Positions 1-37,561 of a DNA stretch of 37,561 nucleotides are shown piece by piece. The position numbers were made by a program, and so were the translations under genes. This stretch comes from an uncultured archaeon (lineage in GTDB: Archaea > Altiarchaeota > Altiarchaeia > IMC4 > SCGC-AAA252-I15). The first letter of the stretch is position 1. Every line of letters begins with the position of its first letter. The stretch spans positions 1 to 37,561 of the forward strand of contig CABMCB010000047.1 of assembly GCA_902384455.1 (NCBI GenBank). Reading direction: 5' to 3'. The notes beneath the pieces were generated by a model. The model was not told where the DNA came from. It worked only from the letters and a program-made list of their open reading frames with translations, and ran no database searches.

Positions 1-38
1 CCGTTGTGGTGGTTTAATAGGTTGTAGTAGTCGTTGTA

Positions 39-1556
39 TTATCCCGGGGTGATGGAGTCGTCTTCGCCTCCGTTTTCAGGGTGGCAGAGTCCGTCTGTCC
101 CAAGGTAGTATCCTGGGTCGCAGGTTAAGCATTGGTTGTTGAAGCACACGGAATCCAAGCAGTATGTTCCGCTGTTGCCGCACTCCGGGTGGCATAAGCG
201 GTCTTCGCCCAGAAGATATCCCGTATCGCAAGCATCTCCCTGGCTATTGTACTGCGGATAACATAGTCCACCTTCCCCGAGAGTGTATCCTGGGTCGCAG
301 CTTAAGCATCTGCCGTTGTAGCAGACGGCGTCTCCTGTGCAGTATGTTCCTGTGCCGCATTCCGGGTGGCATAGTCTGTCTTGCCCGTAAACATAACCCT
401 GCTGGCATTCCGGAACAAAAAAATTGAACACTGGCGGAGCGATTCTCTTTATTACTCTGCTTACCGGGTCGTTGCAGGAAAACAAGAATCCGCTCTCGCA
501 GCCGTCAACCCCATCTGTTGGAGGCGCCTGCTTGTATCTGCAGGTGTGCGTGTCCAAGTCGCATTCCTTCCCTGTTTCGCAGACGGAGTCTTTGGTGCAG
601 TAATCTCCGTTAGAACTGGCGTTCAAGCAGGCAATCAGTTGAGTCATCTGACTGCTGTTTGACTTAAACAACTTCAGGTAATTGTTTGCCTTCACAGAGA
701 AGTCGTCGGCGTAGCCGCTTCCTCCGTTTATCTTCTTGCCGACAGTCCAATACGCCCCCTCCTCAGAAAGCTCAACAAGATTACTCTCATTACTTTTGGT
801 TCCAATATAATACGAAGCAAATACTCTACCCGCATACTCAGGCAGCAACGCCTTAACTTGAGGGCACACATTTTCATCGGTCACAGTACAATGCTTCTGG
901 TTCTTGCAGCCGCACAAGTCCAACTCAGGCGTCGAATTCCCGACGCACTCTTCCCCGCAATACTTCTCATAATTCTCCTTGTGAGTAATCTGAATGTACC
1001 CCCTCCCCTTGTAATCAACACCTCCGCTGTAAGGCGTCTTCCTGCATTTACTCCCAATCTTATAGGAGCAATTGCCGCCCATGCCGTAATCGCCGTTTTC
1101 CTCAACCGGCAGAAAATCCTCTCCGCCCACCTCCTTCTCAAGCGTCGCCATCACAGCCGCCAACAAATCAGGCGTAACCTCAACATTCCGCTCCTTGAAA
1201 GCAGAACTAATAGAGTATAACGCCGTCGCCAAGTTCCTGTTTTTCTTCGGCCCATACTTGAAAAGCCACGGGAAATCCTTTATGTCGCATGAACCCCCAA
1301 CATCCCCAAAAGTTTCATTACAGCCGGAAGAATTAGTTATAACGCCAACAGCCTCAATCCTCCTGTCATGGCAGACTCCTTCAGCCGGAAACCAACCGCA
1401 GTAAGTTAAATCAGGATTCCCGCCTCCCGCAACCTGCGTGCACGAAAGACAAGTCTTGTATGCGCCGCAAGGGTCTGCTTCAGCGCTGACGTAACCAACA
1501 GCAAAAAGAATAAACAAAATGGCTACGGCAACTTTCAAAAAGCTTCCAACCACCAC
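39..1556 (-). CDS. Secreted glycoside hydrolase family 19 (chitinase/lysozyme-like) protein with N-terminal PSI-like Cys domain and C-terminal Cys-rich repeats
   Basis: Signal peptide. GH19 motifs AAVMATLEKEVGG..PVEE (candidate catalytic Glu residues), YKGRGYIQITHKENY and KKINGG. Duplicated C-terminal C..GY..G.D.LCHPECG..GTYC....C....CL.CDPGY.LG..GLC.P unit. Confidence 0.8.
   Translation of the reverse strand: MVVGSFLKVAVAILFILFAVGYVSAEADPCGAYKTCLSCTQVAGGGNPDLTYCGWFPAEGVCHDRRIEAVGVITNSSGCNETFGDVGGSCDIKDFPWLFKYGPKKNRNLATALYSISSAFKERNVEVTPDLLAAVMATLEKEVGGEDFLPVEENGDYGMGGNCSYKIGSKCRKTPYSGGVDYKGRGYIQITHKENYEKYCGEECVGNSTPELDLCGCKNQKHCTVTDENVCPQVKALLPEYAGRVFASYYIGTKSNESNLVELSEEGAYWTVGKKINGGSGYADDFSVKANNYLKLFKSNSSQMTQLIACLNASSNGDYCTKDSVCETGKECDLDTHTCRYKQAPPTDGVDGCESGFLFSCNDPVSRVIKRIAPPVFNFFVPECQQGYVYGQDRLCHPECGTGTYCTGDAVCYNGRCLSCDPGYTLGEGGLCYPQYNSQGDACDTGYLLGEDRLCHPECGNSGTYCLDSVCFNNQCLTCDPGYYLGTDGLCHPENGGEDDSITPG
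79..410 (-). repeat. Intragenic tandem duplication (~177-nt offset, 59 aa) of a Cys-rich module
   Basis: gtatcctgggtcgcag occurs at 108 and 285. tccgggtggcata and gcagtatgttcc also occur in both copies. Confidence 0.85.
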
Positions 1557-1629
1557 TTGCTTCTACCCCGTTATACTTTCCCTGCAAGATTATTTATACC
1601 AACAAAACACGCCATCCACCCTACCGCCT

Positions 1630-1899
1630 TCACTTTATCGGTTTGCCGCATTGGGTGCAGAATTTAGTGCCCAAAGGAAAATCCATCTGACATTTCCTGC
1701 AGGATGCGACCAGTTTCGCACCGCATTCAGGACAGAACTTAAGGCCCTCTTCTATGGGTTTCTTGCATTTCGGGCATCTTCTTTGGCCGCCGTCGTTTTG
1801 GCCTTCTATGGTTTTGTTTATTCTTCCGGTTATTTTCTCGGTCGCTCTTCCTTCTAAATCGCTTTTTACGTTTCCGAGAATGTTGTCTAGGATGCCCAT
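1630..1899 (-). CDS. Double zinc-ribbon domain protein
   Basis: CPKC..FCPECG..CRKC..FCTQCG (four CxxC pairs). Confidence 0.85.
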   Translation of the reverse strand: MGILDNILGNVKSDLEGRATEKITGRINKTIEGQNDGGQRRCPKCKKPIEEGLKFCPECGAKLVASCRKCQMDFPLGTKFCTQCGKPIK

Positions 1900-2022
1900 C
1901 TAGGATATATTAAAAAAGTGTATTTAAGACTGTATCCGGGCCACTTCGTTGTTAGATTTTTTTTTGGGAATGTTTTGCGTCTTATTAACCGTTTATTCCA
2001 AGGTCGTAATGGGTGGGAGTGT

Positions 2023-4317
2023 TTGAGGGTATTTGCCGGTGTAGCCGTTTTGTTTCTTTTGGCCTTGTGCGTTGACGCGGGAATTACTGACTGTGCGCCT
2101 GGTTATCGGTTTGACCGGATGTCGGGTGTTGGCTGCGTCCAGGATAAGTGCAGGGAGGTTCCTCATGCGTTCTACAATTACGTGGGATACTGCGTCTGCT
2201 CAGCTTGCGGCGAGGTGGGTTGTTCTGGGGACAAGGGATTTGAGAAGGAGTGCCGTAGGGCGGCCGACGACAAGAGCTGCCCCAGCTGCGTCTACGCCTG
2301 CATAAACCCGAAGGACAAGTGTCCTGGCGAGAAGGATGCTGCGGTCGCATCTTCGGCGCAGACGGCTACGACTCTTTCTGCCGTCCAGAATCCGACGTCA
2401 ACTTCTCTTGCGGTGAAATCGAACGAAAATAATACGCCTGTGAAAGTGAAGGGGCGGATGATGGCCTTTGGGAAGCCGCTGAGGTTCATCCGCATGTACT
2501 GCGGCGATGGCAGGGTTGAGGTGACAACCGACGGGAACGGGGAATTCGAGTTTGAGGCGGAAGGGGGGGCTGTCGGGGAGAATTACTCCTGCGAGATTCG
2601 GTTCGAGTACGTCCGCAACGACAGGACGTACTTCCAGATACACGCTACAGACGACATGGGCGTCCAGAACCTTGTTCATTCCTTCGAACTTAAAGAAGGC
2701 GGGGTCTCGGAAGACATGGACATGGTGAAGCTCCTGGCCGAAGACTCGGAAGGCGGCGAGGCCCTCGCCGCCATCTACACCCACATGAGCGAGGCCTTGG
2801 AGTTCTACATTGACGGGCTAAAGGAGGACTTAGACTTTCAGCTTCCTCTCCATGTCCACGCTTTCATGCCGGATGACCCGGAAAAGTCGCGGGCGGAGTA
2901 CAACGGCGACAACGGCGTAAGCTCCATAAACATTCAGACGCGGGACTCCATTCAGGGGAGCCCCGACCGCCAGATAATGCTCTACCACGAGTTCAGCCAC
3001 TACGTCATGCAGGCCCTATACGGAAAATGGCCGTACCCTGAAGGCGAGATGCCCGTCAAGGAGCGGAACCATGGCGGCCTCCTTAATCCCAGTACGTCTG
3101 ACACTTATGTGGAGGCGTTTGCGACGTTCATGTCGGTTGTGATGTTGAAGAACTACGGTGACTCAGATACTTCCGGTCTTGACCCGTCGAAGATGAGTGT
3201 GCGGGAGCTTATCGCCGTCTACGGCAACGCTCAGATTAGCGACCTGGAGGAGGACCATACTGCGTGGGAGAAGAATGGCAGGATGGAGGAGGTTGCGGGC
3301 GCGGGCATCCTCTGGGACCTTGTCGACGGGGAGGACGACTATCATACCCTCACTCCGGAGCAGATGTATGCGAACTACTTGGAGTGGAAGAAGGACAGGG
3401 AGGAGTTTAATGAGTACACCCGCAGGGAGTACCCAGAGGAGACCCTCCTCCCAGTGCCTGAATACACCCTTGAGGATATGCGGACGGCGAAGCTCGACGA
3501 CGACCGCGTGGAGCTCGACTTCCAGAAAGACGTATGGCCCGTCCTCAGGACGTACCACAGCGACTTCTCAGACGTCTACGCCGACATAGTCAAGAAGCGC
3601 CCGGACCAGAAGAAAGGCATAGACGAGGTGTTCGTAAAACACGGCTTCTTCCGCGACGACCAGCGGGGCAACGGCGCATACGACGAATTCGAGCCATTCG
3701 ACGACGTCAACAAGAACGGGGTGCGCGACGAAGGCGAATACTTCGTAGACCTCTCCAGCGAAACGCCCCAGTACCGCCCCAACCAAACAATCGGAGCCCC
3801 AGCCAACTACCAGCGCCTAACGCGACACAGCCCACTAGAAGTTCCAGGCCAATACATAAAAGTGGGCAACGAGGTGCCGTACTACCGGGTAGGCGTATTC
3901 TACCCGAACAAGCCGCAGCTTACGCACACTTACAGGACGCGAAACATAAACGGCAAAATATACATCCGCGTCCCGCCGGCAGGCTACAACGCAACCATAC
4001 TAATCGCGGCGGAAGGGGTGACGACGGGCAGCCCGCTGGTGTTTACCTCGGAGAAATTCAACAGGGATTATCCGCAGTCCGCGGAAAGGGGATACTTTGT
4101 CGAACACGACTTCAACGTCTCAGGAGAAATACCCCCACAGCCGGCGGAACCGAAACTACACGGCAGCCTAATTTCCTCCACTGCGAAAGTGCCCGGTTGG
4201 ATGTGGATTGCAGTCGCAGGAGGCACCGCAGCAACAATAGGGCTAATCGTATGCGCGGCCGTCGCTTTCATCCTGATTCTGGCCGCGGTAAAATATGTCA
4301 GTCGGCGGAAAACTTAG
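2023..4317 (+). CDS. Membrane-anchored secreted zinc metalloprotease (HExxH, gluzincin-like) with Cys-rich N-terminus
   Basis: ORF 1918-4317; likely TTG start at 2023 after GGGTGGGAG, giving a signal peptide. YHEFSHY at 2983-3003, downstream YVEAFATF third-ligand motif, ILWDL motif, DxNxNGxxDxGE Ca-binding-like motifs, C-terminal TM helix plus basic tail. Confidence 0.75.
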   Translation: MRVFAGVAVLFLLALCVDAGITDCAPGYRFDRMSGVGCVQDKCREVPHAFYNYVGYCVCSACGEVGCSGDKGFEKECRRAADDKSCPSCVYACINPKDKCPGEKDAAVASSAQTATTLSAVQNPTSTSLAVKSNENNTPVKVKGRMMAFGKPLRFIRMYCGDGRVEVTTDGNGEFEFEAEGGAVGENYSCEIRFEYVRNDRTYFQIHATDDMGVQNLVHSFELKEGGVSEDMDMVKLLAEDSEGGEALAAIYTHMSEALEFYIDGLKEDLDFQLPLHVHAFMPDDPEKSRAEYNGDNGVSSINIQTRDSIQGSPDRQIMLYHEFSHYVMQALYGKWPYPEGEMPVKERNHGGLLNPSTSDTYVEAFATFMSVVMLKNYGDSDTSGLDPSKMSVRELIAVYGNAQISDLEEDHTAWEKNGRMEEVAGAGILWDLVDGEDDYHTLTPEQMYANYLEWKKDREEFNEYTRREYPEETLLPVPEYTLEDMRTAKLDDDRVELDFQKDVWPVLRTYHSDFSDVYADIVKKRPDQKKGIDEVFVKHGFFRDDQRGNGAYDEFEPFDDVNKNGVRDEGEYFVDLSSETPQYRPNQTIGAPANYQRLTRHSPLEVPGQYIKVGNEVPYYRVGVFYPNKPQLTHTYRTRNINGKIYIRVPPAGYNATILIAAEGVTTGSPLVFTSEKFNRDYPQSAERGYFVEHDFNVSGEIPPQPAEPKLHGSLISSTAKVPGWMWIAVAGGTAATIGLIVCAAVAFILILAAVKYVSRRKT

Positions 4318-4339
4318 CTTGACTAGGTTGGGTGTTTGT

Positions 4340-6544
4340 TTATTCTTCGCTTGCCGGTATTTTGTTTGCGACGATTGTTCCTATTTCTTCCAGTAATTCT
4401 GGTGAGGCTGTTCGTGAGTCGTAGTAGTAATCCTTGTTTTTAGCGCGCTGGTATGCGAGATAGTCTGTGGTGTAGCCGTTAAGGTCTGTCATTACCCAGT
4501 AGTTGCCTTTGATGAAGTAGTATGTGTAGAAGTGGTCCAGCGGTATTGATGCTGCTTCCGAGTCCCTTATTGTGTCGCAGATATATCCTGCGTCTGCGCC
4601 GGGTACTTCCAGCTCTTTTACGTATATGCCTGATTGATGGCAGTCTTTATCCTTTATCGCCAGGTTCTTCATCCCCTCCACGTTGGCAAGCGAGTTGGGG
4701 TTGGAGTCGGTATTTCTGACCCATATTCTCATGAACACTTTGCCGCCTCCCATGACGCGTTCACCTGCGCTAAGGTAGATGTTTTCTTTCGTCGTGAGGT
4801 CCGAGCAGATTACGTTAACCGTCTGCGTGGTGAATTCCGTGTCTTTGTCGTAGTACGGTTTGAACTGGTCGTCGCCGCATATGGTCCTAACCCACCCTTT
4901 GCTTACGTAAGTTTCGTCTGTAACCTTCGAGTAGGGGTCTGGCGGACACCGCTTCCACCCTAGGCTGTTCAAGTCTTCGTCGGTGAGGAAGAAGGAGTTG
5001 ACGTCAGAAGATGCGGCATACTTTATGTTTTTCCACTGGTAGTCTGTCCATGCGTGCGCGGTCCATCTGCCCATGTTGACGCGGGTGGTGACGTAGATGC
5101 CTATGTGGTTTTTCCCCGGCGTAAGCGGGACGAGAACTGGCTTTTGCTGTATGTCTGTGCGGTCGATTAATGTTTCAGTGTTTCCGTTCACTTCCTTAAA
5201 GACTTTAATCGAAAGGTACGGGTCTATTTCCTGGGTGGACGCGGGATTTTCGCATGAAACAGTAATGTTTATTCCAGGGCCGCCGACTGTCCAATCGTCC
5301 GTCAGTTCAACCAGTTTTCCGTCTTGGATTGTCTTAATTGTGCATACAGGGAATATTCCGTCGCCAACAGTCTTCTTCTCCAAATCGTCATAGCGGCTTG
5401 CGACCTCAGGCCAAGATATGAGGCCGGTTTTTCCGAAGTAGCGTATTTCGTCGTAACCGGTTTCCCCATCCTCAGCTATCGCCGCAGAGTTGGAGCCGGA
5501 ATTGTATGGGGCAAATGTTTCGCTTTCGGAATTCCAGCGTATTGAGCGGCCTGTTACTCCCGGGTAATTGGGATCTGCGACGTAGATGCGGTCTTTATCC
5601 ATCTTATAGGCGATTATGGCGTGACCTCCAACGCCTTCCTTCTTTATGCCCACGTACTGGGGTTCGCCTGTGACTAACATAGAGTAGGCGAACGCATTCC
5701 AAGTGAAAACGTCACCCAACGTCGAGAGATCCAAGAAGTACGCTCTTTCCTCACCGTCCCAATTAATCCCAGACTGAACTACAGACGCAAACTTATACGC
5801 ATCAGAATCATCCTCCCACAATTTAGGCGTCTTAACATTGTCGCCGCCGTTGTCGTCGTACAGCCCGAACAAATGAGGCTCACCTTTCACAGCCTTCTCC
5901 GAATAATACCACATCGCAGAAATACTCTGACCAGCACAATGACCACCCGGCTCAACATAAGAACCGTCATTAACAAACTCCCAATCATCAACACCCGGCC
6001 TAAAACCAGAGTCAATTCCCGCTTGAACTCTCTCCTTTAGAGTCGACTCGTTTATCATGGAGACGACTATGTTGGAGAAGTGTCTGGTTGCGATTGTTAT
6101 GGCGTATTTGTCGACTTTGGCCAGAGGTATGCCTTCAAGTTTTCCTGTCTCTTCGTCGTAGTAGAACGCCATAGCGAAGGCGCCTTCCGGAATCTGCACG
6201 GGGATTTTAAGCTTCATAACTCTCCCGGAATATTCCTCCTCCCCCCCAATTTTTATGAGAGGAGTTATGGGGTTGAAGTACTCCCCAAGGCTGTTGCTGA
6301 CAATAGGCGCATAAGAAATCCTGAAACTGCCGGATTTATTGTAGGCGCCGACGGGAACATCAAGCGTCAAACCGTTCAAAACGTCACCCGACTTCTCAAC
6401 AGAAACAACACCTCCCGAAGGCCCCAAGTCGCCCGAAGCGACATTAACGTCAGAGCCCACGCGCAGATTGTCATTTGAGACGGAACCGCAACAACCGGAA
6501 AATAAAACAACGCAAACAAGCGAGAGATACAACAAAAACCTCAT
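4340..6544 (-). CDS. Lipoprotein with ZU5-like N-terminal domain and papain-like cysteine peptidase domain
   Basis: Lipobox LFSGC. GGVVSV..GLTLDVPVGA ZU5-like segment. Cys-His-Asp order: GHCAGQS / GGHAIIAY / IYVADPNYP. Confidence 0.65.
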   Translation of the reverse strand: MRFLLYLSLVCVVLFSGCCGSVSNDNLRVGSDVNVASGDLGPSGGVVSVEKSGDVLNGLTLDVPVGAYNKSGSFRISYAPIVSNSLGEYFNPITPLIKIGGEEEYSGRVMKLKIPVQIPEGAFAMAFYYDEETGKLEGIPLAKVDKYAITIATRHFSNIVVSMINESTLKERVQAGIDSGFRPGVDDWEFVNDGSYVEPGGHCAGQSISAMWYYSEKAVKGEPHLFGLYDDNGGDNVKTPKLWEDDSDAYKFASVVQSGINWDGEERAYFLDLSTLGDVFTWNAFAYSMLVTGEPQYVGIKKEGVGGHAIIAYKMDKDRIYVADPNYPGVTGRSIRWNSESETFAPYNSGSNSAAIAEDGETGYDEIRYFGKTGLISWPEVASRYDDLEKKTVGDGIFPVCTIKTIQDGKLVELTDDWTVGGPGINITVSCENPASTQEIDPYLSIKVFKEVNGNTETLIDRTDIQQKPVLVPLTPGKNHIGIYVTTRVNMGRWTAHAWTDYQWKNIKYAASSDVNSFFLTDEDLNSLGWKRCPPDPYSKVTDETYVSKGWVRTICGDDQFKPYYDKDTEFTTQTVNVICSDLTTKENIYLSAGERVMGGGKVFMRIWVRNTDSNPNSLANVEGMKNLAIKDKDCHQSGIYVKELEVPGADAGYICDTIRDSEAASIPLDHFYTYYFIKGNYWVMTDLNGYTTDYLAYQRAKNKDYYYDSRTASPELLEEIGTIVANKIPASEE

Positions 6545-6677
6545 AAGGAAACCATTAGATACGAATTCTATTAAAGGGGTTTACTGAACACGGCCTTTTT
6601 TTGTTTGCGGTTTTTTTTTGTAAGTCCTGTGTTGATGATGTGTTTGGTATTTATCTTCTTGGAGTAATTTCTTATCG

Positions 6678-9398
6678 GTGGAGTGGTTGGTCAAAAAGTT
6701 AGCGCTGTGCTTCCTAATTTTAATTGTCTTCTCCGCATTTGTTGTCTCTCAGGACTACAGTTGCTACTACAGCAATTCGCCGATGTGCGACGGCACATGC
6801 CCCAAGGGATCTTGGTGCTCTATCGTCAAGGGCGGAGGATGCGGATGCGTCGCCTCTGAAACAACTACTACGATGCCTCAGCCCACATACTGCGGGAAAG
6901 CAGACCCCACGCAGATTTCATGCGGGGAGCAATACTGCAACAACAACGCGTACTGCACGGAGTACGCCGGCAGATGCGTCTGCAGCGACCAGCTGCCCAC
7001 AACCACGACGCAGCCGACCCAGCAGGACTGTAGTTCAATCGACCCATATAAAACAGACTGCAGCCTAGGCTACTGCCCCCTCAAAGGAAGATGCGTGGAA
7101 GACTCAGGCAGATGCGTATGCCAAGGAAAAACAACCCCAACCAAACCAAAGACAACGACAACATTCCCATACTACAACCCCACTATTGAAACGACCACAA
7201 CAATACCAAAAAACAACCCCGCAACAATAACCCTCACCCAAAACCCAACAACAGCAATAAGAGGCCGCGACATGATAAATTTCACGGCCCAAGTCCGCGA
7301 TTTTGACGGCATAAGCCGGATAACCCTTTTGATTGACAAGAAGGAAGTCAAAATCTGCGAAACCAAAGGCCTGGAGTCTTTATCGTGCTCATACAGCGGC
7401 GGCCCGTTTTACGGGAGCGGGGAAGTGTTGGTGGAGGCGACTGATGTTCTTAAGAATGTGGAATATGCGTCTGGACTGATTAGCCTGCAGGAGCCTGCGT
7501 CTGATTCGGGGTGCCCGCCAGGGTGCTCTTGCATGACTGAGGCGCAGGCGGTCTCAAGGTTTTCAGGAAACTACGAATTATGCAGCGGCGGCTTGGGAAC
7601 CTGCGGGGCACCAGCAACTCCCCCAGCAGGCGGCGGAGTGACATCAAGCGGAGGATTCACAGGCGGCGTAACATTGCCTGCAAGCCAATCGCGCTGCTAC
7701 CGTGAAGGCCCAACTTGTCCGGCAGGGTGCTCGTGCCTCACTGAGTCGGAGGCGCAGGCAATGTTTGGCAGGGGACGGTACAAGCCGTGCCAGTGTTCCG
7801 CTTCAGCGTGCGGAGGCGGAAAATCATGTTACGAGCGTGGGTGCGTTAAAGTCCGCGGGACGCTTAGGCCGCTGGGCGCCGCATATCAGCCGTATGTGCA
7901 GGTGGCTGCTTCAAGCGGCAGCGACAGCATGCTTATCCCCTCGATTGCCCCCCCTAACGGCTCTGGGGGATACTTGACTTATCAGGCGTGTCTGCCGCAG
8001 GGCCGTTGGGAACTCGTTCCTGTAACAAGTTCCGTAACGACTTGCCACACTTGCAGCGTCTCCGGTTCGTGGGACCCTCGGAATGCCGTCGTTGACGTCT
8101 CGGACTTGTGCGCTTCAGACGAGGTAAGGGACTTTGAGAATCTGGGTGCCGGGGGATCGGACGCCATCGCGCCTGAAGTCCGCATTGAAGTAGCCCCCTC
8201 AGAATTGCATTCAAGCACTTTAGTCAACGTCTCAGTTTCGGCCAATGACGCAGGCGGCGTAACGAACATTGCGATATTTGAGTCCGGAACCGACTTAGCG
8301 TGCAATCTCATCCCTGAGCATTTGGTTGCCGAATGCTGCATCAACAGCACAGCACCTCCACGGTGTTCTTACCTGAACGGCCCGGTCGCAAACTACAGCG
8401 TAGTCACATACAGGGCGCAATCATACGACACCGCGTGCAACATAAAATCAGAGTCAATAACCCGCGAAGTAATCGCCGACCCCATGGCAATTCAGATGGG
8501 GATGATGTGCACATGCAGGGAGGGCACCCAGTTCATGGCTCCATTCGACCAGTGGGATGACGTTGTGGTCGCGGACGTGTTGGGGCTTAATCGGAGCCAG
8601 ATTATTCACGCTCACGCAACCGGCGGAATGATTTACCTCTACAACGTCAGCGGTTCGGTTCTTGCCAACTTCAGCTCCGTCTACGGGAGTCACGACAGGA
8701 TTGCCGCCGGAGACGTCAACGCAGACGGAAGAGCCGAAGTCGTGGTGGCGCACGCCTCAGACTCCAGAGCATACGTCTACAGTAGAAGCGGCTTGGTCGG
8801 AAGCTTCAACATTCATTTCATCGCAAACGACGGATTCGCAGTCGGCGACATTTTAGGCGACAATCGGGCCGAAATTCTCGTGGCGTCAGTGAGAGACGGC
8901 ATGATTTATGTTTACGACGGGGCGGGAGCGAACGTATCGTCAAACTGGATTGCCGATTCCCCAGGATTCAGATACACCGCGGACTCTCCAGGACACGACG
9001 GATTCGCAGTCGCAGACGTCATAGGAGACGCGAAAGCCGATGTCATACTCCTCAAAAACTCCGACAAAAAACTTACGGTGTATGAGCCGACGCGGATGAT
9101 GCCAAAAATCCAAGTCACCGTCGACCGATGGAACACGCTTAGCGGACTGGCTGCGGCCGACTTTTACGGCGACGAAAACGCGGAGTTCCTTGTCGGCTCC
9201 CCGGACGACGGCGCAGTATACGTGTACGACGTTTTCGGCGTACTCAAGACCAATTATTTCCCCTTCATGGGATACGACGGACTGGCTGCAGGCGACTTAA
9301 ACGGCGACGGCAAGGCGGAATACGTGGTGGCGATGACGCACGACAAGGCGATGTATGTTGAGCCGGGAGGCGACGCGACAACGGGGTGGATGAATTGA
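6678..9398 (+). CDS. Secreted Cys-rich surface protein with Ig-like segments and C-terminal FG-GAP/VCBS repeats
   Basis: Signal peptide, Thr-rich linkers, two CP.GCSC.TE..A repeats. Repeated A.GD..GD.R/KAE.VVA motifs (GDVNADGRAEVVVA, GDILGDNRAEILVA, GDLNGDGKAEYVVA). Confidence 0.75.
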   Translation: MEWLVKKLALCFLILIVFSAFVVSQDYSCYYSNSPMCDGTCPKGSWCSIVKGGGCGCVASETTTTMPQPTYCGKADPTQISCGEQYCNNNAYCTEYAGRCVCSDQLPTTTTQPTQQDCSSIDPYKTDCSLGYCPLKGRCVEDSGRCVCQGKTTPTKPKTTTTFPYYNPTIETTTTIPKNNPATITLTQNPTTAIRGRDMINFTAQVRDFDGISRITLLIDKKEVKICETKGLESLSCSYSGGPFYGSGEVLVEATDVLKNVEYASGLISLQEPASDSGCPPGCSCMTEAQAVSRFSGNYELCSGGLGTCGAPATPPAGGGVTSSGGFTGGVTLPASQSRCYREGPTCPAGCSCLTESEAQAMFGRGRYKPCQCSASACGGGKSCYERGCVKVRGTLRPLGAAYQPYVQVAASSGSDSMLIPSIAPPNGSGGYLTYQACLPQGRWELVPVTSSVTTCHTCSVSGSWDPRNAVVDVSDLCASDEVRDFENLGAGGSDAIAPEVRIEVAPSELHSSTLVNVSVSANDAGGVTNIAIFESGTDLACNLIPEHLVAECCINSTAPPRCSYLNGPVANYSVVTYRAQSYDTACNIKSESITREVIADPMAIQMGMMCTCREGTQFMAPFDQWDDVVVADVLGLNRSQIIHAHATGGMIYLYNVSGSVLANFSSVYGSHDRIAAGDVNADGRAEVVVAHASDSRAYVYSRSGLVGSFNIHFIANDGFAVGDILGDNRAEILVASVRDGMIYVYDGAGANVSSNWIADSPGFRYTADSPGHDGFAVADVIGDAKADVILLKNSDKKLTVYEPTRMMPKIQVTVDRWNTLSGLAAADFYGDENAEFLVGSPDDGAVYVYDVFGVLKTNYFPFMGYDGLAAGDLNGDGKAEYVVAMTHDKAMYVEPGGDATTGWMN

Positions 9399-12300
9399 AA
9401 AAAGCCGCTGTATTCATGACCCTCCTACTGATAGCCTACACAGCAAACGCAATAAACACTCCCACCCAAACAAACAGCCCGCAACAGACGCGCCTGACAA
9501 CACCCTCAGAAGCACTATCCTGCACATGCTCAGGCCCCTCCACAACAGACCTATTCAGAAGCGAATTCATCTCTTGCGGAATAAGCTTAAGCAGAGACTA
9601 CTGCATAAACTCGACATCAGTAAGGCAATACTACTGCAACGGCACCAGAGTAAGCTCGCAAACAGCAACATGCCCAACAGGATACCTCTGCAGCGCAGGC
9701 GCATGCTCCAACCTACCTGACCTGGAGCTCACTCGGCTGGAGATTCTACCCCCAAAAACCAGGACGCTAAAGTACGTCTCAGCAATAGCCTTCATAACAA
9801 ACGTCGGAGCAACAACATCCCCCCCAACAAACGTCACCCTCTACTGGACATGCGAACCGCTAACAAAAACAATCGGCCCGCTCACCCCAGGCAACAGCAC
9901 CCAAATAGTCTATCAAAACACCCTAATATTCGACGAAGGAGGCATATACCCAGTCACAGGGCTCGCCGACAGCGCCTACCAGATAAACGAATCCAGAGAA
10001 GACAACAACCAATTAATTGCAAACGTGACGGTGGAACTACCCGGCCAAATACAAACGCCCAACCCCCCAACAGACCTTCACGACGAAGAAGAACGACCCA
10101 TATCCTGCACGGAAACCCCAATGATGCAGATAGGCCGAAAGAAAAACGCGAGCGGCAACTACTACGCCGACGCGGAAGGGCGGTTGCTTAGGCCGCTTAG
10201 TTCGGCTCCTTGGGACGGCGCGCCGCCTTCAGGGCACAATTACTTGTTCGCAGACTTCGACTACAATTACGACGCAAGCAGTCAAACACTCAACCTCACA
10301 GACACAACAAACGCCTCGCTGGTCACTAACCGCTATTGGATTCTCGACGACGGCTACACATCAAACTCAATCAACATAATCCACAGCATCCCCCGCGGAA
10401 TGCACAACATCTCCCTAACAGTCACAGACAACCGAGGATACAACGCCACGGTCACCAAAAGAGTAGACCTGTCGTACGGCGGAGTCTGGGGCCCCAAAGT
10501 CAACTTCATATTCGAACACAACAAAGCACTACAATTCACCTTCTTCGACTACTCCGGACGCGGAGTAGCAACAAGCCTATGGAACCTAGGCGACGGCCAA
10601 ATATCAAACTACACAAACCCAATATACACATACAGCCACCCCGGAAACTACACAATAACCTACACAATAACTGACTCATCAGGCGTCACCCAAACAGTCA
10701 CAAGAACAATTCAAGCCGACACAATATGGCTGCCCGGACAAGGCCACACAAACGCGTGCGGAACAACAACCCTCGCATACACACTAAGATACATCACAGG
10801 CAGAGACTACACTCCCGCCACCATAGACTCAGCCATACGCGCCAGCTCCGCAGCATCCTCGTTCGGCGACGACGCAGGAATGTTCACAGACCCCATAAGC
10901 ATGATAGAATACGCCAGAAGACAAGGAGTAAACGCCGAAATATACCAAAACGGCGACTTCACCCAAATAAGACGCCTAATAGACCAAGGACACCCCGTCA
11001 TACTAGACATATCCGCAAAAGGCGACACCGACATCAACAACGGACACTGGCTCGTCGTAGTAGCATACTGCTCACGCCCCACAGAAACACCCGGCGCATA
11101 CGAAACAGTATACGGCGTATACAACCCATGGGGATACCAATACGAAATAGAAGAAAGCCGACTCGCAAAATACTGGGGGCCACTAGAACTCGGCGGATTC
11201 GTACCCCTATGGACACGACTTTATGTGCTAGTCTCAAACAACCCACTACCCCCCGGCGACACAGAAAACATAAGAGCAAAACTAGCCGTAGGCCAATCCC
11301 TAACAATGATGACCACCGGCGCAGAACACCTAGCATCAGGCGACGTAGGAGGAATACCCCAAGGCCTAATAGAAATGGTAGGCGGAACAGTAACCGGAAT
11401 AGTAGGCGCACTAAGCGAAGTAATATTCGGATTCTGCGGCCACGCAGACGACGTGCCATTGGTGGGAGGATTCCTCACAGCAACAGACCAGCTGGTGGGC
11501 TCAGTGATGCTTTCGGCCAACCAGTTTTTGACGGATTTGGGTTCGGATGTCGCGTATCTTGTGGACAACTTCTATAATCCTCTGGCGTGGGGGGAAACTT
11601 TAGTGAACCTTGTGTCTCACGTGCTCACTCTGGTGGGCAACATCATTGAGAACGTGCTGGATTTCATAGTCAACGTCTTTGAGGCGATTGGCAGGTTCTT
11701 CACGGACTTGTGGCATGGCATAGAAGACTTTTTCTGTTGGATTACCGGTTCGGACTGCACTAAGAGGACGTGCGTCATTGAGCGTATGGTGTCGACAGAC
11801 GGATGCGGGGAAACAAGCGTCTACATGAACAAGATGTTTAGGGTGGGCGCGGCAGGATACGTCGGAACCAAAAGCAGCAACGGCACCGTGCCTATATACA
11901 AGTACGTGCAGTCGTGGATGGGCTCAAACAACAGATGGACTTACATAAGTTTGAACCCTAACGCTGACGCCAACACAACAGATGCGGCAAGGACAAACAC
12001 TCTCGGCTACGTGAAAACAACTCCTTGCTCGGGCTGCGTGAACCTGACGTCCGAGATGCCCAAATACAACCTGGAGCCTCGACCACCGGAAAACCTGGGG
12101 TTCATACCAAAGGGATATGAAAACGACTCGACTCCCCTGTGGCTGTTCAACGACACGGCAGGCGGCTCAATAACCGTCTCCACAGACGCATGCGCCGGCA
12201 CAAGAACATTCGTCTCCCCCGTAATGGACGGCTACACAAGAACTAAACTGCTGGGCTACATACGGCTGACTTACGCGCCTGACACAGTGAAAGTCTACAG

Positions 12301-12592
12301 ATACTACAACAAAAATGAAAAAGCGTTCTTCCTCAGCCTAAACCCCAACGAAACAAACAGAGACTACGTCATGAGCGGACTGCTCGGCTACGCATACACC
12401 ACAAACTCATCGGACACCACACCCCTAAGCAGCTACCTGCCAGCATACTTCACCCAGCAGAACGCATCCGCGACATGCGAAAACGACGAAAGCACATACA
12501 CCACATCAGTCGGCAACATATACAAGACGAAGCACCCGTGCACAGTACCCGTCTACAAGTACTGCAAAAGGTACATAAAAGTAGAAGAATAA
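9395..12592 (+). CDS. Secreted multidomain protein: CARDB + 2 PKD + C39-like cysteine peptidase + amphipathic helical region + DUF5648-like repeats
   Basis: ORF from 9386; TTG at 9395 overlaps the upstream TGA (TTGA) after GGGGTG. PDL...NVG...E.REDNN (CARDB). WNLGDG..NPIYTYSHPGNYTITYT (PKD). NACGTTTL / GHWLVVVAY / YNPWG (C39-like). Repeated LGY..(T)VP.Y(K/R)Y units. Confidence 0.7.
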   Translation: MKKAAVFMTLLLIAYTANAINTPTQTNSPQQTRLTTPSEALSCTCSGPSTTDLFRSEFISCGISLSRDYCINSTSVRQYYCNGTRVSSQTATCPTGYLCSAGACSNLPDLELTRLEILPPKTRTLKYVSAIAFITNVGATTSPPTNVTLYWTCEPLTKTIGPLTPGNSTQIVYQNTLIFDEGGIYPVTGLADSAYQINESREDNNQLIANVTVELPGQIQTPNPPTDLHDEEERPISCTETPMMQIGRKKNASGNYYADAEGRLLRPLSSAPWDGAPPSGHNYLFADFDYNYDASSQTLNLTDTTNASLVTNRYWILDDGYTSNSINIIHSIPRGMHNISLTVTDNRGYNATVTKRVDLSYGGVWGPKVNFIFEHNKALQFTFFDYSGRGVATSLWNLGDGQISNYTNPIYTYSHPGNYTITYTITDSSGVTQTVTRTIQADTIWLPGQGHTNACGTTTLAYTLRYITGRDYTPATIDSAIRASSAASSFGDDAGMFTDPISMIEYARRQGVNAEIYQNGDFTQIRRLIDQGHPVILDISAKGDTDINNGHWLVVVAYCSRPTETPGAYETVYGVYNPWGYQYEIEESRLAKYWGPLELGGFVPLWTRLYVLVSNNPLPPGDTENIRAKLAVGQSLTMMTTGAEHLASGDVGGIPQGLIEMVGGTVTGIVGALSEVIFGFCGHADDVPLVGGFLTATDQLVGSVMLSANQFLTDLGSDVAYLVDNFYNPLAWGETLVNLVSHVLTLVGNIIENVLDFIVNVFEAIGRFFTDLWHGIEDFFCWITGSDCTKRTCVIERMVSTDGCGETSVYMNKMFRVGAAGYVGTKSSNGTVPIYKYVQSWMGSNNRWTYISLNPNADANTTDAARTNTLGYVKTTPCSGCVNLTSEMPKYNLEPRPPENLGFIPKGYENDSTPLWLFNDTAGGSITVSTDACAGTRTFVSPVMDGYTRTKLLGYIRLTYAPDTVKVYRYYNKNEKAFFLSLNPNETNRDYVMSGLLGYAYTTNSSDTTPLSSYLPAYFTQQNASATCENDESTYTTSVGNIYKTKHPCTVPVYKYCKRYIKVEE

Positions 12593-12698
12593 ATCCTCCA
12601 TCAACTCGCCGAAAGATTCAACGACAAACCGAATTAAATAAAACAAATCCAAGTTGTTTTTATTTCCGTCGCAGTCAATTCTTATCGGGTGTCAAACA

Positions 12699-14006
12699 AT
12701 GGCCGAACAGAACGATTTGAATCAGATACTGAAGAAGATTGACGAATCACCTAAACCTAAGGTGAAGAAAGCATGCCTAGCCTACTCCGGCGGAGTAGAC
12801 TCTACATTGGGCGTGGAATTCTTAAGGAAAATCTACGGATGCAACGATATCGTTGCAGTCACCCTAGACATAGGCCAGGGCGAGCCTGAAATAAGGGATT
12901 CTGAGGAGAAGGCGAGGAAAGTAGGAATCAAGCCTATACTAATCGACAAGAAAGAAGAGTTCACCGAAGTCTGGCTTGCGAAGGCAATCAAAGCCAACAG
13001 CAGCTACAACGGATACCCAGTGGCCACCTCGATGACGAGGCAGCTTGTGGCTCAGGCTGTGGCGCAGGAGGCCGTTAAGAACGGGTGCGACGCAATCCTT
13101 GAGGGTTGCACTGGGAAGGGCAACGACCAGTATAGGATGCATAATGTCATCAAGTTTTTCGCTCCTGAAATCGAGATTCTCCAGCCGGTCAGAGACTTCG
13201 ATATGACGCGGCTTGAGGAGAACGTTTTGGTTAATGCATGGAATATTCCTGTGAACGAGCAGGTGACCGGCGGAGACGACAAGACGATGTGGTGCCGCTC
13301 CATAGCCTCAGGTGCAATCGACCTGAACCAGCCTTTGTCCGACGACATATGGATGTGGCTTGTTCCTCCCGAGAAAGCGCCTGACACGCCCACTTTCGTT
13401 GAAATAGAATTCAAGCAAGGAGTTCCAGTCGCATTGGACGGAAAGAAGATGAAGCTGGGCGACATCATAATGAAGCTCAACGAAGTAGGCGGCAAAAACG
13501 GCGTAGGAAAAATAGACATGTTCGAGGACGGCGTAATGAACATGAAAAGCCGCGAAATATATGAGGCCCCCGCAGCCCACATAATACTGAAGCTCCACAA
13601 CGACCTGGAATTATGGTGCCTCACCAAAGACGAAATCCAGTTCAAAAAGACAGTCGACGCAAAGTGGGCCTACATGGTGTACCACGGCGAATGGTTCCAC
13701 CCCTTGAAGGAAGACTTGGACGCTTTCATAGACAAAAGCCAGCAGTTCGTCAGCGGCAAATACACCGTAAAACTCTACAAAGGAAACATCGACATAGTAA
13801 AGCGCGAATCAAACACAGGCCTATTCAACCAGGAGATGAGGTCCATTAAGACCCGCGGCTTCGACCAGCGCTGGGCGATAGGCTCAACCAAGGTTGCGAC
13901 TTTGCAGTGGATGATCCTTGCTAAGGCAGGCCGCGGACTGCAGCCTAACGTGCAGTTGAAGGAGAAGCAGGTGGGCAAGAAAATAACGGTGCCTGCAGGG
14001 AAGTAA
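12699..14006 (+). CDS. argG: Argininosuccinate synthase
   Basis: LAYSGGVDS, GCTGKGNDQYR, KSREIYEAPAA motifs. ATG at 12699 is the likely start. Confidence 0.95.
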   Translation: MAEQNDLNQILKKIDESPKPKVKKACLAYSGGVDSTLGVEFLRKIYGCNDIVAVTLDIGQGEPEIRDSEEKARKVGIKPILIDKKEEFTEVWLAKAIKANSSYNGYPVATSMTRQLVAQAVAQEAVKNGCDAILEGCTGKGNDQYRMHNVIKFFAPEIEILQPVRDFDMTRLEENVLVNAWNIPVNEQVTGGDDKTMWCRSIASGAIDLNQPLSDDIWMWLVPPEKAPDTPTFVEIEFKQGVPVALDGKKMKLGDIIMKLNEVGGKNGVGKIDMFEDGVMNMKSREIYEAPAAHIILKLHNDLELWCLTKDEIQFKKTVDAKWAYMVYHGEWFHPLKEDLDAFIDKSQQFVSGKYTVKLYKGNIDIVKRESNTGLFNQEMRSIKTRGFDQRWAIGSTKVATLQWMILAKAGRGLQPNVQLKEKQVGKKITVPAGK

Positions 14007-14010
14007 AGGT

Positions 14011-15516
14011 ATGACTAAGAAGCTGTGGGGTGGGCGTTTCAGCAAGGACCCGACATCGGACGTCGAAGATTTCCTTCAGAGCATAGAAGTAGACCGGGAA
14101 ATGGTGCTCGAGGACATTTGGGGTAGCGAAGCCCACGCCATAATGCTTGCCCGGCAAGGCATAATAACCGGCGAAGACCTCAGGAAGATTCTCTACTGGC
14201 TCAATATTGTGCGCGAAAAATACCTGAAAAACGAGTTCACGCTGCGCAAAGAAGACGAAGACGTACACCTCTCCGTAGAGAAATACCTTATTGAAGGGGC
14301 AGGCCCCGAGTACGGAGGAAAACTCCACACCGCCAGAAGCAGGAACGACCAGGTTCTAGTCGACGCTAAACTGCACATCCGGTGGAAGATCCTTGAAATA
14401 AAAAAGAAAATCATAGCCCTACAAAAAGTCTTCCTAAAGATTGCCAGCGAAAACACGGAAACAGTCATACCCGGATACACGCACACTCAAGAAGCGATGC
14501 CGGTTACACTAGGATTCTGGGCTACTGCTTACGTCAGCGCTTTCAACAGGGACTTGCGCCGGTTAGACAACGCATACGATAACGTCGACTCCAATCCGCT
14601 GGGGTCGTGCGCTCTGGCCGGGACGTCATTCAACATAGACCGCAGGATGACTGCGAAGTTTCTGGGTTTCAGCAAAGTTCACGAGCACACTTTGGACGCA
14701 ATAAGCTCAAGAGACTTCGTCGCAGAAACGCTCTGCTCACTAGCCATACTCATGAGCACCCTAAGCAAGCTGGCCGAGGAGATGATTTACTGGTCTACGT
14801 TCGAGTTTGGCATAGTGGAGCTTGACGACTCTTACACTGCAGGAAGCAGCATCATGCCCCAAAAGAAGAATCCTTGCGTTGCGGAGCTCACTCGCGGGCG
14901 CACAGGCCGAGTGTACGGCTCTTTGATGCAGCTTTTGACTATGATGAAGGGCATCCCCATGGGGTACAACCGCGATTTGCAGGAGGACAAACCGCCTCTG
15001 TGGAGCTCCCTGGACGTCGTAGAGAAGACGCTGACGGTGACGGCCGGAATGATTGAGACGATGAAGGTCGACAAGAAGCGGCTTGAGGAATTGGCCGGCT
15101 CAAACTTCACGACTGCCACTGAGCTTGCCAACCACCTGGTTAGGGAGCACGGTTTGAGTTTCCGTCAGTGCCACCACATTGTAGGGGACTTGGTGGGGAC
15201 TTTGCACCGTGAAGGCAAGACTTTCATGGACTTCAATGAGGTGGATAAGGTTTTGTCGAAGCATAAAATCAAGGTGACTTACGCTAAGATGCGCAGCATA
15301 TTCGACCCTAAGCAGAACATCCACACTTACCGCAGCCAAGGAAGCCCTTCGCCCAAGGAAGTAAAAAGGATGATAGCGGAGTTCACTGCCGAAGTAAAGA
15401 AGAACGAAAAGATAATCCAGCAGCAGGAAACCAAAATCAAAGACGCCGAGAAGCTGACTCAAAGGATAGTGAAAGACGTGCTGTCAGGAAAAGACGTCTG
15501 CGCAATAAAAATCTAA
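14011..15516 (+). CDS. argH: Argininosuccinate lyase
   Basis: KLWGGRF, LHTARSRNDQ, PGYTH, GSSIMPQKKNP, YNRDLQEDK. Starts 4 nt after the argG stop. Confidence 0.97.
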   Translation: MTKKLWGGRFSKDPTSDVEDFLQSIEVDREMVLEDIWGSEAHAIMLARQGIITGEDLRKILYWLNIVREKYLKNEFTLRKEDEDVHLSVEKYLIEGAGPEYGGKLHTARSRNDQVLVDAKLHIRWKILEIKKKIIALQKVFLKIASENTETVIPGYTHTQEAMPVTLGFWATAYVSAFNRDLRRLDNAYDNVDSNPLGSCALAGTSFNIDRRMTAKFLGFSKVHEHTLDAISSRDFVAETLCSLAILMSTLSKLAEEMIYWSTFEFGIVELDDSYTAGSSIMPQKKNPCVAELTRGRTGRVYGSLMQLLTMMKGIPMGYNRDLQEDKPPLWSSLDVVEKTLTVTAGMIETMKVDKKRLEELAGSNFTTATELANHLVREHGLSFRQCHHIVGDLVGTLHREGKTFMDFNEVDKVLSKHKIKVTYAKMRSIFDPKQNIHTYRSQGSPSPKEVKRMIAEFTAEVKKNEKIIQQQETKIKDAEKLTQRIVKDVLSGKDVCAIKI

Positions 15517-15519
15517 AAC

Positions 15520-15789
15520 CTATTTTCTACGCGCGTGATTCAGCCAGATCCCCTTGAAATACGGCAACGTCAGCGTGGAAAGCATGAATCCTACGGCGGG
15601 GACGATCGCGTTAAGCCACGGGTTGGGAATATTCACCTCATAAAGGTAGATTCCGACTGCTAGGTAAGTGAAGACGAAAAGCAGCGTCCTCCTTGCAAGG
15701 CTCGTTTCCCATGCTTTGTCGGACTCAACCTTTTTATTGCGCTCCTCAATCGCATCAACCCTCGCCTCCAAATCGCCAATTGACGCCAT
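15520..15789 (-). CDS. Small two-helix membrane protein (conserved hypothetical)
   Basis: N-terminal coiled segment (ERNKKVESDKAWETS) followed by two hydrophobic helices. Confidence 0.75.
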   Translation of the reverse strand: MASIGDLEARVDAIEERNKKVESDKAWETSLARRTLLFVFTYLAVGIYLYEVNIPNPWLNAIVPAVGFMLSTLTLPYFKGIWLNHARRK

Positions 15790-15797
15790 TATCTACC

Positions 15798-16601
15798 CTA
15801 TAAATTCTGTTTGACTATCCGGTCGTAAGCGTAATCCCTATTGCCAGGGCTCTTGAGCGTTTCATGAAACTCATCGAACATACCATGCATCATACCGTGA
15901 CGCTCATCATGCGTCACTGACAAATAAGGGTCTCTTACCGCAAAACTCATCAATTCCACCGCCCGCTCAATAGTCCTCTGAACATCACGCTCCGAAGCAG
16001 GCCTCAACCTGACTACTTCATCCAGGTCGAACAAAAACAGGCGGTCTCCGTCGTTTATGGAGCCGAATGCGTCGCTTGGGACGTAGTACCCTGCGTTAAT
16101 AATCCTCGCCAAAGAGGTCGCGAAGTAACTACGAGTCTTAGGCGTCTTAAAATGCTGCGTTCTGTGGTCAAACTTGGTTTCGTGGCCGTGCTCGAAAACC
16201 TCCATCACCTGAACCCACTCCCCGTCGCTCGTCTTCACCATAGACATGTGCGGCATATGGATTCCTTCCGCATTAAGGTCGCGGATACAACGCTGGTAGC
16301 TAAAGGCAAGCTCATCCGGCAAGCCGCTTGTAAGCGGCCTATTAATCTCCTCCTTAAACCGCTTGACCGCCACGTCAATAGGGCGTCCGTCGGCGAACTT
16401 CATCCTGCCCCTATACACAAGCCCGCAGGAGTGGTCTCTGCCGCCCAATACTTCGTCGCTTATTTCAAGCCACTGTATGTCGTTTGGGCTTTTCCATCCT
16501 GCCACATTCAAAGAAGCAAATTCGACGGGAAGAAGATCAGCAGGCTGAACTCCCTCGCTTGCGCCTGAAGCCGTCCTGTCGACAATCCTGCGGCGAGACA
16601 T
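15798..16601 (-). CDS. Divergent protein-kinase-like fold protein
   Basis: VLGG..SCGLVYRG (G-loop), DVAVKRF (beta3 Lys), VQVMEVF (hinge), LFLFDLD (DFG-like). Catalytic loop is non-canonical. Confidence 0.55.
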   Translation of the reverse strand: MSRRRIVDRTASGASEGVQPADLLPVEFASLNVAGWKSPNDIQWLEISDEVLGGRDHSCGLVYRGRMKFADGRPIDVAVKRFKEEINRPLTSGLPDELAFSYQRCIRDLNAEGIHMPHMSMVKTSDGEWVQVMEVFEHGHETKFDHRTQHFKTPKTRSYFATSLARIINAGYYVPSDAFGSINDGDRLFLFDLDEVVRLRPASERDVQRTIERAVELMSFAVRDPYLSVTHDERHGMMHGMFDEFHETLKSPGNRDYAYDRIVKQNL

Positions 16602-16690
16602 ACAAGATTATACGAAACCCGCGAATAATACTGAATTTCAGCCCGCTCAAAACCCCCCTCACCTGCAAAAAAGCATCAGGGAGCTAACGG

Positions 16691-16763
16691 TCAGCACTCA
16701 TAAGCATCGTCACCGCCCAACAAGACGCGGCTTGAAAGGCTCGGCCAGTTGATCCGTCATCAC
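16691..16763 (-). ncRNA. Box C/D 2'-O-methylation guide sRNA, predicted to target tRNA-Met(CAU) C34 (sR-tMet-like)
   Basis: Minus strand: C box GTGATGA (16763-57), 12-nt guide CGGATCAACTGG, D' CCGA, hairpin GCCT-TT-CAAG/CTTG-TT-GGGC, C' GTGACGA, 12-nt guide TGCTTATGAGTG, D CTGA. TATA-like TTCTTAAG about 25 nt upstream and T6 tract downstream (16667-72). Confidence 0.8.
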
Positions 16764-16858
16764 GTGACTTTTTCTTTGACGGCGGAACTTAAGAAACTGC
16801 GGCCTACGCCGAAGTAAAAAGGCGGAGTTTATTAACATCCCCCCTGAGATGTTTTACT

Positions 16859-18286
16859 ATGAAAATAAAACGCAAAACAGCCTTGCTGGCTTTCCTGATT
16901 TTCATCGTCGTCGGTGCAGGATTCGCCTACCAAGCCCTAAGGGCTCCCGTCGTCATGGCCGAAGCCCCCGAAAAAATAGAGGTTACGGTATACAACACAG
17001 ACCTCGGAGTAGTCAAAGAATACAGAAGCAAATACCTCGACGCAGGAGTCAACCGCATACTCTATGAAGGAGTCGCCGCATTAATCGACCCCACAAGCGT
17101 CCACCTTAAAGCGCTGGGGTCGTCAGTCTCACTTCTAGAACAAAACTTCCAATACGACCTCGTAAGCAAAGAAAAACTCCTACAAAAATACGTAGGCAAA
17201 AACATCACCGCCTACCAAAACATAGGCGACACCAAAGAACTAGTCGAAGGCACACTACTCGCATACGACGGCGGCCAGATGATAATCAAAGGCAAAGACG
17301 GAAAAATACAGGTTTTTTCAGCAAACAGCCTAACGCTGCCGGACCTGCCTGAAGGCCTCATAATAAAGCCCACTTTAGAGTGGATTCTTGAGTCAGACCA
17401 AAGCAAAAACACGACTCTCGAATTATCCTACATGACAAGCGGAATGAGCTGGAACGCGGATTACGTTGCGGTAGTAAACGGCGCAGACGACAAACTCGAC
17501 CTCACCGGCTGGGTCACCGTAATCAACAACGCGGGCGCCACATTCAACGACGCAACCCTCAAACTAGTCGCAGGAGACGTCAACAGAGTCCAAAACGGGG
17601 TTGCAGGAGGGTACGCAAGAGACGAAATGATGGTTAAAACCGCACCTTCAGCGCAGCAGTTCACCCAAGAAAACCTTTTCGAATACCACATGTACGACCT
17701 AAATAGGAAGACCACACTCAACAACAACGAGCAAAAACAAATCGAACTGATGTCCGCAGACGGCATACCAGTGGAAAAAGAATACGTATTCGAAAGCCAA
17801 AGCCCCTACTGGTGGTACGGCTACCAAACACCCTCAACAAACGTCAAAGCAATGATAAACCTAAACAACACCGAAGGAAACGGCCTCGGAATACCCTTGC
17901 CTAAAGGCACTTTGCGCGTATTCAAAGCAGACAGCAGCGGCCAACTGCAGTTCATAGGCGAAGACAGCATAGACCACACGCCAAAAGACGAGACAGTCCG
18001 CGTGTACTTGGGCGACGTATTCGACGTCAAAGCGGAAAGAAAGCAGATGGACTACAGGGAACTAAGCAGCAACTACTACGAATACACCTGGGAAACCACA
18101 ATCAAAAACCACAAAAACGAAGACATCTCGGTAACAGTCTTGGAGAACACGGGCGGAGACTGGGAAATAACCAAAGAAAACATCCAGCACGTCAAAGAAA
18201 GCAACAACCGCATCAAATGGACCGTTCCCGCGAAAGCAAACAGCGAAACCAAACTGACATACACCATACGATACCACACAGCTTAG
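16859..18286 (+). CDS. DUF4139 domain-containing secreted/membrane-anchored protein
   Basis: N-terminal TM/signal. VTVYN.DLGVVKE, LLEQNFQYDL, LSYMTSGMSWNADY, LGIPLPKG..RVF, FIGEDSIDHTPKDE. Confidence 0.85.
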   Translation: MKIKRKTALLAFLIFIVVGAGFAYQALRAPVVMAEAPEKIEVTVYNTDLGVVKEYRSKYLDAGVNRILYEGVAALIDPTSVHLKALGSSVSLLEQNFQYDLVSKEKLLQKYVGKNITAYQNIGDTKELVEGTLLAYDGGQMIIKGKDGKIQVFSANSLTLPDLPEGLIIKPTLEWILESDQSKNTTLELSYMTSGMSWNADYVAVVNGADDKLDLTGWVTVINNAGATFNDATLKLVAGDVNRVQNGVAGGYARDEMMVKTAPSAQQFTQENLFEYHMYDLNRKTTLNNNEQKQIELMSADGIPVEKEYVFESQSPYWWYGYQTPSTNVKAMINLNNTEGNGLGIPLPKGTLRVFKADSSGQLQFIGEDSIDHTPKDETVRVYLGDVFDVKAERKQMDYRELSSNYYEYTWETTIKNHKNEDISVTVLENTGGDWEITKENIQHVKESNNRIKWTVPAKANSETKLTYTIRYHTA

Positions 18287-18308
18287 GCCTACAAAGCAGA
18301 TGGCCAAG

Positions 18309-18343
18309 TCCCCCGGGCAAAACCCCGGGGGAAACCCCTTTTT
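18309..18343 (+). terminator. GC-rich hairpin(s) plus T-tract downstream of the DUF4139 gene
   Basis: TCCCCCGGG-CAAAAC-CCCGGGGGA stem, overlapping alternative GGGG-GAAA-CCCC, then TTTTT. Confidence 0.45.
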
Positions 18344-18381
18344 ATTCGCTTATATCCTTCTTTTACTCGATTTCTACCAAC

Positions 18382-20199
18382 ATGGGCAAAACACTAACAG
18401 CAGTCCCCGGTAACCACCTCCCTGGTGAACCCCCGGAGTTAGCTCGCACAGCCGCCGTAGTAGGCAACATTCAAGACGATTTAGTTCCACGATTCCAAGA
18501 CCACCCTCAATGGCAGGCTGAATTAACGCGCTGCCAAGATTACTTAACGCCCCTCTTTAAGGGTGTGACCGCAGACAACGCTGAAAGACTGCTAAGGCGC
18601 GCCCTACCAGAGACGGTAATACCCAAGCCGGAACCCGGAAAATATGAAACTTACCCCTTCTTCCATCTAGTAAAAATTCTCGGCAAAGTCACAGAGGACA
18701 TTAGGACGCCCGCGGAAAGAATCCAAACAATGGCGCAGGTGACAGACAGATACACAGACATAATGCGAAGCACACCACAAGAAGACCGTTATTCTATGGC
18801 ATACAGGATAGATACCGCCCTACACTATAATCGATACTACAAAAAAACACTCGAAGGTCTGTCTGATATGCGCGACGCTGCAGTGGCAGTAGCAGGAAGA
18901 GGAGGAAGCATAAATGCTGCAGTAGAATTGGTCGCACAAATACCAAAAGAACAAGCAATAGAATTAGCCGTCGAATACAACCCATCTGTGGCCACATCCA
19001 TACCTAGACTTGCTATGGAACTTAAACGGGTGCAAGATGGGTCATATTCCGAACCTACTATGGCAGAATTTAGGTCAGTAGGCGCTATGTTGAATGACGG
19101 CATACAAAAACTCCATTTAGGCGGCTCCCCAGAGGATGATTACGAAATAGCAAGAGCAGTCGGTTGTGAGGCTGATATTCTAGGTAAATTTATTCAAGGC
19201 GTCCGTCCTTTCCCCGTGTCAGCGAACGAGGGCATTCCTCAGCCTGGCAACCCCTTGCTTTCCAGAGGAAATGTTGCGACAACCGTTGACATCCTGTTGT
19301 CATCATCCCCAGAAACTAATCTGTTTCCACTGGAAAAATCTCATGGCGGCTACTACGGCTCAACACCTCACGTCCACATGGTATCCTACTACCTCGCAGC
19401 AGTAGTGGGGGCGGTAAATGAGCTTGGCGTTACAAACCACCAGCAGCTGGCTGAAGTATGCAAGGCAGCATCTGAAGACGTGCAGATGAGGGACGACGAG
19501 GTTGCTAATGCACTTAACGGAGACTTGTCGGCTTACCATCAAGACATGATTCCCTTCATGAATCCAACCCGCCAGTTCCTCTCAGAAGCTCTTAAAATAA
19601 CCCCCTACACTCAACTACCTCTCGAATTCCGCGGAAGCAGAGACGCACAAGCAAAGCTTGCAGACGCCGGAGTAAACGCATCCACCTCCAAACTAGTCGC
19701 CTCAAGATTCGACGAACAAACGATTTTCGCAGTCGCAGAAGCCTACCCGACCATACAAGGAATATGCGCAAGCCGCCGCGCAGACGGCCAACCAAGCCGG
19801 GAAGACTTGGAAGGATTCGCTAGGATAATGCACAACGCCCGCGAACGCGCAGGAGACGATGCCATAAAACTCTTCAACGCGACAATCGGTGCCATGCCCC
19901 CAGAACACCCCCTACTGGACATAGGTCGGGACGTCGGCAACCAGATGCGCGAGACCACAGCGCAAACGCTCTTTGATGCAACACAACCCCTCATCGTAGG
20001 CGGCCTCCTGGTTGAAGGAGACGTTTTCAGGGACATCTTCCAAGAAGGAATGACTTTAATCAACGTGCGAACTTTTGCCCCTCCTAAGTCCTTGGAGGAA
20101 GTCCAGCAGCTTGCTGCAGGCGTGGTAAAGTCTATTGTGGAAGCAAGGGAGTCCCGCGTGGAAAGCATCGCTCACGAGCCAGCTTACCGCCTACGCTAA
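18382..20199 (+). CDS. Hypothetical protein (605 aa, predicted helical, no recognisable motif)
   Basis: Long ORF. ATG at 18382 lies 26 nt after CTTATAT; the upstream extension overlaps the previous gene. Confidence 0.75.
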   Translation: MGKTLTAVPGNHLPGEPPELARTAAVVGNIQDDLVPRFQDHPQWQAELTRCQDYLTPLFKGVTADNAERLLRRALPETVIPKPEPGKYETYPFFHLVKILGKVTEDIRTPAERIQTMAQVTDRYTDIMRSTPQEDRYSMAYRIDTALHYNRYYKKTLEGLSDMRDAAVAVAGRGGSINAAVELVAQIPKEQAIELAVEYNPSVATSIPRLAMELKRVQDGSYSEPTMAEFRSVGAMLNDGIQKLHLGGSPEDDYEIARAVGCEADILGKFIQGVRPFPVSANEGIPQPGNPLLSRGNVATTVDILLSSSPETNLFPLEKSHGGYYGSTPHVHMVSYYLAAVVGAVNELGVTNHQQLAEVCKAASEDVQMRDDEVANALNGDLSAYHQDMIPFMNPTRQFLSEALKITPYTQLPLEFRGSRDAQAKLADAGVNASTSKLVASRFDEQTIFAVAEAYPTIQGICASRRADGQPSREDLEGFARIMHNARERAGDDAIKLFNATIGAMPPEHPLLDIGRDVGNQMRETTAQTLFDATQPLIVGGLLVEGDVFRDIFQEGMTLINVRTFAPPKSLEEVQQLAAGVVKSIVEARESRVESIAHEPAYRLR

Positions 20200-20235
20200 A
20201 TTAATTTTAATAAAAAACCGGGCTATATTTCTCTT

Positions 20236-20535
20236 ATGCCTGAGCGACGCTTCAGCAACCAGACGCCAGAGCAAATTCTGGGCCACCTGAGGAACTTCCT
20301 CCACCCTGAAAACCAGTACGACCTCGTCGTAGACCCATTGGGAATCCACATGTTCATAAGGGAATGCCTCAAAAGCAGCCGCAGGAAGCAGAGGAAAATA
20401 CTCACCGAGAAGGAAATGCGCATCCAACGCGACCAGCAGAACATGAAGCCGTCCGACATCCGACTTTCAAACACCAAAAAACGAGTGAACCCCAAAATAA
20501 GGAGCGTCAAAAGAGGGCGGACAGTCAAACTTTAA
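20236..20535 (+). CDS. Small basic hypothetical protein
   Basis: Fills the gap between flanking genes. TTTAATAA lies 22 nt upstream of the ATG. Confidence 0.55.
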   Translation: MPERRFSNQTPEQILGHLRNFLHPENQYDLVVDPLGIHMFIRECLKSSRRKQRKILTEKEMRIQRDQQNMKPSDIRLSNTKKRVNPKIRSVKRGRTVKL

Positions 20536-20569
20536 CGCACTTTTTACCTGATTCGCCCATCGTCATACC

Positions 20570-21259
20570 ATGAAATACAAGATTTCAGACAGCGTACTGC
20601 CTTCAGTGGAAATAGACGTAGACGGCAAAGACATCCTATACTGCGAAGCCGGCGCCATGACATACATGAGCGAAAACATGGCTATGAACTCCACGATGAA
20701 AGGCGGAATACTATCCAGCATAAGCCGCAAACTATCCGGCGAAAGCCTATTTATGACGGAATTCTCAACAAAAGACGGAAAAACCGGGCACATCGCCTAC
20801 TCAAGCAGCATGCCCGGCCGCATCCTCCCGTTCAACCTTAAGGCGGGCGAAACCCTCATATGCCAGAAAGACTCGTTTCTTGCGGCAGAAAAATCGGTTA
20901 CATTAGAATCCTTCTTCCAGAAGAAGATTGGGCGCGGACTGTTCGGCGGCGAAGGGTTCATACTCCAGAAGCTGACCGGCCCAGGCACGGTGTTCGTGGA
21001 AATAGACGGCGACATAATGGAGCGCACGCTAAAGCAAGGCGAGACGCTTCAGGTAGGCACAGGGCACGTCGCAATAATAGAGTCCTCCGTAGAATTCGAC
21101 GTCAAAATGGTGGAAGGAGTCAAAAACATGATTTTCGGCGGAGAAGGACTATTCCTCGCGACACTAAAAGGACCGGGGAAAGTATGGATTCAGACGATGC
21201 CAATCAGAAAGCTAGCGGGCCGAATAATACCCTTCCTGCCTCTCTCGAAATCGGATTAA
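20570..21259 (+). CDS. TIGR00266 / AIM24 family protein
   Basis: EAGAM..MS, SGESLFM, ICQKDSFLAA, GLFGGEGF.LQKL.GPG, IFGGEGLFLATL.GPGKVWIQTMP. Confidence 0.92.
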   Translation: MKYKISDSVLPSVEIDVDGKDILYCEAGAMTYMSENMAMNSTMKGGILSSISRKLSGESLFMTEFSTKDGKTGHIAYSSSMPGRILPFNLKAGETLICQKDSFLAAEKSVTLESFFQKKIGRGLFGGEGFILQKLTGPGTVFVEIDGDIMERTLKQGETLQVGTGHVAIIESSVEFDVKMVEGVKNMIFGGEGLFLATLKGPGKVWIQTMPIRKLAGRIIPFLPLSKSD

Positions 21260-21262
21260 AAA

Positions 21263-21544
21263 CTAGCTTAAAACAAATCCGCCGTCAGCGGACTTAAGCG
21301 TCACAGCCTTGCCTGCCATCAAAGGCAGACGGCCTTTTTCGGCCACAATCCTGTAGTGGACGTGGGGGCTTTCTGGTCCGCAGCAGACGCATTTTTCTTC
21401 GTCTATTTTGCAGGCGTATTTTTTGCCTCCCACGGTGAGCGAGAATTTTTCGCCTGCCTTAGGGAACTCCTTGCGCGCAGTCTTCTCTATGAAAAAGTAT
21501 CCTTCCCGCGCTTCGTCGGACGAAACCCTCCGCCTGTACTTCAT
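21263..21544 (-). CDS. Small hypothetical protein with CxCC-GP-x-P-HxH putative metal site
   Basis: CVCCGPESPHVHY; ORF fits between neighbours. Confidence 0.65.
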   Translation of the reverse strand: MKYRRRVSSDEAREGYFFIEKTARKEFPKAGEKFSLTVGGKKYACKIDEEKCVCCGPESPHVHYRIVAEKGRLPLMAGKAVTLKSADGGFVLS

Positions 21545-21580
21545 AGAAACCTTCAGGGAAGCTAGGCAATAAAAAGCGTT

Positions 21581-22378
21581 TCAACCTCTATGGCGCAAAA
21601 CAGGCCAATAACGCCCCCCCTTTTTCACCACCCTAAGAGGAGTCTCAAAAGCTTCGCTAAGCGTCTTACCCGAAAGAACATCCTCTTTCCGCCCGCAAGC
21701 AAGCACCCTACCCTTCCTTAAAACCAAAACCCCCGTGAAAGACGGCGTAATCTCCTCAATATGATGCGTCACGAAGACGAGAGTCGGCCCGCCCTTCTTC
21801 CGCGCAAGATTCTCCACAGAAACAAGAAACTCCTCACGCGCCCTAACATCCAACCCGCTAGTAGGCTCATCCAAAACAAGAAGCTTAGGGTCAGCCATCA
21901 AAGCCCTCGCAATCAAAACCTTCTGCGCTTCCCCCTGAGACAAAACCCCAAACGGCCTGTCTGCAAGCAAATTCGCTCCCATAAAAGAAAGCAGCCTCTT
22001 AGCCTTAACGAAATCCTCCTCAGCCGGCTTGTCCCACAAACCCAAGCTCGCAAACTTCCCAGACACCACAACAGACAAAGCAGAATCCTCCGGAGGAACC
22101 CTACTCAACAAAGCGGAACTCACCCAACCAACACGCACCTTCAAATCCCTCAAATCCACGCCCCCAAAAACAGAACCCAACAAAGAAACACACCCCTCTG
22201 TAGGCCAAAGGTTGCCTGTCGCAATTCTCAACAACATAGTCTTGCCGCTGCCGTTAGCCCCAACAACAGCCCAATGCTCGCCAACCCCCACACGCCAAGA
22301 AACATCCTTCAAAATAACATTCCCGTCCCTAACCAAAGAAACGTCAGACAAACAAATCGCAGGCGAAACCACAGCCAT
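21581..22378 (-). CDS. ABC transporter ATP-binding protein (ModF/YlmA-like), no permease adjacent
   Basis: Walker A GANGSGKT, signature LSQGE, Walker B LLVLDEP, H-loop VTHH. Confidence 0.92.
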   Translation of the reverse strand: MAVVSPAICLSDVSLVRDGNVILKDVSWRVGVGEHWAVVGANGSGKTMLLRIATGNLWPTEGCVSLLGSVFGGVDLRDLKVRVGWVSSALLSRVPPEDSALSVVVSGKFASLGLWDKPAEEDFVKAKRLLSFMGANLLADRPFGVLSQGEAQKVLIARALMADPKLLVLDEPTSGLDVRAREEFLVSVENLARKKGGPTLVFVTHHIEEITPSFTGVLVLRKGRVLACGRKEDVLSGKTLSEAFETPLRVVKKGGRYWPVLRHRG

Positions 22379-22437
22379 AAAAACTCACTCTCGCTTACAC
22401 TATGCCATACGGCCAAAAATAAGCACAGCTTTGCGCC

Positions 22438-23256
22438 TCAGATAGACGACAAAAGCGCCACGCCAAATATCGCCGCAAACAAAAGCAGCACAGCAACAAC
22501 CACAACCAGCATAATTACTACCGGCACCAGCACCGAAACAAGCGCCTTCCAAGTCTCAAACTCCTGCGCCTCCCTAACGAAAACAGTGCTGTAGTAAAGG
22601 CCGACAAAAAACGTGATTGCGCCCACCGCAAGCATCACCAGCCCGCCTCCTCCGCTTCTAACAAGCGTGACGACAAGCGAAATGAAGTTCGTGATGTCGC
22701 TTTTCAGAAGAATGCCTGCAAGACCCAGCAAACCGGCGAAAGCAAGTATGACATACATCAAAATGCTTATGACCCCGTTCACTGCGGTGCCCGCTATGCC
22801 CACCGCGCCCTGCACAGGAAGAAGAGTCCCATAAAGGGTTTTGTACTCAGCCTTGCCTCCAAGGGCCCTGCCCACAATCCAGACGATAAACACCCAAAGC
22901 AGCGACATGAAAAGCCCCGCCACCAAACCAAAGGGAAACGCCAAAAGGGAAATAACCGGAGTAAACACCGCAGAAATGGCGGCAGCAATAACGTCAACTC
23001 CGCTGGCATTAAGGTTGGACACAATGTTGAGGACGCCAACCACCAGGTTAACAAAAAAATTGATTAGAAAAACGCAGACAGTGGCAGTGGCAAAAAACTT
23101 CAAACCGGAATTCAAATCCGCACTCTTCCTGATTTTCTTGGCGGTTTCAGGAGGCCTCTTTAGGGCGTTGACTGTGGTTTCCTTGAATTCCGAAAGCCAG
23201 CTTACCTCGGTTTTTGCTGGGGCGCGCGGCTGTTTTTTCTTTTCCACAACACTCAC
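22438..23256 (-). CDS. Yip1-family-like multi-pass membrane protein
   Basis: About five TM helices, .RALGGKA.Y, VFVREAQEFETWKA. Confidence 0.7.
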   Translation of the reverse strand: MSVVEKKKQPRAPAKTEVSWLSEFKETTVNALKRPPETAKKIRKSADLNSGLKFFATATVCVFLINFFVNLVVGVLNIVSNLNASGVDVIAAAISAVFTPVISLLAFPFGLVAGLFMSLLWVFIVWIVGRALGGKAEYKTLYGTLLPVQGAVGIAGTAVNGVISILMYVILAFAGLLGLAGILLKSDITNFISLVVTLVRSGGGGLVMLAVGAITFFVGLYYSTVFVREAQEFETWKALVSVLVPVVIMLVVVVAVLLLFAAIFGVALLSSI

Positions 23257-23293
23257 CTGGTATTTATTTGGGGTGATGGCTTAAAGAGCAGCA

Positions 23294-24403
23294 ATGATTC
23301 GCACAGGAAGCGCTTATCTTCCGTTGCACGGCGGGCATGCTCCCCATTGGCTGTTTAAGCGGATGGTGCGGTTGTCCGGGGCAATATCCGAGGCGGTGGT
23401 TGAGGAAAACGGGAGCGCCGAGCTTCTGGCGCGTTTCTCCGATACCTGCTGGTTTCAGGCGTTCGCGTGCGCCATCGGATTCGACTGGCACAGCAGCGGC
23501 ACCACCACAACGGCTTGCGGGGCGCTTAAGCTCGCATTGAAGCCGGACGTCCACGGTGTCGTCGCCTGCGGAGGAAAAGGGGCGACAAGCAGAAAGACCC
23601 CTTCTGACATATCCTCCGCAGTCAAAGTGTTCGACCTACCTGAAGACGATGCATCCCGCCTTGCTTACGCAAGCAAGATGGCCGCTAAAGCCGACACCGC
23701 ATTGCTTCAGGACGGATTCCAGCTTTACCACCACAGCTTCTTCATGGACGCTGAAGGAAAATGGGCGGTAATCCAGCAGGGAATGGACGAATCATACGCA
23801 AGACGATACCACTGGCTATCCGAATGCCTACCGTCTTTCGTGGAAACCCCGCACACTGCGGTAGCAAGCGACATATGCCGCGACGGAGACGTTCTAGATT
23901 TAACAGCAAAAGAAAGCGAGGAAACAAGGAAAATAAGCGTGGAACTCATACAGGAGGGGCCATGTAGGCTTAGGTGCCTTTTGGGTGAAACGCAGACGAC
24001 TCTTGCGGAATACGACGGGCGACAGACGCATCTTACTTTATCACCTCATCATCCTGTGCTCCACCTGGACATTTCCCCCGAAGGCTGGCGCGCAATACAA
24101 AACGCGTATGAAATCCAACCCCGAAACTACGAGGAACTAGCGTCACTGGACGGCATGGGCCCCATGAAAATCAGGGCGCTCGCATTAGTCGCCGAACTAA
24201 TCTACGGCGCCAAAACAAGCACTAAAGACCCAGTACGATACAGCTTCGCCCACGGAGGAAAAGACGGATTCCCCTACCCCGTCCACAAACAAACATACGA
24301 CCACACAATACAACACATCACGGAGGCCATCCAGGAGGCAAGGCTTGGCGACGACGAAAAAAAGAACGCACTCAAAAGACTTGCTGAGCACGCCAAAAGA
24401 TGA
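23294..24403 (+). CDS. DUF763 domain-containing protein
   Basis: LPLHGGHAPHWLF.RM, GFDWHSSGTTT, LQDGFQLYHH, ARRYHW, SFAHGGKDGFPYPV. Confidence 0.93.
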   Translation: MIRTGSAYLPLHGGHAPHWLFKRMVRLSGAISEAVVEENGSAELLARFSDTCWFQAFACAIGFDWHSSGTTTTACGALKLALKPDVHGVVACGGKGATSRKTPSDISSAVKVFDLPEDDASRLAYASKMAAKADTALLQDGFQLYHHSFFMDAEGKWAVIQQGMDESYARRYHWLSECLPSFVETPHTAVASDICRDGDVLDLTAKESEETRKISVELIQEGPCRLRCLLGETQTTLAEYDGRQTHLTLSPHHPVLHLDISPEGWRAIQNAYEIQPRNYEELASLDGMGPMKIRALALVAELIYGAKTSTKDPVRYSFAHGGKDGFPYPVHKQTYDHTIQHITEAIQEARLGDDEKKNALKRLAEHAKR

Positions 24404-24478
24404 GGTGCAATCAAACCATATTCGCGATGTAAGGCCTTTTAAAAAGGAGGTTCACACAAGTATCATACAGGTGGTCTG

Positions 24479-25579
24479 GTGGTCGGAAAGAAAGCGTTTG
24501 CAGTGTTTCTGGTTTTGTTTCTTCTTTTGCAAACGGTTGCCGCCAATCCGTTCTCAGATTTAATCTCTATGATTGAGTCCATGATTAAGGGATTATTCTC
24601 TGCGGCGCAGGGATTTACTAAAACATCAGACTCCAGTTCAGAACCCAAAACGACCACGACTACAATCCCAATTACGGCAACGCATTCGACGACAACCCTA
24701 CTCCCGTCAATTACTACGACAACAACGACACTAGAAACAACCACAACTTCCATTTCCACAATAGCATGCCCTAAAGACTGCAGCAGCCACGGCTCATGCG
24801 ACGAAAAAACAGGGGTATGCCTGTGCGTAACCGGATACAGCGGCATAGACTGCTCAATCTCCTCTACCGGAGGCGGCTGCGTCAACAAGACGCTGGAAGA
24901 AACATGCAAGAAACCCAACATGTACTGCAGCCTAGAAAAATGCGTCTGCAACGCCAATTACGCCAACTGCAACATGATTACCGCAGACGGATGCGAAACA
25001 AACACCTTAACAGACACAAACAACTGCGGCACATGCGGCCTAGCATGTATATCCACCACCGGAAGCATGAGCGCTTGCGTAGCCGGCAAATGCGTAACAA
25101 CCAAGAAACCCAACGGAGAAACATGCGCCGCAGACAAAGACTGCGCAAGCGGCAACTGCCTGCCAGCGCAAACAGGCAAACGATGCGCATCAAAAACAAG
25201 CTGCTGGCCATGCCAAGTCATAAACACCACGGGAACTGAATGCGTAGATGCGACCGCGGGAACAGACCCAAAAAAAGAATGTGACGCCGAAGACGAATCA
25301 ACATGCGGCAAAAACGGACAATGCGACGGCCGCGGAAACTGTCAGATGTATCCCTCAGGCGTCGTCTGCTCTGACGGCAGCTGCAGCAACAACAGGTACA
25401 ATTTTCCGGGAACGTGCAATGGCGAGGGAAAGTGCGTCAGCAGCAGAACTGAAAACTGCAACGACGGCAACCCCTGCACGGAAGACAGTTGCTCGTCGTC
25501 CGGGTGCGTCAACTTGCCTTTGGCGGACGAAACTCCCTGCGGGTCGCAAAGACGCTGCCGAGACGGAGACTGCGTCTGA
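24479..25579 (+). CDS. Secreted Cys-rich protein with Thr-rich stalk, EGF-like and myxobacterial/Dictyostelium-type repeats
   Basis: Signal peptide, Thr tract. CPKDCSSHGSCD..TGVCLCVTGYSGIDCS (EGF), GCETN..TD.NNCG.CG, CNDGNPCTEDSC. Confidence 0.75.
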   Translation: MVGKKAFAVFLVLFLLLQTVAANPFSDLISMIESMIKGLFSAAQGFTKTSDSSSEPKTTTTTIPITATHSTTTLLPSITTTTTTLETTTTSISTIACPKDCSSHGSCDEKTGVCLCVTGYSGIDCSISSTGGGCVNKTLEETCKKPNMYCSLEKCVCNANYANCNMITADGCETNTLTDTNNCGTCGLACISTTGSMSACVAGKCVTTKKPNGETCAADKDCASGNCLPAQTGKRCASKTSCWPCQVINTTGTECVDATAGTDPKKECDAEDESTCGKNGQCDGRGNCQMYPSGVVCSDGSCSNNRYNFPGTCNGEGKCVSSRTENCNDGNPCTEDSCSSSGCVNLPLADETPCGSQRRCRDGDCV

Positions 25580-25604
25580 ATCATTTACGGCTCGCTAGGA
25601 ATTC

Positions 25605-25859
25605 TTACCCGTACCTAAACTTTAGGTAAAGCACTACCGAAGAAAGAAGAATCCCGATGAGGTTAGTGACGATTATGGGCGTGTTCCCAAGGAGTACGCC
25701 GTAGATGAGCCACAAAAAAAGGCCTGTCACATAAATCAAATACATCCCAAGCGAAATGTCCTTCGTCCTCCTGGTCTTTACGCTCTGAACTATCTGAGGC
25801 ACAAGAGAAACGAGAATAAGGAATCCGGCCGCGTACCCCAATAAATCGACGGCCTCCAT
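25605..25859 (-). CDS. SemiSWEET (PQ-loop) transporter
   Basis: SLVPQIVQS.KTR.TKDIS..M, LWLIYG, PIIVTN; three TM helices. ATG at 25859. Confidence 0.9.
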   Translation of the reverse strand: MEAVDLLGYAAGFLILVSLVPQIVQSVKTRRTKDISLGMYLIYVTGLFLWLIYGVLLGNTPIIVTNLIGILLSSVVLYLKFRYG

Positions 25860-25870
25860 AACATTATATT

Positions 25871-26143
25871 CTATTGCCCCTTTAATCTCCTTTTGTTCCA
25901 CACAGTCTTGCCGTTTCTGCGTATTTCGCGTATTCTGTGCATGGGAATCAACGCTTCTGGTTCGCCTCCTTTTAATGCAAAGAAGTCGCCTTTGATTATG
26001 ACGTTGGTGTACTGTATTTCCTTGGGCACGTCAAGGTCGAGGTAGAGTATGGAGTACTCGGCGGGTTTGAGGCTTGAGTCGTAGCGTATTCTGTTTAGTG
26101 CGTCCTTCTCCAATGCTTCTTTGAGGGGTTTCTCTTTTTTCAT
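25871..26143 (-). CDS. MJ1316 / DUF504 (UPF0248) RNA cyclic-end recognition domain protein
   Basis: LNRIRYD, Y.I.YLD, IPMHRIREIRRNGKTVW.KR. Confidence 0.85.
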   Translation of the reverse strand: MKKEKPLKEALEKDALNRIRYDSSLKPAEYSILYLDLDVPKEIQYTNVIIKGDFFALKGGEPEALIPMHRIREIRRNGKTVWNKRRLKGQ

Positions 26144-26170
26144 CCAACTATTTTTTTGTTAACCGGCAGG

Positions 26171-26178
26171 TATTTATA
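26171..26178. promoter_or_regulatory. Bidirectional TATA box (TATTTATA / TATAAATA)
   Basis: 27 nt from the MJ1316 ATG on - and about 25 nt from the start of the structured RNA on +. Confidence 0.6.
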
Positions 26179-26203
26179 CTTTGTTGTAGTACAAGGTAAT
26201 GTA

Positions 26204-26394
26204 TAGGGTGTGGGGTGATCGGGTAACGCATCAAGAGCATCTTCCGGAGGAACTTTGGGGAACCTCCAGCCCGTCCTGCGGGATATCCTGAAAAGGTGGG
26301 AGATGAAAACAAGTCCATCTCAGCTTCGTCCGAGGTGGTGGGTCATGATGCGTACTTCCCTCCCGGGGAGTGGCTTCGCGCCTGCCCGACCCTA
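26204..26394 (+). ncRNA. Unidentified highly structured RNA (~190 nt)
   Basis: Closing stem TAGGGT/ACCCTA plus CGGGTA/TGCCCG. 8-bp ACGCATCA/TGATGCGT. Hairpins GGAGG/CCTCC, CCCG/CGGG, CCT-GAAA-AGG, GAGATG/CATCTC, GCTTC/GAGGT, ACTTCCC/GGGGAGT, GGC/GCC. Upstream TATA box. Confidence 0.6.
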
Positions 26395-26407
26395 AAACAC
26401 CGAATTC

Positions 26408-27316
26408 TCACTTCAAGAGACTCTGAAGGTACAGTACCATATAGCGCGTTTCGCCTTCGTCTTTTGCCTTCTTCTTGAATCCATGTTTGCGCGCCAGACG
26501 GTCGATAATCTGGTTGCTTCCGCTTCCGTACTGAGCCGCCTTCTTCCTCCTGTTGAGGATGTTCTCTGGCACATTGTAGCGCTCGGCAAGAAGGCGGAAT
26601 ACGTACTTGCGGATGAATCGGCGGCCGTTTATTTCGTCTACGCACGCGTAGGGTGGTTCTTGGTTGGGTTGTATTTCCCTTAGTTTGTAGTCTGCTGGTA
26701 GTGATGATGCGTATTGCAGGAATTTTTGTGTGACGTAGGGGAACTTTAGGTTTACTCCTGCGGCTTGTGTTACTGCGATGTCGTATTTTAACTGCGCGTC
26801 GTGCAGATTTTGTACGTCCAAGTCAAGTGCCTCTTCAAGGGCGTGCCATCCTTGGTTTGCGGCAATGGAGAGGTAGCGGTCGTATCCTCCGAAAAGTTCG
26901 TCTGGTCCTTGGCCGCATAATACTGTCTCAATGTTTTTTTGTGCGAGCGTTTCGCTTGCTAAGTAGAATGGGATTGCGACCGCTGTTTTCAGGGGGTTGG
27001 CTTCGCCTATGGCGTGAAGTATTACTGGGAGGGCTTCTTCGACGTCTTCTTCGGTTATTTTTTTGTATTCCACTACGAAGGGGAGTTTTGGTTCGGCTTC
27101 TTTGGCGTGCTGCGCATCGACGCTTCCTTCGGCGCCAATATTGACTGCGTGCACTTTGGCGTACTTGCTTGCCACATACCCAAGCACTGTGCTGTCTAAT
27201 CCTGCGGAGTAAATAAGGCCGACCTCCTTTTCTCCTTCTACTGCGGCAGATACTGCTTCTTCAAGTAGCTCCTGCAGGTGGTCTACTACTGATGTGAGGG
27301 TTTTGTCTTCCGTCAT
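26408..27316 (-). CDS. Asparagine synthase C-terminal (PP-loop ATP pyrophosphatase) domain protein lacking the glutaminase domain
   Basis: YSAGLDST, VLCGQGPDELFGGY, RKYVFR, RRKKAAQYGSG. No N-terminal CGI Ntn domain. ATG at 27316. Confidence 0.85.
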   Translation of the reverse strand: MTEDKTLTSVVDHLQELLEEAVSAAVEGEKEVGLIYSAGLDSTVLGYVASKYAKVHAVNIGAEGSVDAQHAKEAEPKLPFVVEYKKITEEDVEEALPVILHAIGEANPLKTAVAIPFYLASETLAQKNIETVLCGQGPDELFGGYDRYLSIAANQGWHALEEALDLDVQNLHDAQLKYDIAVTQAAGVNLKFPYVTQKFLQYASSLPADYKLREIQPNQEPPYACVDEINGRRFIRKYVFRLLAERYNVPENILNRRKKAAQYGSGSNQIIDRLARKHGFKKKAKDEGETRYMVLYLQSLLK

Positions 27317-27373
27317 AATGAAGTAGATTAAGGGGCGGCACACTTTAAAATGCGGCGAATACCATACCTTCGT

Positions 27374-28621
27374 ATGGATGTTTCTTTGTTGGGGGCGGCT
27401 CGTGAGGTTGGCAGGAGCGGTGTTCTTGTTTCTGTTGACGAAATGAATCTTCTTTTCGATTACGGCGTTAAGCTTGATACGCCTCCTTCTTTTCCTTTGA
27501 CTCCGTCTAAGGTTGACGCTTTGTTCTTAAGCCACGCGCACCTTGACCACTGCGGCATGGTTCCGTGGGCTTTTAGGGCGCTAGGATGCCACATCTTTTC
27601 CCTCAACGTTTCTTACCAGATGGGTCGGCTTCTTCAGGAGGATTTCGTCAAGATAAACAAGCTCAAGAAGATGGAGACGCCTTACGGCGAAGACGAAATC
27701 AAGGCGCAGGACCGAGGGTTTCAGGGGGTAAATTACGGGGAAGAGCATCATTTCGGGAACGTCAGATTCAGCTTCCACGACGCAGGCCACATTCCCGGGA
27801 GCGCGTCGGTTCTTGTCACCACAAAAAGCGGGCACTCAATCCTCTATAGCGGCGACGTGCAGACCGCAGATAGCCGGCTTCTTAAAGGATGCAGTCTGCC
27901 CCACGCAGACACCCTAATCCTAGAATCAACATACGGCGACCGCAACCACCCCGACAGGTCAGAAACGGTAAACCGCCTTATGGGCTCCATAAAAGAGACA
28001 TTGGACGGCGGAGGAATAGCCATGATGCCTGCGTTCGCGGTGGGGCGAACCCAAGAACTACTACTTCTGCTAAAAGACAGCGGATTCCCAGTCTACCTGG
28101 AAGGAATGGGCCAGGAAGTGACGCGCATAATCCTACAGTACCCTGAACTGCTGAAGAACGCAGGAGAACTGGAGGCGGCAGCAAACGGCGTCAGCTGGAT
28201 TGCTGACCCCCGGGGTCGCGAGGAAGTTCTTCATGAGCCGTGCGTTATTTTGACTACCGCTGGCATGCTTACTGGGGGCCCTATTATGTGGTATCTTGAG
28301 CGGCTGGGCGAGAGGCGCAACCACAGTATACTCCTTACCGGCTATCAGGTGGCTGGGACTAACGGCCGCATGCTTCTTGATGAGGGTTGTATTATTGGGG
28401 ATTCGGGTCAGCGTGTTCCCATAAGGTGTAAGGTGGAGTCGTTTGATTTGTCTGCGCATACCGACCAGGATGGGTTGCGTTCTATTGTCGATAAAGTGAA
28501 TCCGTCTAGGGTTATTTTGAATCACGGTGACCCGGAGGCGGTGGAGACTCTGTCCGGTCTTCTGCCGTCGGGCATTGAGGTTTTGGCGCCTTCGTTGGGT
28601 GAAATATTGAAGTTAGACTGA
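27374..28621 (+). CDS. Metallo-beta-lactamase / beta-CASP ribonuclease (aCPSF2-like, no KH domains)
   Basis: LGAAREVGRS, LSHAHLDHCG, AGHIPGS, LESTYG, PAFAVGRTQE, GYQ..GT.GR, SAHTD, NHGD. ATG at 27374 lies 23 nt after TTTAAAA. Confidence 0.92.
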   Translation: MDVSLLGAAREVGRSGVLVSVDEMNLLFDYGVKLDTPPSFPLTPSKVDALFLSHAHLDHCGMVPWAFRALGCHIFSLNVSYQMGRLLQEDFVKINKLKKMETPYGEDEIKAQDRGFQGVNYGEEHHFGNVRFSFHDAGHIPGSASVLVTTKSGHSILYSGDVQTADSRLLKGCSLPHADTLILESTYGDRNHPDRSETVNRLMGSIKETLDGGGIAMMPAFAVGRTQELLLLLKDSGFPVYLEGMGQEVTRIILQYPELLKNAGELEAAANGVSWIADPRGREEVLHEPCVILTTAGMLTGGPIMWYLERLGERRNHSILLTGYQVAGTNGRMLLDEGCIIGDSGQRVPIRCKVESFDLSAHTDQDGLRSIVDKVNPSRVILNHGDPEAVETLSGLLPSGIEVLAPSLGEILKLD

Positions 28622-28635
28622 AAAACCGGTTTTTT
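28621..28635 (+). terminator. Palindrome AAAAACCGGTTTTT with T-tract right after the beta-CASP stop
   Basis: Perfect 14-bp palindrome 28621-28634; oligo-T typical of archaeal terminators. Confidence 0.4.
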
Positions 28636-28680
28636 GTAGTTTTCTGGATTTTTTAACCCTCTCTCACTCCTAACTTACCT

Positions 28681-29727
28681 ATGGGGTCTCGGAAAAAGCA
28701 TCCTTCAGGCAGCCCGCCGTCATCTTCATCGGGAGCGAGGAAACCGTCTATTTATCACCCTAAACGCAGCCATTCCCTCACTTTGCCTACTGCGCCGGCG
28801 GTTTCCTCTGCTTCTAAAGTTCATCGTGAGCCCCATAAGCCCCATACTCCGGTTGAGCACCCCAAAAATGAAAAAGGCATGCACTCCGCCCACGTTGCAG
28901 CACATAAGCACTCCCAAAAGAAAAAGAACAAGCACCTGACTATAGTCGCCTTCCTATCCAGCGGATTCTTCCTTTTGCTTATAACATTCGGAGTGGTCGC
29001 AATAGCTGCCGGACTCATATTGTCCCATGATTCGCCACCTCTTACGGCCGTCTCAGCTACTACTCAGCCTACGATAATACCTCAGCAGGAGGTAGACACG
29101 TCAACCACTATCTCCCCCTACTTCGAGGAACCCACCACAGTGCCTGCTGCCCCGCAAACAACCCTTCCTAACGAGTCGGAGACGCCGTCCACGACGTCAA
29201 TGCCCGCGCCGACAACCACAACATTCACGACTACGACGCTCCCGGAAGTAGACCCTAATTCGACGGGCAACTGCACGGTCACGTCAAACGACACAACACA
29301 AGAGCAGCCTCCCGAGAAAATAGTCCTCAACGACGGGAGCATAATAAACATATACGACAACAGCAAAGGATTCTTCATCAACCTATTCAACACGATGCCT
29401 CAGGCCGCGACGTTCACGATGTCCGCGGAGACGAAAAACAACAAGTCCGTCGCAGTAGAGCCTTCAGTCGTGACCATAGAACCAAACGGCAACACAAGCA
29501 TATTCATCGACACCCGAGGAAACGTGTCAGCCAACACTGAACTGACCATTCACGCCAAAAGCTACGGGCTAGAATACGCAATCAAACTCCAGATAGTAAA
29601 ACACCCCGTAACCGACGGCGGACACGTAAACAGCGGAAGAGACGGATGCGGAGGATGGGCGCTGGGCGACACAAGCTGGCACAACGGCTACTACCAAAAC
29701 CCAATAGTGCAACAAGCAGGCGGATGA
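28681..29727 (+). CDS. Single-pass membrane protein: His/Lys/Ser-rich cytoplasmic tail, Thr/Pro stalk, Ig-like extracellular domain
   Basis: One TM helix after KKKNKH; TTT-rich linker; beta-rich C-terminus. Confidence 0.7.
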   Translation: MGSRKKHPSGSPPSSSSGARKPSIYHPKRSHSLTLPTAPAVSSASKVHREPHKPHTPVEHPKNEKGMHSAHVAAHKHSQKKKNKHLTIVAFLSSGFFLLLITFGVVAIAAGLILSHDSPPLTAVSATTQPTIIPQQEVDTSTTISPYFEEPTTVPAAPQTTLPNESETPSTTSMPAPTTTTFTTTTLPEVDPNSTGNCTVTSNDTTQEQPPEKIVLNDGSIINIYDNSKGFFINLFNTMPQAATFTMSAETKNNKSVAVEPSVVTIEPNGNTSIFIDTRGNVSANTELTIHAKSYGLEYAIKLQIVKHPVTDGGHVNSGRDGCGGWALGDTSWHNGYYQNPIVQQAGG

Positions 29728-29756
29728 CTTGTCTCGTCGGCCTTAGAACAGCGTTT

Positions 29757-30242
29757 TCAGACTATTTTTCCGCCCTGGTATTTTCCGGCGTATAGCGTCG
29801 TTGTTCCTTCGACTTTTTCGAATACGATTTGGGCTACGCGCGCGCCTCGTTCCAGAGTGAATTCGTGGGCGCACTCGTTCTTCAAACCCATTGTGAGCGT
29901 GCCCGTGAATCCGGGGTCCACGAGCGCGGTGTAAAGCATGCAACCGCACCTGAACAAGCTGCTTCTTGGCAGAATCCGGGCGGCAACGCCCGCAGGCATC
30001 TTAACGCTCTCAACAGACTCCACAAGGACGTATTCATCAGGCGCAAGAACCAGTTTGTCGCCAAAAATCTCCTCCACCTGAGGCGTCTTGCGCGAAGAAA
30101 CACCCAAAAAAGAGGAGGACTTAAGCCGGTAAAAGCGGCCTGCGCGCAAATCGTATCCTGAACCCCCCAAAGCCTTCTCGTCCCAGTCGGAAAGAAGGTT
30201 CTCATCCTTTATCAGACGCAGGATTTCAGAGCGTCCAAGCAT
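29757..30242 (-). CDS. dcd: Trimeric dUTPase / dCTP deaminase family protein
   Basis: GYDLR, PRSSLFRCG, VDPGFTGTL, RVAQIVF, YAGKYQG. dUTPase versus dCTP deaminase cannot be resolved by eye. Confidence 0.8.
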   Translation of the reverse strand: MLGRSEILRLIKDENLLSDWDEKALGGSGYDLRAGRFYRLKSSSFLGVSSRKTPQVEEIFGDKLVLAPDEYVLVESVESVKMPAGVAARILPRSSLFRCGCMLYTALVDPGFTGTLTMGLKNECAHEFTLERGARVAQIVFEKVEGTTTLYAGKYQGGKIV

Positions 30243-30277
30243 AAGAAAGTAATATACTCCCGTGCGTTAATAATAGG

Positions 30278-32458
30278 GTGATGTTTCACCGCACACTCAC
30301 CATAAGCGCATTACTCCTGCTTACGGCAGCGAGCATGCTGGCGGCAGCCGACAACTCTACGTCGGACTACAATCCTGAATACCTGCATTTCATGTTCCGC
30401 CATGAGACTAAGGAAGTCCTCTCCGGCATGGACGTCGCAGACCTTAAAGGCGACGGCAGAGGAGAAATACTATACGTAGACAGTCAGGAAGGCGCTGTTT
30501 TCGCGTTAGACGGAGCAGGCAAGCAACTGTGGGGCAAAAGCCTCGCAGGATACGTATTCGACGTTAAGGCGGCCGACATAAACGGCGACGGCATGAAGGA
30601 GGTTCTTGTTGGTTCGGGTTCTGACGTGAGCGTTTTCGGTGCTAACGGGGAGAATGGTAAGAAGTATTTGACTGGGATGGGGAATCAGGTTCATGACATT
30701 CAGGTTGCGGACTTGAATTCTGACGGAAAGGTCGACATAATCGCGTCGACGTATACTAAGACGGAGTCTGGGGCTTCTCAGTGTGAGCCGGGCATAGTGT
30801 TCGCATTCGACGGCGCAGACAACGCGGCGTCAAAGCGGCTGTGGTCTTACACGCTTAAGGGGAAGGATTATCCGTTGGCTGTCATCTCAGCGGATTTGGA
30901 GGGCGACGGCAAGACTGAAGTCGTCGTCGGAAGCATGAAGAGGACGTCTGACACCTCCAAGAAGGAGTGCAAGGACGCGCTCGACCAGCCTGCGGCGTTG
31001 GTTGTCATTAACGGCGACGGAACAGTCCGGTGGAACGCCACCACATTAGGCGGAGTGGTGAGCTTGTATGCCGCAGACATAAACGGCGACGGCAAGAAGG
31101 AAATAATGGTCGGATCATACCCATTCCTGACTGTTTACAGCTCAACCGGAGACGTACTGTGGAGCCGCGAAGGAGTCACATACATCTCAGACACAGTCGC
31201 ATACGACCTAAACGGAGACGGAAAAAGTGAAGTGCTCGCCGCAAGCAAAGACGTCAACGTCTACAACGTAGACAGCACTCCCATGTGGTCAGGCAAAACA
31301 GAAAACCGCGTATACACCCTTGCAGTAGCGGACCTGCACGGAAGCGGATACGGCGACGTACTAGCCGGAAGCAACCGCCTATACGTGTTCAGCAGAGACG
31401 GAACACTAATGTGGAAAGGCGACGACATGCGCACAATAGACTTCCTAAACGTATTCGACCTGGACGGAGACGGCCACCCCGAAGTCATAGTGGGCGGAAT
31501 AAAGAACATATCAGTTTACGGCAGCGGAGTTCTGATAGAGCGGGAGTCTGCGGCCGACTTTTATCATAAGGCGGAGCTTTTGTATCAGGATAATAATTTC
31601 ACCGGCGCTTATGAGCAGCTTCTTTTGGCTGAGGAGAAGTATCTGGCGCTTAAGGACCGTGACAGCATAGTCAAGGTCGCGGATTTGAAGAAGCTGGTTC
31701 AAAGCAAGCTCGGTCAGGTGGCGTCGCTTAAGATAGAGGGTGACGAGTTGGTGAGGAAGTCGAAGGAGGCTTATTTGACCGGCGACTTCGTGCAGGCGAT
31801 AAGGTATGCGGCTCAGGCCCGCGAAAAATACGCCACCCCCGACTACCGCGATGACGCTGGCGTTGCCAACAGCACCCGTCTTAGGGCGAGCGCCGAGGAG
31901 GCGCTTAGGCTTAATGCGTCTGAGTCAATGACGATTGCCGAGAATTTTCTTGCCAATAAATCCTATCAGCTTGCTTACGAGTCCGCAAGCGACGCCTACG
32001 ACGCTTACAACTTCCTGAATGAGAAGGAAGGTCTCGCCGTTGCCGACGCGTTGGTGAAGAAGGTTCTTTCTGAGGGCGGCAGGGCTGTTGACACTAGTAT
32101 GCGTGAAGGCAGGAACAGCGAGAATTCTACCGTCGACGCGGCGTCGCTGAGACTCAGGCTTGATGCCATCAAGGCAAGGGCCGAAGCTTTAGACCCCGTC
32201 ACAGTGGCGGTAGTTTTGGCTTTCGCCGTCTTCTTGACGGGGTTCCTCTCTATTGTCGCATTCAACCTAAGGTGGTTCTTAAGCAACAGGAAGAAGAAGC
32301 AGCTGCGCACAAAAGAAACCGCTGCAAGAGTCGCCGCAATAAAGGCCGCTGCCGACGGTAATATTCCGGTGGAGGAAGCGTCTTATCAGCCGGGCATCAG
32401 GCCTTTTTCAGAGCATCATGATGGTGTGCGTCTGCCTACGAAGAGGTTTAGGCGTTAG
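30278..32458 (+). CDS. Membrane-anchored FG-GAP/VCBS beta-propeller protein with helical stalk
   Basis: Signal peptide, about eight D(L/I)xGDGxxE(I/V) repeats, TPR-like helical region, C-terminal TM plus basic tail. Confidence 0.82.
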   Translation: MMFHRTLTISALLLLTAASMLAAADNSTSDYNPEYLHFMFRHETKEVLSGMDVADLKGDGRGEILYVDSQEGAVFALDGAGKQLWGKSLAGYVFDVKAADINGDGMKEVLVGSGSDVSVFGANGENGKKYLTGMGNQVHDIQVADLNSDGKVDIIASTYTKTESGASQCEPGIVFAFDGADNAASKRLWSYTLKGKDYPLAVISADLEGDGKTEVVVGSMKRTSDTSKKECKDALDQPAALVVINGDGTVRWNATTLGGVVSLYAADINGDGKKEIMVGSYPFLTVYSSTGDVLWSREGVTYISDTVAYDLNGDGKSEVLAASKDVNVYNVDSTPMWSGKTENRVYTLAVADLHGSGYGDVLAGSNRLYVFSRDGTLMWKGDDMRTIDFLNVFDLDGDGHPEVIVGGIKNISVYGSGVLIERESAADFYHKAELLYQDNNFTGAYEQLLLAEEKYLALKDRDSIVKVADLKKLVQSKLGQVASLKIEGDELVRKSKEAYLTGDFVQAIRYAAQAREKYATPDYRDDAGVANSTRLRASAEEALRLNASESMTIAENFLANKSYQLAYESASDAYDAYNFLNEKEGLAVADALVKKVLSEGGRAVDTSMREGRNSENSTVDAASLRLRLDAIKARAEALDPVTVAVVLAFAVFLTGFLSIVAFNLRWFLSNRKKKQLRTKETAARVAAIKAAADGNIPVEEASYQPGIRPFSEHHDGVRLPTKRFRR

Positions 32459-33687
32459 CGTTGGCCTCTTATTCCTCCTTGTCTTAGGCGTTGCACTTCG
32501 TTTTGCATTGAGCCTGGTATGTCAGGCGCGAGGTGTACTGTGTCTGGTGAGAGGCGTTCGGCTGTGATTTCCAGTTGGGGGTATAAGTCGCGGTTGGCTA
32601 GTAGTCTTTCGTGTATTCCTGCCTGCCATTTTCTTACGAGTGTGCCGTCGTCGAAGTTGAATTGTTGGGGTATGTTTCCGAATGGGAAGGGTATTCTTCC
32701 GCCTGGTGCGCCGGGCACTACGCCCCACTGGGAGTTTCTGCCTATGATTCCTTGGTCTGTCCACCTGCAGATTTTAGTGAGTGCCTGCTCTTCAAGCGCA
32801 AGTGTAAGCCCCAGCACCGTCCCGGCGTACTGGCGCATTTGAGGGTCGCGTATGGAGCGCACTCCTTCCGTGACTGCGTCGTAATCCGGTATGGGACTTA
32901 TCTCGAAGAAGACTATTCCTCCCTGCCGTCCTCCTTCCGGCTGCCTGAAGCCGAAGTTCATGCTGGGGTGCACTACGTTGAAACCTTTCATTCCGACTTC
33001 CATAAGGGCGTCCAAGAAGTCGGGCTCGTATTTCCCGTACATCTCGGACTCATAAGCGAACATCGCGGCATTAAAACGCTCCTGATCCGCCCTAATCCTA
33101 ACCATCCGCTCGTCGCTGGGCCCCAAAGTCCTGCCTTGCACCTGCCTGAGGGCGGCGTCAAGACGCATTCTCACCGGCTGCATCCTCCCGTAGGCTTCAA
33201 CCATAAGGCGCCTGTCTTCAGCTGGCACATTCACGTGCTCCATATAAAACCGGGGAAATGCGGGCAGGCCTTGTTCGTCAAGCGGCGGGTGCTCTTCATC
33301 GAAGAAAACTGGGCCTCCGGCGTTTGGCGCAAGAGGCCTGCTGCCGTTTATTTTCACTACGTGGCCTGTAAGAACTTCCGCGAGCAGATGTAGGCCTTGT
33401 AGTCTCAGCAGTCCTTCTGGGGCTACGAATCCGAAAGTGTCGCGTGCGCATTGCGCGAGATTTAGGGGTCCATTGGGTACTAATACGGTGGAGTACAGTT
33501 GGTTTGTGTGGAATTGTTTGGCTACCTGCGCAGTCGGCTCTTCTTCGCCGGGTCGTTTGGGGAAATGCTGTTGAGGTTCGAATGAGAAAGGAGTTTGCGA
33601 ATAGAATATGTCCGCCTCCTCCGCTGTCACAAGAAGGGAAAACCCCGGTGGCGGGGAGTTTCGGCCTAGAACATTGGGGACTTCCAT
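32455..33687 (-). CDS. Hypothetical protein, paralog of 33767-35017 (possible degenerate kinase-like fold)
   Basis: Aligns end to end with its neighbour. QVAKQF, FYMEHV, VVHPSMN, IVFFEI. Confidence 0.75.
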   Translation of the reverse strand: MEVPNVLGRNSPPPGFSLLVTAEEADIFYSQTPFSFEPQQHFPKRPGEEEPTAQVAKQFHTNQLYSTVLVPNGPLNLAQCARDTFGFVAPEGLLRLQGLHLLAEVLTGHVVKINGSRPLAPNAGGPVFFDEEHPPLDEQGLPAFPRFYMEHVNVPAEDRRLMVEAYGRMQPVRMRLDAALRQVQGRTLGPSDERMVRIRADQERFNAAMFAYESEMYGKYEPDFLDALMEVGMKGFNVVHPSMNFGFRQPEGGRQGGIVFFEISPIPDYDAVTEGVRSIRDPQMRQYAGTVLGLTLALEEQALTKICRWTDQGIIGRNSQWGVVPGAPGGRIPFPFGNIPQQFNFDDGTLVRKWQAGIHERLLANRDLYPQLEITAERLSPDTVHLAPDIPGSMQNEVQRLRQGGIRGQR

Positions 33688-33766
33688 GCTTTATTTTTAC
33701 GTTTGTTGGGGATAAATCTTGCATGGGGATCCTACTCCCGTTTTGGATTCGATGTTATGCGAGGTT

Positions 33767-35017
33767 TTATGACGCGTTTTTTATTTGGGTTATTTCGTCG
33801 GCGATTGTTTTATGGATGTTTGGTGCGAGCCGGATTTTATTGCTAGAGAGCGGTTCGTCGGTTACCTCCATATTCGGGTATAAGTCGCGGTTTTTCTGCA
33901 TTAAGTCGACGATTCCCGCATGCCACCGGCGGGTAAGCGTGCCGTCGTCGAAGTTGAACTTAACAGGCAAACTGCAAAGCGGATACGGTACCCTGCCAGT
34001 TTGCGCTCCATTCACCTGACCCCACATAGAATGCCTGCCTACAACTCCATTATCCACCCACCCTACTATCCTCTTGAGCGCCATCTCCTCAAGGCAAAGA
34101 GTAAGGCCTAAGACGTCGCCTGCGTATTTCCTCATCTCTTCGTCCTGCATTTTGCGGACGCAGTCTGCTATCTTCTGGTAGCTGGGCAGGGAGCTTATCT
34201 CAAAAAACACTACTTTACCTTCCTCGTTTTTAGTGGGCGGCCGCCACCTGAAGTTTAGTCCTGGGTGTACTACTCTGAATCCTTTTTCTCCGACTTCATT
34301 TAGTGCGCTAATTAGTTGCGGTTCGTATTTCCTGAACATTTCGGTTTCGTATTCCCTTCTGAGGCCGTTAATTTTTTCCTGTGTACTAATGATTTCCTTC
34401 ATCAGTGGGTCGTCGGAGTCAATCACTTTGTTGTGTGCTCTTCTGAATAGTCCGTCAAGTCGGGTTCTCTCTTTGTTGGAGTGTGTGTAGTATTTGACGA
34501 GCAAATCCGAGTCTTCGGCGGGGGCCTCAATATATTCGGAGTAGATATGGGGGTAGTATGGTTTTCCTGTTGAATCAAGGGGCGGATTGTTTTTATTGAA
34601 AAATGTTGGGCCGTCTGTGTTTTCCGGTAGGGGTCTGCTCCCTTTGATTTTGACTATGTGGTTTGTTAGTGCGTCGGCGAGCAGGTGTATGCCTTGGCGT
34701 CTTAGTAGTCCTTCTGGGGCTACGAATCCGAAGAGGTCTCGTGAGCACTGCATTAGGTGCATGGGGTGTTGTTTTGTTTGGTGTTTGTCGTGGTTTTGGG
34801 TTTTTAGTGTGATGTTTCCCAGCCGGTATTGTTCGTTGGTGTGGAATTGTTTGATCACTTGTGCTGTTGGAGGTTCGTTTGGGTGGGGTGGATAGAATTG
34901 TTTTTGCTTTACTGTGAACGGCGTTTGCGATAGTATTACGTCGGCTTCTTCTGCGGACACTATGAGAGAAAATACGGGGGGGAGGGACTCTTTGTTGAAC
35001 GTGTGCGGGACGTCCAT
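33767..35017 (-). CDS. Hypothetical protein, paralog of 32455-33687
   Basis: QVIKQF, IYSEYI, VVHPGLN, VVFFEI, FNFDDGTL.R.W.AG. Confidence 0.75.
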   Translation of the reverse strand: MDVPHTFNKESLPPVFSLIVSAEEADVILSQTPFTVKQKQFYPPHPNEPPTAQVIKQFHTNEQYRLGNITLKTQNHDKHQTKQHPMHLMQCSRDLFGFVAPEGLLRRQGIHLLADALTNHIVKIKGSRPLPENTDGPTFFNKNNPPLDSTGKPYYPHIYSEYIEAPAEDSDLLVKYYTHSNKERTRLDGLFRRAHNKVIDSDDPLMKEIISTQEKINGLRREYETEMFRKYEPQLISALNEVGEKGFRVVHPGLNFRWRPPTKNEEGKVVFFEISSLPSYQKIADCVRKMQDEEMRKYAGDVLGLTLCLEEMALKRIVGWVDNGVVGRHSMWGQVNGAQTGRVPYPLCSLPVKFNFDDGTLTRRWHAGIVDLMQKNRDLYPNMEVTDEPLSSNKIRLAPNIHKTIADEITQIKNAS

Positions 35018-35079
35018 CAGTTTAAACTGGGTGGCCTAAGAATATATTTTCGCGCAGTAAGTCGCAGTTTAGGGGGCGC

Positions 35080-37561
35080 CTATTTTTTGTCTCTTTTTAG
35101 GAGTCGTAGTATGTCTGCTACTCTTCTGAGCACCGTGTCTGCGAAGAACACTATGAGCGCAAGAAGTAGCACGTCTATGACAAGCGGCTTCTTCTCTATG
35201 GTATAGCGGGTGGACGTCTTTAGCGCATGGTCCAGTATGGCATTAAGCATCTGTGTTCTGTCCGCTTCGATGTAGACGCTGCTGTCTGTGGCGTTGGTTA
35301 TGTCGCTGAGGGTGTTGTAGTCTTCTCCGAGAGTGTAATATTCTTTCGGCGGGTTTACTGCTGCTGCGTCCACGTCGGAGTATCTGTCTGCGGTCGTGGA
35401 CATGGCGTAGAATCCTGTTTCGTTCGCAGCAATTTCTGTGCCGTAGGTGTCGACTGACACTCTGTGCACAGGCACGGGGTATGCTGCTGAGGCGTCTGGT
35501 GTGTGAACGAGAAGTTGCGGCTGGGTTGCCGACTCTATTCCCACGCTTAAGCCGTCACCGAAATAAACGTCGGCCGTCTTTATGCGCACGCCCCTGTCTT
35601 TCTCTATGTCGCCCACAACCCAGTTTACTGTCGCAGGAACAACCTGGGTTGAATACAACTGCGGAGACCACATGCTTCCGTCGTCGACTGTGATTGCGGC
35701 TACGCGGCCTAACCCGAAGTTCCATACTGTGAGGGCGGGTTGGCCTCGTACTGTGATTAGTAGTTGGGCTGCGGTTTTTTCGTAGACTTTGTTGTATCCT
35801 ATGGTGGTTGTTTCGTCTCCTTGGTTTGTTGCTAGTATGTCGCTTGTTTGTGCTGTGGGTATGCCTTGGGTTATGAAGTGGAATCTGTCGTTTAGGTGCA
35901 GCGGGGGTCTTTCTTTGTCTTTGTCTTGTTCTTCTTCTCCGAACTCTATTTTAAGGCGTTCTTGGGATTCGGGTCTGAAGTATATTCCGCGTCCGGCTTG
36001 CGCCAGGCTTGCCATCATGTTTTCGTCCGTGTCGAACCCTACTCCTACAGTGTAAACTCGGATGCCTGCGTCTGCCATGGATTTGGCTTGCTGGCGTGCT
36101 GCTGCTGCGTCGCTTGAGCTTACTACGCCGTCTGAAAGAAGCACCACGTACCTTGCTCCTTCAGTGCCTTCGAACATTCCGGCCGCAGACTGTAGCGCCG
36201 GGGTTATTGCTGTTCCTCCGTTGAACCTTAGTCTTAGGATTCGGTCTTCGATGTCGCTTCTTGTGTCGTATAGCTTCGCCATCTGGCCTAAAACGTACGG
36301 TTGGGTGTTGAATGCGAGCACTCCGACGGTGTCGTTGAGGTCGAGGTCGTGTATCATGCGGACGGCTTGCGCTTTTTCCTGTTCTATCTTTGTTGCTTCG
36401 CCTCCTTTGGCGTATTCTGTGGAGAGGCTTATGTCTATGAGGAATACGACGTTGACTTTTTTGCGGCGTTCCATCGGCTTCTCCTCGGATTTCACTGGTA
36501 GGAGAGTTTCTACGTAGCTGTTGTTGTATCCTCCTTGGTCGAAGCTGTTTTTGCCGCCAACAAACAGTAGTCCTCCGCCTTTGGTGACGAAGTCCTTGAG
36601 CGTGTCGACTGTCTGCCTGTCGAATTGGTCGCTTGAAACGTCGTCCAAGACTACTGCTTGGAAAGTGGAGACTGACGGCGGGAGGTGACCTACAGTAGTC
36701 ATGTTGGTGATTTGGTCCAGTATCTGCGTCAAAGGCGACGTCCGGTTAGTCACCACGAGAACGCGAGGCGGAGACACGACCTCCACTGTCTTAAGCATCC
36801 TGTTGTTTACGTCAATAGCGTCCTTTGTCGACGGAGTTATGCGCGCCTCAATCTCCTCAACGCCCTCCCCCTTAAACTGGAGAGTCAAAGTGTGGAGCAT
36901 GCTGGCGTCCTCCTGCCTAACGAACTTCTTGTAGTCCCTGCGGCCGTTCACGTACACTTCAAGGTTGTATTCCGCGGGGCCGTTGCCTATCTTGTTGACT
37001 GCGACGCCGAGGTCGTAGGATGATTTTACGGGAATCTTGGAGGCGCCAAGTAGAGCCGAAACGTAGACGTCGCTTAGTTCGTCGGAGGGCATGATGGCGA
37101 ATATCGTGTGGTTGGCTTCGCTCATCGCCTTGGCGACTTGGACTGGGGGTCGGCCTGCTGTTTGGCGGCCGTCTGATACTAGTATGTACATTGAGGGTGC
37201 GTTTGCGCGGACCATCTCTTGGTATAGTGCGTCTCCTATGCGTGTTTCGTTTCCGCTGCTGAATGTTTGTAGGGCTATGTTTGTGGATGAGCCGCTGATG
37301 TTTCCTGCCATTCCCCTTAGGTCCATTAGAATCAGTTCTCCTAGTTCTCTTGTGTGGGGGTAGAGTGCCATGCTTGATGAGTCGTCCACGAGCACTGTGA
37401 CTGGGGGCAGTTCGGAAAGCATCTGTTTGCTTTCTGCAAGGTATGGTTGCGCTATGGCTATTGCGAGCAGAAGTATGAGGAAGTATCTCACCAGGAGGTA
37501 TCTCAGTTTCTTTCCTGTGAGTCCGCCCCGCATGACGTATAATGTGAGAAGCAGGGCCGCC
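35080..37561 (-). CDS. vWA-domain membrane protein with glutamine-amidotransferase-like domain (5' end outside window)
   Basis: Two MIDAS-like motifs (VDDSSSM..VSDG; IDISLST..GGT..LSDG), GGGLLFVGGKNSF..GGY, WNFGLGRVAA, C-terminal TM. The frame stays open past 37533 to the window edge. Confidence 0.85.
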   Translation of the reverse strand, partial: AALLLTLYVMRGGLTGKKLRYLLVRYFLILLLAIAIAQPYLAESKQMLSELPPVTVLVDDSSSMALYPHTRELGELILMDLRGMAGNISGSSTNIALQTFSSGNETRIGDALYQEMVRANAPSMYILVSDGRQTAGRPPVQVAKAMSEANHTIFAIMPSDELSDVYVSALLGASKIPVKSSYDLGVAVNKIGNGPAEYNLEVYVNGRRDYKKFVRQEDASMLHTLTLQFKGEGVEEIEARITPSTKDAIDVNNRMLKTVEVVSPPRVLVVTNRTSPLTQILDQITNMTTVGHLPPSVSTFQAVVLDDVSSDQFDRQTVDTLKDFVTKGGGLLFVGGKNSFDQGGYNNSYVETLLPVKSEEKPMERRKKVNVVFLIDISLSTEYAKGGEATKIEQEKAQAVRMIHDLDLNDTVGVLAFNTQPYVLGQMAKLYDTRSDIEDRILRLRFNGGTAITPALQSAAGMFEGTEGARYVVLLSDGVVSSSDAAAARQQAKSMADAGIRVYTVGVGFDTDENMMASLAQAGRGIYFRPESQERLKIEFGEEEQDKDKERPPLHLNDRFHFITQGIPTAQTSDILATNQGDETTTIGYNKVYEKTAAQLLITVRGQPALTVWNFGLGRVAAITVDDGSMWSPQLYSTQVVPATVNWVVGDIEKDRGVRIKTADVYFGDGLSVGIESATQPQLLVHTPDASAAYPVPVHRVSVDTYGTEIAANETGFYAMSTTADRYSDVDAAAVNPPKEYYTLGEDYNTLSDITNATDSSVYIEADRTQMLNAILDHALKTSTRYTIEKKPLVIDVLLLALIVFFADTVLRRVADILRLLKRDKK

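Follow-up and report, generated by a model that had tools for sequence, protein, structure and literature searches.

[quoted passage not shown] The base of this RNA forms the signal that is cut by archaeal tRNA-splicing enzymes, which makes a circle of about 178 bases the probable mature form. To our knowledge, archaea have yielded few new RNA classes that are large and structured; the covariation of the new RNA is as strong as is usual for ribozymes and riboswitches, yet nothing curated matches it. Altiarchaeota, to which the window belongs, are uncultured subsurface organisms, and an RNA that is well defined, looks abundant and has sharply predicted junctions is a concrete target for metatranscriptomics and in vitro work. 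The ten helices and invariant junction bases could belong to a new ribozyme or to the RNA core of a ribonucleoprotein; as for its role in the cell, we would guess first at a stable RNA that resists exonucleases and serves a protein partner as a scaffold.

As contig C47, the window is part of a 2.41-Mb genome that is 91.9% complete. The new RNA lies in a 264-nt gap (26144-26407) between two minus-strand genes, which encode a 90-aa MJ1316-domain protein (PF04457) and a 311-aa asparagine-synthase-like PP-loop protein. An earlier examination of the letters alone (the sequence-only reading) had proposed that this gap folds almost completely and that the + strand is favoured. All base pairs that it listed do exist in the sequence, and the folding energy was -79.4 kcal/mol (z -2.09) on the + strand against -67.6 kcal/mol (z -1.18) on the - strand. 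Since 8 of 200 shuffled sequences folded equally well, this single-sequence z does not set the fold apart from chance, and it is the homologues and their covariation that demonstrate its reality. Both had been named by the sequence-only reading as a way of checking its proposal.

When a covariance model was seeded with just the window sequence and the helices of that reading, it recovered one full-length homologue from another genus at 22.9 bits, and BLASTN with this homologue as the query found two further sequences at 82% identity. A four-sequence model then detected the RNA in 17 of the 49 genomes of the order. With a 19-sequence model, it was found in 20 of the 61 genomes that make up the class and with it the entire phylum, and in three of nine families: in 16 of 20 genomes of family f1, in both genomes of f3 and in the single genome of f4. 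The same model gave no match in f5 (0/22), f9 (0/8), f8 (0/4), or f2, f6 and f7 (0/1 each), where "not found" does not equal "absent" because many genomes of the phylum are incomplete. Full-length homologues reached E 1e-65. Some genomes carried two copies, and in genus g5 these formed head-to-tail pairs.

Other searches covered relatives and metagenomes. BLASTN of the element against 40 relatives returned nothing below E 0.01, and the short matches L011, L018, L021 and L039 turned out to be noise once the model was applied to them with its filters off. A protein-seeded scan of metagenome contigs yielded no relative. Pattern scans returned 52 loci on genome contigs and 39 metagenome loci, mostly chance matches or unrelated bacterial sequences, about 16 from Azospirillum. 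Scoring with the model covered all 39 metagenome loci and nine archaeal-titled genome loci, and 43 bacterial-titled loci were left out; the model was passed by all nine archaeal-titled loci and by six of the 39 from metagenomes. Six complete copies and one partial copy on metagenome contigs were added in this way. The public contigs with family members are titled Candidatus Altiarchaeota or Altiarchaeales, and their model scores equal those of genomes of the same family.

The main covariation test used 24 copies in an alignment fitted to the structure by the model. Here 83.6% of cells paired, compared with 70.5% in shuffled alignments, and none of 500 shuffles reached the observed value. Changes on both sides were present in 50 of 64 pairs against 32.9 expected, controls in which the partners were slid by 1-3 columns paired in 37-43% of cells, and the covariation score was 0.411 against at most 0.105. 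Because such an alignment leans towards the structure, the count was repeated on 19 copies that MAFFT had aligned without regard to structure, which gave 78.1% of cells paired versus 70.8% when shuffled, at most 45.5% in the slid controls, and a covariation score of 0.329 against at most 0.135.

Table 1. Features of the new RNA gene in the window, with the support for each ("cells" are cells of the family alignment).
Feature	Position	Strand	Support
TATA box (TATTTATA)	26172-26179	+	sequence; BRE/TATA in the family by inspection
Initiator-like motif GGTAATG (family GTAATAC)	26196-26202	+	seen by inspection in about nine copies, 5-17 nt before P1
P1a, outer helix h (GGUGU / ACACC)	26207-26211 / 26397-26401	+	92.7% of cells pair
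Central helix H, 4 bp (GGGG / CCCU)	26212-26215 / 26390-26393	+	standard pairs in 24/24 copies
BHB bulge 1, UGA	26216-26218	+	3 nt in 24/24 copies; third base A in 23/24
P2, inner helix h' (UCGGGUA / UGCCCGA)	26219-26225 / 26383-26389	+	93.5% of cells pair; both-side changes in 6/7 pairs
P3	26226-26233 / 26346-26353	+	length varies in the family
P4 (CAUCUUCC / GGGAGAUG)	26238-26245 / 26298-26305	+	85% of cells pair; both-side changes in 8/8 pairs
P5 hairpin (loop UUUGGGG, 26254-26260)	26246-26250 / 26263-26267	+	pairs exist in the window
P6 hairpin	26270-26282 (26270-73 / 26279-82)	+	88.5% of cells pair; both-side changes in 6/6 pairs
P7 hairpin, GAAA loop	26287-26296	+	90.9% of cells pair
P8 hairpin	26315-26338 (26315-21 / 26332-38)	+	90.5% of cells pair
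P9 hairpin	26354-26371	+	sequence and family covariation
P10 hairpin	26372-26382	+	sequence and family covariation
BHB bulge 2, AAA	26394-26396	+	3 nt in 24/24 copies
Predicted excised circular RNA, 178 nt	26218-26395	+	predicted from BHB geometry, EndA and RtcB

Ten helices covary, and the consensus contains two four-way junctions and one three-way junction. Its base is the closing helix P1 followed by P2; P2, P3, P9 and P10 meet in the outer four-way junction, P3 leads to the three-way junction with P4 and P8, and P4 closes the inner four-way junction with P5, P6 and P7 (Table 1). In the window, eleven helices all pair fully, and the consensus structure has an energy of -79.3 kcal/mol versus -84.3 kcal/mol for the minimum free energy fold. 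P1a ranges from 4 to 9 bp across the family, with both-side changes in three of its four modelled pairs, and P3 pairs in 61.7% of cells in the register of the model. On this comparative evidence, we regard the gene and its fold as almost certainly established.

The fold differs in part from the one drawn in the sequence-only reading, which had seven helices right, mis-drew part of the core and missed the BHB motif at the base. Its 8-bp helix (26226-33/26346-53) reappeared in the family alignment as P3, its hairpins at 26354-71 and 26372-82, together with the four-way junction that they complete, as P9 and P10, and its helix 26220-25/26383-88 as P2, extended to 26219-25/26383-89. The terminal stem that it placed at 26204-09/26389-94 proved to be out of register: the family pairs 26207-11 with 26397-401 and 26212-15 with 26390-93, leaving two 3-nt bulges. 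Among the five hairpins that it enclosed within P3, those at 26246-50/26263-67, 26270-73/26279-82 and 26287-96 (GAAA) held, whereas 26300-05/26316-21 and 26323-27/26332-36 gave way to the covarying P4 and P8. The ends that it predicted near 26203 and 26395 come close to the limits of the primary fold, but the helix continues to 26401.

A BHB motif is defined as a four-base helix between two three-base bulges, according to the accessible part of PMC7714728. The base of the new RNA has this canonical form (3-nt bulge, 4-bp helix, 3-nt bulge) in all 24 genomic copies and in the six complete metagenome copies. The two bulges lie on opposite strands, each 3' of its own strand of the central helix, and the flanking helices P1a and P2 covary. 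Among the 24 copies, the 5' strand of the central helix reads GGGG except for AGGG in two and GGAG in one, and the 3' strand reads CCCU except for CCCC in four and CUCC in one; in one copy GGAG stands opposite CUCC, a compensated change. The invariant GGGG/CCCU may also be conserved for another reason.

The enzymes that act on such motifs are encoded in the same genome, namely the tRNA-splicing endonuclease EndA (PF01974, C71:38338-38598, 102.6 bits, in a 218-aa frame) and the ligase RtcB (PF01139, C11:46361-47647, 591.9 bits). Two intron-containing tRNAs of this genome provided controls for the geometry. In tRNA-Met (C74:9338-9519, 108-nt intron), the anticodon stem runs straight into a 4-bp helix on the 5' strand, with a bulge 3' of it, and the 3' strand mirrors this. 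The same arrangement was found at C53:24155-24258, which ARAGORN called tRNA-Thr; the long variable arm and BHB geometry mark this gene as tRNA-Ser(UGA), its 18-nt intron lying at position 37/38. Both tRNAs obtain a proper anticodon loop only if they are cut after the second base of the bulge. The new RNA has the same layout: P1a corresponds to the exon helix and P2 to the intron helix. From the BHB geometry, the tRNA controls and the presence of both enzymes, we infer cuts at 26217/26218 and 26395/26396, release of 178 nt and circularisation, and we consider this excision and circularisation well founded and quite probable. Elsewhere in the genome, no strict BHB was found in the flanks of the SRP RNA and 5S rRNA genes; two matches in the RNase P RNA flanks were AU/GU-rich and were set aside as looking like chance.

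The proposed course of events would begin with a primary transcript in which P1a, the GGGG/CCCU helix with its two 3-nt bulges, and P2 form the canonical BHB. EndA would cut after the second base of each bulge, and RtcB would ligate the ends of the freed 26218-26395 into the circle. With the 5' GGGG strand lost, CCCUAA and the A of bulge 1 would become free as a 7-nt loop that caps P2, and this loop could pair with the P5 loop UUUGGGG and lock the fold. The strictly conserved BHB base predicts a further dedicated substrate of EndA and RtcB beyond tRNA, rRNA and a few odd cases, and it predicts circularisation as part of building the fold, not as a by-product.

The loop pairing itself was examined in the 23 copies that have the P5 region. 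The P5 loop reads UAUAGGG in most copies and is complementary to CCCUAUA, which is the 3' strand of the central helix together with the bulge. In the window, UUUGGGG complements CCCUAAA at 26390-26396, so that both sides have changed relative to most copies. Contiguous pairs numbered at least 5 in 14 copies, at least 6 in eight and 7 in five, with a mean of 4.96 against 3.77 for shuffled targets; in nine of the 23 copies the pairing was weak or absent. In the precursor, CCCU has two competing partners, the P5 loop and the 5' GGGG. We put forward the loop–loop lock tentatively, as a plausible candidate for a tertiary contact suggested by these complementarities.

A different reading of the same data is that the RNA is a linear structured ncRNA, used as transcribed or perhaps trimmed, in which P1 and its bulges serve only as a closing stem or a protein-binding site, and which undergoes neither EndA cleavage nor circularisation. 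Such an RNA would account equally well for the family, the fold and the promoter. BHB-like patterns are also frequent by chance: the strict pattern, with spacings up to 300 nt, had 1682 matches in the 2.4-Mb genome, so that the genome scan is no test of significance and the case for excision rests on conservation. Moreover, in the copy G012b (bulge AUG, loop CAUAGG), the loop fits the uncut tail better than the junction of a circle. The 3-4-3 geometry, on the other hand, is kept in 24 of 24 diverged copies and in six from metagenomes while the sequences of P1a and P2 change freely, which is hard to explain without selection. In tandem pairs, 4-17 nt separate the two members and the second lacks a promoter, which implies a precursor that has to be cut, and some excision step is required. 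The competition for CCCU described above would also burden an RNA that kept its 5' GGGG. Weighing these points, we consider a linear RNA unlikely, although it deserves serious attention, and retain the excised circle as the preferred reading.

It is also conceivable that the RNA belongs to a known class that is too diverged, or too permuted, for the Rfam models. A gene with BHB flanks might give rise to a permuted RNA, and a precedent exists in Thermoproteus, where, according to the accessible part of PMC4731332, a permuted SRP RNA is restored by circularisation. The sequence-only reading had called for a search of Rfam and had matched the RNA to no known family, and this was borne out: Rfam 15 gave no match at the gathering threshold over the whole window, and with E up to 10 the only match to the RNA region was a junk lncRNA at E 2.1. 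The natural tandem copies, which present the RNA in permuted order interrupted by the P1 flanks, likewise gave nothing relevant in Rfam. ARAGORN found no tRNA in the window. The SRP RNA (153.6 bits), an archaeal-type RNase P RNA (71.6 bits) and the 5S rRNA (77.4 bits) are all on other contigs of the genome, and these three identities were rejected for that reason. A C/D-box identity was discarded by inspection, as CUGA is paired within P2, GUGAUG lies inside P4 and no K-turn-forming C/D pair was seen. Membership in a known class thus appears very improbable.

Searches of published full texts (supplements aside) on Altiarchaeota ncRNA, RNase P and splicing endonuclease gave no description of this RNA, and a stand-alone structured RNA class with a canonical BHB flank therefore appears undescribed. 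Its nearest parallels lie in separate systems. The Thermoproteus SRP RNA is, as far as the accessible text of PMC4731332 goes, likewise a stand-alone structured ncRNA, and it reaches its functional form, as is predicted for the new RNA, through the tRNA-splicing endonuclease and end joining. That RNA, however, belongs to a universal family and has a permuted gene, whereas the new RNA matches no family, has its helices collinear with the gene, and occurs in a genome that also has a normal SRP RNA.

In Haloferax, the BHB-flanked circular RNAs given in the accessible part of PMC7714728 comprise two tRNA introns, four rRNA circles and one 5' UTR. Pre-16S and pre-23S rRNA form circular intermediates that are excised at BHB motifs in the processing stems (PMC7714728 and PMC12558985, in their accessible parts). 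As in the new RNA, where this is predicted, a long flanking helix with a 3-4-3 BHB frees the whole functional RNA, which is then circularised; the new RNA differs in its size of about 178 nt, in matching no rRNA model and in having its own promoter. Archaeal tRNA introns share the BHB geometry and the cut positions, which in the new RNA are predicted, and the excised piece can be a functional RNA, such as the C/D box sRNA encoded by the archaeal tRNA-Trp intron (PMC12558985, accessible part). In contrast to these introns, the flanks of the new RNA are not a tRNA or another recognisable RNA and would, once ligated, form a hairpin of about 40 nt. The bacterial raiA and OLE RNAs, large structured ncRNAs that came to light through comparative genomics, resemble it, in the accounts of them that were accessible, in having many covarying helices, invariant junction bases and a transcription unit of their own, but the new RNA is archaeal, is confined to part of one small phylum and is flanked by a BHB. 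With confidence just short of even, we suggest that the gene is dedicated in Altiarchaeota to a circular RNA, locked by a kissing loop and matured by the tRNA-splicing machinery; this would be the first stand-alone archaeal ncRNA class that folds functionally only after BHB excision removes one strand of the processing helix.

The RNA at 26198-26401 (+) is a gene with its own archaeal promoter and is independent of its neighbours. The TATA box that the sequence-only reading had placed at 26171-78 is present one position further on (Table 1) and recurs upstream in most copies. On inspection, a BRE/TATA element (for example CGAwAAGyTTTATAT) stands about 26-33 nt before P1 in most copies other than second tandem members; no clear TATA box was seen upstream in G006, G009 and G027. 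Transcription is predicted to start at about 26198-26203. A stretch of four to eight T on the + strand lies downstream of P1 in most copies, and the window copy has a poor T-run and hence a poor terminator. The start codon of the divergent MJ1316-domain gene (ATG at 26143, - strand) is some 30 nt away from the TATA box, which may serve this gene as well. Possibly the box belongs mainly to that gene, a point against its assignment to the RNA. The proposal of a stand-alone, undescribed archaeal ncRNA on the + strand with a promoter of its own is supported by the lack of an Rfam family, the varied gene contexts, the promoters and terminators of the copies, and the covariation.

The neighbouring genes differ among genera. 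The MJ1316 and PP-loop genes flank the RNA in the window; the PP-loop gene was present in 37 of 41 genomes, and an MJ1316-like gene within 1.5 kb of it in none of the 29 loci checked in relatives. Three genera have the order DUF211–DUF357–RNA–Ssb-like OB–PEP synthase, and in genus g8 the flanks are CTP synthase, as recognised from its translation, and a conserved ORF. None of DUF357, DUF211, the Ssb-like OB fold or PEP synthase pointed to a function.

The repeated proximity to one gene raises the possibility of a cis-regulatory leader or 3' UTR element, for example a riboswitch: in the three genera with the shared order, the RNA shares its strand with the Ssb-like OB-fold gene and stands 59-110 nt upstream of it. 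Between the RNA and this gene, however, lie a T-run and a separate TATA box, and no hidden copy of the RNA was found beside orthologues of the gene in 11 loci (that of G000 included, filters off). In the window, both neighbours are encoded on the strand opposite to the RNA, and one genome has the RNA pair turned round between the same neighbours. With context and orientation varying in this way, the RNA does not keep a fixed same-strand position upstream of one gene as a riboswitch would, and we consider a cis-regulatory role highly improbable.

Constraint on the RNA was assessed with DNA contigs from two metagenome runs in Logan, each contig of about 150 nt and covering part of the region; owing to their low depth, the counts serve as supporting evidence only. 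The first run showed no difference over 26215-26408 against 10 in the 94 nt of the PP-loop gene at 26409-26502, and the second showed 3 differences over 137 nt (26190-26326) against 18 in 105 nt of the MJ1316-domain gene. The modest single-sequence z would speak for a fold that arose by chance in G+C-rich spacer DNA, for a gene in decay or for a mobile repeat. These readings are refuted by this better conservation than in flanking coding sequence among close relatives, the strong covariation, the full-length homologues down to E 1e-65 and the single copy. The sequence-only reading had itself raised a MITE with many genomic copies as an alternative; the 2.41-Mb genome gave one match (E up to 0.001), and one with the covariance models, so that the RNA is not a MITE. 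In the second metagenome run, the two RNA differences that were listed both fell in hairpin loops.

Within the window (region 26143-26179), about 30 nt separate the TATA box at 26172-79 from the start codon (ATG) of the MJ1316-domain gene on the minus strand. Because of this spacing the MJ1316-domain gene is probably leaderless, and it and the RNA gene probably have a bidirectional promoter region in common. The MJ1316 domain carries the annotation of an RNA cyclic-phosphate-end recognition domain. Cleavage by EndA, the predicted processing enzyme of the RNA, leaves cyclic-phosphate ends, the kind named in that annotation. The RNA gene was seen beside an MJ1316-domain gene in the window's own genome (G000) only. 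Also on the plus strand of the window, a 366-aa ORF (24479-25579) combines a signal-like N-terminus with threonine-rich linkers and many cysteines at regular intervals, features that make its product resemble a surface or secreted protein.

In three other Altiarchaeota genomes and one metagenome contig, the RNA gene occurred as a head-to-tail pair, with one promoter ahead of both copies and 4-17 nt between them. In G004, G018 and the metagenome contig it was the second copy that had the lower score, and in G013 both copies had similar scores. In about 16 Azospirillum loci (among L109-L160, from the scan of genome contigs), the degenerate search pattern matched one conserved spot over about 199 nt, shared by many genomes of this genus, which is probably a conserved G+C-rich gene; these loci were excluded, by title, from covariance-model scoring.

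Features located in G000 and tandem copies of the RNA in other genomes
Feature	Location	Strand	Remark
tRNA-Ser(UGA), canonical 18-nt intron	G000 C53:24155-24258	-	ARAGORN call: tRNA-Thr with intron
tRNA-Met, 108-nt intron	G000 C74:9338-9519	+	
tRNA-Arg, 155-nt intron	G000 C71:49678-49907	-	
RNase P RNA, bacterial class A best	G000 C38:~25222-25559 (L004 1490-1827)	-	RF00010, 95 bits
RNase P RNA, bacterial class A best	G000 C59:~51264-51553 (L003 1493-1782)	-	RF00010, 79.8 bits
RNase P RNA, archaeal type	G000 C2:1-561 (L002), at 273-561	same as 23S rRNA	71.6 bits, below gathering score 84
Head-to-tail RNA pair	G013 C4:55886-56325 (L094)		
Head-to-tail RNA pair	G004 C14:32857-33293 (L087)		
Head-to-tail RNA pair	G018 C78:4436-4861 (L101)		
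Head-to-tail RNA pair	L198 (metagenome)		

Among the intron-bearing tRNAs of G000, the tRNA-Met and tRNA-Arg introns are long enough to house other RNAs. The ARAGORN assignment of the C53 gene was rejected on the basis of its long variable arm and bulge-helix-bulge geometry, which identify tRNA-Ser(UGA).

In G000 the archaeal-type RNase P RNA follows the 23S rRNA on the same strand, beginning about 127 nt downstream of the 3′ end of that rRNA, which suggests that it is co-transcribed with the rRNA operon. Another two RNase P RNAs in this genome matched bacterial class A best, both under the RF00010 gathering score of 100. The one on C38 lies within an array of at least 10 tRNA genes, all on the same strand, and that on C59 within a same-strand array of seven tRNA genes and a sub-threshold tRNA-Sec match. 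Each locus looks like a cassette combining a tRNA array with RNase P, of the sort that a mobile element, a virus or a foreign contig would bring in.
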